Shown here: in pieces, positions 1 through 64,000 of the stretch
Position numbering within the stretch: position 1 is the stretch's first letter
Layout: every line of letters begins with the position of its first letter
Assembly: GCA_963662275.1 (NCBI GenBank)
Contig: OY759316.1
Location: 2,688,001-2,752,000 of the forward strand
Origin: Candidatus Cloacimonadales bacterium
GTDB lineage: Bacteria > Cloacimonadota > Cloacimonadia > Cloacimonadales > DAONDQ01
Length of the DNA stretch: 64,000 nt
Reading direction: 5' to 3'
Notes under the pieces: model-generated
What the model saw: the letters and a program-made list of their open reading frames with translations, nothing else
Database searches by the model: none
What the model was told of the DNA's origin: nothing
Position numbers and translations under genes: made by a program

Positions 1-1351
1 ATTGCTTCCCTTCAATGTAGTTTGCTTCATCTGCAAAGACGGCTATGTCTGGTACCTGAGAGATAGCAGCTATGACCATATCAAATTCTTCTATCACAAA
101 TTCACCTGTAGGTTCAGGACGGCGTCTGCCACTGGCATCCGGAGCGCCTAAAGCCATCTTTTCCATCTTGATTTGAGCAAGTATTCCATTCACTCCAAGA
201 TACTCAACAGGATTTGTCAGATAATGGAAATGGATACCTTCATGACCTGATGCTTCAATTTCAAAAGGTTCAGCAGGCATTTCTTCACGAGTACGACGAT
301 AGATGATCGTCACATCCGCACCTAGTCTCCGGCTGGTTCGAGCGCAATCAATAGCGGTATTACCACCACCCACAACCGCAACTTTCTTCCCTATTTTGGG
401 ATTATTTCCCATCGCTACATCTTTCAGGAAATCTACTCCCAGGAAGCAACCTTCCAAGTCACTGCCCTGTACAGGCATGGGAACAGCCTTTTGAGCACCA
501 ATAGCAACATAAACAGCATCATATTTCTTGGATAAGTCGGAAAGCTTATGATCCCGTCCCAAGATATGATTTGTATGTATCTTCATGCCATTGCAGCACA
601 TCAATTCGATTTCCTTATCCAATATCTCTTTCGGGAGACGATATTCAGGAATGCCATATCGAAGCCAACCACCAGCAGCAGGAGCAGCTTCTATAACATC
701 AACATCATAACCGTTCGTAGTTAAATAAAAACCACAAGTCAAACCCGAAGGTCCGCCACCAATAATAGCTATTTTTTTACCTTTCAAAGGATTTCGTTCA
801 GGAGTATAAGACCAGGCATCATTCAGATCATTATCTGCTGCATAGCGCTTCAATTGGCGGATAGCAACAGAATCTTCAACGATTTGTCGGCGACATTCTC
901 TTTCACAAAAGGCTGGACATACACGTCCGATTGAGAGAGGCATAGGCAGTGTATCCTTGAGTACTTTCACAGCTTCATGGTACTGCCCGTTAGCAATTAA
1001 GGATACATATCCCTGGACTTCCACATGATCAGGACAGGCAATCTTGCATGGTGCTTCACAATCTGCATAATGGTTAGATAAAAGTAACTCTAAAGCCATT
1101 TTTCTTGCTTTGCGTACGGCTTCATTGTCTGTTTCTATTTCCATACCATTTAACACATCTGTTCCGCAAGCCGTGACAAAACCTCGTCTGCCTTTCACTT
1201 CTACGGCACAAACCCAACACGAACCATACGGATGAAGTTCTTCATCGTGACAAAGTGTCGGTATGTAAATTCCATTATCTTTGGCAACTTCAAGTATCGT
1301 TTTACCAGGTTCTACCTGTATATTATTTCCATTTAGTTTAATTTGAAACAT
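1..1351 (-). CDS. Large Fe-S/FAD oxidoreductase subunit (N-terminal 2Fe-2S HydA/NuoG-like domain + GltD/NfnB-like domain), StnC-like; runs off the window edge
   Basis: Not in the ORF track (truncated). Manual translation from ATG at 1351: MFQIKLNG...IPTLCH..SCWVCAVE..TAC (2Fe-2S), APCKIACP..GRVCPAFCEKECRR (GltD Fe-S motifs), IAIIGGGPSG (FAD), VVGGGNTAIDCAR (NADP-type Rossmann). Confidence 0.85.
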   Translation of the reverse strand, partial: MFQIKLNGNNIQVEPGKTILEVAKDNGIYIPTLCHDEELHPYGSCWVCAVEVKGRRGFVTACGTDVLNGMEIETDNEAVRKARKMALELLLSNHYADCEAPCKIACPDHVEVQGYVSLIANGQYHEAVKVLKDTLPMPLSIGRVCPAFCERECRRQIVEDSVAIRQLKRYAADNDLNDAWSYTPERNPLKGKKIAIIGGGPSGLTCGFYLTTNGYDVDVIEAAPAAGGWLRYGIPEYRLPKEILDKEIELMCCNGMKIHTNHILGRDHKLSDLSKKYDAVYVAIGAQKAVPMPVQGSDLEGCFLGVDFLKDVAMGNNPKIGKKVAVVGGGNTAIDCARTSRRLGADVTIIYRRTREEMPAEPFEIEASGHEGIHFHYLTNPVEYLGVNGILAQIKMEKMALGAPDASGRRRPEPTGEFVIEEFDMVIAAISQVPDIAVFADEANYIEGKQ

Positions 1352-1361
1352 GTTGTATCTC

Positions 1362-3137
1362 CTAACATTTCCGTATTGCATCAAATTTACATGTCTGAAT
1401 GCAAGCACCACATTTGATACAGGCTTTCTGATCAATGACATGAGGTTGCTTGACAGTGCCGGTTATGCACTTTACAGGACATTTCCGGGCACAAGCTGTA
1501 CATCCAATGCATTTTGCCGGATCAATTTCATATTTGACCAATGCCTCACATGAATGTGCCGGACAGCGCTTTTCCTGGATATGAGCAATATATTCATCTC
1601 GAAAATACTGAAGGGTTGTTAATACTGGATTGGGTGCGGTCTGACCTAATCCGCAAAGTGAAGTTTTATGAATATTCTCTGCTAATAACATAAGTGTATC
1701 CAAATCTTCCATCTTACCTTCACCTTTCGTGATGCGAGTCAGGATTTCCAGCATACGCTTAGTCCCGATGCGACAAAAAGTACATTTCCCACAGGATTCA
1801 TTTTGAGTGAAATTTAGGAAAAACTTGGCAATATCCACCATACAGGTACCGGAATCCATGACAACCATACCACCAGATCCCATGATGGCACCAGTCTTGT
1901 TAATGGAATCATAATCAACAAGCGTATCGAGTAATGATTCAGGAATACAGCCACCGGAAGGACCACCCATCTGGACAGCCTTGAAAGGTCGTTCTGTCTT
2001 CATGCCACCACCGACTTTATAGATCACATCACGAAGACTCATACCCATAGGTACTTCAATAACACCGCTATTACGAATCATCCCGGCAAGTGCAAAAGCT
2101 TTGGTTCCCTTTGCTTTTTCAGTTCCATATGCTGCATAAGCAGCAGAACCATTATCAATAATCCAAGGAATGTTTGCCCATGTTTCCACATTATTGATAT
2201 TTGTTGGTTTTCCCCATAAACCTGATTGTGCAGGGAAAGGTGGACGTATATTAGGCATACCGCGTTTTCCTTCGATGGATGCCATAAGTGCAGTTTCTTC
2301 TCCACAAACAAAAGCACCTGCCCCTTCCTTGATATGAAGTTCAAAGTGAAATCCTGTATCCATAATATTATCACCGAGATAGCCTCTTTCTTCAGCAGCA
2401 GCAATGGCTTTGATCAATCTCTTGATCGCAAGTGGATATTCAGCTCTGCAATATACATATCCTTCATCTGCTCCAATGGCATAGGCACCAATGATCATAC
2501 CTTCTATGACACTGTGAGGATCGCCTTCCAGGATGCTTTTATCCATAAATGCACCAGGGTCACCTTCATCAGCATTACAAATGATGTATTTCTTATCTCC
2601 TTTTGCATCGTGGGCAAACTTCCACTTCAGACCAGTGGGAAATCCAGCTCCACCACGACCGCGTAAACCGGATTGCAGTACTTCATCAATAACCTGCAAA
2701 GGAGTCATATTGGTTAGCACTTGACGAAGTGCTTCATATCCATGTTGTTCAATACTTGCTTCAATAGATTCTGGGTCAATTACTCCGCAATTACGCAAAA
2801 CGATACGTGTCTGGCTACGGAAATTTGTATTTTCTGAAGCTTCTGAATCAGAAGCCAGGACTTTATGATCTTGAAGAGGTTTCCCTTCTGCATAAGCTAA
2901 AATATAGGGGGTAATATTTTCAGCAGTAACTTTACCATAGGTTATTGTTTCTTTGCCTTCCCCCGAGAATTCTACCAAGGGCTCCTGGAAACACAACCCG
3001 ATACATCCTGCTTGAGTTAGTTTACCTGGAATGGAAGGCTGTGTTTTTAGCAAATTTTCGATAGCATGATACACATCTCCGGCACCTGCAGCCAATCCAC
3101 AACTTGCCATACCGACTTTGATTTGGAATTTTGCCAA
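1362..3137 (-). CDS. NuoF/HydB-like NADH-binding flavo-Fe-S subunit (StnB-like)
   Basis: GLRGRGGAGFPTG, CNADEGDPG, GAGAFVCGEETAL, ESCGKCTFCRIG, C-terminal 2x[4Fe-4S]; TTG start with GGGAGG RBS. Confidence 0.92.
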   Translation of the reverse strand: MAKFQIKVGMASCGLAAGAGDVYHAIENLLKTQPSIPGKLTQAGCIGLCFQEPLVEFSGEGKETITYGKVTAENITPYILAYAEGKPLQDHKVLASDSEASENTNFRSQTRIVLRNCGVIDPESIEASIEQHGYEALRQVLTNMTPLQVIDEVLQSGLRGRGGAGFPTGLKWKFAHDAKGDKKYIICNADEGDPGAFMDKSILEGDPHSVIEGMIIGAYAIGADEGYVYCRAEYPLAIKRLIKAIAAAEERGYLGDNIMDTGFHFELHIKEGAGAFVCGEETALMASIEGKRGMPNIRPPFPAQSGLWGKPTNINNVETWANIPWIIDNGSAAYAAYGTEKAKGTKAFALAGMIRNSGVIEVPMGMSLRDVIYKVGGGMKTERPFKAVQMGGPSGGCIPESLLDTLVDYDSINKTGAIMGSGGMVVMDSGTCMVDIAKFFLNFTQNESCGKCTFCRIGTKRMLEILTRITKGEGKMEDLDTLMLLAENIHKTSLCGLGQTAPNPVLTTLQYFRDEYIAHIQEKRCPAHSCEALVKYEIDPAKCIGCTACARKCPVKCITGTVKQPHVIDQKACIKCGACIQTCKFDAIRKC

Positions 3138-3149
3138 AATTTCCTCCCT

Positions 3150-3611
3150 TTAAAATTTGAACTTTTCTAAAATTGCAGGAAGTAAATCTGCATTCAGAGT
3201 TCCAAAGGTCGAATCATCTACCATGATCACCGGAGCTAAACTACAGCAACCCAGGCAGGCAACTTCCATTACGGTAAAAACTCCATCTTCAGAAGTATCT
3301 TGAGTGGCTTCCAGCTTCAAATATTCACGTAATCCTTTCACAAGGGCATTAGCCCCTGATACATGACAGGCTGTTCCTTTGCAGATACGGATCGTATGCT
3401 TCCCCTGGGGACGCAGACGGAACATGGAATAGAAAGTCGCAACACCATAGATGTCCGAAACGGCAGTACCTGTTTGATCTGCAAGATAGCTCATTGTTTC
3501 CCTGGAAAGGAATCCTTCCAATCTTTGTGCTTCCTGCATGAGCGGAATGAGAGCACCTTTTTTGTGATGAAACTTGGCAATGATTTGGTCAAGCTCTTGC
3601 TTCTGCATCAC
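3150..3611 (-). CDS. NuoE/HydC-like 2Fe-2S subunit (StnA-like)
   Basis: GVATFY, CKGTACH, ACLGCCSLAP motifs. Confidence 0.92.
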   Translation of the reverse strand: MMQKQELDQIIAKFHHKKGALIPLMQEAQRLEGFLSRETMSYLADQTGTAVSDIYGVATFYSMFRLRPQGKHTIRICKGTACHVSGANALVKGLREYLKLEATQDTSEDGVFTVMEVACLGCCSLAPVIMVDDSTFGTLNADLLPAILEKFKF

Positions 3612-3888
3612 GTCTCCTTTTTTTCGGAAGATTTGACAGCATCAAATCTGCATCCGAAAGATATTATTTTATGGGCAGAAACTCCTTTTGAGGGGGTTTT
3701 GTGTCAATAAAAAAATGCCTTGTTATAGCTATTTCCCGGTCTGAGACAGCTCAAAAAACAGGATTATAATCGATAATCTTATCTTTGTATTCAAAAATAG
3801 TGGTTCTTTTTCAAATTTTATCAACCTACTATGATAAATAATACATATCCTATCTTTCTCAATCACTTACATTTATAATTAAGCTCGT

Positions 3889-3966
3889 GTAGAGACGCCC
3901 GACTCGGGTATCTCATTTTTTCTGTAGTCGTATTAATGTAGAGCATCGTGAGTTGGGTGTCTCTAC
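3889..3966. repeat. Inverted pair of GTAG-REP-like palindromes (GTAGAGAC family)
   Basis: GTAGAGACGCCCGACTCGGGTATCTC at 3889 and an inverted relative ending TCTCTAC at 3966; same family at 36965-37039. Confidence 0.6.
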
Positions 3967-4098
3967 CTAACCTTTTCTAGTGCATCTCCATAACATTCGT
4001 ACTGCGAAATGAGAGTTTCTATTTCATAAATTTTACTTGACCTAAGTGTATCTTTAGAAAAGATGAAAAGTCCCGTTCTAAATATTTTAGAGGTAATT

Positions 4099-5760
4099 AT
4101 GAAGATAGAAGTTCGAATCGATGATGAATTCTGCTGCAACTATGAGACAGAAGTTCCCATCACAATTGGTGAATTATTCACGAAGGTTGAGATTCCTCAA
4201 TGTGAAGCTCTCTGCTATAAACTGAATCAGGTTAAATATGTCGCAGATGATTTCCTGATCACTGATAATTCCATGATAAATTGTATCAGCTATATGCATC
4301 CGGAAGGTTATAGAATATACCAGGATTCTACTATCTTTGTTATGGCAAAGGCATTCCATAATCTCTTTCCTGCTCCAATCAAATTAGTAATAGAGCACTC
4401 CATTGGGGATGGTATCTATTGTGAGGTCTTTGGAAAGGAACGTTTCACAGAAATGGATGCGGTTGCGTTGAAGAATGAAATGCTCCGTATTATCAAAAAT
4501 GGTAGCTTGATAGAAATCGTGAAATGTACTTTTGATGAAGCTGGGAAAATCTTCCAGGAAATGGGACGTAAGGATTTGCTGGAGAACTTGGATTATTACT
4601 CACCACGTACAATTCCCCTTTATCAATGTGAAGGTTATTACGATTTTTATATCCGTCCCTTAGCCACCTCAACTGCACTAATCAGTAAATTTTCAATTAT
4701 TTATCATTCTCCAGGATTCGTTCTCCGTTTTCCCCGTGAACATGAAGATCAGATCACTACGAATTTTGTATTACCCAAACAACTGTTTATTACACATCAG
4801 GAACATGATAAATGGCTGAATATTCTCAAAGTACATAATATGGTCGATCTGAATAAACTGATTGATAGTTATCGAATCAGTGATTTCATACTCGTAGAAG
4901 AAGCTCTTCATGAAAAGAAGATTGCTAACATCGCGGATGAAATCGTTAACAAAACTAGGGCAAAAATCATACTGATCGCAGGTCCATCCTCTTCGGGAAA
5001 AACTACATTTGCTAAACGTATTGCAGTTCAATTAAAAGTATGTGGTGTGATTCCTATGGTTATTGGAATGGACGATTATTTCCTTCCCCGAACTCTCACA
5101 CCCTTAAAACCAAATGGTGAATATGATTTTGAATCCATCGATTCTCTTGATCTGCAGTTGTTGAATGAGCATCTTTCCATTTTGCTTGATGGCGGTGAAG
5201 TTGAGCTACCTAAGTATAATTTCAGCCAGGGCATCCAGATGAACAGCCATATTAAAATTCAGCTTGGAAAAAATAATGTGATTGTTATGGAAGGAATACA
5301 TGGCTTGAATGAAAAACTTACTTCTTCAATACCTTTCAACCAGAAAGTCAAAATCTATGTAAGCGCTTTAAATCAATTGAACATCGATGATCATAACCGT
5401 ATTCCCACAACAGATTGCCGTAAATTAAGAAGAATGATTCGTGATTATAAATATCGTGGCTATGCAGCAGAAGAAACTCTGATGCGTTGGTCTTCTGTTC
5501 GTGATGGTGAAGATAAGAATATATTCCCATTCCAGGAAGAAGCTGATTTCATGTTTAATAGCAGTCTTACCTATGAATTGGGTGTCCTGAAACATCATGC
5601 CATGTCATTACTCGCAAGTGTATCCAAATATTCGCCTGCTCATACGGAAGCACATAGATTAATGAAAATTCTCGATTTTGTAAAAGAAATACCTGATAAT
5701 CAAGTTCCTCTTAATTCCATTTTAAGAGAATTTACAGACGGCAGTCTGTTCCGCTACTAA
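4099..5760 (+). CDS. Uridine/nucleoside kinase with N-terminal threonyl-tRNA-synthetase-like domain
   Basis: IAGPSSSGKTT P-loop, MEGIHGLN, NIFPFQEEAD; GAGG RBS before ATG 4099. Confidence 0.85.
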   Translation: MKIEVRIDDEFCCNYETEVPITIGELFTKVEIPQCEALCYKLNQVKYVADDFLITDNSMINCISYMHPEGYRIYQDSTIFVMAKAFHNLFPAPIKLVIEHSIGDGIYCEVFGKERFTEMDAVALKNEMLRIIKNGSLIEIVKCTFDEAGKIFQEMGRKDLLENLDYYSPRTIPLYQCEGYYDFYIRPLATSTALISKFSIIYHSPGFVLRFPREHEDQITTNFVLPKQLFITHQEHDKWLNILKVHNMVDLNKLIDSYRISDFILVEEALHEKKIANIADEIVNKTRAKIILIAGPSSSGKTTFAKRIAVQLKVCGVIPMVIGMDDYFLPRTLTPLKPNGEYDFESIDSLDLQLLNEHLSILLDGGEVELPKYNFSQGIQMNSHIKIQLGKNNVIVMEGIHGLNEKLTSSIPFNQKVKIYVSALNQLNIDDHNRIPTTDCRKLRRMIRDYKYRGYAAEETLMRWSSVRDGEDKNIFPFQEEADFMFNSSLTYELGVLKHHAMSLLASVSKYSPAHTEAHRLMKILDFVKEIPDNQVPLNSILREFTDGSLFRY

Positions 5761-5761
5761 G

Positions 5762-6112
5762 ATGTCGCAAATACTCTGTTGGAACATTGATTATACTCCT
5801 ACTGTTAAACCTTGGAGTACTGTAAAGTGTCCGGATAAAAAGAAGGTAGTCGAATATTTACAACCGGATTCCATTATCCTGGTTTCCTCTGACATCTGGG
5901 CAAAGGAAGATTACAGACAATTCCTCATAATGTCAAAAATCCATTATCCGAATATCCGTTTGGGAATTGTGGTAAAAAGAAAGAAAAAAGCTATTATCAT
6001 GGGAACCTATCTAAAAACATCAGAGATTGAGAATTTCATTCAAGCAAGCATGAGAAGGCATTTTAAGCTGGTTGATCATAAGAAAATTGTAGAATGTGCT
6101 TATAAGCATTAA
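5762..6112 (+). CDS. Hypothetical protein
   Basis: 116-aa ORF starting 1 nt after the kinase stop. Confidence 0.6.
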   Translation: MSQILCWNIDYTPTVKPWSTVKCPDKKKVVEYLQPDSIILVSSDIWAKEDYRQFLIMSKIHYPNIRLGIVVKRKKKAIIMGTYLKTSEIENFIQASMRRHFKLVDHKKIVECAYKH

Positions 6113-6345
6113 TTTCTTTTCTCTTATCTTAATGACCCAATGGGGGATTTATAGTCACCTTTGTAGGGGTTAAGACATCATTATTGGTTGAAAGTCATGA
6201 ATTGATTAATTTATCTAAATAATGATACTTTTTGATTGTAAATAGTACAAAATACCTTGATGAACTTGAAAAATCTAATGAATCTTAGTTCATTCTACAA
6301 ACTACTATCACTCCAAAAAACATAATACACCCATTGTGTAATTAA

Positions 6346-7062
6346 TCAATTTTGTTTTTCAGTTGTTGGTTTCGCGAAAGGTGGTAGTGATAAAACTGCA
6401 ATCCATGAACTCAAATCAATTGCCATATTACCTGCTCGTGGAAAGAAGACAAGTGGAGTACAAATTACCATCAGTGGCGGAAGTAAAATGGAAGCGGGTG
6501 CAGAAGAATAATCTCCAAAGGCATTACTATAGCACATTAAATCACCTTTTTTGGGATCGAACACGAACATCGATATATTAGCTCTACTACTTGCGCCAAT
6601 AAACCAATATGACCTTTTCACTTCATTGATCTTTATTATCCCAATTAATCCTGAGTTATCTGGTTGGATACTTTTAATTACCTCAGGACTGATACTTCTG
6701 ATTTTTGCATCACTTTGAAGATATCCATATAGTTCTTTTCCCTTTTTAGAAGATGCGTTAATTTTTGCAGGCATATTGATCTTAATATCCTGATTAACCT
6801 GATCTGGTATTGTGATGTCTACATTACTTTCAGTTATCGAATACCCATGTGAAATTATTCTTTTTTTCATCATTTTAGAAACGTATCCAGTGTAACTATG
6901 CTTTGTATCCTGCCTTGCATCAATAATAGGAAGTAGAGTTATTTTGTTATTTCCACGTTCATAATAATCATTAGCAATATAAGATACATAAATAGGAGCA
7001 CATCCTGTGAGGATTACCATCGCAATAATAAGAATAAAAAAATGATAGAATCTTTTGCTCAT
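6346..7062 (-). CDS. Hypothetical lipoprotein
   Basis: Signal peptide with lipobox LTGC; GGAGG RBS; AT-rich. Confidence 0.7.
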   Translation of the reverse strand: MSKRFYHFFILIIAMVILTGCAPIYVSYIANDYYERGNNKITLLPIIDARQDTKHSYTGYVSKMMKKRIISHGYSITESNVDITIPDQVNQDIKINMPAKINASSKKGKELYGYLQSDAKIRSISPEVIKSIQPDNSGLIGIIKINEVKRSYWFIGASSRANISMFVFDPKKGDLMCYSNAFGDYSSAPASILLPPLMVICTPLVFFPRAGNMAIDLSSWIAVLSLPPFAKPTTEKQN

Positions 7063-7418
7063 TATTCCTCCTGATAATATCTTTTTTTACTTGATATATA
7101 TTATGCACAATATAGATAGATAGCTATCATGTCAAGAAATATATTGTTTACTACCAAATATCAAGATATATTTTTATACTGCATCAATTTCTATTGCTAT
7201 TAGCTATAATATGTGAATGGCAATGCGCCCATCTTCTATTTTGGAAGATATTTAATAGAATTTTCCAGAAACAAACCATGTTTATTAATCACAGTTTACT
7301 ATTTGATCATCTCGATATGTATTCATATAATAACTAATTGCTTATAAGCCCAGAATAATAGGACGTTAAAAATTTATCACCAACCACCGAAACTAATTTT
7401 GCGTTCCCTCTGCCGATT

Positions 7419-8339
7419 TTAATTCTTTATTTTTATTTCCCTTTCTTCCACATCCCTAACGCCCTTCCACCTGCGATGCAGCCAAAACCATAAATACGGA
7501 TACTGCAAAATATGTTCTTCCAGTCTCTGACTGATATCTTTGGTCATTTGCTCCACACCTTCATCAGTTTTAGAATAAGCCATAGGATAAATCGGAGACT
7601 CAAAATGCGCTGTATTGCTTCCATCAGGATTTCTAATCAAAAATGCTGAAACAACTGGAATATTCGAATGCATGGCAATTTTGGCAGCTCCCTTGAAAGT
7701 TGAGGAAGGATGACCGAGAAAATCCATGATAATTCCATCTTTACCTGCATTCTGATCAATTAACAGAACAACAGCTTTATTGTCTTTCAATGCTTTGATG
7801 AGGTTCCGCCCAACTTCGTCTTTGTATATGATATCTATACCGCATTGCTTTCGCCATTTGTAAGTGTACTCATCAAAATAAGGATTTCTCTGTTTTTTCA
7901 CCACTGCAGCCATTGATATGCCATGCATTGATAGGACATGCATCGCCAATTCCCAATTTCCAAAATGACCTGTACTGATGATTGCTCCTTTTCCCAGGGC
8001 TAATGCATCAGTAAGATATTCAAAGTGTTCCATTTTACATTTCTTAGCAAGCTTGGTCGGGGAGGCAAAATATATCTCAGCAACTGTGATTCCAAGATTT
8101 AGATATGTCCTTTTCAACAGTTTCTTGATCTCAAGTTCACTTTTTTCTGGAAATACCATGACCATTTGATTATGGGCAATTTTCTTCCGAACTCCCAGGT
8201 AATAACCAGCAAATAGGAATAGTTGAACACAGAAAAATCTAATTAATGAGTATGGAAATAATCCTATGATAAATATTGCTGATCTGAATAAGCCATATTC
8301 TACAATATTCTGTAATTTCATGAATTTTCTTTTTTTCAT
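7419..8339 (-). CDS. Lipid A late acyltransferase (LpxL/HtrB family)
   Basis: TGHFGNWE, LIDQNAG, YPYLWFWLHRRWK motifs. Confidence 0.88.
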   Translation of the reverse strand: MKKRKFMKLQNIVEYGLFRSAIFIIGLFPYSLIRFFCVQLFLFAGYYLGVRKKIAHNQMVMVFPEKSELEIKKLLKRTYLNLGITVAEIYFASPTKLAKKCKMEHFEYLTDALALGKGAIISTGHFGNWELAMHVLSMHGISMAAVVKKQRNPYFDEYTYKWRKQCGIDIIYKDEVGRNLIKALKDNKAVVLLIDQNAGKDGIIMDFLGHPSSTFKGAAKIAMHSNIPVVSAFLIRNPDGSNTAHFESPIYPMAYSKTDEGVEQMTKDISQRLEEHILQYPYLWFWLHRRWKGVRDVEEREIKIKN

Positions 8340-8399
8340 ATAGGTTTCCTTTCTATTTACGAGGGAAAATGCCTCTCAAAAAATGTCAACCTGATTATT

Positions 8400-8444
8400 G
8401 TAGCACCTTCTTCAGGAGGTCATTGTAGCGACTTCTTCAGAAGG
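8400..8444 (+). repeat. Two GTAG-led REP-like hairpins
   Basis: GTAGCACCTTCTTCAGGAGGT and GTAGCGACTTCTTCAGAAGG in tandem. Confidence 0.45.
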
Positions 8445-8592
8445 AAATACACGCACAATGCAAAACAGACCATATGATAAAGCTTTTTAAAAAACCTTTT
8501 CTAGAAAAGTATGAAGATTTATTTTTATATTAGTTGCCATAAACAAATATTGAATTATATTGACATCATATTAAACAAGGGGAGGAGCAATC

Positions 8593-8910
8593 ATGTCAGT
8601 AATGGAACTGAATTTAGAGAATTTTGATTCGACTATCGCCAAAGGTATTGTCTTAGTAGATTTCTGGGCACCTTGGTGTGGTCCTTGCCGAATGCTCGGT
8701 CCGATAATTGAAGAGATTGGAAACAATGCTGATGGTTTTGTTGTAGGAAAATTAAATGTAGATGATAATCCCGACATCGCTGAAAAATACGATGTCAGAT
8801 CAATTCCAACAATTATCATTTTCAATAAGGGACAAATTGTACATACATCTGCCGGGTTAATGACCAAAGCGGCTCTTTTACAAAAGATTGATATCATTAA
8901 ACAAAGCTAA
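8593..8910 (+). CDS. trxA: Thioredoxin
   Basis: DFWAPWCGPC active site, 105 aa. Confidence 0.95.
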   Translation: MSVMELNLENFDSTIAKGIVLVDFWAPWCGPCRMLGPIIEEIGNNADGFVVGKLNVDDNPDIAEKYDVRSIPTIIIFNKGQIVHTSAGLMTKAALLQKIDIIKQS

Positions 8911-8925
8911 TCCAGCGAATTAAAT

Positions 8926-9618
8926 ATGGCTATCAGAGAAATCGAGATCAAGAGAAATGTGCTTAAATATCCGGCTGGATCAGTTCTAATTTGCATGGGA
9001 AATACAAAAGTATTATGCACGGCATCTATTGAATTAGGGACTCCCATTCATTGTAAAGATAAGAATATTGGTTGGCTGACTGCTGAATATTCCATGCTTC
9101 CCGGGAGTACTCATACTCGCAATCGTAGAGAAGTAAGCGTTGGAAAAGTATCTGGTCGAACGGCAGAAATCCAGCGTCTTATCGGACGTTCCCTGCGGGC
9201 AGTAACAGATCTTTCTCTTTTTCCTGGTTACTCAGTTTTAATTGATTGCGATGTTTTACAAGCTGACGGCGGTACCAGGACTGCTTCTATTACAGGTGCT
9301 GCCGTAGCCCTATATGATGCTTTCCAATTGATGATTTCTCAGAATATTGTAAATCAAAATCCCATGAAAGAATGGTTAGCAGCCATCAGTGTTGGTATTG
9401 TTTACGGTGAATATGCCCTTGATCTTTCCTTTGAGTTGGATTGTATTGCAGAAGTGGATTTCAACGTTGTTATGACGGAAAGCGGTAAATTCATTGAAGT
9501 ACAGGGAACAGCCGAACATAATCCATTCTCTCGTGAGCAATTGGATCAAATGCTCCTGCTAGCTGATTCAGGGATTCGTGAACTAATCAGTATGCAGAAG
9601 GTAGCTTGTAGCTTGTAG
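8926..9618 (+). CDS. rph: Ribonuclease PH
   Basis: GWLTAEYSMLP, SGRTAEIQRLIGRSLR, QADGGTRTASITG. Confidence 0.96.
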   Translation: MAIREIEIKRNVLKYPAGSVLICMGNTKVLCTASIELGTPIHCKDKNIGWLTAEYSMLPGSTHTRNRREVSVGKVSGRTAEIQRLIGRSLRAVTDLSLFPGYSVLIDCDVLQADGGTRTASITGAAVALYDAFQLMISQNIVNQNPMKEWLAAISVGIVYGEYALDLSFELDCIAEVDFNVVMTESGKFIEVQGTAEHNPFSREQLDQMLLLADSGIRELISMQKVACSL

Positions 9619-9630
9619 CTTGTAGCTTGT
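9601..9630 (+). repeat. Heptamer tandem repeat (GTAGCTT)x4 overlapping the rph stop
   Basis: gtagcttgtagcttgtagcttgtagcttgt. Confidence 0.9.
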
Positions 9631-9693
9631 ATGGAATTGTGACAGTAATTCCGCTTTTTACCTGCTTCGGACTTTACATGAAAGAAAAGAGTA

Positions 9694-9757
9694 TGGAGTT
9701 CAATTTCCCAAGCAAAACTCGCAGTAACCACCTAGCTAATAGGGCATTCGGACTTTA
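9694..9757 (+). repeat. ~63-nt hairpin element (16-bp arms, 32-nt loop)
   Basis: TGGAGTTCAATTTCCC-N32-GGGCATTCGGACTTTA; member of the family arrayed at 60966-61304. Confidence 0.8.
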
Positions 9758-9768
9758 CATGAAAGCTA

Positions 9769-9892
9769 AGAGCCGGTTCATTGAGTGATTTCGACGAAGG
9801 AGAAATTGTATCGAAATGACCCAATGTGACCCTATAACGTTGTGTAATGTCGTCTCCTCGATACAAATAGATAAATCTGTTCACTCGGAGAA
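9769..9892 (+). repeat. 124-bp dispersed MITE/REPIN-like module, copy 1
   Basis: Near-identical to 38572-38695 (inverted) and 48625-48748. Confidence 0.9.
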
Positions 9893-10033
9893 TTCAGTTT
9901 TCATCATCTGTAGCGAAAACCTGTTTCCAGGGAAGTTAAAATCGACCTTTTCATCTTCGGTAACAAATTAGATTTTCAGTGAAGTTCGGAGATGCCAATT
10001 CGCACTCGATATCATTTAGTTCTTTCCTCTTCC

Positions 10034-10068
10034 CTGTACGCTGTACGCTGTACGCTGTACGCTGTAAA
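10034..10068 (+). repeat. Heptamer tandem repeat (CTGTACG)x4-5
   Basis: Same unit as the reverse complement of the 60599-60870 array. Confidence 0.9.
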
Positions 10069-10195
10069 CTGTCATCTTATCCCCATATCCTGCTCCCCTT
10101 CAGTTTCTGTAATGTTATGCTTGACAAAAGGAATTCCTTAGGAGACCTATCTTTTATTAAAAAATCAGCTTGTTGCTATTGTAAGGAGAGAACTA

Positions 10196-10981
10196 TTGCG
10201 ACTGTTATTAACAAATGATGATGGTGTGAATGCACCTGGAATTCAAACCTTGGCTCGAATCCTTGGTAAATCTGGACATGACGTGGTGATTGTAGCACCA
10301 GACCAGGAAAGAAGTGGAACATCCCATTCAATTACGTTACGTAAATCCCTGGTTGTGGAAAAGATAGCTCCCAATACATATGCTGTGAGCGGAACTCCCG
10401 CTGATTGTATGATTATTGCTTCACAAGTGATTGTCAAAGATGGAGTTGATCTTGTTCTCTCAGGTATTAATGCCGGTCAGAATATGGGTGAAGATGTTCT
10501 CTATTCAGGTACAGTTGCAGCAGCTATTGAAGCCATGTTTATGGGTTTCAAGGCAATTTCTATGTCAGTAGCAGGCATGCCTCCACACAACTACGAGACT
10601 GCTGCTCATTTTATCGATCTGATGTTGAAGAGTGAATTCCATCTATTGATAAATGAACATGAAATTATAAATGTCAACATTCCGAATGTGCCCATTTCTG
10701 AGATCAAAGGATTCCGAATTACGAAAACGGGACATCGAAAGTATGAGAATTTTGTGAAGATTGAATCTGTGGTAAATGAAAGCATAACCTACAGGGTTGG
10801 TGGAGATAAGCCCATCTGGAATATAGAAAAAGGAACAGACGCTGAAGCTGTGCAGGAAAATTATATTTCACTGACACCTATAGGTTTCAATTTTACAAAT
10901 GGAGATTCATTTCCAAAGATATTAGAATGGGTTGAAGAAAAAGAAACGAATATTCTAAATCATATGAAGCCATTGGAATAG
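10196..10981 (+). CDS. surE: 5'/3'-nucleotidase SurE
   Basis: LLTNDDG, GTPADC, SGINAG, YSGTVAAA; TTG start. Confidence 0.96.
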   Translation: MRLLLTNDDGVNAPGIQTLARILGKSGHDVVIVAPDQERSGTSHSITLRKSLVVEKIAPNTYAVSGTPADCMIIASQVIVKDGVDLVLSGINAGQNMGEDVLYSGTVAAAIEAMFMGFKAISMSVAGMPPHNYETAAHFIDLMLKSEFHLLINEHEIINVNIPNVPISEIKGFRITKTGHRKYENFVKIESVVNESITYRVGGDKPIWNIEKGTDAEAVQENYISLTPIGFNFTNGDSFPKILEWVEEKETNILNHMKPLE

Positions 10982-10988
10982 AGGATTC

Positions 10989-11642
10989 ATGCAATTTGAT
11001 GATCAAAGACGCTGGTTAGTAAAAATTCTAAAGGAAGAAGGGATTCGAGATTCGAAATTGATAGAAGCGATCTCGCTCGTTCCCAGGCATGAGTTTGTTC
11101 CTGTAATGATGCGTGAATATTCATACCGCAACCAACCTCTGGCGATTGGTGAAGACCAGACAATCTCACAGCCTTTAATCATCGCGATTATGATTCAGCT
11201 TCTCCAGATCCAGGAGACGAATTCAGTGTTGGAAATTGGCACTGGTTCGGGATACCAGACCGCTATTCTCTCTGCATTGACAAAGGAAGTTTATACGATT
11301 GAAAGATTAGAAGGCTTAGCGATTCGTGCTAAAGCAACTTTAAAAAAATTGAATTATCTAAACATACATTATAAGATTGGTGATGGTACAAAAGGATGGT
11401 TAAAAGCCTATCCACCCAGGAAAGAATTTGATCGGATCATTGTTTCAGCAGCGTCTCCGCTTATACCTTCATCTCTCGTTGAACAATTAGCTGAAAATGG
11501 ACGCTTAGTAATCCCAGTGGGAGAGAAAACCTTCCAGCGTTTAATACTGGTAGAAAAACGAAATGGAGAAATTAAGACTTCATACCATGGAGATTGTACT
11601 TTTGTGCCATTGATTGGAGATGAAGGATGGCAATCTCAATAA
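10989..11642 (+). CDS. pcm: Protein-L-isoaspartate O-methyltransferase
   Basis: QTISQP, VLEIGTGSGYQ, FDRIIVSAA, FVPL; follows surE. Confidence 0.95.
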   Translation: MQFDDQRRWLVKILKEEGIRDSKLIEAISLVPRHEFVPVMMREYSYRNQPLAIGEDQTISQPLIIAIMIQLLQIQETNSVLEIGTGSGYQTAILSALTKEVYTIERLEGLAIRAKATLKKLNYLNIHYKIGDGTKGWLKAYPPRKEFDRIIVSAASPLIPSSLVEQLAENGRLVIPVGEKTFQRLILVEKRNGEIKTSYHGDCTFVPLIGDEGWQSQ

Positions 11643-11658
11643 CAACAGAGGAGTTTTT

Positions 11659-12165
11659 ATGTCCTGGTTGAAAAAAATCAAGGAAGTCATCACATTGCAG
11701 CCTAAGCTTTCTGAAGATGAGTTATTTCTCAAAAATGTATCGTTCTTAAGAGCACTGACGAATAAACAGATTATCAAGTTTGCCCGTTATGTGCATGTCA
11801 GAAAATTCAGTGCAGGGGACTTCATTTTCAAAGAAGATTATCCGCAAGTCGTTCTTTTTATCATCAAGCATGGCGAAGTTGAATTACTTCCTCACCGTCA
11901 TTCAAAAGAACCTATCATGAAACTTAAAAAATATCAGTACGTTGGAATTGAAGAACTATTCTTAAATTCAAAAAGATGGAGTAGCGCTGTAGCTAAAACG
12001 AATTGTGTTCTCTTAGCAATTTCTAAATATGATTTCAAAGCTTATATAAAGAGGGATACACATGCAGGTATCAAAATACTCTATGGACTATGTATCTCTT
12101 TCAGTCGATATTTGAAACACTATTTAACGGAAAGTGTGCAGGAGCAGGATAATGAAACTCGCTAA
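11659..12165 (+). CDS. Cyclic-nucleotide-binding domain protein
   Basis: FSAGDFIFKE..LFIIKHGEV..IGIEEL..RWSSAVA cNMP pattern; no HTH apparent. Confidence 0.75.
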   Translation: MSWLKKIKEVITLQPKLSEDELFLKNVSFLRALTNKQIIKFARYVHVRKFSAGDFIFKEDYPQVVLFIIKHGEVELLPHRHSKEPIMKLKKYQYVGIEELFLNSKRWSSAVAKTNCVLLAISKYDFKAYIKRDTHAGIKILYGLCISFSRYLKHYLTESVQEQDNETR

Positions 12166-13213
12166 GTGGTTTTATATCATAATTCTTCTCATCGTATTTG
12201 CCTTAGGCATTTTTGTATATCGTACGATTTTCAGTTATATACTAGCCTCCTTAATTTTTGCATATATCTTAAATCCTGCAGTAGTCTTTCTTGAATATCA
12301 TGGTTTCAAGCGAGTTTATGCAATCCTTGTCCTTTATCTGGGACTAGCAGTACTCATCGCTTGGGGAATTGATTCTCTCCTACCGCAGATCATCAAACAA
12401 GCACAAGGTTTATTTGTTTTGATCAAAAGCTCGAATGTGGGAACTGAAATGCAACTGGAGAAAATTCCCTTTATCCAGGATATCAAATATTCAGCTATTT
12501 CTCTCCAAAACAAAATTCCCTTTATTAACCTGACCGGGTATTTTGCCAGCACCATGCTTGCGCTAAAAGATTTTTTTGCCAATTTTCCCCAGATCATCAT
12601 GAAATACTCGGGTAATATCTTCATGGCATTATCTTTTGTCGTTACAATCCCTCTTATCGGGTTCTTTTTGCTGAAGGATGAACATTTATTTACCCGTTAT
12701 CTGGTACACCTGGTACCGAATCGATATTTTGAATTAACCATGCTGTTATTGAAGAAAATTGATGAAGTTGCTGGTAAGTATTTAAGAGCTATGATGATAG
12801 AAGTTGTAATCGTCGGTTCCTTATCATCCATAGTCTTAACCGCAATGGGAGTCAGCTACGGAGTGCTGATCGGTGTCCTGGCAGGTTTCACGAATATCAT
12901 TCCCTATTTCGGTCCTTTATTAGGAGCTACTTTTGGTGTTATTTCCGTGTTGATAAGTGGTAAACCATTGATATATATATTGTATGTAATTATTGGCATG
13001 TATGGAGTACAATTTGTTGATAATAATTTTATCTACCCCATCGTTGTTGGAAAAAATACCAATATGCATCCTTTGATAATTTTGTTGACAGTCATGGCAG
13101 GTGGCTTTGTCTTTGGAATTGTTGGAATGCTCTTCTCCGTACCAGTTGTATTTTTTGTGTATAGCATCATTCGGATTTTACATCAAAATCTGAAAGCCTT
13201 TGAAATAATTTAA
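12152..13213 (+). CDS. AI-2E (PerM/TqsA) family transporter
   Basis: Multi-TM, IIPYFGP, MHPLIILL..GG..FGIVGML.SVP. Confidence 0.9.
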   Translation: MKLAKWFYIIILLIVFALGIFVYRTIFSYILASLIFAYILNPAVVFLEYHGFKRVYAILVLYLGLAVLIAWGIDSLLPQIIKQAQGLFVLIKSSNVGTEMQLEKIPFIQDIKYSAISLQNKIPFINLTGYFASTMLALKDFFANFPQIIMKYSGNIFMALSFVVTIPLIGFFLLKDEHLFTRYLVHLVPNRYFELTMLLLKKIDEVAGKYLRAMMIEVVIVGSLSSIVLTAMGVSYGVLIGVLAGFTNIIPYFGPLLGATFGVISVLISGKPLIYILYVIIGMYGVQFVDNNFIYPIVVGKNTNMHPLIILLTVMAGGFVFGIVGMLFSVPVVFFVYSIIRILHQNLKAFEII

Positions 13214-13225
13214 TTAGAGGAAATT

Positions 13226-14404
13226 ATGGGTTTAATGGAAAAATGCGCTCATTATCATATAGCGCGGAAAATGATGAAAATCGGTTATTATCCTTATTTT
13301 CGTGAAATCAGTTCTGAACAGGACACGGAAGTCATTTGCGATGGAAAGAAAATGCTGATGATGGGTTCAAATAGCTATTTAGGATTAACTTCCCATCCTC
13401 GTGTCAAAGAAGCTGCTATTAAGGCAATTAAGAAATATGGTACCGGATGTGCAGGCTCACGTTTTTTGAACGGTACTCTAGATATTCATATCGAATTGGA
13501 AAGAGAATTAGCGATTCTTTCCGGTAAAGAGGCTGCCCTCACCTATCCTACAGGCTACCAGGCAAATGTAGGTGCCATATCTGCATTGGTGTTAAAAGAT
13601 GATTATATTATCACTGATAAATTAGACCATGCCTCAATCATAGATGGCTGTAAGCTTTCCTACGGTTCAATGCTCCGTTTCAGTCATAATAGTATGAAAA
13701 GCCTGGAAAAAGTACTTCAGAAAATTGAAGGTAAAAACGCCCTTATCGTGGTGGATGGGATATTCAGTATGGAAGGTGATATCGCGGATTTACCAAGTAT
13801 TCATGCGATTGCTAAAAAGTATGGAGTCAGCGTCATGGTGGATGAAGCTCATTCGCTGGGTGTGTTGGGCAAGAATGGAGCTGGTGCAGCTTCTCATTTT
13901 GGTCTCACATCTGAAACAGATGTGATCATGGGTACATTTAGTAAATCACTTGCTTCAGTAGGCGGTTTCATTGCTGCTGATGAAAATGTAATACATTATC
14001 TAAAACACAATTCACGCCCCCTCATATTCAGCGCATCATTACCACCCGCTTCCACGGCAACCGTTTTAGAAGCGATCAAAATCATGCGGGAAGAACCGGA
14101 ACGAATTCAGCAGCTCTGGGACAATACGCATTTCATGTTAGATAGTTTTCAAAATATGGGATATAATACAGGCTTATCCTGCACACCCGTAGTTCCGCTT
14201 CATGTCGGTGAAGATATGACAGCTTTCAAGATGTGGAAACGTCTTGCGGAAGAAGGTGTTTTCATTAATCCTGTCGTACCGCCGGCTGTACCACCATCAC
14301 AATGCCTGATTCGGACAAGTTTCATGGCAACACATACAAGAGAACAGCTTTCATTTGCTTTGGATAAGTTCTATAAGATTGGAAAAGAACTCCATGTAAT
14401 TTAG
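13226..14404 (+). CDS. Alpha-oxoamine synthase, serine palmitoyltransferase-like
   Basis: YPYFREI, GSNSYLGL, GTGCAGSRFLNGTLDIH, DHASIIDG, DEAHS, GTFSKSL (PLP Lys). Confidence 0.8.
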   Translation: MGLMEKCAHYHIARKMMKIGYYPYFREISSEQDTEVICDGKKMLMMGSNSYLGLTSHPRVKEAAIKAIKKYGTGCAGSRFLNGTLDIHIELERELAILSGKEAALTYPTGYQANVGAISALVLKDDYIITDKLDHASIIDGCKLSYGSMLRFSHNSMKSLEKVLQKIEGKNALIVVDGIFSMEGDIADLPSIHAIAKKYGVSVMVDEAHSLGVLGKNGAGAASHFGLTSETDVIMGTFSKSLASVGGFIAADENVIHYLKHNSRPLIFSASLPPASTATVLEAIKIMREEPERIQQLWDNTHFMLDSFQNMGYNTGLSCTPVVPLHVGEDMTAFKMWKRLAEEGVFINPVVPPAVPPSQCLIRTSFMATHTREQLSFALDKFYKIGKELHVI

Positions 14405-14421
14405 TTTATTCATAAAACAAA

Positions 14422-14446
14422 AAAGCCCACCTTGACGGTGGGCTTT
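14422..14446. terminator. Bidirectional intrinsic terminator
   Basis: AAAGCCCACC-N5-GGTGGGCTTT between convergent genes, with A/T tracts on both sides. Confidence 0.8.
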
Positions 14447-14450
14447 ATTT

Positions 14451-15068
14451 TTATTTCTTTCTATTCCGCTTTTTTTCCCATCCCTTCCATACTAAATACC
14501 CGACAAAAAGGACAAATATAATCAGCAAGCCTGTACTGATTTCCTGGTAGTACATCTCTAAAATACCTTTGTTCGCACCAAGATAATATCCCAGTGCCCC
14601 AAGTATGGCTGACCAAATGAATGAACCTAGTAAAGTGAAGATGGCGAATGAAAAATATGGCATTTTCGCCAAACCTGCTGGAATGGATATCAGGTGTCGA
14701 ACACCAGGAACCAGCCTGCCTATAAATGTGGATGATTTACCATACCGATTGAAGTAATTTTCTGCTTTTTCCACTTTCCCAGGATTCAAAAACATCATAT
14801 GTGCAATTTTTGTATCTGCAAGCGCATAAATAATCTTTCGACCTAAAAAGTAACCTAATGCATAATTGATTGACGCTCCAATAAAACTGCCTATAGTGCT
14901 GCATAGAATGACCAATATTAGATTCAGTTCCCCTTGATAACAGCGAAATGCAGCAGGGGGAACAACTATTTCTGATGGTATGGGAAGGAATGTGCTTTCC
15001 ATTGCCATTAAAATAATGATTTGAGGATAACCTAAACGTTTAAGCAATTCTTGTACAAAATTCCACAT
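14451..15068 (-). CDS. DedA family membrane protein
   Basis: ESTFLPIPSE, GRLVPGVRHLISIPAG. Confidence 0.92.
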   Translation of the reverse strand: MWNFVQELLKRLGYPQIIILMAMESTFLPIPSEIVVPPAAFRCYQGELNLILVILCSTIGSFIGASINYALGYFLGRKIIYALADTKIAHMMFLNPGKVEKAENYFNRYGKSSTFIGRLVPGVRHLISIPAGLAKMPYFSFAIFTLLGSFIWSAILGALGYYLGANKGILEMYYQEISTGLLIIFVLFVGYLVWKGWEKKRNRKK

Positions 15069-15101
15069 ATGCGAGATTCCTCTTTTCCGATGATAAACAA
15101 A

Positions 15102-15120
15102 AACCCCCGAATCGGGGGTT
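15102..15120 (-). terminator. Intrinsic terminator downstream of pilin-like gene
   Basis: AACCCCCGA-A-TCGGGGGTT with U-tract on the minus strand. Confidence 0.65.
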
Positions 15121-15140
15121 CGTTGTTATTAATATTTTTC

Positions 15141-15623
15141 TTATGGCAACCAATATGTATCAATATATTTCTTAGATAAATCATCAGAGGCAACTTCAAA
15201 AGGTCCGGTCGGTAAACGGAATACTATCTTTGCATCCTTGACTCCGAAAGCCTGTGTTGAAGTAGCTACAACTGTTGATGAATCACCTAGGGCATAAGTA
15301 AAATAACGTTTATCCAATTTTTCAAAAACGTTCATTTGCTTAATATCATCAAAATAGAAGCTTGTTTGTGCTTTAAATTCATTATCTTCTTTCGCTATCT
15401 GGTTGATTTGTTCGACTGCTACCTGTACTTTTTTCTGCATTTTTTTATCAGCCTGCATTGGTAACCAGAACACAAATACAATACCAACTATCATGATAAT
15501 CATTGTTAATTCAAGAAGGGAGAACTTTGTTTTTCTTTGAACATTACTTTCAACATTGGGTATTTTTTGTATATCATTCTCAGGTGTTTTTGCACCCTGT
15601 GCGTCTTTTGTATCAGTTGCCAT
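15141..15623 (-). CDS. Type IV pilin/pseudopilin-like protein
   Basis: FSLLELTMIIMIVGIV N-methylation-type hydrophobic helix; GGAGG RBS before MATDTK. Confidence 0.65.
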   Translation of the reverse strand: MATDTKDAQGAKTPENDIQKIPNVESNVQRKTKFSLLELTMIIMIVGIVFVFWLPMQADKKMQKKVQVAVEQINQIAKEDNEFKAQTSFYFDDIKQMNVFEKLDKRYFTYALGDSSTVVATSTQAFGVKDAKIVFRLPTGPFEVASDDLSKKYIDTYWLP

Positions 15624-15838
15624 TATTCCTCCCAAGTTTTTTTTACCATTTTCGTAGTAAATGATTTTTGTCAAAGAATTTTTGCATTACAGCCACAGCT
15701 TACTGCTAACAGCTAACAGGGAACGCAGTTTTTTCACAACTATACAGGTTTGTACTACAGATAGTCCCTATCTGTTCTGCGATTGGGGAAGTTTCTTCCA
15801 CTGAGCTTCCTTTCTGCTGAAGTTTCGAGGTAGTGACG

Positions 15839-15901
15839 GGAAGTCCATTTTCCCTTTTAGTTAGTGGTCATTGATTTTTTTACTTGGGAAATTGAACACC
15901 A
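15839..15901 (-). repeat. ~63-nt hairpin element
   Basis: Minus strand TGGTGTTCAATTTCCC-N31-GGGAAAATGGACTTCC. Confidence 0.8.
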
Positions 15902-15984
15902 AAACCTCGACCAAAACTCGAATAAGAAAGGAAGGGCGTATTGCCATACTCCCTACTCTGCCTATAATAAATCCGTAGGATGTC

Positions 15985-16183
15985 ATTCTGGTAGCCCAGG
16001 AAGTCCTTCCTGGGTTAGTGATGACGATAACATAACATCCTTAAGTATGTGCTACGAGAGTCTGGAAGACGGCACATTCTCCCCTAACTCTGATTTTGAT
16101 CTTCATTCGTGGTTCCGTCCTCCGGACTCAGAGGATTTGTGTGGATCCCGTTCCCCAGGAAGGACTTCCTGGGCTAGCAGAAT
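15985..16183. repeat. REPIN/MITE-like element with 30-bp terminal inverted repeats
   Basis: 15985-16014 and 16154-16183 are reverse complements (1 mismatch), each containing the CCCAGGAAG/CTTCCTGGG palindrome. Confidence 0.8.
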
Positions 16184-16280
16184 TCCGTTCTCCGAACTGC
16201 ATATGACAACACCATCCCTTTTAACTCATCTCCGCTCCTTCTTGGCTCATGAGTGTCCGCAATAAACCCCTTAATTTATA

Positions 16281-16397
16281 CCTGTTTCAATCCTGTTTCA
16301 ATCCTGTTTCATACCAGTTTCATACCAGTTTCATTCCTGTTTCGTTAAACTGGTTTGAGATGGGTATGAGATTAGTATGAAATTTGATTTAGATTGG
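16281..16397 (+). repeat. 11-mer tandem repeat element (CCWGTTTCAWW)x6 + (GGTATGAGATT)-like x3, copy 1
   Basis: Homologous to 39948-40065. Confidence 0.85.
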
Positions 16398-16654
16398 TAG
16401 TATCTTGTCTGTTTATTAGGACTTCATATATACCTCTTATTCGGGGAAGTGTGTGAAAATGACTTTGTTACCTTATCCTCCTCTAAGCAAACTCAGAAGC
16501 TAAACGCTCATTGTTTTTAACATCTGATTATGAGGAAACGTGTTTATCTATATACTAAAATGCATACTAGTTAACAAAATTTATTATTCTTGACATGCTT
16601 TACATCATTGCAATCTCTTCTTTATAATCGTTTTAAGATATAAGGAAGGGGCAA

Positions 16655-18136
16655 ATGAATAAGTTGTATTATGGGGATAATCTTGATATTCTGAAGAAAA
16701 GCATTAGTGACAATAGTATAGATTTGATCTATCTTGATCCTCCATTTCAGAGCGGACGTGATTACAATATTATTTTCAAACCAGAATCCAATGGAGTGAA
16801 AGGTGCAACTTCACAAATAAAGACATTTGAAGATACCTGGAATTGGGGTGCAGAAGCTGAAAGAGAATACATTGAACTAATTACTGGTACTCTCACAATT
16901 GAACCACCCAGCCAAAAGCTCATAGACCTTATGAAAGCAATGCGTAATTACCTTGCTGAATGCCCTTTGATGGCATATCTGTGTATGATGGCTCCCAGGT
17001 TATTGGAAATGAAAAGAACACTGAAACCAACTGGTAGTATCTATTTGCACTGCGATCCAACAGCAAGTCATTATCTGAAGTTATTGATGGATTCTGTTTT
17101 TGGAGCAAGGAATTTTAGAAATGAAATTGTTTGGTGTTACAGAGGTGGTGGGTCTCCAAAGAATGATTTTGGAAGGAGACATGATATCATTTTACGCTAT
17201 TCCAAAACAAATGAATATAGATTTTATGCTGACCCGATAAGAATTCCATATCAGGCTGAAGGAATAAACAGAAAAGATGACTCAATGTGGGGAAAACATA
17301 AAGGAACAAATACAATATATAAGCCTAATCCACTTGGTAAAATACCTGAAGATTGGTGGATGATAGATATTCTCAATGCTAATGACCCTGAAAGGATTGG
17401 ATATCCAACTCAGAAACCGGAAGTCCTGTTAGAGAGGATTATTCAGGCAAGTAGCAATGAGGGAGATGTCATTTTGGATCCATTCTGTGGTTGTGGTACT
17501 ACGATAGCGGCAGCAGAAAAAACGGAAAGAAAATGGATTGGTATCGATATTACCTATCTTTCTATCGATGTAATCAAGAAACGTTTGGAAAAGAATGACT
17601 TGCGTGAGAAAGTAGATTTCAAAGTATTTGGCGTACCCAATGATGTGCTGTCTGCTACGAAACTCGCAGAACAGGCACCGTTCCAGTTTGAGATTTGGGC
17701 TGTCAGTCAATTGAATGCTACTCCAACAGTTAAAACGGGTGACAAAGGTGTGGATGGAGTTATAAACTTTATCGACCATACCAGAAAAGATAAAGTGGGA
17801 AAAGGGATTATTTCTGTTAAAGGTGGTCACAATATCAATCCCGGCATGGTGAGAGATTTAAAGGGTACCATTCAAAGCCAGCAAGCAGAATTTGGGATTC
17901 TGATTTTATTGGAAAAACCCACAAGCGGCATGATCGAAGAAGCTGTGATTGAAGGTACTTTTGATTATCGCTATGTGGAAGGTGTTACCCAAACAAAGAT
18001 ACCCAAGATACAAATTCTGACTGTAGAAGATTTATTTTCTGCACCGATTCGAGTTGTTTTACCTCCCAATGTGATAGAACCATATAGAAAACCTTCCTTA
18101 AAAGCAAAAGAAGAGGAAGAGGAGTACTTGTTTTAG
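16655..18136 (+). CDS. N6/N4 DNA methyltransferase with C-terminal Mrr-like nuclease-fold domain
   Basis: IYLDPPF catalytic motif before GYPTQKP and LDPFCGCGTT SAM motif; C-terminal FEIWA..DKGVDG..SVKGG. Confidence 0.85.
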   Translation: MNKLYYGDNLDILKKSISDNSIDLIYLDPPFQSGRDYNIIFKPESNGVKGATSQIKTFEDTWNWGAEAEREYIELITGTLTIEPPSQKLIDLMKAMRNYLAECPLMAYLCMMAPRLLEMKRTLKPTGSIYLHCDPTASHYLKLLMDSVFGARNFRNEIVWCYRGGGSPKNDFGRRHDIILRYSKTNEYRFYADPIRIPYQAEGINRKDDSMWGKHKGTNTIYKPNPLGKIPEDWWMIDILNANDPERIGYPTQKPEVLLERIIQASSNEGDVILDPFCGCGTTIAAAEKTERKWIGIDITYLSIDVIKKRLEKNDLREKVDFKVFGVPNDVLSATKLAEQAPFQFEIWAVSQLNATPTVKTGDKGVDGVINFIDHTRKDKVGKGIISVKGGHNINPGMVRDLKGTIQSQQAEFGILILLEKPTSGMIEEAVIEGTFDYRYVEGVTQTKIPKIQILTVEDLFSAPIRVVLPPNVIEPYRKPSLKAKEEEEEYLF

Positions 18137-18147
18137 TGTTTTAACCC

Positions 18148-18196
18148 TGTCACCGGATTGAAATCCAGTGTTAACATATATCTTCCCTATGGGAAT
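18148..18196 (+). repeat. 49-bp palindromic dispersed repeat, copy 1
   Basis: TGTCACCGGATTGAAATCCAGTGTTAA...TTCCCTATGGGAAT; inverted copy at 52984-53032 with 5 mismatches. Confidence 0.85.
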
Positions 18197-18360
18197 CGGT
18201 ACTAACCCCTAACCTCCAGTCTCTAATCTCTAAATTTTGTTCTTGACTCTTTCGACCAAGATTCAAAACTAGTCGAATAGAATGTTGAAAGGTTGATAAC
18301 CTCTTCCGATTTAATCGGTAATAAGACTTAGCATTAACAATAAAATAAATAGGAGGATAA

Positions 18361-18966
18361 ATGCTTTATAGTCAGGATAAGAAAACTTTAATCCTGGAAG
18401 CTGCGGATAACCTTTTTCATCGGTATGGCTATGCCAAGACTTCTTTGGATGATATAGCCAAAGAAGCCGGGATGGGAAAAGGTACGATTTACTACCACTT
18501 TGAATCCAAGGAAGATATCTTCTTTGGAGTAGTTGAGCAGTATGCCGAACGCTATGAAAAAATAATCAGGGATAGCGTTGATGCTGCAACAGGATTCGTT
18601 GAAAAATTTACTACGTTGATTGAATTACCTCTGAAACTCACTTACAAGCATGCACCTTTGGCAGATGCCTTGAAGAACTTACCTGGTAATTACCTGCAAA
18701 AACTTCAGGATTTCAGGAATCTTCATAAGCAGGGGGTGATCGATTTGCTGGGTGAAGTCATTGATGAAGGTTATAAACAGAATCTCATTACGGTAACTAT
18801 ACCTGCAGAAAAACTGGTCAGTATTATCTTTAACTGGATATTAATGGGAGATTCAAATATAACCATCAAGGATCCGAATGCTTTTATTGCCAAAGCTGAA
18901 GCAGAGCAAGAATGGTTCATCCAATTAATTTTATATGGAATATTGAAAAGAGGCGAAACAGAATGA
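18361..18966 (+). CDS. TetR/AcrR family regulator
   Basis: GYAKTSLDDIAKEAGMGKGTIYYHFESKE HTH. Confidence 0.93.
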   Translation: MLYSQDKKTLILEAADNLFHRYGYAKTSLDDIAKEAGMGKGTIYYHFESKEDIFFGVVEQYAERYEKIIRDSVDAATGFVEKFTTLIELPLKLTYKHAPLADALKNLPGNYLQKLQDFRNLHKQGVIDLLGEVIDEGYKQNLITVTIPAEKLVSIIFNWILMGDSNITIKDPNAFIAKAEAEQEWFIQLILYGILKRGETE

Positions 18967-20375
18967 AACGAAATTTACTAATACTGATGCTATTATGCCT
19001 GGCAGCACTGAATCTGTCAGCATTGACTCTCGAGCAATGCCTGGAACAGGCAAAAGCGAACAACAAGGAACTTTTATCTGCCAAGGAAGATAAAATGATG
19101 GCAGACGCGTTGTATTATGATGTGAGGGGTTCACTGCTTCCTCAAGTGACACTACAGGGTGGATATAATCTTACAAAAACTTGGGTACCCAACTCCTCAA
19201 TTCCCGGCAAGTTTGATTTTGCTTCGTCTTTAACAAATACTGCCACAGAGGATGATAGTACCCTGGCAGATATCATGACGGGCTTTGCCAATAGTATGAT
19301 TCCTGCCAGTCCGATGAAGGAAGGCTCTTTTGCCACTCAACTGCAATTGAAGCAGATCTTATTTTCAGGAGGCAGGCTGATTAATGGCATCAATGCCGTA
19401 GGCAAGTATCGTTCTATCCAGAAATTGAAAATTGACCTACTGCAGCAGGATATTATCACCCAAACCACTGACATGTTTTATCAGACTATGCTGGCTAAAA
19501 AGGTTTGGGATATCCAGGAAGAAGGACTTGATATTGCAACAAAGCATTTGAATCGAGTGCAAATCCTGAATGGAGAAGGTCAGATCTCTGAATTTGATTT
19601 GCTGAGGGCACGCTTGGAAGTTGCCAAAATCAAACCCCAAGTCGTACAGGCACGAAACAATTATGAATTGGCATTATCAGCCTTAAAAAAACAGATAGGT
19701 TCAAAGGATACTAGCTTCGCTCTCGAAGGCGATTTTATTCTTCCTACAGAACCTTTTATAACGAGTACTTCTACTTCTGATTCTCTCATAATGGATTTAA
19801 CAACGGCACAGCAGAATGCAGCTTCAAAACGAATAGAATTGAAGCTCGCAAGTATCAATAGTGAAATTAACCATATCAAGTTTAAAGCTGAAAAGGGTAA
19901 TTATCTTCCCAGCGTAATGCTGACAGCCGACTATTCCATCTTCACTGCTGCTGATGAATATGCGATACAAAAAGATGATTTCGGAAGTTCTATCGGTGTA
20001 GGAATCGGATTTTCCATACCGCTTTTCACCGGATTGAGTAATACATCCAAACGCACCTATGCCAAGCATCAATGGACCCAGGCACTGATCAAGGAAGATG
20101 ACGCTAAGCAGGGGATTGATCTGCAAGTGAAACAAACTTACCAAAACCTGCAGACCGCTTTAGAGAACTACCAGGTTCAAAAAGAAAATATCAAACTGGC
20201 AGAACGCAGCTTACAGCTTGCCCAAGTCAGGTATGAAAACCAAGTGGGTATTCAACTGGAAGTGTTTGATGCTCTCGTGATGCTAAATAGTATCAAATTG
20301 GGCTATTATAATTCAATTTACGAAGTCATTAGTGCGACTCAGAAATTCCAAAAAGCCATGGGCTTTACATTATAA
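18963..20375 (+). CDS. TolC family outer-membrane efflux protein
   Basis: Signal peptide, OEP repeats (LTLEQCLEQA, AQVRYENQVG); ATGA overlap with tetR. Confidence 0.9.
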   Translation: MKRNLLILMLLCLAALNLSALTLEQCLEQAKANNKELLSAKEDKMMADALYYDVRGSLLPQVTLQGGYNLTKTWVPNSSIPGKFDFASSLTNTATEDDSTLADIMTGFANSMIPASPMKEGSFATQLQLKQILFSGGRLINGINAVGKYRSIQKLKIDLLQQDIITQTTDMFYQTMLAKKVWDIQEEGLDIATKHLNRVQILNGEGQISEFDLLRARLEVAKIKPQVVQARNNYELALSALKKQIGSKDTSFALEGDFILPTEPFITSTSTSDSLIMDLTTAQQNAASKRIELKLASINSEINHIKFKAEKGNYLPSVMLTADYSIFTAADEYAIQKDDFGSSIGVGIGFSIPLFTGLSNTSKRTYAKHQWTQALIKEDDAKQGIDLQVKQTYQNLQTALENYQVQKENIKLAERSLQLAQVRYENQVGIQLEVFDALVMLNSIKLGYYNSIYEVISATQKFQKAMGFTL

Positions 20376-20387
20376 TGGAGATATAAA

Positions 20388-21416
20388 ATGAAAAGAATGA
20401 TCTTAATCACCTTCACTCTCATCATGTTACTCAGCTTCAGCGCTTGCAGCAAAAAGAAGGAAGCTGCAAAGAATATGGAGCAACTGCAGAAAGAAAACGG
20501 CATACCTGTCAATATCACAGAAATCGTGCCTCAATTATTTGTACAGGAATTAACCTATAACGCACCGTTAAGTGGAGTCGAAGAAAGCACTGCCAAGGCA
20601 ATGGTTGGTGATATCATCCTCAGCGTAAATGCGAAGATTGGCGATTATGTAAAAAAAGACCAAACCATTATCACTTTCCCGCAAGATACACCTTCCGCTC
20701 AATATGACCAGGTATATTCTGCGTATCTGAATACAAAGCAGACTTATGAACGAATGCAGAGACTATTTGCCCAGGGTGCGATCAGCCAGCAGGATATGGA
20801 TAACATATCTACAGGTTACAAGGTGGCAAAGGCAAATTTCAATGCTGCCTCGCAAATGATCTATATCAAAGCTCCTATCTCGGGATACATCACTGCCATG
20901 AAAGTCAGTCCTGCAAGCCGAGTGGCTTCTGGAGATGATCTTTTCACAGTGTCTAATACTTCAAAATACAAAGCTGTGATCTGGGTACCTGATTCTGATA
21001 TTCAATTAGTCAGGAAAGGACTGAAAGCTATAGCTACCTGGGGAGAGCAGACACTGACAGGCAGGATCTCCAGCGTTTCCTTAGCAATGGACCAGGATAA
21101 GAAGGCATTCAAGACAGAGATCATCTTTGAGACTCATCCGAAACAGATCATCAGCGGTGTGACTCTCCAGATCGTACTGGAAGTAGTTAGAATCAATAAT
21201 GCCATAGTCGTTGAACGTAAAAACATCCTCGAAGAAAATGGTAAAAAATATGTCTGGCTGGACCAGGATAATAAAGCTGTAAAAACAGAAATCACCACGA
21301 AACATGATAATGGGATCGAATATGAAGTAGCAACAGGTGTCAAGGCTGGTGACAAAATGATCACAAGCGGTATCAGCCTTTTATCCGATAACTGCCTCAT
21401 TCAAGTTATCAAGTAA
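20388..21416 (+). CDS. RND efflux membrane-fusion (periplasmic adaptor) lipoprotein
   Basis: Lipobox FSAC, GDYVKKDQ, IKAPISG. Confidence 0.9.
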   Translation: MKRMILITFTLIMLLSFSACSKKKEAAKNMEQLQKENGIPVNITEIVPQLFVQELTYNAPLSGVEESTAKAMVGDIILSVNAKIGDYVKKDQTIITFPQDTPSAQYDQVYSAYLNTKQTYERMQRLFAQGAISQQDMDNISTGYKVAKANFNAASQMIYIKAPISGYITAMKVSPASRVASGDDLFTVSNTSKYKAVIWVPDSDIQLVRKGLKAIATWGEQTLTGRISSVSLAMDQDKKAFKTEIIFETHPKQIISGVTLQIVLEVVRINNAIVVERKNILEENGKKYVWLDQDNKAVKTEITTKHDNGIEYEVATGVKAGDKMITSGISLLSDNCLIQVIK

Positions 21417-21427
21417 GGAGACAACAG

Positions 21428-24400
21428 ATGTTTCTATCCAAAATCTCCGTAGAACGTCCAGTGCTGATTATCATGGTATTCATGGTATTCATCATTTTTG
21501 GAATCATGGCATATATGGAATTGCCTTTAAATACGATGCCTGAGATGAAAATCCCATACGTCAGTATTTCAACGGTTTATCCTGGTGCTGGTCCGCGTGA
21601 AGTGGAAACGCAGGTATCCAAGAAAATTGAAGATGCGGTTTCAACAGTCAGTATGATCGATAATATCGACTCCTATTCCATGGACAACGTCAGTATTTGC
21701 GTGATCAAGTTCAAGATGGGTAAAGATGTCAACATTGCCAATGCAGAAGTGAAAGATAAGATAGATGCGATCCTGAACCAGTTTCCAACCGATGCGAAGA
21801 GACCGCTGGTTCAAAAAGTGGATATCAATGCATTTCCTTGTATGGATATTGTTCTCACAGGAAATGTAGATGGAAAAACACTGTATGAGATTGCAGATAA
21901 AAAGCTCAAGGACCGCTTTTCCCAAATCGACGGTGTAGCGAGTGTTGATCTGACTGGTGGCAACAAAAGACAGATCAATGTGAAACTCAATGACTATACA
22001 GTTTTCGAAAACTCGCTTTCCTTAGCGCAGATGACACAAATCCTGGCAATGCAGAATATGAATATGCCTGCAGGACAATTCAGTAAAGGGACACAGGAAT
22101 ATTCTGTGAGGCTGAAGGGCGAATACTCGGATATTGAACAGCTAAGAAATGCGGAAGTTCCAACTGCTTATGGAACAAAAAAACTCGGGCAGATCGCTAC
22201 TGTGACCGATGCCCAGGATAAGGTACTTCAAAGATCTGTCTATTTCAATGTGCCAAGTATGCAGAAATATAACAATGTAGTTCGTCTATCCATTGTGAAA
22301 AGCTCTGACGGTAACGTAGTGAAGATCGCTGAGCAGGTTAGAAAGGAATTACCCACAATTCAAAAGGAATTGCCTAAAGGCATGCAACTAACCCTTATCC
22401 GTGATGATTCTACCTTTACCAAGGCTGCTCTGGATGACACTGTGAGTAATATATGGATGGGTATTCTGCTGACTGGTCTGATTCTCTTACTTTTCCTGCA
22501 TGATATTCGTTCTACACTGATCGTCGCTATTGCCATGCCGATTTCAATTGTTTCAACATTTGTGTTCATTCAAGCTTTCGGCTATACATTAAATATGATG
22601 ACCTTGATGGCTATCTCAAGCTCTGTGGGGGTCTTGGTTACCAACTCAATTGTCGTGTTGGAGAATATCTTTCGACACAAGGAGTTGGGTAATACAACAA
22701 AGGAAGCTGCACAAATTGGAACGAGTGAAATTGCTGTCGCTGTTCTCGCGTCCACTCTTACGAATATCGTAGTATTTCTTCCCATCGCGACGATGCACTC
22801 CATGGTGGGACAGGTTTTCAAGGAATTTGGAGTTACCGTGGTCATTGCCACGATGATCTCTTTAGTTGTCTCTTTCACGATCACACCAATGATGGCATCA
22901 AGAATCCTACCGGAAAAGGTTGTACCTACCAGGTTCGGAAGAGCATTTGACGCCATATTCGCTAAATTCAGCTGCTGGTATGAAACCTTCCTGAAGTGGG
23001 TTTTATACAGCAAAAAGAGAGCTCTAATGCTTTTGATAGGAGTATTGGTCATCTTTATCGCCAGCTTTGGCTTGATTCCATCTCTCGGTTCAGAAATGAT
23101 GCCAGCCATGGACCAGGGGAACATCAATGTCTCCGTTGAATTACCCCAGGGCACGAATCTTGACCAAACAGCTTTAACTTTGGACACGATCACCAATATC
23201 ATATCCAAACACAAAGAAGTGAAAAACATCATTACCAACCTGGGAACGCAAGGCAGGATTGACACAGGTACATACTTAGCCTCAACAGATGTCTATCTGC
23301 TGGATGCCAAAGATAGAAAGCTTACGACAGATCAGATGACTGGCGTTCTTATTCAAGAACTGTCTTCTGTACCCAATGCCAGGATCAAAGTATCAGGTGC
23401 AGAAACCTTCGGAGGCGGCAGCGCACCCATTGAATTCTTCCTGAAAGGAACAGATACCGATAAACTGGAACAACTGAAAACTGTATTAGTTTCTAAGCTG
23501 AAGAACATCCCCGGTTTAATTAATCTGGATACCAGTACCCGAAGTGGAAAACAGGAACTGACTATCGTCCCTGATCGTATTAAGATGGCTGAGGTCGGAG
23601 CGAGTGTATATGATTTGGCGATAGCGCTTCGTACATCTGTGGAAGGAACAGTTTCCACCACGTACAAGGAATTAGGTAATGAATATGATATCAAATTATC
23701 CATGGAAAATGCTTCCATTGATTCTCCTGAAAAGCTTCGCAGCCTGCCGATAACCATACAGGGAAAGAACTTTGTACTTTCTCAATTAGCGGATGTTACT
23801 TTTGCTGAAGGTGTGAATAAAATTACACATCATGATAAGAGCAAAGCCATCCAGTTTACTGCGGGTGTCGCTACGGGTGCAAATCTCGGTGATGTTACCA
23901 AGCTGATCAAAAAAGAAGTGGATAAGGTTCAGATGCCTTCAGGATATTCAGTGATCATGGGTGGCGATAGCCAGATGCTTGCTGAAACAATGGCAGATAT
24001 GCTGCGGACATTGATCATAGCAATCCTACTTACTTATATGTTGCTGGCAGCCATCCTTGAAAGCTTTGCCCAGCCATTCCTGATCATGATGACAGTTCCA
24101 TTAGCCCTGATCGGTGTTTTTGGCTCCATGTTTCTTGCCGGAACGACTATAAATATCTTCTCCATGATGGCAATGATCGTGCTGGTCGGTATGGTAGTGA
24201 ATAATGCGATCCTCATGCTTGATTACACAAATCTGAAAAGGAAAGACGGCTTCACTCCGCATGATGCCTTGCTGGAAGCAGGCAGGCTGAAACTCAAACC
24301 GATTATCATGAGTACTCTCGCAATCGTGATCGGTATGTTACCCATGGCAATGGGTATAGGAAGCGCAGGTAAGGAATTCCGCCAATCAATGGGTATCGTG

Positions 24401-24520
24401 GAAATAGGTGGGATGATTGTCGCAGCTTTCCTTACACTCGTTGTGATTCCATCTTTCTATTTCCTCACGACGAGGCAGAAGAAGGAGGATAAATCTATAC
24501 AACCAGAAGCTAGTAATTAG
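21428..24520 (+). CDS. RND efflux transporter permease (AcrB/HAE1 type)
   Basis: 1030 aa, SVERPV, YPGAGP.EVE, NSIVVLENI, GMVVNNAIL, LKPIIMST. Confidence 0.95.
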   Translation: MFLSKISVERPVLIIMVFMVFIIFGIMAYMELPLNTMPEMKIPYVSISTVYPGAGPREVETQVSKKIEDAVSTVSMIDNIDSYSMDNVSICVIKFKMGKDVNIANAEVKDKIDAILNQFPTDAKRPLVQKVDINAFPCMDIVLTGNVDGKTLYEIADKKLKDRFSQIDGVASVDLTGGNKRQINVKLNDYTVFENSLSLAQMTQILAMQNMNMPAGQFSKGTQEYSVRLKGEYSDIEQLRNAEVPTAYGTKKLGQIATVTDAQDKVLQRSVYFNVPSMQKYNNVVRLSIVKSSDGNVVKIAEQVRKELPTIQKELPKGMQLTLIRDDSTFTKAALDDTVSNIWMGILLTGLILLLFLHDIRSTLIVAIAMPISIVSTFVFIQAFGYTLNMMTLMAISSSVGVLVTNSIVVLENIFRHKELGNTTKEAAQIGTSEIAVAVLASTLTNIVVFLPIATMHSMVGQVFKEFGVTVVIATMISLVVSFTITPMMASRILPEKVVPTRFGRAFDAIFAKFSCWYETFLKWVLYSKKRALMLLIGVLVIFIASFGLIPSLGSEMMPAMDQGNINVSVELPQGTNLDQTALTLDTITNIISKHKEVKNIITNLGTQGRIDTGTYLASTDVYLLDAKDRKLTTDQMTGVLIQELSSVPNARIKVSGAETFGGGSAPIEFFLKGTDTDKLEQLKTVLVSKLKNIPGLINLDTSTRSGKQELTIVPDRIKMAEVGASVYDLAIALRTSVEGTVSTTYKELGNEYDIKLSMENASIDSPEKLRSLPITIQGKNFVLSQLADVTFAEGVNKITHHDKSKAIQFTAGVATGANLGDVTKLIKKEVDKVQMPSGYSVIMGGDSQMLAETMADMLRTLIIAILLTYMLLAAILESFAQPFLIMMTVPLALIGVFGSMFLAGTTINIFSMMAMIVLVGMVVNNAILMLDYTNLKRKDGFTPHDALLEAGRLKLKPIIMSTLAIVIGMLPMAMGIGSAGKEFRQSMGIVEIGGMIVAAFLTLVVIPSFYFLTTRQKKEDKSIQPEASN

Positions 24521-24643
24521 TAAGTTATAGGTGGTAATGGGTTTAGTTCTCTGAATGATTTCAAACTTACGAAAAATTGAATCGATAAAACGTCCTTAAC
24601 AGAATCTTTTCTCGATTTGAAGTAGTGTATTATTTTCCGTACG

Positions 24644-24672
24644 AGGGGCGAATTCTTTTCGCCCCTTTGTTT
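24644..24672 (+). terminator. Intrinsic terminator
   Basis: AGGGGCGAA-N5-TTCGCCCCT followed by a T-rich tract. Confidence 0.7.
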
Positions 24673-24802
24673 TGAGATCATCTAGACTACTCCTTACTCA
24701 TTATTCACAATTCCCTTCTTAATTATTGACATCTTAAATTTACTTCCAATAAATGGTTTTAAAATATATCAAACTTTCAATTAATACAGATAAGGAGCAG
24801 GT

Positions 24803-26263
24803 ATGGATGGATTAAAGCATTATCTCGATGGAGCAAAACGAGCTTCACAATGGCATGCAGAATATCGCAAAAAGATGCGTGAATGCAGATTTGATACGAT
24901 TGCAGTTCATGGTTTATACTCCATGGCAGAAGCTTTGGATTATAATCAGGGCTCTATTATTGAACCGATTTATTTATCAACTTCCCAAGCCTACCGTGAT
25001 GCTGATGAAATGGAATTAGCTTTAAGTTACCAGGTTCCCACCTGGTGCTATTCCCGTATAGCCAACCCAAGCATGTACTATCTTGAAGGTTTATTAGCAA
25101 TGCTGGAAGAATATCAGACAGGACAGGAAGCATCATGTCTAATAACTTCCTCAGGTATGTCAGCTATCAGGACTGTAATAGATGAATTTCTTCATCCTGA
25201 TTGTCCTGACAAACCGAAGCGTAGAAACTTCGTAGCAACTTCTCAAGTATATGGTGGTACTTATCAGCTCTTTTCCGTCCGTAAGGATAAGGAATGCAAG
25301 GTTGAATGGCGAAAAGTCATCAATTCTGCTAATATTCAAGAATGGGAATCCCTGATTGATGAAAACACCTGTTTCTTATATGGGGAAATGCCCAGTAATC
25401 CAACCCTTGGTTTCTTTGATTTGGAGAAAGTCTCTGCACTTGCCCATAAACATGGAATCCCGATGATCGTGGATGCTACAGTAGCAACACCTGCACTGAT
25501 GCGTCCTCTTGCCCATGGAGCAGATATTGTTATTCATTCCGTTACTAAATCACTATGTTGCAGTGGTTTTGGTGTAGCAGGAGCCATTATTGCGAAGAAG
25601 AATATTCCTGCTAAAGTAGATAATGCTGATTTAAAAGCTGATTTCTGCACATATCTGAAGCTTCTTCCCGGCAGGGATTATGGTCCAAACCTCTCCCCTA
25701 TCCAGTGTGTACTAGCCATCAATGATATCCGTACAATCCGCAGTAGAATGGATGCATGGTCAAAAAATACAATGACCGTAGCAAAATATCTATCCAACCA
25801 TAAGCATGTTGAAAAAGTAAATTATTTGGGTCTTGAATCTCATAAACTTCATGAAATAGCAACCAAGTATATGTTCCTAGTTGATGCTGAACATGACGAG
25901 CAATATGGGAAACCAGTCAATCGTTATGGTCATCTTATGTCTTTCGAAGTTGCAGGTGGTGCAGAGAATGCTCGTAAAGTTTTTGATGGTCTTACTCGGA
26001 TCTGGCGCGCAACAGACTTAGGAAGAGTCAAATCCGTGGCAACTATACCGGCTATCTCCACTCATTCCCAGCAGGGTGAGGAAGGGCGAAAAGCTGCTGC
26101 TATTCCGATGAATCTGATACGTCTCAGTGTTGGTGCTGAACATCCTGATGATGTGATCAAAGATCTCGAACAAGCTTTAGCAATTCTCGATGGAAAATCT
26201 GTGATCCATACTTCTCCGGATTACTCTTCAGGTGGAGCTTCTTCAGCCCGAATGCGCAGATAA
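24803..26263 (+). CDS. PLP-dependent Cys/Met metabolism enzyme (O-acyl-homoserine sulfhydrylase/gamma-synthase family)
   Basis: YSRIANP, SSGMSAI, YGGT, EMPSNP, VDATVATP, HSVTK, LIRLSVGAE. Confidence 0.85.
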   Translation: MDGLKHYLDGAKRASQWHAEYRKKMRECRFDTIAVHGLYSMAEALDYNQGSIIEPIYLSTSQAYRDADEMELALSYQVPTWCYSRIANPSMYYLEGLLAMLEEYQTGQEASCLITSSGMSAIRTVIDEFLHPDCPDKPKRRNFVATSQVYGGTYQLFSVRKDKECKVEWRKVINSANIQEWESLIDENTCFLYGEMPSNPTLGFFDLEKVSALAHKHGIPMIVDATVATPALMRPLAHGADIVIHSVTKSLCCSGFGVAGAIIAKKNIPAKVDNADLKADFCTYLKLLPGRDYGPNLSPIQCVLAINDIRTIRSRMDAWSKNTMTVAKYLSNHKHVEKVNYLGLESHKLHEIATKYMFLVDAEHDEQYGKPVNRYGHLMSFEVAGGAENARKVFDGLTRIWRATDLGRVKSVATIPAISTHSQQGEEGRKAAAIPMNLIRLSVGAEHPDDVIKDLEQALAILDGKSVIHTSPDYSSGGASSARMRR

Positions 26264-26286
26264 AAGAAAAAGATTGATACGAAAGA

Positions 26287-26313
26287 TTGCCGAATCGGAG
26301 TTCAGCAACCCAA
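26287..26313 (+). repeat. 27-bp palindromic dispersed repeat
   Basis: TTGCCGAATCGGAGTTCAGCAACCCAA, identical (inverted) to 56304-56330; diverged copy at 40711-40737. Confidence 0.85.
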
Positions 26314-26329
26314 GCATTGGAGATAATAG

Positions 26330-27682
26330 ATGCTTTATTATTCAACGAATTTAAAAGCTAAAAAGGTCAGTTTTAGAGAAGCCTTGTTACAAGGTCTTGC
26401 TGAGGATCGGGGTCTTTACCTCCCAGAAACTATACCTACCTTTACAGCAGAAGAAATACAGGCAATGCATAAATTGCCTTATCCCAAGGTTGCCTTCGCG
26501 GTAGCACATAAATTCCTTTCAGAAGAAATACCTGATGATGAATTGTATGCGCTGATTATGGAAGCCTACAATTATTCTGTTCCTCTTGAGCATATTACTG
26601 AAAGGCTTTATGTTATGCGTCTTGACCAAGGACCAACAGCATCTTTCAAAGATTTTGCAGCCCGTCTCATGGGACGTTTAATGCATTACTTTCTTCTGAA
26701 GGAACATCGGAGTTTGCTCATTCTCACAGCTACTTCAGGTGATACCGGCAGTGCTATCGCCAATGCGTTTTATGGTTTGGACAATATTAATGTGGTCGTT
26801 TTATTCCCTGAAAAGGAAGTAACAGCAAGGCAGCGAAAACAAATGACGACACTAGGAAAGAATGTGAAAGTCATTTCAGTCGATGGTAAGTTCGATGATT
26901 GCCAGGCACTGGTAAAAAAAGCATTCTCTGACCCTGAAATGGCTCATCTTCATCTTTCTTCAGCAAACTCCATTAATATAGGTCGTTTATTACCTCAAAC
27001 AATGTACTATTTCTATTCTTATTGTCAACTTGCCAGGATACCCGGGGAAGAAGTAATTTTCAGCGTACCATCGGGGAACTTCGGTGATCTAATGGGAGGA
27101 CTGATTGCCAAACACATGGGGCTTCCCATTCGCAAGTTCATTGTGGCAACCAATGAGAATGATGAATTTCCAAAATATGTTGTATCCGGTAAGTATAATG
27201 TGATAGTTCCCTCTCGGAACTGCATTTCAAGCGCTATGAACGTTGGACACCCCAGCAATGTAGCACGGCTTATCGCTTTATATGACGGTATCATGGATGA
27301 AACAGGTAAGATTCACAAACAAGCTGATTTGGAATCTATCCGAAAGGATATGTTTGCCGTTAGTGTCACAGATACCGAAACTGAAGCCACTATTCGTTCT
27401 GCAATGGCAGAATATAACTTGCTTCTGGAACCTCACGGTGCAGTGGGTTGGTATGGTTTAATGCAATACTTGCGCAAGAATCCGATTGATAAAGGAAAAC
27501 TTTGCATATCTCTTGAAACTGCCCATCCTGCCAAGTTCCCTGAAAAGATACGTGAAATCTTAAATCAAGACCCGCAACTCCCACCTTCACTGCAAAATTT
27601 GGAAGATAAAGAGGAATACATCATACCCATGCATCATGATTATGCAAAATTCACAAAATTCCTTTTGGAAAACTATAAGTAG
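26330..27682 (+). CDS. thrC: Threonine synthase
   Basis: GPTASFKDF, TATSGDTGSA, SANSINIGR, VPSGNFG, TAHPAKF. Confidence 0.95.
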   Translation: MLYYSTNLKAKKVSFREALLQGLAEDRGLYLPETIPTFTAEEIQAMHKLPYPKVAFAVAHKFLSEEIPDDELYALIMEAYNYSVPLEHITERLYVMRLDQGPTASFKDFAARLMGRLMHYFLLKEHRSLLILTATSGDTGSAIANAFYGLDNINVVVLFPEKEVTARQRKQMTTLGKNVKVISVDGKFDDCQALVKKAFSDPEMAHLHLSSANSINIGRLLPQTMYYFYSYCQLARIPGEEVIFSVPSGNFGDLMGGLIAKHMGLPIRKFIVATNENDEFPKYVVSGKYNVIVPSRNCISSAMNVGHPSNVARLIALYDGIMDETGKIHKQADLESIRKDMFAVSVTDTETEATIRSAMAEYNLLLEPHGAVGWYGLMQYLRKNPIDKGKLCISLETAHPAKFPEKIREILNQDPQLPPSLQNLEDKEEYIIPMHHDYAKFTKFLLENYK

Positions 27683-27708
27683 TGGAGTAGGTTGCCGATC
27701 CTACTGAA
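27682..27708 (+). repeat. REP-like palindrome (GTGGAGTAGG..CCTACTG family)
   Basis: Copies at 55385-55411 (inverted) and 58610-58637. Confidence 0.7.
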
Positions 27709-27730
27709 TACAGGAGTATCATAAATAATT

Positions 27731-28936
27731 ATGAAGACGATTATCATTCTTGGTGATGGCATGGCAGATTATCCATTGAAGGAACTAGGAAATAGAACCC
27801 CTTTAATGGCAGCTCATAAACCCAATATTGACCGTTTAGCTCAACTGGGGCGTTGTGGTAGATTGATAACAGTCCCTGCGAATCTACCTGCTGGTTCAGA
27901 GGTAGCAAATATGTCCGTACTTGGTTATGATGTTCAGGAAGTATATCAGGGTCGAGGTGTTTTAGAAGCTGCTGCTATGGGTGTAAAACTCGAGTCAGAA
28001 GATCTCACAATGCGTTGTAATCTTATTTGCATACAGAATGGGCTTATCAAGAATCATTCAGCAGGACATATTTCTACTGTGGAAGCTCATGAATTGATTG
28101 ACGCTCTTAATCAGGAGTTCTCGAACAAGATTATGCACTTCTATCCAGGAGTTAGCTACCGTCACATTTTTGTTTTAAAGAATGGATCTCCAAATATATT
28201 GTTAACCCCTCCACATGATGTGCCTGGTACACCATGGAAGGATGTACTTCCGACATCCAGTCAACCTGAAGGAGATGCAACAGCTACAATTCTAAAGGAT
28301 TTGATCATTCATTCCCAGTCAATATTAGAAGCACATCCCATTAATATCGAACGAGTGAAACAAGGAAAAGATCCGGCGAATTCAGTCTGGTTCTGGTCTG
28401 CTGGTAAACGTCCAAAGATGAAGACCTACATGGAATTATACGGAAAAACTGGGGCTGTGATCTCTGCTGTTGATCTTTTACATGGTATTGGTGTCTATGC
28501 CGGATTCAAAGTCATACACGTTGAAGGTGCAACTGGACTCTATAATACTAATTATGAAGGAAAAGTACAAGCTGCACTTGAAGCAATCAAGGATGTAGAC
28601 CTTGTTTATCTACATATCGAAGCAGCGGATGAAGCCGGACATGAAGGTAATATTGAACTAAAAGTAAAATGCATTGAAGCCTTGGATGAAAGAGTAGTCA
28701 AACCTATCCTGGAAGAAGCTGTAAATCAAGATAATCCCTTCACAATTGCCTTATTACCTGATCATCCAACACCATGTGCTGTTCGTACTCATACTTATGA
28801 TCCTGTTCCTTTTATCATTTATTCACCTGGCGAGTTTCCCGATGTTGTGAAACAATATGATGAAGAAAGCGCTTTCAAAGGTTCCTATGGATTGATGGAA
28901 AGTAAAGATTTTATAAGAACACTATTTCAGAAATGA
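27731..28936 (+). CDS. Cofactor-independent phosphoglycerate mutase family (ApgM-like; proposed homoserine-kinase clade)
   Basis: GDGMAD, GSEVAN, DEAGHEG, PDHPTP, THTYDPVP; adjacent to thrC. Confidence 0.85.
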   Translation: MKTIIILGDGMADYPLKELGNRTPLMAAHKPNIDRLAQLGRCGRLITVPANLPAGSEVANMSVLGYDVQEVYQGRGVLEAAAMGVKLESEDLTMRCNLICIQNGLIKNHSAGHISTVEAHELIDALNQEFSNKIMHFYPGVSYRHIFVLKNGSPNILLTPPHDVPGTPWKDVLPTSSQPEGDATATILKDLIIHSQSILEAHPINIERVKQGKDPANSVWFWSAGKRPKMKTYMELYGKTGAVISAVDLLHGIGVYAGFKVIHVEGATGLYNTNYEGKVQAALEAIKDVDLVYLHIEAADEAGHEGNIELKVKCIEALDERVVKPILEEAVNQDNPFTIALLPDHPTPCAVRTHTYDPVPFIIYSPGEFPDVVKQYDEESAFKGSYGLMESKDFIRTLFQK

Positions 28937-29020
28937 GGCAAGTACTTAGTTTTTATTATTATTAAGAATATCTTAGGATTTTCTTTATTACTCTGTTTCT
29001 ATAATTAATGGAGGATAGTT

Positions 29021-30196
29021 ATGAAATCTGTTGTTGTTTTGCTCCTTTGCTTCCTGACAATATGCGCCTGCACTCAAAATAAAACCGCTGAATTAATCAA
29101 AATTAAACCCATACCAAAGCATGATTTTGTAGAATTAAGTGAACCAGGTCACACATATTTCAGGAACTTTAATATAGTTCAACAAACTGAGGGACAATTA
29201 CTTATCTGTACATCTGTGCAACAAAAAAATAATACATCTCAGGACCCTAGTCTTGAGCTGATCAAAATAGATGACAATCTGAAGATTTATTCGCATCTGA
29301 AGGTTAAACAGCCTTATAGCATTCTGGCTATACATAAATACAAAGATGAATTGATTCTAGCTGTTGAGAATTACGAAACCCATGTTCCTGCAATTCTTCA
29401 TATCAATCAATTTGAAAAATTAGGTCTACAAAATGAATTACCCATACAGTTATCTTCGAAGTGTATATCAGAACTTGATAAAACTGAATTGTTACTTTTT
29501 GATAAGATTACAGACCGTTATGGGCATGAACGATTTGCTTACAATTCGTATAATTTTGATGGTAAGCTAAAACGAGATATCACGATTTCAGATAAAGTAA
29601 TTCAGGAAGTCCTTTCTCCATATTGGTTCGCTCCAGTCGGAAGTTATCTCAACAAAGAACAGGGAGTTACTTTTGCAGTAATAGATACACTCAATCGCAC
29701 ACAATATCTGAAAAGAATCTCCTGGGATGGGAATGATTCATATTCATCAATGGGATACAAATTTCCTATTTCTGCGATAACTTCCTACAGAGATACTACT
29801 TATGTCTGTGGTATATTAGAGAAAACAAACCAGTTGCAAATCAGTGAACTAGATTCATTTTTAAGCGAAAAACAGCGTATTGTATATGATAACTTGAAAT
29901 CTGATTCCTGGATTAAAGGTATCATACGACTTCCGAATGGATTTGCTATCCTAAATAATTTTTTTCTAACGAATGAAAAAGTAGCAACTACCAATATCCA
30001 GATTCTCTTCTTCGATTTACATGGAGACCTCGTTTCAAGTGAAGAGATCGGGAATTTTCGTAATGATGTGGCAGTTGCATTTGAAATACTGGCACCTGAT
30101 AAAGTCTGCGTGTTTGGATGGACGTCGGAAGAAACCTATGTAAAAGCAAATAGATTAATATACGGGACAGTAGAGATACCTGAGAAACTCAAGTGA
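29021..30196 (+). CDS. Hypothetical lipoprotein (possible beta-propeller)
   Basis: Lipobox ICAC; GGAGG RBS; 391 aa. Confidence 0.7.
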   Translation: MKSVVVLLLCFLTICACTQNKTAELIKIKPIPKHDFVELSEPGHTYFRNFNIVQQTEGQLLICTSVQQKNNTSQDPSLELIKIDDNLKIYSHLKVKQPYSILAIHKYKDELILAVENYETHVPAILHINQFEKLGLQNELPIQLSSKCISELDKTELLLFDKITDRYGHERFAYNSYNFDGKLKRDITISDKVIQEVLSPYWFAPVGSYLNKEQGVTFAVIDTLNRTQYLKRISWDGNDSYSSMGYKFPISAITSYRDTTYVCGILEKTNQLQISELDSFLSEKQRIVYDNLKSDSWIKGIIRLPNGFAILNNFFLTNEKVATTNIQILFFDLHGDLVSSEEIGNFRNDVAVAFEILAPDKVCVFGWTSEETYVKANRLIYGTVEIPEKLK

Positions 30197-30294
30197 TAAG
30201 TAAAAAAACTGATAAGAGAAGAGAAGAAACATATATAGTATAAATTATAACGGATAATTCATATTTGCTAGATTGAGATCTATATTTAACTCTC

Positions 30295-32400
30295 CTAAAA
30301 TGTCTTACTAATCTTAAACCAGGAAGTTTCGGAAGTTTTATATATGGTATCCAAATATTCATCCTCAGTTGATTTAAAACCTATATATATCTTCGTTGTG
30401 GAATTCATAAACCAGTGCATTGTACAGAAATAACCAACATGCTGAGTCATACCCATCATTTCATAATTATTGTATCGAACTCCCGAAACGAGTTTCAAAT
30501 CTTTACTGAATGTTAACTCCATGTCCAAATTAGTTACATCGTATTCATTATCACCCCGCACTCCAGATAGATAAGCTGTCGCAGGAGGTAAATCATTCCA
30601 TATGATATGATTATTGCGAAAGATATAAGAGACTACCGGTCCTAGAAATCCGTTGATTCCAGCATAATAGTATGAGTTTTGATAGTTCTGATACGGGTCA
30701 ATTAATGAATATAGTATCGTTCTCCCCGTACCCATCCCAACATATCCACTACATGTCAGCCAGCGGTCAGTACCTATATTCACATCAATATTATGCCAGG
30801 GAATCAGCTCATCATTTGGTAATCTATCTGCTCCTAAGCTTCCATTGATAGTTATACTGAATCGAGGAGTAAAAGTAATGGCATTTGTTAATCGAGTATC
30901 GAAAGTTCTTATTTGATGATTCCCTTCATGTTCCCAAGTCGTATTTCCGCTGCTGCCCCAATACATGGTTCGAACGAATGAATCCCTAAAATTATCATCA
31001 TAATCAATGGAATATCCACACCCCAGAAGGTTAACATCGAATCTGGCATAATCTGCACCCATGCCAGGTATATATTTTGGAGTAATTTCCCTACAATATA
31101 TGTAAGACAGGAATTTTCCAATTGTTTGTGTCGAAGAAAATGCTGCAAAATGTCCGTTACTATCCTCCATACCTTTTCTTTTATCAATACTTTCTGCAAA
31201 CTGCGCTTGAACCTTCCAAGTAGGAGAGATCTGAAGGAATGGAGCTGTGTATAACAAGTAGTTGTATTTTTGCGTTTCTCTATTGGTCCTTCCTAAGAAT
31301 GTAAACTGGGAATTGAATCTACCATATCGCGGTTTAAAGGCAATAAGGTTATAAGTATCAGCAGGATTAATAACGATAGAATCTTCTGTTGTTTCCTTAT
31401 CTTGTGCGCTTAGAAAACCTATATTCCAATTTTTACCACTATCAGTAAATTTGATTGCATACTGTGGCTGCATAATTCTGCGAGTATAAAATTGTGCTTC
31501 ATTCACACCGAATGCATTTAAGTCTTCCGTGAAGAAAATGCGATTTTCAGGTAATTGCGGAGGGTATTTATCGTTATGTGAATCCCTTTCCTCATCCACA
31601 GGTACTTCCGTAAAGTCTGGATTAAATGCCATTTTTACAGAAGAGTTACTAGTAGGACGATAAACAATGTTCAATCCCACATGCTTGGGATCAAAAGTAC
31701 TCTTTTCTGTTAGCATGTCATAAGAATGATAGAAATATGGAATTACATAATAGTTCTTCGGCATTTCAATAGACTCTCTGATTGTCATCGGTTCGAAGGC
31801 ATCAAAATACTGCCTGGGGCTCATTCCAGAGACTGGATTAAATGGATTCGAATAAGAAGAGACTGTGCTTTGTACCTGCCTGGCTATGGAAAAAGACCAC
31901 TGGTATGGAGGGTTACCGCAAAACCTTAAATCACGGAATGGAATCGTCATTCTGATTGTCCATAACTTCCCTGAATATGAAGATTCACAATCATAAAGAC
32001 TGTTCCAGGCTTTATCCACTTGAAGATTATCTGTTCTCACAGCATCAAAACATGTTCCTCGTGGGTAAGCCATAAAATAGTAGGCAAAATCCTCATTAGC
32101 CATTGTTTTAATCTGTATCCTCACATAATCTGAAGTTTGATTATCATCACGAGTCGCATAAGCACCTGGAACAAAATTGCTATCGATTTCACATTCCCAG
32201 TAAGCGTATAGATTTTTACTATCATGCCATAACCAGCAATCAGTAGCAAATGGGATTTGTTGGCGGTCAGCAGGTCCAATCCTTTCCATACCTTGTAAGT
32301 GATTAGACTCTGTTTTAACTAATTCCCTTGAAAAAGGAACATCAATAGAATATATTGCTAAGACCATAACTAGAAACAATATAACAATTAAGTATTTCAT
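30295..32400 (-). CDS. Secreted CBM9-like/DUF5916-type outer-membrane protein
   Basis: Signal peptide, WTIRMTIPFRDLRF, FNPDFTEVP, ENRIFFTE, FYTRRI, C-terminal KISKTF. Confidence 0.7.
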   Translation of the reverse strand: MKYLIVILFLVMVLAIYSIDVPFSRELVKTESNHLQGMERIGPADRQQIPFATDCWLWHDSKNLYAYWECEIDSNFVPGAYATRDDNQTSDYVRIQIKTMANEDFAYYFMAYPRGTCFDAVRTDNLQVDKAWNSLYDCESSYSGKLWTIRMTIPFRDLRFCGNPPYQWSFSIARQVQSTVSSYSNPFNPVSGMSPRQYFDAFEPMTIRESIEMPKNYYVIPYFYHSYDMLTEKSTFDPKHVGLNIVYRPTSNSSVKMAFNPDFTEVPVDEERDSHNDKYPPQLPENRIFFTEDLNAFGVNEAQFYTRRIMQPQYAIKFTDSGKNWNIGFLSAQDKETTEDSIVINPADTYNLIAFKPRYGRFNSQFTFLGRTNRETQKYNYLLYTAPFLQISPTWKVQAQFAESIDKRKGMEDSNGHFAAFSSTQTIGKFLSYIYCREITPKYIPGMGADYARFDVNLLGCGYSIDYDDNFRDSFVRTMYWGSSGNTTWEHEGNHQIRTFDTRLTNAITFTPRFSITINGSLGADRLPNDELIPWHNIDVNIGTDRWLTCSGYVGMGTGRTILYSLIDPYQNYQNSYYYAGINGFLGPVVSYIFRNNHIIWNDLPPATAYLSGVRGDNEYDVTNLDMELTFSKDLKLVSGVRYNNYEMMGMTQHVGYFCTMHWFMNSTTKIYIGFKSTEDEYLDTIYKTSETSWFKISKTF

Positions 32401-32669
32401 AACTGCTCCTTGCATACACATGTGTGCATTATTGATTCCATTGTGTAAATGTCAAGGGTTTTTATCCAATTCAACTATTTTCATATCCTGCTTTTATTTC
32501 CTTTGCCAATGGAGTATATCTATCGTGATACTATATATGATTTTATTCAATATCGCTTGATGAGGCATATTTTTCAACTCCAATACAGAAACTCATTGAC
32601 GAGAGTTTGAAATACAATTAATTCACTTCTAAAAAATAACTGCAAAATCTATCTTCAAAGGAGCATAGA

Positions 32670-34151
32670 ATGAAACGTGTTATCTTGTTGATCCTTATAC
32701 TTAGCTTGATTATTTGTCTCCAAGCTGATAATTTCCAGAAATTCAAATCAAAAGTAGTTCTCTACCAGTTATCGAATGGAGCAACACTACTTGTCCTGGA
32801 AAAACATGATGTTCCGATCGTCCATTGTATCACATTAGCGAAGGTTGGTGCTGTGAACGAAGAACCAGGTAAAACAGGGATTGCTCATATCCTTGAACAT
32901 ATGGCTTTCAAGGGAACAAAAACTATCGGTACTTCGAATTATGCTGAAGAACAGAAGTTAAACGATGATGCGGATCAGATCTTTTCCCAAATCCTGTTAG
33001 CACGTAAAACAAATGCTTCTAAAGAAGTACTTGAAGAACTTCAAAAAAAACTTGATACTAAGAATGAGGAAATTTCCAAATACGTGATACCAAATGAATT
33101 CCCTGAAATCATTCAACGAAATGGTGGTACTGATCTTAATGCTGGTACAGCTATGGATATGACTCTTTACCAGGTAAGTTATCCTTCTAACCGGCTTGAA
33201 ATGTGGATGGCAATGGAAACAGATCGCTTCACCAACCCTGTGTTTCGTGAATTTTATAAAGAACGTGATGTCATTATCGAAGAGAAGCGTCTGCGTTATG
33301 ATAATTCTCCACAAGGTAAATTAATTAGTGATATTGCTGATAGTGCTTTTACTGTTCATCCATATAAACACCCGACTATTGGTTACCAGGATGATCTTGA
33401 ATCGATAACACGTCCTGATGTATATGCTTTTTTCAATAAATATTATGGCTCAGCCAACTTGGTCTTTGCCATCTACGGTGATGTGAATGCAGCAGATGTT
33501 AAAAGCTTGGCTGATAAATACTTGTCAACAATTCCAAAAAGAACACCCGTAAAGGATATTTCTATTATAGAACCACAGCAGAAGAAAGAACGTAGTTTTA
33601 CCTTAACAGAAAATGCACAGCCTATGTTCTTTATGGCATATCATATTCCATCTGAATTAAATCCTGAAAGCCCAGCTTTAGATGCTTTAGTGAATATCCT
33701 GGGACAAAGCCAGACATCTCGTCTTACAAAAAGCTTAGTTGATGATAAGAAAGTCTCGGTTGGAGCCTTTGCTTTTAAAGGATATCCCGGAACAAAATAT
33801 CCCAATCTTCTCTTAATTGGTGCTCTTCCCAGCCCTGGTCATACTGTTCAGGAATGTAAGGATGCTATTGAAATCGAAATTAATAAAATGAAAACAGAAC
33901 CCGTTTCAAAGATTGAATTGTCAGGTTATCAAAAACGAGCGCAACTACAAAACGTACAACAATTGAATGCCGGTATTTATCTCGCGATGCAATTGGCATA
34001 TTTCCAAGCTTTGAAGGGTGATTATAGTGAGGTATTCAATAAATTCGAGAAGACCAAGCAAGTTACACCGGATCAGATTCAGAAGGCAGCTCAGAAATAT
34101 CTGATAGATTCGAATACCACAATTGCTGAATTGGCAACCAAAGGAGAGTAA
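32670..34151 (+). CDS. M16 family zinc peptidase, catalytic subunit
   Basis: HILEH (HxxEH), signal peptide, HPYKHPTIG. Confidence 0.92.
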   Translation: MKRVILLILILSLIICLQADNFQKFKSKVVLYQLSNGATLLVLEKHDVPIVHCITLAKVGAVNEEPGKTGIAHILEHMAFKGTKTIGTSNYAEEQKLNDDADQIFSQILLARKTNASKEVLEELQKKLDTKNEEISKYVIPNEFPEIIQRNGGTDLNAGTAMDMTLYQVSYPSNRLEMWMAMETDRFTNPVFREFYKERDVIIEEKRLRYDNSPQGKLISDIADSAFTVHPYKHPTIGYQDDLESITRPDVYAFFNKYYGSANLVFAIYGDVNAADVKSLADKYLSTIPKRTPVKDISIIEPQQKKERSFTLTENAQPMFFMAYHIPSELNPESPALDALVNILGQSQTSRLTKSLVDDKKVSVGAFAFKGYPGTKYPNLLLIGALPSPGHTVQECKDAIEIEINKMKTEPVSKIELSGYQKRAQLQNVQQLNAGIYLAMQLAYFQALKGDYSEVFNKFEKTKQVTPDQIQKAAQKYLIDSNTTIAELATKGE

Positions 34152-34152
34152 C

Positions 34153-36255
34153 ATGAAAAACACCAGTAAATTCCTATTACTAATTATTTTAATGTCACTC
34201 TTCTCAACATTATGCGCTGTTGATGTCCGAACGATGACTTTTGCACCTCTCCATAATATCATTCTTCCTAAAGTAGATAAAACCGTTCTTCCAAATGGAA
34301 TCACGCTTTATTTATGTGAAGATCATACTTTACCTGTGATTAATATGAGAGGTATTGTCCGAACCGGTGATGTTTTTGATCCGGTAGATAAAATCGGGCT
34401 TGCTTCAATGACCGGCAGTTTGATCGAAAGCGGTGGAGTCGGTAAATATAGCGCTAAGGAGTTTGATCAACTCCTCGATGAAAACGGTATTCGCTTCAGT
34501 TCATTCATAGGTAGTCGAAGTGGTTCTTTCGGGATGTCTTTTCTCCCAGAAGATACTCAGCTTTCGTTAAGTATTCTTAAAGCTGCATTAATAACACCTC
34601 GATTTGAAGAAGAACGACTGCAAATTCTGAAACAAGAAATGAATTCTGATATATCCCGTCGAAATGATCAAATGGATGACATTACCTTCCGAGAATTTCC
34701 CAAACTTGTATATGGATCTAATAGTCCCTATGCCCGAACATATGAATATAGAACCATTGCCAATTGTACGCGTGATGATATTATAAAGTTCCATAAGCAG
34801 TTCTATCAGCCACAAAACATCTCACTTAGTGTTATTGGTGATTTTGACACGAATACAATAACAAAAACTATCACTGATCTGTTTGCAGATTGGCAAAAAG
34901 GAAACGATCCAATACCTCAATTACCGAAAGTTGAAATCACATATGCAAAATCCATCAATTTAGTGAAACGCCCGGAAGCAAACCAAAGCTGGATACTCAT
35001 GGGACATATGGCTGAAATTACAAAGAAGAGTCCTGACTACTACCCCATGATTATGATGAACAACATACTTGGCGGAGCATTCAATAGCAGAATCTTCCAA
35101 AAATTACGTACACAAATGGGGCTTTCCTATGCTCCTGCGGGATTTTATGACATTGCCTATGATTATCCCGGGCTACTATACCTTATGTCCCAGACAAAAT
35201 CGGAAAAAACTATGGCTGCTATCCGAGCTCTCCAGGAAGTTGTTTCTGATATGCAAAAAGTTCGAGTCACAGACCAGGAATTGATGCTGGCAAAGGATAA
35301 TTTTTTAAATACTTTTGTCTTCAATTTCGATAGCAATCGGGAAGTTGTAGGACGTATGATGGAATATGATTATTATGGATACCCGATGGATTTTCTGCAA
35401 ACCATGGAAGCAGGTATTAAAAAAGTAACGAAGGAAGATGTTGATCGAGTCTCAAAACAATACTTGCATCCTAATAATCTGATAGCCCTAGTGGTAGGAA
35501 ATGATGCTGCATTTGAAGAACCATTATCATCACTCGGACCCGTCAATATTGTGGATATAAAAATACCCCCATTGAAAGCAGATTCTGTGATTGTTTCTGC
35601 AAAGGATATCTCTGCTGGTAAAGATCTGTTTGGGAAAGTATTGAAAAATATAGGTGATATCAGTAAAATCAGGAATATTCAATCTACCGGTAAAGTCCAA
35701 CAAGCTACTCCTATGGGAGACATGGATATTGATGTTGTGGTTACAATTCAGATACCCGACAAGATCAAACAGTCAATGAAAACTCCTTATGGAGATATGG
35801 ATATGATAGTCTCGGGAAACACAGGTATCATGAAAAGTCCAATGGGTAATCGTCCATTACCGGATGATGCTGTAAAACAGCTAATTGGCACTTCCCCTGA
35901 ATCCTTTTTTAGTATCGCTCTGGATAAAAATAAATTACAAATTTCGTTAGGTGCTAACCAGCAGATTGATGGAATCACATATCTGACACTCCAGTTTAAA
36001 AATGATGACATTCAATTCCAATGGTTGATTGACTCTAAAACCAATCTTCCTGCTTATGTGATTTCCACGGAAACTGGAGAAAATGGACCTGAAACCGTGC
36101 GTACTCATTTAATTGAAAACAAAGTCGTGGATGGAGTGCTTTTCACTTTCAAAAAAGAAACAACGGATAAAGACAATAAAGTCGTGTCAAAATCCGAGAT
36201 GACAGAAATTAAGACCAATATCAATATTCCTGAAGATTTTTTCTCAGTGAATTAA
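34153..36255 (+). CDS. M16 family peptidase, non-catalytic partner subunit with ~230-aa C-terminal extension
   Basis: LPNGITL, lacks HxxEH, SRIFQKLRTQMGLSY (R/Y pair). Confidence 0.85.
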   Translation: MKNTSKFLLLIILMSLFSTLCAVDVRTMTFAPLHNIILPKVDKTVLPNGITLYLCEDHTLPVINMRGIVRTGDVFDPVDKIGLASMTGSLIESGGVGKYSAKEFDQLLDENGIRFSSFIGSRSGSFGMSFLPEDTQLSLSILKAALITPRFEEERLQILKQEMNSDISRRNDQMDDITFREFPKLVYGSNSPYARTYEYRTIANCTRDDIIKFHKQFYQPQNISLSVIGDFDTNTITKTITDLFADWQKGNDPIPQLPKVEITYAKSINLVKRPEANQSWILMGHMAEITKKSPDYYPMIMMNNILGGAFNSRIFQKLRTQMGLSYAPAGFYDIAYDYPGLLYLMSQTKSEKTMAAIRALQEVVSDMQKVRVTDQELMLAKDNFLNTFVFNFDSNREVVGRMMEYDYYGYPMDFLQTMEAGIKKVTKEDVDRVSKQYLHPNNLIALVVGNDAAFEEPLSSLGPVNIVDIKIPPLKADSVIVSAKDISAGKDLFGKVLKNIGDISKIRNIQSTGKVQQATPMGDMDIDVVVTIQIPDKIKQSMKTPYGDMDMIVSGNTGIMKSPMGNRPLPDDAVKQLIGTSPESFFSIALDKNKLQISLGANQQIDGITYLTLQFKNDDIQFQWLIDSKTNLPAYVISTETGENGPETVRTHLIENKVVDGVLFTFKKETTDKDNKVVSKSEMTEIKTNINIPEDFFSVN

Positions 36256-36353
36256 ATACCTGTGATAAAACTCTCTACACATGGTGTACTAGATTTTAAA
36301 TCTGGATATGCATTTGTGATGACATATTCCTGTTTCATTCAAAAGGAGGATCA

Positions 36354-36968
36354 ATGAGACGTACTATCCTTATTGCTTTAGCTTGCATTGTAATTGCTTT
36401 CATCACAAATCATTTAGCAGCCTATGATAAAAGTAAAGAAAAAATATTACATCTCGATAAGATCACAAAAATTGATGGATTCTATTGTATTGGTTGGATA
36501 AACACAACCATAGATGGGAAATTGATTTCATTTGACAGTGCTGCACCAATTTATTTAACAAGAGGAATTATTCCTACTGGCAGTAGAATTGTCTTACATC
36601 CGAATCTGAATATTCAATATGTGAGTCTGAAAAAACCTACAAGAATACAAGGTTTATTATGCGTTGGTTATGGACCGGATAGTCCTGCTATTCAATTTTT
36701 TCCTGATGGTAATTTAAAACTATGCTATCTCATTGAAGATACTTGGATAAACGGAATATTATGTCATCATGGCTACTTTTCCAGGGTTTTATTTTCCCAG
36801 AATGGAAAGCTACTTTCCTGTGAATTAGCAAAGGATCAAAAGATCGATGGAAAACTGATAAAAGCTAGGTCTTTGATAACCTTATATGAAAATGGAAAAA
36901 TAAAACTCATACGTAAGTCAAATTTTTTCAGATCATCGGTTTTTGATTTATTGGATTTAGTCTTGTAG
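36354..36968 (+). CDS. Hypothetical secreted protein with internal repeats
   Basis: Signal peptide; repeated (G.L..C.L..D..I.G) motif; GGAGG RBS. Confidence 0.7.
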   Translation: MRRTILIALACIVIAFITNHLAAYDKSKEKILHLDKITKIDGFYCIGWINTTIDGKLISFDSAAPIYLTRGIIPTGSRIVLHPNLNIQYVSLKKPTRIQGLLCVGYGPDSPAIQFFPDGNLKLCYLIEDTWINGILCHHGYFSRVLFSQNGKLLSCELAKDQKIDGKLIKARSLITLYENGKIKLIRKSNFFRSSVFDLLDLVL

Positions 36969-37039
36969 AGACGTCAAACTTGGGCGTCTTTCCGATTACG
37001 AGTTTCTGCTGTAGAGACGTCCAACTTGGGCGTCTCTAC
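36965..37039 (+). repeat. Two GTAG-REP palindromes (GTAGAGACGTCMAACTTGGGCGTCT)
   Basis: 36965-36993 and 37011-37039; the first overlaps the TAG stop of the upstream gene. Confidence 0.8.
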
Positions 37040-37049
37040 AAGATACTAG

Positions 37050-37619
<570 letters not shown>

Positions 37620-37627
37620 GGTAGTGA

Positions 37628-38425
37628 ATGACATCTTTTTGGGATAAGTACCAGGAGACTTTACGTCAGCATAAATCTCTTCTCTGTATAGGTTTGGATT
37701 CGGATATCAACAAAATGCCTTCAGCTCTGGCAAAAGAAGACAATCCACAGTGGATATTCAATCGGGAGATTATTGATGCCACTTACAATCAAGTTGCCTG
37801 TTATAAACCAAACCTGGCTTTTTACTTGGCAACCGGTGAAAAGGGAATGAAGGCTTTGTATCAGACTATTGCTCACGTTCCTTCCCATATTCCCGTATTG
37901 CTGGATTGTAAGGTTGGTGATATTGGAAACACAATGAGTTCATATATGAAAGCGTTTTTCCAGGATATGGGTGTAGATGCAATCACTGTCAATCCACTTA
38001 TGGGGAAGGATGTGTTTAAACCTTGTTTTGATTATCCTGGTAAAATGATTTTCTTACTGGCATTGACATCAAATCCATCAGCTATCGACTACTTGAAATT
38101 GAACTCATTGTTTCAGAATATTGCTCATGATATAGCCTTATTAGATCATACAAAGGTGGGAGCTGTTGTGGGGGCTACTCAAAGTCAAGATCTGAAACTC
38201 ATGCGCAAAATAATGCCTGATAGTCTTTTCCTGATTCCGGGAATCGGTGCCCAGGGAGGCAACCTGGCGGATGTCATGCGAGATGCTATAAAAGATAAAA
38301 CTGACCCGCGAATTCTAATCAATTCTTCAAGAAACATTATTTTTGCTGATGATAGTTCAGATTTTGCAGAGAAAGCAAATGGTGCCGCAGAAGAGTTAAG
38401 AGCTGAAATCCAGTGTTATTTATAA
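37628..38425 (+). CDS. pyrF: Orotidine-5'-phosphate decarboxylase (subfamily 2)
   Basis: LCIGLD, YKPN, DCKVGDIGNT, PGIGAQGG, NSSR. Confidence 0.95.
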   Translation: MTSFWDKYQETLRQHKSLLCIGLDSDINKMPSALAKEDNPQWIFNREIIDATYNQVACYKPNLAFYLATGEKGMKALYQTIAHVPSHIPVLLDCKVGDIGNTMSSYMKAFFQDMGVDAITVNPLMGKDVFKPCFDYPGKMIFLLALTSNPSAIDYLKLNSLFQNIAHDIALLDHTKVGAVVGATQSQDLKLMRKIMPDSLFLIPGIGAQGGNLADVMRDAIKDKTDPRILINSSRNIIFADDSSDFAEKANGAAEELRAEIQCYL

Positions 38426-38571
38426 GCATCCGGGAGTCTAAAATTCCCACAACAATCCTTTGGTTATTTGTTAACTGAAAGTTAATTTCGGACTCATGGA
38501 TCGTTTTTAAATTGTATTCGATTCTGAACTTTCCTGAAAACAGGTTTTCGCTACCGAGGATGAAAGCTGAG

Positions 38572-38695
38572 TTCTCCGAGTGAACAGATTTATCTATTTG
38601 TATCGAGGAGACGACATTGCACAACCTTATAGGGACACATTGGGTCATTTCGATACAATTTCTCCTTCGTCGAAATCACTCAATGAACCGGCTCT
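38572..38695 (-). repeat. 124-bp dispersed module, copy 2, bounded by a perfect 13-bp inverted repeat (38559-38571/38694-38706)
   Basis: GATGAAAGCTGAG ... CTCAGCTTTCATC. Confidence 0.9.
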
Positions 38696-38706
38696 CAGCT
38701 TTCATC

Positions 38707-38770
38707 TAAAGTCCATTTGCACTTTTAGTCAGTTGTTTTTTATTAGTTTAGATAGGACAAATGAACTCCA
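38707..38770 (-). repeat. ~63-nt hairpin element
   Basis: Minus strand TGGAGTTCATTTGTCC-N32-GTGCAAATGGACTTTA. Confidence 0.8.
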
Positions 38771-38783
38771 GAATCTTAGTCAT

Positions 38784-38818
38784 AAAAAAACCCACGCAAT
38801 TGCGTGGGTTTCTTTTTT
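38784..38818. terminator. Bidirectional intrinsic terminator
   Basis: AAACCCACGC-AATT-GCGTGGGTTT with A/T tracts. Confidence 0.8.
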
Positions 38819-38868
38819 ATTCAAAAAGTTGGTTTAACCGGTTGGCGAGTTAAATCCTCGATTTTGGT

Positions 38869-39141
38869 TTAATAACCGCGATAGTTCGAACGGGGTCTGC
38901 TATCACGCTGCATCGGACGGGCTTCATCAACCTTAAGGGTTCTTCCGCCAAATTCGATACCATTTACTTCATCTTTTGCCTTTAAAGCATCTTCTGGTGT
39001 TGCCATTTCGACAAAGCCAAAGCCTTTGCCTTCAATAACAGTTGCATTCTTCACTTCGCCATACTGTGAAAAAAGCTGTTCCAGCTCTTCACTTGTGGTT
39101 GCGTAATTTAAATTGCCGACATATAGTCTGCTACCTTGCAT
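38869..39141 (-). CDS. RRM (RNP) RNA-binding protein
   Basis: LYVGNL (RNP2), KGFGFVEM (RNP1), LKVDEARP. Confidence 0.93.
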   Translation of the reverse strand: MQGSRLYVGNLNYATTSEELEQLFSQYGEVKNATVIEGKGFGFVEMATPEDALKAKDEVNGIEFGGRTLKVDEARPMQRDSRPRSNYRGY

Positions 39142-39428
39142 TGTTCCTCCATGTTACGTCTCGAAAATAATGTGATTTGAGGGTTGCAAGCATAGCAATC
39201 CGAACCTGACATTATTAAACGAGCGAGTTTTCATTATTATTGATTCACTTCGCTCTTCGCGAATCCAACCTACACCAAAATAATATAACGCATTTCCTTG
39301 TAAAGCTTTATTTTATTTTATACTATCTTTCACTTATCTCACATTTATTTTCTCGAGGATTTTCTTTGACTTTCAAAAAAAAATAGTCATTATATAGATA
39401 TTAAATAAATTTCAAGGAGAAAATCATC

Positions 39429-39887
39429 ATGGAAATCAACCAGGAAATGCTGAAGCAAATTCACCAAAAACTTGCTTCTGACTTATTTAACTCTGTGTGG
39501 TCATACCTTGATAAAATTGACCGCACCCCAAGTGAAGATGCAGAGATGATTCATTTCGCCCATGCTTCCCTCTTCCACTGGATGCAGATTGGTACGAAAG
39601 AGAATGTGTATACTGGTGAATGGCAAATTTCCCGGGTTTATGCAACACTGCATTTGTCACAATCTGCCCTCTACCATGCAGAAAGAGCGCTTCAGATCTG
39701 CCTGGATCACGGATTCACTGGTTTTAATCTTGGTTATGCCTATGAAGCTATGGCACGCACCTTTATGATAGATAATGAAGATGATCTAAAAAACAAATAT
39801 TTGAAGCTGGCACAGAAGGAAGCTGAGAAAATCGAGAACCTCGAATATAAAAGCATGTTACTGGATGATTTGAAGACGATCGTATAA
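39429..39887 (+). CDS. Conserved hypothetical helical protein
   Basis: AHASLFHW, GEWQISRVY, YAYEAMAR; AGGAG RBS. Confidence 0.75.
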   Translation: MEINQEMLKQIHQKLASDLFNSVWSYLDKIDRTPSEDAEMIHFAHASLFHWMQIGTKENVYTGEWQISRVYATLHLSQSALYHAERALQICLDHGFTGFNLGYAYEAMARTFMIDNEDDLKNKYLKLAQKEAEKIENLEYKSMLLDDLKTIV

Positions 39888-39947
39888 CTATTCGGCAGCT
39901 CATCCTTCAGGCTTGGTGGAAATGACTTTAGGCGTTCTAAGATAATA

Positions 39948-40065
39948 CCAGTTTCAATCCTATTTCATACCTGTTTCAATCCTGTTTCATTCCTGTTTCA
40001 TTCCTGTTTCGTCAAACTGGTTTGAGATTGGTATGAGATTGGTATGAGAGTGATTTGGGATTGGA
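39948..40065 (+). repeat. 11-mer tandem repeat element, copy 2
   Basis: Homologous to 16281-16397. Confidence 0.85.
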
Positions 40066-40141
40066 TAGAGCTTGGTATTAATAATGTGGGTCAATATCAA
40101 TGTTTTGATATCATTCCAGATCATACAAATCATATCGATGT

Positions 40142-40202
40142 TGGATTTCAAATCTCTAATGCCTTTTTTACTAACTCAAAGATGAAGGAGATTTGGAATT
40201 CA
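40142..40202 (+). repeat. ~63-nt hairpin element (diverged, fully paired stem)
   Basis: TGGATTTCAAATCTCT-N29-GGAGATTTGGAATTCA. Confidence 0.7.
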
Positions 40203-40287
40203 ACCACATATTTAGCAGCGTATTCATAATACGGTTTTGAACTTCCCTCAAAACAGGTTTTCGCTACCGATGATGAAAATGTCGGTT

Positions 40288-40351
40288 TGAAGTCCATTTT
40301 CCCTTTTAGCCAGTTGGTAATTGATAGTTTTGCTTGGGAAATTGAACTCCA
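40288..40351 (-). repeat. ~63-nt hairpin element
   Basis: Minus strand TGGAGTTCAATTTCCC-N32-GGGAAAATGGACTTCA. Confidence 0.85.
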
Positions 40352-40489
40352 AACTTTAACTTTCATATAAACATCAAACTCTTGGCTTTCATATAAAGCC
40401 CACATATAGCATCAGATTTGAATAAACTCGAATTTCCTTGACAGGATAAAAAAGACAGTTTCTTTCAACCAAAGCATAAGGAGGAACTA

Positions 40490-40660
40490 ATGGCTGTAAA
40501 AATTGATAAGGATACATGCATCGGTTGTGGTGCTTGTGTAGATGTCTGCCCAGTTTCTGCATTGAGTCTTGTGGATGATAAAGCTACCTGTGATGCAGAT
40601 GTTTGCATCGACTGCGGAGCTTGCATCCCTACTTGCCCTGTCTCTGCGATCACTGCATAA
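40490..40660 (+). CDS. 2x[4Fe-4S] ferredoxin (56 aa)
   Basis: Below the ORF-track cutoff; MAVKIDKDTCIGCGACVDVCPVSA...CIDCGACIPTCPVSAITA; AGGAGG RBS; terminator hairpin at 40682-40709. Confidence 0.95.
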   Translation: MAVKIDKDTCIGCGACVDVCPVSALSLVDDKATCDADVCIDCGACIPTCPVSAITA

Positions 40661-40902
40661 ACCAAGCTTTTTCTGTTAATTAGGTCGATAATGATTATCG
40701 ACCTTTTTTGTTGGGATGCAAAACTCCGATTTGGCATAAGCAAATCGGGGTTAGACAACCCCTTCCATTAACGGCTTAACAAGCTGTGATACATGGCATA
40801 TTCACCGTTCGCACTTCGTACTTTGAAGTAATTCTTGACAATTTATGATGATGTTCCATAAAGCTTATTAGCTCCAGAATAATTCTATATATGAGGGTCT
40901 TA

Positions 40903-41835
40903 ATGAATAAAAAAGTAATTGTCCTTTCTGGTGGAATATCTGAAGAGAGAGATGTTTCTCTCGTTTCCGGCAAGGAAATCGCCACTGGTCTGGTAAATCA
41001 AGGCTTCGAAGTGAAGATGATTGATCCTGCTGCGTATTCCAGTTATACTGAGATGCTAACTGACATTAAATCTCATCATCCCTACATCGTTTTCAATGGA
41101 TTGCATGGAGCATCAGGAGAAGACGGCAGAATCCAGGCATTACTAGAATTGGAGAACATACCTTTTACCGGTTCAGGATTCCATGCTTGTGCTCTTGCTA
41201 TGGATAAACTCAGTTCAAAGCTCCTGGCTAAGGAAGCTGGCGCCCCAGTGCCGGATTACAGATTATTATATGAGAAAGATAACGAATCAATCATGAAGAT
41301 CATCAAGGATTTGGAATTTCCTCTTGTTATCAAGCCGAATAGCTCAGGTTCGTCCTGTGGCGTATCCATTATTTTCGAAGCAGATCAACTGCTGCCGGCA
41401 GTCGATTTAGCGATGCAATTCGGAATTCCTATTCTTTGTGAAAAATACATCGCAGGTAGAGAACTCACAGTTACCATTTTAGATGATGAACCATTACCTG
41501 TGGTTGAGATCACACCTATCGATGGCTGGTATGATTATCACCATAAATATAAAAAAGGAAATTCCATTTACGAAGTGCCTGCCAAGCTAACTGATACTGA
41601 GATTACAACAATCCAGGGACTGGCTTTAGCTATACATCGTATCTTGGGATGCCATACCTATTCAAGAGTCGATTTCAGGTATGATAGTAATCAGTTTTAC
41701 TATCTCGAGAGTAACACTCTACCGGGAATGACCCCGCTCAGCCTGACTCCAAAGGCTGCAAAAGCAGCCGGAATCCAGTTTGAAGACTTACTGAACAGGA
41801 TCATTCGCATTTCCCTGCAACGAAAAACACAATAA
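40903..41835 (+). CDS. ddl: D-alanine--D-alanine ligase
   Basis: GGISEERDVS, LHGASGEDG, MDK, KPNSSGSS, YDYHHKY, ESNTLPGMT. Confidence 0.95.
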   Translation: MNKKVIVLSGGISEERDVSLVSGKEIATGLVNQGFEVKMIDPAAYSSYTEMLTDIKSHHPYIVFNGLHGASGEDGRIQALLELENIPFTGSGFHACALAMDKLSSKLLAKEAGAPVPDYRLLYEKDNESIMKIIKDLEFPLVIKPNSSGSSCGVSIIFEADQLLPAVDLAMQFGIPILCEKYIAGRELTVTILDDEPLPVVEITPIDGWYDYHHKYKKGNSIYEVPAKLTDTEITTIQGLALAIHRILGCHTYSRVDFRYDSNQFYYLESNTLPGMTPLSLTPKAAKAAGIQFEDLLNRIIRISLQRKTQ

Positions 41836-41851
41836 AATACATGGAGGAGTA

Positions 41852-42979
41852 ATGAAAAAACTGTTTCTGTTTTTTTTACTGGTCATCAGTTTCCCATTTT
41901 TATGGGCACTCGATGGAAACTCGATAACTTTGAGCTTAACTCAACATAATGGATTCTTCAATTACATGAATGCATCCAACTTTGATCCTGAGAATCCGAA
42001 TAATCAACCCCAGCTATTTATTGGGAAAGTTCAGAATAATACGAGTTCCCCTATTGATTACAAATTATATATGAAAATGACTTGGAATAGCTCAAGATTG
42101 TTTGAAACTTGGTTACCGGCTATAAATCCAATTAGTACGATACCTCTAACTATTCCAAATCAAACTTTATTGAATTCAGTTGGTTCAACTCTATTTGGTG
42201 AACCTTCACCAGCTTTAAGCCTTAGTGATATTTTAGATAGTAATCCGGATTTAAAGGATGCTATCCTACACACTGGACGTTTTCCAGATGGAATTTACCA
42301 TTTCTATGTCCAAGCTCAATCAACTAACTCTGGACCCAGCAATCAAACACCATATTCGAATCTTCTCGATATTAATTTTGAGATTCGAAATGCAAATGCG
42401 ATTTATTTACAGCGTCCTGGTGTACAATTAGGTGGTATGGTACCTTCCATTAGTAATCTACCCCTCACTTTTGCCTGGAATTCCAATCTTGCTGGTTTGC
42501 TGCAAGATGGTTTTGGTAAATTCACTCTCACGATCCGTGAATTCAATCAAGTGGAAGATCTTCAGTTGGATACTGTCGAAAATGGACAATTGTTTACGGT
42601 TATTCCAGATATCGATGGATCTATGTATTCGAATTATATCTCATTGCAGAATGGAAAATATTATGCTTGGCAGATATCTACACCCTTATCAAATCCGGAC
42701 ACTTCTAATCCATCCAGCGCACCTCTTTTAAAAAGCCCCTGGTATGTGTTCAAATTCGTGAATGAAGGCTCATCTCAAGGAAGTACTTCTGAAGATGAAT
42801 TGGTAATCATTCTGACAAATCTGAATAATTCCGGAATTAGTGGCTTATTAAATAATGGCTTCCAACCCACAGGAACAGTATGGATGGGCGAAAAGCTTTA
42901 TTCTGGCAGCAGTGCTTTACAGCAATTGCAAAGTATCTCAGGTAAAACGATTAAAAGTATCACCGTTAGTGATGAATAA
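41852..42979 (+). CDS. Hypothetical secreted protein (Ig/FN3-like beta domains)
   Basis: Signal peptide; FAWN..F.L.I, GKYYAWQI FN3-like pattern. Confidence 0.7.
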   Translation: MKKLFLFFLLVISFPFLWALDGNSITLSLTQHNGFFNYMNASNFDPENPNNQPQLFIGKVQNNTSSPIDYKLYMKMTWNSSRLFETWLPAINPISTIPLTIPNQTLLNSVGSTLFGEPSPALSLSDILDSNPDLKDAILHTGRFPDGIYHFYVQAQSTNSGPSNQTPYSNLLDINFEIRNANAIYLQRPGVQLGGMVPSISNLPLTFAWNSNLAGLLQDGFGKFTLTIREFNQVEDLQLDTVENGQLFTVIPDIDGSMYSNYISLQNGKYYAWQISTPLSNPDTSNPSSAPLLKSPWYVFKFVNEGSSQGSTSEDELVIILTNLNNSGISGLLNNGFQPTGTVWMGEKLYSGSSALQQLQSISGKTIKSITVSDE

Positions 42980-42990
42980 GGGAGATAATA

Positions 42991-43665
42991 ATGAAACATA
43001 GTTTAATTCTCATCATAGCAATGCTGTTATTGGCTACCTTCCTGTTTGCTGAAAATCCCATTGCTGTTATGGTCAACATGAAAGGGGATGTCATCCTTAC
43101 TCGTAATGCTAAAAAAATGCCTATCAAAGTTGGTGATATTCTCTACAATCAAGATAAAATCCAAAGCGGAAATGCTTCCTTTGCTGCGTTAAAGTATGTC
43201 GATAATGGAGCTTATCTGAAGATATTCCCAAACAGTATTGTCAGTATCAAGATCGATGCTCAAAAAGGAATTTCAGATAAAACAGCCAAAATTGAAAAGG
43301 GTACACTTTTTTCTTCCATAAATAGCAAAATTAAGGGAAATTATGCGGTGGAATCACCAACGACTGTTGCTTCCGTGAAAGGAACAAAATATATCTCAGA
43401 TCTGGCAAAAGACCGAACCTTCTACGTTTATACTACAGAAGGAACTGTTGAAGTAGAAAATCTTAAATCTCACTCGAAAATGAGTGTTTCTGAAGGAAAC
43501 AAACTGGAATCTAAAACGAACGGTTCAATGGTCGTCAGTAAATTCAAAGAATTACCTAATTCATGGAGTTCCATGCTAAGTGATACAGGAGAATCTCAAA
43601 AAGTGAAGATTGAACTCCAGAACTCATATGGTATCAAAAAGTATATCATAATCGAAACAGAATAA
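42991..43665 (+). CDS. FecR-domain secreted protein
   Basis: GDILYNQDKIQSG, VESPTTVASVKGT, YTTEGTVEV. Confidence 0.85.
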   Translation: MKHSLILIIAMLLLATFLFAENPIAVMVNMKGDVILTRNAKKMPIKVGDILYNQDKIQSGNASFAALKYVDNGAYLKIFPNSIVSIKIDAQKGISDKTAKIEKGTLFSSINSKIKGNYAVESPTTVASVKGTKYISDLAKDRTFYVYTTEGTVEVENLKSHSKMSVSEGNKLESKTNGSMVVSKFKELPNSWSSMLSDTGESQKVKIELQNSYGIKKYIIIETE

Positions 43666-43676
43666 GAGAGGTAAAC

Positions 43677-46085
43677 ATGAGTAAAATTGCAGTCTTAATA
43701 TTGATACTTCTTACTTCCCTAACGACAGTGTTTGCGATTGTCCAATTTGACCTCAAACCGCCCTTACCCTTAAAAAATGCTACCCAGGCAGTCTTGGAAC
43801 TAGAAATTAAACAGGGATTCGAAGAGATTCAAGAAGTCAATATATACTATCGTGAAATCAAAAAAGAGGCTTATATACAAGTACGTTTGGCTGATGCCTC
43901 TGCTGCGAATCCTATTTATAATGCATTATTGCCTGCATTATTACCAAACTCTGAAGGATATGAATATTACTTTGAAATTACTAGATTGGATGGTCAGGTT
44001 CAAACAGCTCCCGATTTAGCTCCCCAAAATAATCCCTATCGTCTGATACAGGAAATGACAGTACAGGGCGAATCGGACTTTGTAATTCTGACACCAACCA
44101 GTAATGTAGTCTACAATAATGAAGACTTTGTATTGGTCATATCCACATTTTCTATTGCTGATAAACTCGATAGTTTATCCATTAAAATCATGGCTAATGG
44201 AGTAGATGTAACATCTTCAGCTAATATCACTAGTAATCTCATTGTATATCGTCAGCCTAAACCAAAAATTGGCGATATCAACATTCAAGTCTCTGGAAAG
44301 ACGAAAGATGGTATTGATATTGCTATTCCACCCATGATCTATACGGTGAAAAAAAGTAATCTGCTTCTAAGTCTCCCTTTTAATCTCTGGGGAAATATCA
44401 GCTTTAATTCCAATGTCATATCCATATCAGCCCAAGACAGTTCAAGTGTCACAGGTTTCAGATCTAATGATGCTTCAACTGATTTTTACTTATACGGTGG
44501 GCAGGGGTGGTTCAAATTCAATACCAAAGCATTCTTTTCATCCCTTGAAAACAAGAGCCAACAGCCTGTCGATAGGTATTCATTGGGACTCTATGTTCCG
44601 AGTATGGATTTAATCTTGGGAGATAATACTCCTTACTTCAATTCATTAACCCTGAATAGCACCAATGTTCGAGGTATATATGCCAGGTTGTATTCGAAAG
44701 GATTTGAATTAATTGGCATGTATGGTCAATCAAAACGTTCAATCGATGGGAAAGAATATGTTAGTGCTTCTACCAAGGCAGGTACTTTTGCTCGAGATGC
44801 TTCAGCACTTAGGTTGCAATTCGGTTCCATGAATAGTTTTCAGTGGTCTCTCAACATTGCTAAAAGTCGTGATATTGTATCCTCTCTTCCTCCAAAGTAC
44901 TACCAAATCGTCAATGGCACTGGAGCTGACGCTGATACAACCCAGCTTGCCTATCCAACGGACAACCTTGTACTAGGAACCGACATGCGTCTGAGCTTGT
45001 TCCACCAGAATTTTATTTTTGGAATTGAAGGTGCTGGAAGTTTATACAACTCAAATATATTACCCGGACCAATATCCAGCGATGATATTGAAAAATACTT
45101 GGGAAGCAGCATTCCCTTAGGTATCAAGCCATCTGATTTTCAAGATATTTTTGTCTTGAATAAAAATATGGAGCCTTTTCTTCCAAGTATTGCCAATGTT
45201 GCCATGCAAGGTTATGCCCGTTTATTCTTCCTGAAAAACTATCTGAGTATTAATTACTCACAAGTTGGAGCAAGTTTCAATTCAGTAGCTGCGAATTATC
45301 TACAGAATGACACTCGCACCATCAATTTCTCCGATAATATCAATATTCGGAATATCGCTTTTCTTGATGGTGGTTTGAATATCATTTCAGATAATCTATC
45401 AGAACAGAAATCCAGTACAAGTACCTATAATACGATATATATCCAATCATTATTCCGTCTTAACCGTCTTCCCTATTTGCGGATTGGATATCGTACAAGT
45501 ACTGGGAAAAATAAGAAAAACACAGAAAATATCAGTTCAACATTCAATCCGATGGATACCGAAAATAATGTAATGGATATTGGTATGGGATATGATTTTA
45601 TCATGATGCCTGTAGCCCCCACAAAGTTAGACCTTACTTATAATTCAGGTACTGATGAAGATAAACTGAATTCTGCCTATGAACTGAATTCAAATAATGT
45701 CCTGGTAACCCTAACCAGTAAATTCCAAGAAATACCATTACTCACAAGAATTTCTTTCAATACTGCTTTACAGGATAGCAAGACTGAATTAACTACTGGT
45801 ACAGCAAATAAAATCAATACTTCCAATACCGATTTTGGGCTTCATGGAGAATATCAGCTCCTGGATGAAAAACTGACTCCCTTCGCAGATTTCAAAACTA
45901 CAGTGCTGGGTGGAGACCAAAATAAACAGGCATACCAGTTGATCAATCTTGGTGCCCGTTATTTTCCTTTAGAACAGACGACAATATCGACTAACCTTGG
46001 ATTTAAGAGTTACTCTAATAGTTCAAAGAATAATTGTGATTATAATTCTGTTTCCTGGAATCTAAGCTTAAGTCAACGTTTCTAA
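43677..46085 (+). CDS. Hypothetical outer-membrane beta-barrel protein with N-terminal Ig-like domains
   Basis: Signal peptide; alternating amphipathic strands; C-terminal WNLSLSQRF (BAM-type terminal Phe). Confidence 0.7.
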   Translation: MSKIAVLILILLTSLTTVFAIVQFDLKPPLPLKNATQAVLELEIKQGFEEIQEVNIYYREIKKEAYIQVRLADASAANPIYNALLPALLPNSEGYEYYFEITRLDGQVQTAPDLAPQNNPYRLIQEMTVQGESDFVILTPTSNVVYNNEDFVLVISTFSIADKLDSLSIKIMANGVDVTSSANITSNLIVYRQPKPKIGDINIQVSGKTKDGIDIAIPPMIYTVKKSNLLLSLPFNLWGNISFNSNVISISAQDSSSVTGFRSNDASTDFYLYGGQGWFKFNTKAFFSSLENKSQQPVDRYSLGLYVPSMDLILGDNTPYFNSLTLNSTNVRGIYARLYSKGFELIGMYGQSKRSIDGKEYVSASTKAGTFARDASALRLQFGSMNSFQWSLNIAKSRDIVSSLPPKYYQIVNGTGADADTTQLAYPTDNLVLGTDMRLSLFHQNFIFGIEGAGSLYNSNILPGPISSDDIEKYLGSSIPLGIKPSDFQDIFVLNKNMEPFLPSIANVAMQGYARLFFLKNYLSINYSQVGASFNSVAANYLQNDTRTINFSDNINIRNIAFLDGGLNIISDNLSEQKSSTSTYNTIYIQSLFRLNRLPYLRIGYRTSTGKNKKNTENISSTFNPMDTENNVMDIGMGYDFIMMPVAPTKLDLTYNSGTDEDKLNSAYELNSNNVLVTLTSKFQEIPLLTRISFNTALQDSKTELTTGTANKINTSNTDFGLHGEYQLLDEKLTPFADFKTTVLGGDQNKQAYQLINLGARYFPLEQTTISTNLGFKSYSNSSKNNCDYNSVSWNLSLSQRF

Positions 46086-46097
46086 TGTTTACAAACC

Positions 46098-46125
46098 AGG
46101 CAGCGATTGAATTCAATCGCTGCCT
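46098..46125. other. Perfect 28-bp palindrome between the barrel and cyclase genes
   Basis: AGGCAGCGATTGAATTCAATCGCTGCCT; weak U-tract, so terminator or mRNA-stabilising hairpin. Confidence 0.6.
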
Positions 46126-46143
46126 TATTGTATTGAGGTGAAA

Positions 46144-48012
46144 ATGAAAAAAATCGCTCCCTACATCTATTTCCCCTTGATTATCGTAATTTTACTGCAA
46201 CTGATAAGCTGGACTCAATTATTCCGGGATTTGGAAAGCAAAATTAGCGATCAGATGTTTAATCAAAGGGGTACACAACCAATCAGTGGTGACATTGTGA
46301 TTGTTGGTATTGATGACGAAACATTTTCCTCCCTCGATATGCAATGGCCTTTTCCACGCACATTCTATGCTCATATGATCGATAATCTGGAAAGTGCGGG
46401 AGTGAAGCAGATTATTTTTGATGTTGAATTCACGGAAACTGCTAAGAATCCAATGGAAGACAACATCCTTGCAGATACTGCTGCTAAATACAATAATGTG
46501 ATTTTTTGCGGTAAGCTGATTAAAGATAACATAAAACAAACAGAACAGCTTTTATCACCTGTCAAACCAATAACAGACAAGAAATTGAATTGGGGCATTG
46601 TTAATATCTATTCTGATCCGGATGGATTCATACGTAAATATACTTTATTTGAACCTTTTGGAGATGCGTATGAATATTCCATTGGGATTGCCTCACTTGC
46701 CAATGAAAGAGTATACCAGGATGACTGGAAAAAGTATCTCAATCGTACTTCTAGAAATCTTAAGATTGGGACATATTCGATACCTATTATTGAGAATAAT
46801 TTAGCTATCATCAATTACTATGGTCCTGCTGGTACTTTTAAAACCTATGCTATGTCCAGCATCCTGGATGATTCCACTTTCACTATGCCTATGCTGGATT
46901 TGAATGAATTTGATGACATCCGAAAATCAGGGGCGCTAAAGAATAAGACTGTTTTAATAGGTGCTTCTATCGACGAACTTCATGATAATTTCAATACACC
47001 ATTTTTTTTATCCTCTAAGGTCTTGACCCCAGGTGTTGAAATTCATGCCAGTTTCCTGGAGATGGTACACCATAAGAATTATCTGTATCCATTTTCTGAA
47101 ATCTATTTATTAATCATACTCTTCATACTGGCAGTACTGCTCTATGCTTTTTATAGTTTTATGAAACCCCAATTTGCCATTATCATCACCCTGATCCTGA
47201 TTGCATTGTATATTTATATCACATACTTCCTATTTGTTCACGACAATCTGATTTTACCTGTCATGCAATTTATTCTGATGAATTTAGCGACATTCATCGT
47301 AGGACTGGTGGGACATTATATCAGGACAAATCGGGAAAGAAAGTTCATCAAAGGTGCATTTTCAAGATATATGGCTCCTGAACTGGTACAAGAACTGTTA
47401 AAAAATCCCAAAAGTCTTCAATATGGTGGGAAACAACAGGAAATTACAGTATTGTTTTCCGATATCCGTTCTTTTACTACTTATGCAGAAAGCCATACTG
47501 CAGAAGAAACAGTTTCCATTCTCCATGAATATCTGACAGCTATGGTGGATATCATTATTCAAAATAAGGGAATCCTGGATAAATTCGTTGGTGATGAAGT
47601 TATGGCACTCTACGGAACACCTGTCCAATTGGAGAATGATGCCTTGTCTGCCTGTAAGACAGCCATTGCTATGTATTATAGCTTAAAGGACCTGCAGGAT
47701 AAATGGAAGAGTGAAGGCAAACAGATCTTCGAAATCGGTATTGGTATAAATACAGGCAACGTCATTGTCGGAAATCTTGGTTCTGATCAGATTTTCGATT
47801 ATACTGCCATCGGTGACAGTATCAATCTCGGTGCCAGGCTGGAAGGTTTAAATAAGGAATTTGACAACGAAAAACATATCATAATCAGTGAGTTCACATT
47901 GGAAAAAGTGAAAGACATGGTGGAAGTTAAATACTTGTCAGAAGTTAATGTGAAAGGCAAGATGAAAGCTGTTAAAATATATGCACTACTTGCAGTGAAA
48001 GATGGATTCTGA
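46144..48012 (+). CDS. CHASE2-domain class III adenylate/guanylate cyclase
   Basis: IVIVGIDD, WPFPR, DPDGFIR, PGVEIHA (CHASE2); 3 TM; LFSDIRSFT, DKFVGD, DYTAIGDSINLGARLE (Lys/Asp adenine specificity). Confidence 0.92.
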   Translation: MKKIAPYIYFPLIIVILLQLISWTQLFRDLESKISDQMFNQRGTQPISGDIVIVGIDDETFSSLDMQWPFPRTFYAHMIDNLESAGVKQIIFDVEFTETAKNPMEDNILADTAAKYNNVIFCGKLIKDNIKQTEQLLSPVKPITDKKLNWGIVNIYSDPDGFIRKYTLFEPFGDAYEYSIGIASLANERVYQDDWKKYLNRTSRNLKIGTYSIPIIENNLAIINYYGPAGTFKTYAMSSILDDSTFTMPMLDLNEFDDIRKSGALKNKTVLIGASIDELHDNFNTPFFLSSKVLTPGVEIHASFLEMVHHKNYLYPFSEIYLLIILFILAVLLYAFYSFMKPQFAIIITLILIALYIYITYFLFVHDNLILPVMQFILMNLATFIVGLVGHYIRTNRERKFIKGAFSRYMAPELVQELLKNPKSLQYGGKQQEITVLFSDIRSFTTYAESHTAEETVSILHEYLTAMVDIIIQNKGILDKFVGDEVMALYGTPVQLENDALSACKTAIAMYYSLKDLQDKWKSEGKQIFEIGIGINTGNVIVGNLGSDQIFDYTAIGDSINLGARLEGLNKEFDNEKHIIISEFTLEKVKDMVEVKYLSEVNVKGKMKAVKIYALLAVKDGF

Positions 48013-48596
48013 TGAAAAATTTGATACTAAATAGTCTGAAAGATGCAGAAAATAAGCTTCATGACTTAATTCAACATGATACTAATATTGATATCATGAT
48101 CCAAGTTTCTGATTGCTTAGTGAATACCTTCAAACAGGGAGGAAAAGTCATTATCTTTGGTAATGGAGGTTCAACTTGTGATGCTATGCACTTTGCTGAA
48201 GAATTCACAGGCAAGTTCAGAAAAGACCGTAAACCTCTTCCGGTGATTGCAATTGCCGATCCTTCCCATATCACATGCGTTGGAAATGATTATGGTTTTG
48301 AAGAGATATTCAGCCGCGGTGTTGAAGCATATGCCAAGCCTGGTGATTTGGTTATCGGCATATCCACAAGCGGTAATTCACTTAATGTGATTAAAGCGAT
48401 TGAAAAGGCGAAAGAATGTAAATGTTCCACCTTTGGTCTGTTAGGAAAAGATGGAGGGAAGCTTGTTTCCATGTGTGATTTCAATATCATTGTTCAGGGA
48501 GAAACTTCCGATCGCATCCAGGAAATTCATATGACAATTCTGCATATCATTATTGAGATGGTTGAACGAAAGCTTTTTCCTGATTTATACGAATAA
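48012..48596 (+). CDS. gmhA: Phosphoheptose isomerase
   Basis: GNGGS, NDYG, STSGNS, RIQEIH. Confidence 0.95.
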   Translation: MKNLILNSLKDAENKLHDLIQHDTNIDIMIQVSDCLVNTFKQGGKVIIFGNGGSTCDAMHFAEEFTGKFRKDRKPLPVIAIADPSHITCVGNDYGFEEIFSRGVEAYAKPGDLVIGISTSGNSLNVIKAIEKAKECKCSTFGLLGKDGGKLVSMCDFNIIVQGETSDRIQEIHMTILHIIIEMVERKLFPDLYE

Positions 48597-48624
48597 TTGA
48601 ATTTCGGAGTTTACAGGAAAGCTT

Positions 48625-48748
48625 AGAACCGGTTCATTGAGTGATTTCGACGAAGGAGAAATTGTATCGAAATGACCTAATGTGACCCTATAAGGTTGTG
48701 CAATGTCGTCTCCTCGATACAAATAGATAAATCTGTTTACTCGGAGAA
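48625..48748 (+). repeat. 124-bp dispersed module, copy 3
   Basis: Near-identical to 9769-9892. Confidence 0.9.
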
Positions 48749-48758
48749 CTCGAGGTTT

Positions 48759-48966
48759 TGGAGTTCAAATTTCCATTGAATCTACTAGGACTTCTCAAGT
48801 AATAGGAAATTCGGACTTCAAAATCGACATTTTCATCCCCGGCAGAAAAAACCAGTTTTCAGGGAAGTTCAAAACCGATTTGGACACACAGCTAACATTG
48901 GGGTTGAAGTCTAAATCACCTTTTAATTGAGAATATGTGATAGTTGGAATGGTGATTTAAACTCCA
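48759..48966. repeat. Two ~63-nt hairpin elements (48759-48820 plus strand; 48905-48966 minus strand) with linker module
   Basis: TGGAGTTCAAATTTCC-N30-GGAAATTCGGACTTCA; minus strand TGGAGTTTAAATCACC-N30-GGTGATTTAGACTTCA. Confidence 0.85.
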
Positions 48967-49065
48967 ACAATTAGCTAAACTGGGAATGGTCTACTATACA
49001 TAAATAATTGTCAATGGAAGTCCAACCCATATTGTATGTATTTAAGAAGCTATGCAGGAGTAATT

Positions 49066-49794
49066 ATGATTCATCTTGCCAAATTTAAGAACAGCGAAAA
49101 CAAAACATATCAAATCGTTGTTACTAAAAACGGACCCTATATTGTGTATGGCAATCTACCTCTTTCAAAGGATATCACCGTTTCATCCCGCCTTGGTGTT
49201 GCTGAAGAATGGAAAAAGGGAAGTTCAATTGCAACTCCCGAAGTATATTCTATCTGTCGTTGTGGAAATACAAAAAAAAATCCCTTTTGTGATGGGAGTC
49301 ATACTTCAACAAATTTCGATGGAACAGAGACAGAGATGCATAAACAATTTTTCAAAGATCCAAGCCTCACCCAAGGACCTGAACTTACCTTACATGATAG
49401 TCTTTATCTCTGCATCGGTGCAAGATTTTGTCATAAAGGTGGTGGAGTATGGAAGCTGACTCAACAATCTGATGATCAGGAGAAGAAGTCACTGGCAATT
49501 AAAGAAGCATGTAATTGTCCATCAGGTAGACTGATTGAATATGATAATTTAAATAACGAACCAATAGAACCTGACTTTGAACCTTCATTAGGAATCATTA
49601 TAGATCCTGCGACCAATACAACTGGTCCTTTGTGGGTAAAAGGCTATGTACCTATCCTATCTGCTGAAGGTACTGCTTATGAGATAAGAAACCGTGTTAC
49701 CTTATGCCGCTGCGGAAAATCAGACACGAAGCCATTCTGCGATGGAAAACATGTGAATATTCGGTTTCGAGACATTTCGGAATTTGAATCATAA
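49066..49794 (+). CDS. CDGSH iron-sulfur domain protein (two CDGSH + divergent 4Fe-4S monocluster domain)
   Basis: CRCGNTKKNPFCDGSH, CIGARFC..CPSG, CRCGKSDTKPFCDGKH. Confidence 0.9.
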   Translation: MIHLAKFKNSENKTYQIVVTKNGPYIVYGNLPLSKDITVSSRLGVAEEWKKGSSIATPEVYSICRCGNTKKNPFCDGSHTSTNFDGTETEMHKQFFKDPSLTQGPELTLHDSLYLCIGARFCHKGGGVWKLTQQSDDQEKKSLAIKEACNCPSGRLIEYDNLNNEPIEPDFEPSLGIIIDPATNTTGPLWVKGYVPILSAEGTAYEIRNRVTLCRCGKSDTKPFCDGKHVNIRFRDISEFES

Positions 49795-49798
49795 ATGA

Positions 49799-49824
49799 AA
49801 AACGCCATCTTGCGATGGCGTTTT
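49799..49824. terminator. Bidirectional terminator between the CDGSH gene and tRNA
   Basis: AAAACGCCATC-TTGC-GATGGCGTTTT. Confidence 0.8.
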
Positions 49825-49828
49825 ATTA

Positions 49829-49903
49829 TGGCTCCGAAAGAGGGATTCGAACCCCCGACCTAGTGGTTAACAGCCACCCGCTCTACCGCTGAGCTATTTC
49901 GGA
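49829..49903 (-). tRNA. tRNA-Asn (GTT)
   Basis: TCCGAAATAGCTCAGCGGTAGAGCGGGTGGCT-GTT-AACCACTAGGTCGGGGGTTCGAATCCCTCTTTCGGAGCCA; cloverleaf with encoded CCA. Confidence 0.97.
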
Positions 49904-50192
49904 ATATTCATTAGCAAACAGGTGTTCTTTTTAGGGAACGAGGGAATACTGTCAAATAAAATATTTACTTTAATCGGTATTTCTCTCTAATAACCTCAAT
50001 ACAATCTCTAAACAGAGATAAAATACTTATCTGACCTTCAAAAAATAAAATACAAACAGCATATATCCTCTACCTATAAAGCATCCTTTGGAAGTTTTTG
50101 GATCTTATTTCAATTCTTCATATTATTTAGTACAATCATTTTACATGAAAACGAACATCAAGTGACACTTCACAAAAACATCTTCTCTAAGC

Positions 50193-52658
50193 CTAAATAA
50201 ACAAATTCAAACTCGATTGTTCTGCAGCTTCCAGATAGGTAGCAACACCACCAATGTGAACACCATCCATTAATTCAGAGGCATCGACACCCATGATATC
50301 CATCGACATTTGGCAGGCAATCATCTCAACACCACCGTCAAGTGCTTCCTGGATCATCGTCTCCAATGCATCAACATTTTTCATTTTCATGCGCATTCTC
50401 ATCATGATTGGACCCAAACCCAACATATTCATCTTGGAAAGAGCTAAATGAAGACTGTTCTCAGGCATCATCATACTAAACATTTTGCCCATGAAGTCTT
50501 TCTTCACAACGGGTTTCTGCCTTCTCTTGATAACATTCAAACCCCAAAAGGTAAAGAACATGGTTACTTTCTTCCCCGTTGAAGCAGCTCCATTGGCAAT
50601 GACCATGCTCGCCAGGGCTTTATCCATATCGTCAGAGAAGACGATGATTGTCTTATCATTTCCAGCCTTATGGATAACAGATGAACCAGCACTATCCTTT
50701 TTCTCAATAATAGCAATCGTCATGCCTTTCTCTGTTGTTAATTCCAGTAACTTGTTTCCAGTCATATTGCACCAACTTCCCACATCATTCTTGAAACCTG
50801 GGTCTGAAGCCGAAATACGTAGATGATCACCGAAATTGATTTTTTCCATCTCTTTCTTGATGCGTAGGATAGGACCTGGACATTGCAGACCGCAGGCATC
50901 CACTTCCAGTACTTTGGCAGGTATTTTCAATTTCTCAGGGTCAAGCTGATAGATGTAGTCATCCTTCCCAATCACATCTTTTTCAAAGATATCCTCATTA
51001 CTCTGTTTTCCAGAAGCATGCTCATAAGTCTTGCAGCCACCTGTAAGGTTATAAACATCGTTGTAACCATGTTGTATGAGAATCCGTGCAGCCACATAAC
51101 CGCGTTGTCCCATACTGCAGAAAACGATAATTTTTTTATCTTTTGGAATCTCAGACATTCGGTTACGTAAATCATCCAGAGGAATATTCACAGCATTTTC
51201 GATGGTTCTAATTTTGAATTCATCAATCGTCCTGACATCCAACAAATATGAATTCTTGGGATCAAGATCAGCAATTTCATCCCAGTGAATGATCTTAACC
51301 AATCCTACTAGAATATTCTCAGCAGCAAAACCGGCAATATTTACAGGATCCTTTGCAGACGAATACGGTGGTGCATAGGCATGTTCAAGTGCTTGTAAAT
51401 CATAGATGGTTTCGTTATGCTGAATGACGGAAGCACATAAATCGATACGCTTATCCACTCCTTCATAGCCAATAATCTGAGCACCATAGAGTTTACCATC
51501 AGTTGGAGAAAAGACGATTTTAATAGTCAGCGGTAGCGCATTGGGGTAATATCCTGCATGAGAAGTACCGTGAATGATGGAGGAAATATAGGGAATGCCT
51601 TCAGCTTTCAATACTTTTTCTGATAATCCAGTGGAAGCTACTGTAATATCAAATACCTTCGCAATGGCAGTAACGATAGAACCTGCGTACTTTTTCTTAT
51701 TCCCATTTACGATATTATCTGCCACTATGCGTCCTTGCTTATTTGCCGGACCAGCCAGATAGGTGATCATTGGCTTTCCCAACACAGGATTCATAAAGGT
51801 AATCGCATCACCTACAGCATAAATATCGGGGTCTTTGGTCTGAAGATACTCGTTCACAACGATTCCATTCTTTTCACCCAATTCCAGACCTGCATCGCCT
51901 GCAAAATGACTATCAGGTTTAACACCGATGGATAGAATCACTAAATCTGCATCCAGTAACTTGCCACTATTCAATCTTACCTGCAATTTATCATCGGCTC
52001 GAACGAAGGAAGAAACTCCATCTTTCAGATAGAACTCGATGTTCTTAGTCTTCAAATGCTGATGTACTTCTGCAGCCATTTCATAATCAAGAGGAGTCAT
52101 TACCTGGTCACTCATTTCCACGATCGTGACGAAAATACCCCTGTGGTGCATATTCTCCGCCATTTCCAAGCCAATAAATCCTGCACCGATAATGACAACA
52201 CGTCCCACTTTGTTTTTATCTAAATAATCCTTGATACGGTCAGTGTCCATAACATTGCGGAGTGTAAATATCGAAAGGTCATTGATTCCAGGAATCGGAG
52301 GACGCAATGGCTCTGCACCAGGGGAAAGTATTAACTTATCATAAGCTTCATCGTATTCTTCACCGGTTAGTAATCTCTGGACACGTACTTTCTTATCATC
52401 ACGACGGATGGATAGGACTTCGTTTTGTACCCGGACATCTACTCGGAAGCGTTTGGCAAATTCTTCATTCGTTTGAACAAACAGACGGTCTCTATCTTTG
52501 ATTACACCACCAAGATAGTAGGGTAATCCACAATTTGCATAGGAAATGTACTGACCTCTTTCCATGATGATGATTTCCGCATGCTCATCCAGCCTGCGTA
52601 AACGTGCCGCAGCAGTAGCTCCGCCTGCCACGCCGCCAACGATAATATATTTAGCCAT
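50193..52658 (-). CDS. CoA-disulfide reductase fused to rhodanese, TusA and DsrE/DsrF-like domains
   Basis: GGVAGGA, SYANCGLP, YAPPYS; LDVRT..FCSMGQR (rhodanese); DACGLQCPGP (TusA); FFTFWG..ACQMSM (DsrE2). Confidence 0.92.
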   Translation of the reverse strand: MAKYIIVGGVAGGATAAARLRRLDEHAEIIIMERGQYISYANCGLPYYLGGVIKDRDRLFVQTNEEFAKRFRVDVRVQNEVLSIRRDDKKVRVQRLLTGEEYDEAYDKLILSPGAEPLRPPIPGINDLSIFTLRNVMDTDRIKDYLDKNKVGRVVIIGAGFIGLEMAENMHHRGIFVTIVEMSDQVMTPLDYEMAAEVHQHLKTKNIEFYLKDGVSSFVRADDKLQVRLNSGKLLDADLVILSIGVKPDSHFAGDAGLELGEKNGIVVNEYLQTKDPDIYAVGDAITFMNPVLGKPMITYLAGPANKQGRIVADNIVNGNKKKYAGSIVTAIAKVFDITVASTGLSEKVLKAEGIPYISSIIHGTSHAGYYPNALPLTIKIVFSPTDGKLYGAQIIGYEGVDKRIDLCASVIQHNETIYDLQALEHAYAPPYSSAKDPVNIAGFAAENILVGLVKIIHWDEIADLDPKNSYLLDVRTIDEFKIRTIENAVNIPLDDLRNRMSEIPKDKKIIVFCSMGQRGYVAARILIQHGYNDVYNLTGGCKTYEHASGKQSNEDIFEKDVIGKDDYIYQLDPEKLKIPAKVLEVDACGLQCPGPILRIKKEMEKINFGDHLRISASDPGFKNDVGSWCNMTGNKLLELTTEKGMTIAIIEKKDSAGSSVIHKAGNDKTIIVFSDDMDKALASMVIANGAASTGKKVTMFFTFWGLNVIKRRQKPVVKKDFMGKMFSMMMPENSLHLALSKMNMLGLGPIMMRMRMKMKNVDALETMIQEALDGGVEMIACQMSMDIMGVDASELMDGVHIGGVATYLEAAEQSSLNLFI

Positions 52659-52877
52659 GAATAGCTCCTTCAAATGAATTAATATTTTCGGTTATATAAT
52701 ATACCATTCGCTAAATCTGGCAAGAAACAAATTGTTAATGCTTATTTTTTTAAAGCATTACGGAGCAATATCCTAAATCTCCTTTCTCTTGGATGCCTCT
52801 CAAGCTGCCCTCAAAGCACAATGATAAGTGAAACCAAAGATAACTTAAATACAAGCTAACCAGTAGCTAAAATACTT

Positions 52878-52940
52878 TAGGAGCTGGTTAGGAGCTGGTT
52901 AGGAGCTGGTTAGAAGCTGATTAGGTGCTGTTTAGCTGCT
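52878..52940 (+). repeat. 11-mer tandem repeat (TAGGAGCTGGT)x3 + 3 degenerate units
   Basis: Directly visible periodicity. Confidence 0.85.
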
Positions 52941-52983
52941 TACTTGAGGGCTGTCCCTGTGGTTTCCGTGGTCACTTATTATA

Positions 52984-53032
52984 ATTTCCATAGGGAAGAA
53001 ACATATTAACACTGGATTTTAATCCGGTGACA
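52984..53032 (-). repeat. 49-bp palindromic dispersed repeat, copy 2 (contains the stop codon of the FGE gene)
   Basis: Inverted match to 18148-18196. Confidence 0.85.
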
Positions 53033-54419
53033 TCTTACGACGAGAGATCACAGTCCCAGGGGAAACCCTACACACCCGGAAGCCTAAATAGTCGTAGCTG
53101 AGAGTCGCACTATTGTAGACTGACCGACTGGAAACGGTGCAGAGGTTCGGATCGGCGTTCCAGCCACCACCGCGATCCAAATGGGCAGACCACCCACTCA
53201 CAGCACCATGGGGATTATTTTGTTCGTCTATGGAGTAACTACCATAAATATCCCATACCCACTCGATAATGTTGCCACTCATATCAAACAGACCCAACTC
53301 ATTGGCTGATTTCGTACCCACTGCATGAGTCCTGAGACCTGCGTTATTCCCATACCAAGCCACTCTATTTATATCATTACTGCCACTATAAACATAACCA
53401 TGTGTTGAGTTACCACCTCGCGCGGCAAATTCCCATTCTGCTTCGGTGGGCAAGCGATAGCCATTCGCTGTCCAACTGCAGGAGACATTGGTGTGATTGT
53501 TATAGTCTGTATTCCAGCCAGTAGGCCAGGTTGCAGGATTCGTGCCATAAGTGCTGTAACTGTAGCAGGGAGTAATACCTTCGTTGATGCTCCTGCGATT
53601 GCAATACTCGATGGCATTGAACCAGGAGACTTGCTCCACAGGACCATTGGTTACACCAGTGAAATGGGAAGGATTCACGCCCATTACAGCCTGATAAGCC
53701 GTTTGCTTAAGTTCATACTTATCCATATAGAAGAATGATACAGTCACTCTATGTGTAGGTAATTCATTTGAGTCTCCGCCTCCGTATATATCACCCATGG
53801 TGAAAGTTCCACCCGGCACCAAGATCATCTGACCTGGCATAGTCCCAATAGCAAATATGCCTGCTGCGATTGCGCTATCAGTCCAGCCTGATTTGATAGC
53901 TTTGGCTTTGATTGTCGTTGTTGAAGCGATATTTATTGGGTTTGAATATAGTGTTGATAACGATGTTGGATCACTGCCATTGGTTGTATAGCGGATAGCT
54001 GCACCTGCTGTTGTACAGGAAATAGTCACATTCTGAGCGGAAGCATATGTTGTATTTCCGGGGGGATTGAAAGTTGGTGTAACAACAGTTTGTATAATAG
54101 TATAAATGGCAGATGTTATTGTGCTATCTGTCCAGCCTGATTTGAAAGCTTTGGCTTTGATTGTCGTTGTTGATGCGATATTTATTGGGTTTGAATATAG
54201 TGTTGATGAAGATGTGGGATCACTGCCATTGGTTGTGTATCTGATCGTTGCTTCACTAGTCGCACATGTAATACTTACTCTTTGAGCTTCAGTGAATGTT
54301 CCCCCTTCTGGACTAAACACAGGAATTGCACATGGATACTTGGGTTCTGTTGTTTTCTTATCGCAGCTAAGAATACATATCAGGACTGCTAAGGTTAAAA
54401 AGGGAATCAAGATTCTCAT
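53019..54419 (-). CDS. Surface lipoprotein: two chitobiase/Fn3-associated domains + FGE-sulfatase (C-type-lectin-fold) domain
   Basis: Lipobox ILSC; duplicated IRYTTNGSDPT..YSNPINI..IKAKA; GGTFTMG, PVEQVSW, YRLPTEAEWEFAARGG, GLFDMSGN, RGGGW, GFRVCR. Confidence 0.9.
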   Translation of the reverse strand: MRILIPFLTLAVLICILSCDKKTTEPKYPCAIPVFSPEGGTFTEAQRVSITCATSEATIRYTTNGSDPTSSSTLYSNPINIASTTTIKAKAFKSGWTDSTITSAIYTIIQTVVTPTFNPPGNTTYASAQNVTISCTTAGAAIRYTTNGSDPTSLSTLYSNPINIASTTTIKAKAIKSGWTDSAIAAGIFAIGTMPGQMILVPGGTFTMGDIYGGGDSNELPTHRVTVSFFYMDKYELKQTAYQAVMGVNPSHFTGVTNGPVEQVSWFNAIEYCNRRSINEGITPCYSYSTYGTNPATWPTGWNTDYNNHTNVSCSWTANGYRLPTEAEWEFAARGGNSTHGYVYSGSNDINRVAWYGNNAGLRTHAVGTKSANELGLFDMSGNIIEWVWDIYGSYSIDEQNNPHGAVSGWSAHLDRGGGWNADPNLCTVSSRSVYNSATLSYDYLGFRVCRVSPGTVISRRKMSPD

Positions 54420-54619
54420 ATTTTCTCCCTGAATATTATGATTATTATTTATTCACCTAACGAATAATAGAAATTAATATTTTTGAAGCGAATGGTCAAG
54501 TTTTGTATTATTTACTTCCAGAGTTGTAGGATTACAAACCCAACGACATAACAGCTTACAAAGCTACACTCCTGATTTCGACAATGCCATTATCGAATAC
54601 AATAGCTTACCAATCTATA

Positions 54620-55339
54620 TTACGCTAGCCATTCATCCACGAGTATTGGTAATATATCCCCTGATTTCCCCTGGAAGAACTCATCAAAAAAGTGCGCATT
54701 GTCCGGTGCTTCGAGATTAATGCCGATGATCTTTGCCTTCATCATTTTGGCATAGGCTGCAAACCCTGCTGCCGGATAAACCACACCGCTGGTGCCAATG
54801 ACGATCAGATAACTAGACCTCGAAAGCTTATTATCGATTTCTTCCATGTAGTAAGGAATCTCTCCAAACCACACAACATCGGGGCGAAGGTATTTCCCAC
54901 AGGCAGGACAGAGAGGTATTTCCTGCTTAAGATCGATTGCATCCATCTGATAATGTGTATCACAGCCTATACATAAGCATTCTCTTAAACGGCCGTGCAT
55001 TTCATAGATGCGCTTGTTTCCTGCGGCATGATGCAAACCATCAATGTTCTGCGTAACTAGACAAAACCTGTCTTTTAAGGCATCTTCCAGCGTTTTAAGA
55101 GCATAATGAGCTGGATTGGGCTTTACTGTAGCCAATTGAGCATAACGTTCCTTATAGAACTTCCAGACCAATGACGGATTACGTATAAAACCACGGGGAG
55201 TAGCTACATCTTCTATATCATGATCTTCCCAAAGACCGTTATTATCCCTGAAAGTCCGAATACCTGACTCAGCGCTGATACCGGCACCAGTTAGGACAAC
55301 GATTCGATGTTCAGGTAATATTGTGAATTTTGATTTCAT
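54620..55339 (-). CDS. cobB: NAD-dependent protein deacylase (sirtuin)
   Basis: GAGISAESG, TQNIDGLH, HG..C..C..C..C, RPDVVWFGE, GTSGVVYPA. Confidence 0.93.
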   Translation of the reverse strand: MKSKFTILPEHRIVVLTGAGISAESGIRTFRDNNGLWEDHDIEDVATPRGFIRNPSLVWKFYKERYAQLATVKPNPAHYALKTLEDALKDRFCLVTQNIDGLHHAAGNKRIYEMHGRLRECLCIGCDTHYQMDAIDLKQEIPLCPACGKYLRPDVVWFGEIPYYMEEIDNKLSRSSYLIVIGTSGVVYPAAGFAAYAKMMKAKIIGINLEAPDNAHFFDEFFQGKSGDILPILVDEWLA

Positions 55340-55355
55340 AGTAACCTCATAATTA

Positions 55356-55411
55356 ATCATAAGATCGGAATCTTAAGCCACAAGACAGTAGGATCGGCAT
55401 CCTACTCCACG
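55356..55411. repeat. Two short palindromic REP-like elements
   Basis: ATCATAAGATCGGAATCTTAAGCC (inverted copy at 58536-58559) and GTAGGATCGGCATCCTAC family copy. Confidence 0.7.
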
Positions 55412-56133
55412 TTATTAGAATTGAAGAACGCTCTCACTTCCGGTATGGAGGATTTGATGATCTCTGCATAAGTGCCCGTAAAAATCAGCTTGGAGCCATG
55501 CAGCATGGCAATATGTTCCCCAGTTCTGCGTATGCAGTCGAGGTCATGGGTAATGATGATGGAAGTGACATTACATTTCTCCTGTAGTGAAATAATCAGG
55601 TCAATGATCTCCGTAGCAGAAACAGGGTCTAATCCAGTTGTCGGTTCATCATAGATCACATATTCCGGTTCGAGGATAATGGCACGGGCAAGAGCTATCC
55701 TCTTTCTCATCCCACCACTCAATTCAGAAGGCATTTTATCCATGATTCCCGACAATCCGACCATATGCAACTTTTCTTCTACGAGAAGATTAATTTCATC
55801 CAGCTTCTTATTCGTATGTTCAACCAGGGGTAAAGCCACATTTTGAAAAACATTCAAAGAATCAAAGAGCGCAGCACCCTGGAATAGCATGGCAAGCAAA
55901 CGCCTTGTATTGAATAGTTCATCATCTTTAACTGCATGAATATCAACGCCATCAATGAACACTTGTCCCTGCATAGGATGAAAAAGCCCTTCCACTGTTT
56001 TCATCAGAACGCTTTTACCACTACCGCTTCTTCCAATTATGACTGTTGTCTTGTGATTCGGGATCGTGAGAGTCACTTCATCCAGGACTATCATATCTCC
56101 GAAGCCAACGGTCAGATTCTTGATTTCAATCAT
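55402..56133 (-). CDS. ABC transporter ATP-binding protein (MlaF/Mkl family)
   Basis: GRSGSGKS, MLFQGAALFDS, LSGGMRKR, YDEPTTGLDP, ITHD. Confidence 0.9.
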   Translation of the reverse strand: MIEIKNLTVGFGDMIVLDEVTLTIPNHKTTVIIGRSGSGKSVLMKTVEGLFHPMQGQVFIDGVDIHAVKDDELFNTRRLLAMLFQGAALFDSLNVFQNVALPLVEHTNKKLDEINLLVEEKLHMVGLSGIMDKMPSELSGGMRKRIALARAIILEPEYVIYDEPTTGLDPVSATEIIDLIISLQEKCNVTSIIITHDLDCIRRTGEHIAMLHGSKLIFTGTYAEIIKSSIPEVRAFFNSNNVE

Positions 56134-56147
56134 TTAGTCAGACCTCA

Positions 56148-56223
56148 TTCAAATAGCAAGAACGGCGTCTTGCTTTACTTACCAGAAGGTCTTTCAAATA
56201 GCAAGAACGGCGTCTTGCTTTAC
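56148..56223. repeat. Tandem pair of 31-bp palindromic repeats
   Basis: TTCAAATAGCAAGAACGGCGTCTTGCTTTAC at 56148 and 56193; the second overlaps the mtaB stop. Confidence 0.85.
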
Positions 56224-58520
56224 AAATATTCATCATATAAGGTTACCTCTATTCCATCTCTAAAAGGTTGTTTGGGAGTAAACTTCAACAACTCTCCCTT
56301 GAGTTGGGTTGCTGAACTCCGATTCGGCAAATATATCCTCACAAAATGGTCTGACAAAGCAGTCCAATATCCGTCTTCCTGCGTCTCAATTACACCGGAT
56401 AATGGAATTTTATGCAAGATTAAATACTGAAGATATTCCTTAAGCTTTGTTTCCGATAACTTGTGAAGTACCTTATTCCTCTCTGTCGAAACGGTTCCAT
56501 GCACTTTATCCTTCATGGCAGCAGCTTCCGTACCGGGTCTTGAGGAATAGGAAAACACATGCAGATAAGTGAAAGGCAGAGCTTCCAGGAAATGCAGGGT
56601 TTCGTTGAACAACTCATCAGTTTCTCCAGGAAAGCCAGTGATCACATCTAAGCCAATCGCCATATCAGGATGGATTGACTTCATTTTGAGAATGATGTCC
56701 CTGAATTCTTTCGCATCATAGTGTCGTTTCATTCTACTTAAGATCGTATCAGAGCCTGACTGCATGGAAATATGGAAATGATGGCAGAGCTTTTTACTTG
56801 TTTTGATGAAATCCCACATCCTATCTGTCAGCAATTGTGGTTCAATAGATGAAATGCGGATATGCTCTACCCCTTCCATTCCTTCAATCATTTCGAGCAA
56901 GGCAGCCAAATCAGTCTTTTGTTCCAAGTCTCTACCATACAAGCCTAGATTGATGCCTCCAAGCACGAATTCCTGGTAGCCATTGGATACAAGCAAGGAG
57001 ATTTGTTCTTTAATTTTATCCATTTCACGGCTTCTGGAATGCCCACGTGCAAAGGGAACAGCACAGTAGGCACAATAGAAATCACAGCCATCCTGGACTT
57101 TAATGAAAGCACGTGAACGCTCCGGCATCTGGGTAGCACTCAGTTCCTGGAACTTGCTGTAACCGAGTATATCAGAGAAACAGTCTCTATTTGATTCAAG
57201 GAGTTCAGGAATCATATCCTTATGCTGGTTATCAACCACAAGGTCAATATTCCCAAGCTCTTTCACCTGTTTGTATTGTCTCTGTGAGAAACAGCCTGTG
57301 ACCACAATCTTTGCCTGCGGATTCAGTTCCTTCTGCTCTAATGCCTTACGAATGGCATTACGGCTTTTATAATCGGTACGATTCGTAACTGTACAAGTAT
57401 TAATGATATACACATCCGCGGGTTCATTGAAGTCAACCGTTTCGTAGCCCACCAATTCAAAACTGCTGATGATACAGGCAGATTCATACTGGTTGACCTT
57501 GCAGCCCAATGTGAGGATAGCCACCTTCGAAGTTCGAAGTCCGAAGTCCGAAGTCCGAAGTGCAGAGTAGGGGTCCGCGTCAGCAGACCCACCATCGGAA
57601 GTGCGAAGTCCGAAGTTCGAAGTACGAAGTGCAGAGTAGGGGTTTGCGGAAGTAAACCCACCATCGGAAGTGCGAAGTCTGAAGTGCGAAGTATGAAGTG
57701 AAGAGTAGGGGTTTGCGGAAGTAAACCCACCATCAGAAGTGCGAAGTCCAAAGTTCGAAGTTCGAAGTGCAGAGTAGGGGTTTGCGGAAGTAAACCCACC
57801 ATCGGAAGTGCGAAGTCCGAAGTTCGAAGTTCGAAGTGCAGAGTAGGGGTTTGCAGAAGTAAACCCACCATCGGAAGTGCGAAGTCCGAAGTTCGAAGTT
57901 CGAAGTGCAGAGTAGGGGTTTGCGGAAGTAAACCCATTCTTCCCATCTAAAATACTTGCAATCGTCTTCCCGTAAAGCTCATGCTCCACTGCCAACACTT
58001 TGGCTGCTATTTCCTCAGGGGATTTACATCCAGTAATATCCACTTCCTGCTGGGCTATGATCTTCCCTGCATCGTAATCTTCATTCACCCAATGCACGGT
58101 TGCTCCGCTCATCTTCTCTTTGGCTGCAAACACTGCTTCATGTACAAAATGTCCGTACATCCCCTCTCCCCCATACTTAGGAAGCAGAGCCGGATGGATA
58201 TTGACGATCGGGCAGGAAACTGACTGAATAAATTCATGACTGAGCTTAAAAAGAAAACCGGATAAGACCAGCAAATCTATTTTATGCAAATGAATCAACT
58301 CTGTAAGAGTTGATTCAAATTGCTGAATGTCTGTTGCTTTTAAAAAAATTGAAGGAATCTGAAAAGCTTCGCACTTCTCTATGATAGGCGCATACTTCCT
58401 TGTAACGATGACAAATGACACTTCCACGGGTAGATTGTTCTCCCGCAGAAAGTGAACGATCGCTTCAAAGTTTGAACCACGGCTCATTCCTGAAGTGAGG
58501 AAGGCTATTTTTTTAGTCAT
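56220..58520 (-). CDS. Fusion: PurN-type formyltransferase + repeat linker + MtaB tRNA methylthiotransferase
   Basis: N-term GSNF, NIHPALLP, GATVHWV..YDAG (PurN); C-term TLGCKVNQYES, NTCTV, KVQDGCDFYCAYC, DVITGFPGE (MtaB radical SAM); single open frame. Confidence 0.85.
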   Translation of the reverse strand: MTKKIAFLTSGMSRGSNFEAIVHFLRENNLPVEVSFVIVTRKYAPIIEKCEAFQIPSIFLKATDIQQFESTLTELIHLHKIDLLVLSGFLFKLSHEFIQSVSCPIVNIHPALLPKYGGEGMYGHFVHEAVFAAKEKMSGATVHWVNEDYDAGKIIAQQEVDITGCKSPEEIAAKVLAVEHELYGKTIASILDGKNGFTSANPYSALRTSNFGLRTSDGGFTSANPYSALRTSNFGLRTSDGGFTSANPYSALRTSNFGLRTSDGGFTSANPYSSLHTSHFRLRTSDGGFTSANPYSALRTSNFGLRTSDGGSADADPYSALRTSDFGLRTSKVAILTLGCKVNQYESACIISSFELVGYETVDFNEPADVYIINTCTVTNRTDYKSRNAIRKALEQKELNPQAKIVVTGCFSQRQYKQVKELGNIDLVVDNQHKDMIPELLESNRDCFSDILGYSKFQELSATQMPERSRAFIKVQDGCDFYCAYCAVPFARGHSRSREMDKIKEQISLLVSNGYQEFVLGGINLGLYGRDLEQKTDLAALLEMIEGMEGVEHIRISSIEPQLLTDRMWDFIKTSKKLCHHFHISMQSGSDTILSRMKRHYDAKEFRDIILKMKSIHPDMAIGLDVITGFPGETDELFNETLHFLEALPFTYLHVFSYSSRPGTEAAAMKDKVHGTVSTERNKVLHKLSETKLKEYLQYLILHKIPLSGVIETQEDGYWTALSDHFVRIYLPNRSSATQLKGELLKFTPKQPFRDGIEVTLYDEYL
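57528..57935 (+). repeat. 69-bp x6 tandem array (GTAG-REP + CGAAGTN heptamers) inside the CDS
   Basis: GTAGGGGT at 57567, 57636, 57705, 57774, 57843, 57912; total 408 bp = 136 codons. Confidence 0.95.
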
Positions 58521-58535
58521 TGAATCCTTTTTTAT

Positions 58536-58693
58536 GGCATAAGATTCCGATCTTATGATATTTCTTCAGAACACTCTGAAGTGTATGCTACGACTTACCT
58601 CATCTATCACGTGGAGTAGGATTCCAATCCTACTGAAGAACCAACCGGTTGAACCCGGAGCTACGACATACTACCGGTTGAACCCAGAGCTAC
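58536..58693. repeat. Cluster of REP-like palindromes between purN and aspS
   Basis: 58536-58559, 58610-58637, and minus-strand GTAGCTCYGGGTTCAACCGG x2 (58645-58664, 58674-58693). Confidence 0.75.
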
Positions 58694-60474
58694 GACTCAA
58701 TCAGCTTTATTCCCAACTCTTTTAACTGGTCATTAGCGACCAGGCTCGGTGCCTGGCTCATCAGATCGACAGCCTTCAGTGTCTTTGGAAATGCGATGAC
58801 GTCTCTGATGGAATTGGCGTGGGAAAGGATCATCACGAGACGTTCAATTCCATAAGCAATCCCGCCATGAGGTGGTGTGCCGTATTGCAGCGCATTCAGG
58901 AAATAACCGAACTTCTCTTCCAAATCCTGTGGCTCGAAGCCAAGAACAGCAAAAATCCTCTTCTGTATATCCAGCCTGTGACAGCGAATGCTGCCTGAGG
59001 CTAATTCCATGCCGTTACAAACCATATCGTACAACTGACCGAGTATCTTTCCATAGTTTTCAGGCTGGTCAAAATAGAGCAGGTCTTCTTCGCGTGGAAG
59101 GGTGAACATATGATGTGCAGGTTCCCAACGCTTTTCTTCCTCATTGTAATCAAAGATCGGGAAGTCAACGATCCAGGCGAAAGCATAAGCATTTTCATCA
59201 TACAGCTTCAGCATTCTGCCCAGCTCATTCCTCACACCGGCTAACACTTTGCATACCATCTTCCAGCTATCAGCTCCGAAGAATAACAGGTCACCCGGCT
59301 TGGCTGCCATTTTCATGCTGATCTCGGTCACTTCCTTTTCAGTCAGGAACTTGGCAATTCCACCTTCAAAACCGGTTTCCGTGACTTTCGTGAAAGCCAG
59401 TCCCTTTCCACCCAAGTGCTTTGCGAGGTCAATCATCGCATCTGTCTGCTTCCTTGTGAAATCAGCACAACCGGGAGCTTTCAGGCAACGAACGACACCA
59501 CCGGTTTCCAATGTAGATTGAAAGACCTGGAAGGTACTGTCTTTGACGATTTCAGATATTTCTTCTATTTCCATGGCAAAACGCAAGTCTGGTTTATCCG
59601 TTCCGTATTTATCCATGGAAACCTGGTAAGGAATCCTAGGGAAGGGCATTTCCAATTCAACGCCGATCAGTTCTTTGAAAAGTAGCTTGAACATCGCTTC
59701 CATGAGTGTAAAAATATCATTCTGGGTGATGAAACTCATTTCCACATCGAGCTGTGAAAACTCCGGCTGCCTGTCTGCACGCAGGTCTTCATCACGGAAA
59801 CAGCGGGCAATCTGGAAATACCTGTCCATACCGCCGATCATCAGCAATTGCTTATAAATTTGAGGAGACTGTGGTAGCGCATAGAACTTGCCCTGCTGAA
59901 CACGGCTGGGAACAAGATAATCACGCGCACCTTCAGGAGTACTCTTCATCAGTATGGGCGTTTCAATTTCAAAGAAACCCATGTGATTCATGAAGTCACG
60001 CATCAAAGAGATCATATTGTGCCTGAGAATGATGTTCTTCTGCAATTCAGGACGGCGAAGGTCAAGATAGCGGTATTCGAGACGAAGGTCTTCATCACTC
60101 ATATTCTGCTCACTCAACTGCACAGGGGAAGGCTCAGCATCATTCAGCACAAGGATTGTACTTGCTTCCACTTCGATCTCACCTGTAGGCATATTTTTAT
60201 TGATCTGTTTCTCGTCACGGCGTCGAACTACACCTTGTACAGCGATCACATACTCGTTCCTGACATCATGCGCCTTCTCACTGGCTTCCAGTTGTTCCGG
60301 ACGGACAACGACCTGGACAATACCGCTTACATCCCGCAGATCGATGAAAGTCAATCCGCCTAAATCTCTTCTTTTATGCACCCAACCCATCAGGGTCACA
60401 GGTAAATCAACTAAATCACTATTCACAATTCCGCAATAACATGTACGCTTCAGATTTCCTAAAAGGTCTAACAT
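58690..60474 (-). CDS. aspS: Aspartate--tRNA ligase
   Basis: GWVHKRRDLGG, STPEGARDY, LPQSPQ, FRDEDLRADRQPEF, PPHGGIAYG. Confidence 0.97.
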   Translation of the reverse strand: MLDLLGNLKRTCYCGIVNSDLVDLPVTLMGWVHKRRDLGGLTFIDLRDVSGIVQVVVRPEQLEASEKAHDVRNEYVIAVQGVVRRRDEKQINKNMPTGEIEVEASTILVLNDAEPSPVQLSEQNMSDEDLRLEYRYLDLRRPELQKNIILRHNMISLMRDFMNHMGFFEIETPILMKSTPEGARDYLVPSRVQQGKFYALPQSPQIYKQLLMIGGMDRYFQIARCFRDEDLRADRQPEFSQLDVEMSFITQNDIFTLMEAMFKLLFKELIGVELEMPFPRIPYQVSMDKYGTDKPDLRFAMEIEEISEIVKDSTFQVFQSTLETGGVVRCLKAPGCADFTRKQTDAMIDLAKHLGGKGLAFTKVTETGFEGGIAKFLTEKEVTEISMKMAAKPGDLLFFGADSWKMVCKVLAGVRNELGRMLKLYDENAYAFAWIVDFPIFDYNEEEKRWEPAHHMFTLPREEDLLYFDQPENYGKILGQLYDMVCNGMELASGSIRCHRLDIQKRIFAVLGFEPQDLEEKFGYFLNALQYGTPPHGGIAYGIERLVMILSHANSIRDVIAFPKTLKAVDLMSQAPSLVANDQLKELGIKLIES

Positions 60475-60598
60475 CTATAACTCCTTATCTATGTTTTGAA
60501 TGAATTAATCAGCTTTATCTATCTAATTTACTTGCTATTATACATTTGTGCAAAAAATACTTAGGAAAGGGATTGGACAAGTTATTTTTTGCAGAAGG

Positions 60599-60870
60599 TG
60601 ACAGCGTACAGGGTACAGGGTACAGCGGACAGGGTACAGCGGACAGGGTACAGCGTACAGCGTACAGGGAACAGCGTACAGGGTACAGGGTACAGCGGAC
60701 AGGGTACAGCGGACAGGGTACAGCGTACAGGGAACAGCGTACAGAGTACAGGGTACAGCGTACAGGGTACAGCGTACAGGGTACAGCGTACAGGGAACAG
60801 CGTACAGCGTACAGGGTACAGCGTACAGGGAACAGCGTACAGCGTACAGGGAACAGCGTACAGCGTACAG
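60599..60870 (+). repeat. Heptamer tandem array (GTACAGS / GGACAGG / GAACAGC) ~39 units
   Basis: Continuous 7-bp periodicity upstream of aspS. Confidence 0.95.
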
Positions 60871-60965
60871 AGGTGGTGCGCTGTGTTTCCTCCCCCCTTG
60901 GGAAGGGGGGCAGGGGGGTCATATCGGTGGACTGGGCGAATTCCTTTCGCCTTCGATCTATAACT

Positions 60966-61304
60966 TGGAGTTCAACTTGCCAATATGACTATCATTTGAT
61001 TTAGATGTAAAAGGCAAGTTGGACTTCAAGCCCGAAATTCAACAACCTAATTGAGAGTATGGAGTTCATATTTCCTTCGAATCTTTTACGAACACTCAAC
61101 TAAAAGGAAATGTGGACTTCATCTCGACCTTTCATCCAGCTAAGGTTTGGAGTTCAATTTCCCAAACAAGACTGTCGATTTACAAAAGGCTTAAAGGGAA
61201 AATGGACTTTAAACCGAAATTTAACAAACCAGCTAAGTTTATGAAGTCCACATGCCCTATTAGTCAGGTATTCAATGATAGTAAGCTTGGGCAATTGGAC
61301 TCCA
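60966..61304 (+). repeat. Tandem array of four ~63-nt hairpin elements (three plus, one minus)
   Basis: Units at 60966-61028, 61060-61121, 61148-61211, 61242-61304; linkers 31, 26 and 30 nt. Confidence 0.9.
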
Positions 61305-61616
61305 GATACTTGTTCCCATTCCTCCCTTTGGATAAAGGGAGGTGACCTTCAGGTCGGAGAGTTTGAAAAGCTGAATGATAGTACCATCACTTGGTGCATA
61401 TTCCGCTCAGAAAAGCCACCTTGTCCGATTAAGTTGAGCCAGTGCTCCACTATAATTGAGCCATACTATATTGTCTTTTTGAGCCACACTACGTATCTGA
61501 TCGCCATATAACATAATATCTGCAGTGTTTGGCAAGATTCTGTTCCGGCTGCTGCGGAGAGAGGACGTAGTCCGAGCGAAGCAGCAGCCGGAACGTTGCG
61601 CCTAATGGGCAATAGG

Positions 61617-62372
61617 CTATTTTCTATTGATTTGTTTTATTCCCTTGCGTTCTCTCATTGACATCTTCCCATCGATAAATATATGGTGAGAGTTATGAAC
61701 AAGCCGGTCAAGGATGGCATCAGCGAGAGTGGGTTGTCCAATCTTCTCGTGCCATCCTCCGGTTTTGAACTGAGAGCACAAGACCGTAGATGCTTTGGAA
61801 TACCTCATCTCGACTATTTCAAAGAGATCTTTAGCTTCCTGTTCGTTTATCCTGGTTAACAGCCATTCATCAAGTATCAGCAGTTTCGCATTTACATATC
61901 TGTCTATGACTCTTTGATGCCCGCCTTCACAACGACTAACAGCGAGGTCATCCAACAGTTCAGGCAGGCGGACGTATTTTACAGTGAAGTATTTCTTGCA
62001 GGCAGCTATGCCAAATGCGCAAGCCAGCCATGTTTTACCGCTTCCCGATGCTCCGGTGATGATGATATTCTCATTCTCTCCAATAAAAGAACATGACGCC
62101 AATTCAACGATTGCACTACGATCAAGTTTCCTGTCTTCATGGTAGTCAATATCTGCTATACTCGCATTACTGAACTTGAAGCCGGCACCGTGAATCAGAC
62201 GTTTAAGCCTATTATTCTTGCGCTTATCCCATTCTATATCAACCAGCATGCCAAAGCGCTCGTCAAAGCTGTAGTTTTCCAGTGATTTATCGTTAACCTG
62301 ATTTCGGTAGGCATCTGCCATGCCATTTAACAGCATCTCTCGAAGTTTAATGATAGTAGTATTATTAGTCAT
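61617..62372 (-). CDS. istB: IS21 helper AAA+ ATPase
   Basis: GASGSGKT, LLILDEW, ADAILDRLVH, SMRE. Confidence 0.93.
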   Translation of the reverse strand: MTNNTTIIKLREMLLNGMADAYRNQVNDKSLENYSFDERFGMLVDIEWDKRKNNRLKRLIHGAGFKFSNASIADIDYHEDRKLDRSAIVELASCSFIGENENIIITGASGSGKTWLACAFGIAACKKYFTVKYVRLPELLDDLAVSRCEGGHQRVIDRYVNAKLLILDEWLLTRINEQEAKDLFEIVEMRYSKASTVLCSQFKTGGWHEKIGQPTLADAILDRLVHNSHHIFIDGKMSMRERKGIKQINRK

Positions 62373-63917
62373 TTTCGTTTCTCCCGTAGTAACCTGATTC
62401 CCGGCTGATGGCATACTCTGAGCTTTGCACCGCTTCAGCATCATTATCGGTGCTTCTCTTCTGTTCATTTGAGTTTAGAATAGTCTTGATGATTCTGTAA
62501 CTCGGATTTGGTGTGTAGCTTAATGCTCTCTGACAGGCATTTTCCAAATTTTGACAGCCGTACTTTTTTGAAGCGCTTAGCACAGCCATGCAAGTGCGAT
62601 AACCTTGCTGTTCAACCCTGCATGATCCCAGGATTGACTTGATTACCAACTCAGTGCTTGTTCCAAGAGTACAAGCCCAGTCAACAAAACTATCTGCATC
62701 CCATTTCCGGTATTCCTGATGATCCTTGGGCATATGTTCGGCATTGGTCTGATATCGCTCAGAGTTTCCCTCCAAGCCCCTGGGGGAGGCTATTCTGACT
62801 GAATTGTAAAAGACCTCCACCACCCTGGCGGTTAGGCGAATATCCACTTTGTGGTGGATATATTCATAAGGCACTGAATAATACTTCTTATCAACCATAA
62901 TGTGATAGTTGTAACCAACCGTTGCTGTAGCCCATGTAGCCAGTTCATAAGCCGCCTCCGGCAAGGGAAGCAGCTGCTCTCGTTCTTCTTGCCAAAATAC
63001 GCTTTCACGGGAGCCATCTTTGACCTGGAAAGGCTGAAAGGCTTACTGTTAAATTCAGCCAACTTTTCCCTGATTGCCTTATTGAGTTCTCTAAGCGAGA
63101 AGAAACTCCTGTTGCGAAGAGCAGCCAGAATCCAGGTCGAGATAATACCTACTGTCCCTTCAGCACTTGCCTTATCCTTGGGATGCCTGACCCTGGCAGG
63201 GATGACCACTGTATTGTAGTAATTAGCCAGTTCATTATATGTCCTGTTGATTACACTGCCTCCACTGGATACCCGCTCCACACCAGTCTTGAGGTTGTCA
63301 GGTACCAGTATTTTTGCCACTCCGCTCATATATTGAAAACAGTTTACATGAGCCTGAATCCAGTTACACAGACTCATATTGGGAAGTGCTTCAACATAAG
63401 CATAGCCACTATAGGGCAAAACAGCGACAAAGACTGGAACTTTAAGCTGTGCCCCGGTAAGATTGTTTGTCAAATACGCAGATTGACCTGCCCAATCAAC
63501 CTCAAGCTTCTCACCCGGCTTGTGATGAATGCGCATGGTTGCCTTGGTTTGATGAGCATATTCCGTGTAAAGCTCGCAGAATCGACTGTATTGATAGGGT
63601 ATCGTCTGATTCTGACGGCATAACTCCGAATATTCATGCCATAACAACGACAAGGTTACACCGCTTTTACCCAATTCCTTGTGAATATGCTCAAAATCAG
63701 GCATCCTGCGACAACCTTCGATATTTACAATGGGAAATAGCATCTTCCCCAATTCCCTGTCACTAATTGTATCAGAAATTGGACAGAAAACAGCTTGTTG
63801 GGCTGCTGCCCTCAGCACCTTGGATACGGTATTGCGGGAGCACGGCAGGCTTTGAGCAATATTCCTTTCACTAATTCCTTGCGCCTGTAAACGCAAGATT
63901 TCTCGATAATTGGTCAT
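62365..63917 (-). pseudogene. istA: IS21 transposase, frameshifted by an 8-bp duplication
   Basis: EVDWAG, PDNLKTGV, PKDKASAEG (DDE); two ORFs (63917-62832, 62964-62365) join if one GAAAGGCT copy at 63028-63043 is removed. Confidence 0.9.
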
Positions 63918-64000
63918 TTTGTGACCTCCATTGTGTTATTTGCGCTCTTCAGCGCATTGCCACATGGTTAATCACACTCTGATTTATGCAAGGTGGCTCA

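Follow-up and report, generated by a model that had tools for sequence, protein, structure and literature searches.

Covarying hairpins of Cloacimonadota, probably mobile DNA of the REPIN type, flank a divergent RAYT gene in related genomes

We describe a family of hairpins in Cloacimonadota that is probably non-autonomous mobile DNA of the REPIN/REP type. We report the anatomy of the hairpins, their covariation and distribution, their linkage in relatives to the gene of a REP-associated tyrosine transposase (RAYT), and the absence of that gene from the genome of the window, the 64,000-nt stretch of DNA analyzed here. The linkage in relatives points to a single-strand DNA element of the REPIN/REP type rather than an RNA gene, an attC site, or a guide array. 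A preliminary description of the window had listed, among other candidates, a REP-like ssDNA substrate for an enzyme encoded elsewhere. The substrate part of this proposal is supported, because a RAYT gene lies between such hairpins in relatives. The other part fails for the window's genome, in which no cognate gene was found.

The array at 60966-61304 consists of four hairpin units, the first three on the + strand and the fourth on the - strand. All four, originally reported as tandem, were recovered by a covariance model (R1); because the fourth is inverted, the array is composed of three tandem units and one convergent unit. R1 matched 11 places in the window (best-strand E 1.7e-17 to 1.6e-06), and its list is the same as the earlier one, with all seven dispersed copies (9694, 15839, 38707, 40142, 40288, 48759, and 48905) recovered. 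A degenerate copy had also been noted at 38432; it gave no R1 match at E<=1, and by eye it is a fragment with one recognizable arm. The 26-31-nt linkers, at first taken for spacers, turned out to be pieces of conserved head and tail modules. An IS21-family element stands between the array and the next hairpin pair, the latter just beyond the window end. This IS21 copy was considered as a partner of the array and rejected as one of a few chance neighbors. The features of the window are as follows.

60966..61028, + strand: hairpin unit 1; inner stem ACTTGCC/GGCAAGT; 16/16 arm pairs; 55.7 bits
61029..61059, + strand: linker, 31 nt; homologous to the linker at 61212-61241 (direct repeat D2)
61060..61121, + strand: hairpin unit 2; inner stem TATTTCC/GGAAATG; 52.5 bits
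61122..61147, + strand: linker, 26 nt; beginning of the tail module (..CGACCTTTCATCC) fused to the head module's end (AGCTAAGGTT)
61148..61211, + strand: hairpin unit 3; ATTTCCC/GGGAAAA; TTTA at the 3' foot end; 56.4 bits
61242..61304, - strand: hairpin unit 4; inverted, convergent with unit 3 across a 30-nt gap; 44.7 bits
9694..9757, + strand: dispersed copy; chimera of two subfamilies (left arm ATTTCCC, right arm GGGCATT); 13/16 pairs
9758..9941, + strand: head and tail shell with a ~125-nt M2 module in place of the hairpin
15839..15901, - strand: dispersed copy, weak; 13/16 pairs; 27.2 bits
38707..38770, - strand: dispersed copy, then head, M2, and tail; covariance model match
40142..40202, + strand: dispersed copy with variant feet (TGGATTTCA / TGGAATTCA); covariance model match
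40236..40368, - strand: full composite; head of 17 nt at 40352-40368, hairpin at 40288-40351, tail of 52 nt at 40236-40287
48759..48820, + strand: dispersed copy of the AATTTCC type; covariance model match
48905..48966, - strand: dispersed copy, AATCACC/GGTGATT; covariance model match
61386..64000, - strand: IS21-family element (istB; istA in two ORFs), outside the hairpin family

Each unit is built from two paired, conserved 9-nt feet, a 7-bp inner stem, and a loop of fixed length (~30 nt). The feet (TGGAGTTCA / TGGACTTCA) are conserved over 8-9 bp and contain two G-T pairs on the top strand. With at most one mismatch, TGGAGTTCA occurs 40 times in the window versus 19.4 +/- 4.5 times in shuffled sequence, and 0/100 shuffles reach 40. 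A motif, GGAsTT, is found in the same orientation in both feet. Foot-to-foot spacing is fixed at 26 and 52-55 nt, and the T or C of a foot is coupled to the module that comes next. The classical REP superfamilies are marked by a tetranucleotide, GTAG or CGTC, at one palindrome end; both tags are absent from the feet, and the sole GTAG sits in a separate tail module (GGTAGCGAAAAC).

The inner stem takes dozens of sequences, with pairing kept (76 distinct 7-mers among 165 arm pairs). To quantify covariation, we used 110 distinct hairpins, nine from the window and 101 from other genomes, picked by a foot-fixing pattern and a filter of at least 14/16 pairs. With this pattern and filter, only the inner columns are informative and pairedness is partly selected; on that basis, 96.5% of cells were paired versus 80.5 +/- 0.6% after shuffling, and 255 cells showed changes on both sides versus 68.3 +/- 7.5, with 0/500 shuffles reaching either value. 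A slid-partner control gave at most 57.9% pairing. Across the helix of 16 pairs, both-side changes occur at 10 positions. The compensating inner stems first seen in the window are therefore confirmed and much extended, and the pairing and covariation data fit the initial suggestion of structure preserved in a single-stranded molecule. The accompanying claim that recurring mismatches are G-T wobbles was overstated. Among 165 distinct arm pairs, inner positions 10-16 hold 34 G-T mismatches, 13 A-C mismatches, and 74 other non-pairs, while position 9 has 30 A-C and zero G-T; beyond the window's genome, the excess of G-T over A-C in inner stems is modest (17 versus 10).

The window's genome (4.38 Mb) contains 145 matches to the hairpin pattern, 136 of them with at least 13/16 arm pairs, and the covariance model finds at least 150 places genome-wide. 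Nearly all copies (132/136) are intergenic, that is, outside ORF-based pseudo-genes, which cover 84% of the genome. Copy lengths range from 61 to 67 nt (58 copies of 64 nt, 36 of 62 nt, and 33 of 63 nt). The set comprises 124 different sequences and 26 different inner 7-mers; one 64-mer recurs in seven identical copies, each in different flanks. Loops are common to copies at many loci and related between subfamilies, and chimeric copies occur among the hairpins. Adjacent copies are convergent in 15 cases and divergent in 1 in this genome, and convergent in 29 versus divergent in 6 in other genomes, a preference that may be likened to the doublet order of REP pairs. Within the arrays of this genome, units mostly share one orientation and are joined by a fixed 17-nt linker. 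Replication-orientation bias was not detected (59 versus 77 copies, p = 0.14). Some copies carry a T-arm-like motif (GGAG-TTCAAAT-CTCC); a tRNA-derived origin was considered and rejected, as the T-arm of the window's tRNA-Asn differs and most subfamilies do not have the motif. Separately, short-read contigs from four runs break at every repeat (for example, a stop at 48658 and a restart at 48803), and the joints in these contigs are repeat artifacts.

Across the phylum, the hairpin family is restricted to two Cloacimonadota families and is present in 54/232 genomes. It is patchy within genera (for example, 9/21, 15/23, and 18/24 genomes). Pattern counts per genome run from 0 to 97, with the maximum of 97 in the window's genome and 96 in the top relative; a reversed control pattern gave 0 in every genome. 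The region upstream of aspS in the same-genus genome G001, an orthologous site, is hairpin-free.

In relatives, the same-genus genome among them, genes of a divergent RAYT clade are flanked by hairpins or foot variants at 15/23 loci examined. These clade loci hold homologs of an ORF in genome G057 at 40% identity or more, and a locus was counted as flanked with a hairpin within 400 nt, most having one on both sides. The flanked loci (L116-L122, L124, L125, L135, L146, and L152-L155) come from 10 genomes in five genera; at the other 8/23, no hairpin was found with the detectors used. In G057, a 188-aa ORF lies between hairpins 9 to 12 nt and 94 nt off. In G001, hairpins end 52 nt before and start 19 nt after the gene (C30:3832-4395). 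More distant members of the clade are accompanied by the same ~63-71-nt hairpin with variant feet (CGGAGTCC.., GTGTGGAGTCG.., and CAGGAGTCG..), a pattern that co-evolution of enzyme and site would be expected to produce. Distant Y1 paralogs (L136-L145), on the other hand, have a hairpin within 400 nt at 0/10 loci. A search for a consistently linked gene, with RAYT or TnpA Y1 among the options, had been proposed at the outset, and RAYT is the gene it yielded.

Several features of the protein bear on its class. First, NCBIfam REP_Tyr_transpos is the sole family matched (E 5.9e-16 and 3.5e-17, under the curated 80 bits), over positions 7-146 and 6-146 of the 146 in the profile. Second, the sole PDB match is E. 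coli TnpArep (4ER8; E 6.5e-06). Third, the HUH histidines (N-H-Y-H; H60 and H62) and the tyrosine of Y-I-H-x-N-P (Y120) are invariant in 12 sequences. Judged by its sequence, the linked gene is a RAYT of the Y1 HUH transposase type. At least one genome, G110, carries it in duplicate, the copies being 96% identical.

Other observations weigh against the REPIN-RAYT reading. In the f3 family (98 genomes), Y1 genes in general do not track hairpins, and no correlation is visible between the presence of Pfam Y1_Tnp and that of hairpins. Three genomes that are at least 90% complete (G034, G102, and G107) have 4-10 hairpins and zero Y1 matches, and seven (G047, G052, G056, G059, G060, G066, and G069) have 4-9 Y1 matches and zero hairpins. 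The hairpin-rich genomes G090 (69), G101 (35), G068 (35), and G097 (33) show no full member of the RAYT clade, which is weak evidence either way because these assemblies are fragmented. The window's genome lacks a cognate RAYT and gives, as best matches, 11 distant paralogs with 24-34% identity over ~100 residues. No RAYT remnant was found near any hairpin of this genome. Its 15 Y1 genes have no foot-like 9-mer in hairpin form within 400 nt, and each canonical RAYT paralog has its own, different REP array. We considered these Y1 genes as hairpin partners and rejected them, as they are not adjacent.

We infer that the RAYT moves the hairpins, acting on the top strand as single-stranded DNA, with the joint inside the foot after GGAsTT. 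The hairpin family would be made for one RAYT clade, the one encoded beside hairpins in relatives. E. coli TnpA-REP and IS200/IS605 TnpA act by binding and cutting one DNA strand in its folded, single-stranded form, and the RAYT would do likewise. Such one-strand action would explain why pairing is asymmetric between strands, why inner stems change in compensation, why target duplications are lacking, and why the distribution is patchy and rich in copies. The window's genome has no cognate RAYT, yet it has the largest population sampled, identical copies included; here the hairpins persist as a large population, mostly in composites or arrays, whereas REPIN populations without a RAYT have been reported to decay (bioRxiv 10.1101/2021.07.10.451892).

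Most hairpins of this genome lie either in a genus-specific composite of ~135-145 nt (17-nt head, hairpin, and 52-nt tail) or in the 17-nt-linker arrays. Is the composite, then, the unit that multiplies here, a MITE moved in trans by a non-cognate transposase with the hairpin as passive cargo? We regard this as possible but rather unlikely; it overlaps the REPIN explanation and does not exclude it. Head-to-tail distances are of the expected kind (one hairpin accounts for 42 and the M2 module for 13), and this genome holds 33 exact hairpin-plus-tail matches, whereas the same-genus genome has a single one and three hairpin-rich genomes of the other family have none. The two ends of the composite show a loose inverted relation (TTTGGAGTTTAC.. 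/ ..GGGAAGTTCAAA), and both the absence of a cognate RAYT and the wealth of IS in this genome (191 repeat regions of at least 500 bp by self-BLAST) would suit a borrowed transposase. However, the longest words shared by the flanks of 32 composites did not exceed a shuffled-partner control, so no target-site duplication was seen, as expected for Y1 enzymes. No parent IS with composite ends was found; 11 head-to-tail pairs 300-4000 nt apart resemble neighboring small elements. Nor is any IS family consistently beside the hairpins (at most three copies of any family within 300 nt), and the genome contains no empty head-tail shell. Within subfamilies, likeness is 0.92-0.96 for the hairpin versus 0.82-0.87 for the 17-nt head, and identical hairpins are found inside differing shells, which together suggest that what is kept or copied is the hairpin rather than the shell. 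The old MITE family named as an alternative in the preliminary description thus holds in one respect, as many copies ride in a MITE-like composite of ~135 nt, but not in another, as neither a target-site duplication nor a parent IS was found.

There is a further possibility, which we consider improbable: the conserved foot might itself be the Y1 cut-and-join site, with the joint after the top-strand GGAsTT, and the 55-nt hairpin cores, the 26-nt linker, and the ~50-nt tail might be cassettes pasted behind any foot. This would explain why the motif has the same orientation in both feet and why spacing is fixed at 26 and 52-55 nt. It would also explain the coupling of T or C to modules, the greater uniformity of hairpins than shells, and the chimeric copies. 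Shuffling in the RAYT-less genome would then fall to a different enzyme, such as one of the 11 other RAYT paralogs. If true, a REPIN population would have changed its host enzyme rather than decayed.

Small structured RNAs or cis-acting RNA hairpins (for example, 3' UTR stabilizers), transcribed and selected at the RNA level, could also show strong covariation with G-U-compatible pairs on one strand, and the hairpins fold well (z = -3.4 for a 221-nt composite). We nevertheless find an RNA very unlikely. The only Rfam hit in the window at gathering score was a tRNA, and around the copies only miRNA-precursor models appeared, at noise level (E >=0.5); RF01687 gave no match. There is no T run behind the hairpins. 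Between same-direction gene pairs, 35 copies run along the genes and 61 against, with no consistent orientation. The seven identical copies, the chimeras, the patchy presence between species, and the empty orthologous site in G001 also argue against this reading, as does the transposase gene flanked by hairpins in relatives. The ncRNA candidate put forward earlier is accordingly without support from Rfam or from gene orientation.

Still more remote are two other readings, attC-like sites belonging to an integron-type system and a CRISPR-like array of guides with acquired loops: the conserved stem base, variable center, strand asymmetry, and fixed loop length do resemble attC, but units stand 15-31 nt apart in arrays and the gaps hold no cassettes, the attC core consensus (R''/R', RYYYAAC / GTTRRRY) is not matched by the feet, loops are shared between loci, a BLAST search of the array against 50,697 phage and 72,556 plasmid records gave no match, and the gene linked to the hairpins encodes a Y1 transposase rather than an integrase or a Cas protein. 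These results uphold the first impression that the array matches neither CRISPR nor attC and leave the guide-array candidate without support. Cyanobacterial Nezha MITEs and the small dispersed repeats of Elhai 2008, suggested by the heptamer arrays, were dropped because the host belongs to Cloacimonadota.

To our knowledge, work on REPIN-RAYT systems has been confined almost entirely to Proteobacteria. Among the matches listed, we found no literature on RAYT or REPIN in Cloacimonadota, and those linking the phylum with extragenic palindromes were unrelated work only. The hairpin family would thus be a clean second REPIN-RAYT case, from a distant, uncultured phylum. Because the short foot changes with the RAYT clade, while the stem above it varies as long as it stays paired, the recognition rule is directly testable. 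Moreover, the published claim that REPINs decay after RAYT loss can be weighed against this genome, which is complete, lacks the RAYT, and carries the largest population sampled.

In published descriptions, a REPIN consists of two inverted, conserved sequences separated by a less conserved spacer, for which length and the capacity to form a hairpin matter; compensatory changes are common, and the elements flank RAYT genes (PMC3116915 and PMC5581495). As far as these accounts of Pseudomonas and Enterobacteria go (Bertels and Rainey 2011; Bertels et al. 2017), the Cloacimonadota family is alike in its inverted sequences, kept hairpin spacer, and compensatory changes. It is also alike in its many extragenic copies, in flanking, in relatives, a RAYT gene with HUH and Tyr motifs, and in having several distinct RAYT-REP pairs per genome, with populations gained and lost between lineages. 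It differs in that conservation is limited to the 8-9-bp foot, the stem above it is hypervariable, and the loop is long, without the tetranucleotide tag. Its RAYT falls below the NCBIfam cut-off and is duplicated in G110, the window's genome has repeats without the gene, and the phylum is a different one.

E. coli REPs are ~35-nt imperfect palindromes with a GTAG head. The Cloacimonadota units, in contrast, are 63 nt with a large loop, and their arrays in the window's genome mostly keep one orientation. The E. coli REP/BIME system does include the only solved relative of the linked protein (TnpA-REP, 4ER8; Messing et al. 2012, PMC3479197), and its alternating-orientation repeats, joined by short conserved linkers into mosaic arrays, resemble the arrays described here. 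Pneumococcal BOX elements and bacterial MITEs (Correia and Nezha), as portrayed in PMC3184786, share a modular head, repeated middle, and tail, and are noncoding, intergenic, and stably folded. Unlike them, the composite shows no target duplication or matching-end IS, and its middle module has a cognate Y1 transposase in relatives. IS200/IS605 ends are strand-specific hairpins recognized as single-stranded DNA, with no target duplication and with cleavage beside a short fixed motif; GGAsTT, repeated in one orientation in both feet, is a trait of this kind. Unlike those ends, the hairpins are not subterminal parts of a gene-carrying IS and multiply alone, in hundreds.

The preliminary description of the array and its hairpins was accurate: the four array units and seven dispersed places it reported are exactly those found in the window by a covariance model built from 110 members of the family. 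Each array unit has a 5' arm that starts TGGAGTTCA, a 3' arm that ends TGGACTT(C/T)A and a loop of ~30 nt, and the 7-nt inner stem pairs in every unit with a sequence that varies from one unit to another. All four units are present, three in tandem and the fourth in inverted orientation:

60966-61028, + strand: hairpin unit 1
61060-61121, + strand: hairpin unit 2
61148-61211, + strand: hairpin unit 3
61242-61304, inverted relative to units 1-3: hairpin unit 4

The supposed degenerate copy at 38432 proved to be a one-arm fragment, to which the covariance model gives no match at E ≤ 1. A 9-mer from the foot, the conserved outer part of the stem, is enriched in the window (40 matches versus 19.4 ± 4.5 in shuffled sequence, with 40 reached by none of 100 shuffles).

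The inner stems had been said to compensate, and they do. In 110 distinct hairpins (114 references minus three lone matches from other phyla and one overlap artefact), all with at least 14/16 pairs, a filter that selects for pairing and that by our own estimate ~7% of chance matches would pass, 96.5% of cells were paired versus 80.5 ± 0.6% after shuffling, and 255 cells departed from the most common pair on both sides versus 68.3 ± 7.5, with only columns 10-16 informative because the collecting pattern had fixed the feet. Neither value was reached by any of 500 shuffles, and sliding the partner lowered pairing to at most 57.9%. A looser count of 13/16 pairs was met by about three quarters of the matches listed (117/161). 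The G-T wobbles had been placed on one strand only; the top strand is indeed favored, but wobbles are not the only mismatches. The foot wobbles G3-T and T7-G are nearly fixed, position 9 has 30 A-C, and the non-Watson-Crick pairs of the inner stem in 165 arm pairs comprise 34 G-T, 13 A-C, and 74 others (G-T versus A-C: 17 versus 3 in the complete genome that contains the window, G000, and 17 versus 10 elsewhere).

G000 is a complete contig of 4.38 Mb with 39% G+C, bigger than most relatives, which are chiefly 2-3 Mb. Allowing at most one mismatch per foot, 145 places match the foot pattern, 136 of them with at least 13/16 arm pairs; the covariance model finds at least 150. The hairpins are 61-67 nt long and comprise 124 distinct sequences with 26 different inner 7-mers; the most frequent 64-mer occurs seven times. 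Nearly all (132/136) lie outside genes, as judged by a crude ORF-based gene set covering 84% of the genome. They fall between same-direction (96), convergent (28), and divergent (8) genes, versus a background of 2142, 309, and 308, and those between same-direction genes run against the gene direction in 61 cases versus 35 with it, counts in which copies are not independent because they are clustered. Of the pairs of neighboring copies, 18 are tandem (10 of these separated by exactly 17 nt), 15 convergent, and one divergent. The IS load of G000 is also very high for the phylum: 191 repeat regions of at least 500 bp and at least 88% identity, including classes of ~37, 23, 16, and 12 regions with median lengths of 1.9-2.7 kb.

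When a single genome per species was scanned, at least 111 hairpin loci were found. Among the matches listed, the loci that hold several copies, or well-paired ones, belong to Cloacimonadota MAGs, and 44 matches fall below 13/16 pairs; the lone, poorly paired matches in other phyla are as expected by chance from a pattern with 17 fixed bases. Exact feet occur in 54/232 Cloacimonadota genomes: 51/98 in family f3, G000 and its congener G001 in family f1, and 1/62 in family f11. All other Cloacimonadota families sampled lack them, and a reversed control pattern gave no match in any of the 232 genomes. Genomes carry between 0 and 97 copies, with a patchy distribution inside genera. Outside G000, the convergent pair is the usual arrangement of neighbors (29 convergent, 6 divergent, 2 tandem).

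The search for a consistently linked gene, suggested in the preliminary description, led to a transposase. Across the genomes compared, the presence of Pfam Y1_Tnp genes in general does not follow the hairpins. One weak Y1_Tnp match, a 188-aa ORF on contig C108 of genome G057, sits between hairpins that lie 9-12 nt past its stop codon and 94 nt upstream of its start. With this protein as the query, a homologue search of family f3, G001, and G000 gave 23 loci of at least 40% identity for examination. Hairpins of the same build lie within 400 nt at 15 of the 23, mostly on both sides, with canonical feet at L116-L120, L122, L135, L146, L152, and L154 and variant feet at L121, L124, L125, L153, and L155; the detectors used found none at the other eight (L123, L126, L127, L129, L131, L156, L158, and L159) and none within 400 nt at 10 loci of distant paralogues (L136-L145). 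The one further species sampled from the genus, G001, carries the clade gene at C30:3832-4395, flanked by three hairpins on the left, of which the closest ends at a distance of 52 nt, and by four on the right, of which the closest begins after 19 nt. On either side of the gene, the closest hairpin usually has its 5' foot facing it.

Judged by its sequence, the linked protein is a divergent REP-associated tyrosine transposase (RAYT). It matches no other NCBIfam family, and this match spans the whole profile yet scores under the curated cut-off; E. coli TnpArep is its sole solved relative, and the HUH histidines and a catalytic-type tyrosine are invariant in 12 clade members. The foot is conserved across two families and changes along with the RAYT subclade. 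In genome G110 the gene occurs twice (L119 on C6 and L152 on C49; 96% protein identity), and the upstream array of three hairpins was copied too, with identity stopping ~25 nt past the stop codon; a RAYT gene plus array can therefore itself be copied.

No cognate RAYT was found in G000. The G001 and G057 proteins have as best tblastn matches there 11 distant RAYT paralogues (24-34% identity over the core), and a search for remnants near hairpins gave nothing above noise at E up to 50. Each of the 15 Y1 genes of G000 lies at least 1.9 kb from any hairpin, and none has, within 400 nt, a foot motif arranged as a hairpin. Among the 11 canonical paralogues, most have their own, different tandem or inverted repeat arrays within 260 nt on either side, so one genome holds at least eight separate REP-RAYT pairs. 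These paralogues (213-259 aa, divergent) lie outside the window, for example:

C1:2410063-2410746: RAYT paralogue
C1:3201625-3202317: RAYT paralogue
C1:806915-807643: RAYT paralogue
C1:1039409-1040092: RAYT paralogue

We consider it probable that the hairpins are a REPIN/REP-type family of the Cloacimonadota whose transposase stands beside them in relatives and is missing from G000.

The flanks of the G000 hairpins are conserved. The common form is a composite in which the hairpin stands between a 17-nt head (CATGAAAGCTAAGAGTT) and a 52-nt tail (AAACCGACCTTTCATC.TCGGTAGCGAAAACCTGTTTTCAGGGAAGTTCAAA); what had been described as linkers in the array are fragments of these head and tail modules. 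The composite is genus-specific, with 33 exact hairpin-plus-tail matches in G000, one in G001, and none in three genomes from the other family that are rich in hairpins. Head-to-tail distances in G000 correspond to one hairpin (42), a ~125-nt module, M2 (13), or two hairpins (few), and none to an empty shell of head and tail. M2 starts CGGTTCATTGAGTGATTTCGACGAAGG, occurs at no fewer than 13 places in G000, and takes the hairpin's place inside the shell. In the window it lies at:

9773-9897, in a shell at 9758-9941: M2
38566-38690, - strand: M2

Other repeats lie nearby. Heptamer-based tandem arrays adjoin hairpin clusters at 60601-60870, 57521-57936, 10034-10072, and 9601-9631 (ACAGCGT/ACAGGGT, ~38 times; a 69-nt unit of GAAGTNC heptamers, six times; CTGTACG; GTAGCTT). 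The 69-nt repeat at 57521-57936 falls within a 766-aa ORF (56220-58520, - strand), an unusual fusion of a formyl-transferase N-domain, UPF0004, and radical-SAM. A smaller repeat at 61320-61375 and 60880-60925, a CCTCCCTTTGGATAAAGGGAGG hairpin beside GGAGAGTTTGA plus a G-rich GGGAAGGGGGGCAGGGGGG, recurs next to hairpins elsewhere in G000. An IS21-family element (61386-64000, - strand, continuing to ~64089) encodes IstB (283 aa; IstB_IS21, E 1.2e-59) and has istA as two ORFs of 361 aa (rve, HTH) and 199 aa (Mu-transpos_C_2). It has TCACT at each junction and directly borders the next hairpin's 5' foot at the right one, and its repeat class numbers 23 regions in a genome self-BLAST (median 2692 bp).

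Could the composite be a MITE moved by another transposase, much as the preliminary description had allowed with an old MITE family? The RAYT-less state of G000 agrees with this, but we found no target duplication for the G000 composites, no IS with matching ends, and no empty sites, and we regard it as unlikely, though it is the strongest of the alternatives (MITE and BOX features for comparison are from PMC3184786). An RNA family, the ncRNA proposed earlier, is compatible with the covariation taken alone; linkage to a RAYT gene, patchy presence, chimeric copies, mixed orientation to genes, and the absence of Rfam matches make it very improbable. Least credible of all are attC-like sites or a guide array: neither the spacing of the units nor the feet fit, loops are common to many copies, and BLAST gave no phage or plasmid match. 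Of the suggested attC/REP-like single-stranded substrate, only the REP-like half is retained, with RAYT beside the hairpins in relatives.

Loop length is fixed, and there are many copies, some identical. Two features of the feet hint at where the RAYT would cut. Same-strand foot-like 8-mers are spaced by 26 nt in 27 and by 52-55 nt in 120 of 213 intervals of at most 130 nt. A 3' foot ending TTTA leads into the head module in 14/17 cases, and TTCA into the tail in 90/91 (Fisher p = 7e-14, overstated because the copies are related). Such spacing and coupling suggest that the boundary between modules falls within the foot, following GGAsTT. Hairpins of one subfamily resemble each other more (0.92-0.96) than their heads do (0.82-0.87), and identical hairpins occur in differing shells; hence, what is copied or kept seems to be the hairpin rather than the shell.

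Among the papers that our literature search listed, none joins Cloacimon* with RAYT or REPIN. The mechanism we propose is modeled on the established behavior of TnpA-REP and IS200/IS605 TnpA: by analogy, RAYT would recognize the folded top strand as single-stranded DNA and may cut next to a short motif. REPINs, in two accounts, are conserved inverted sequences around a spacer that form hairpins and flank RAYT genes (PMC3116915, PMC5581495). After RAYT loss, according to a preprint, REPIN populations shrink and decay (bioRxiv 10.1101/2021.07.10.451892); RAYT-less G000 holds the largest hairpin population among the genomes sampled.
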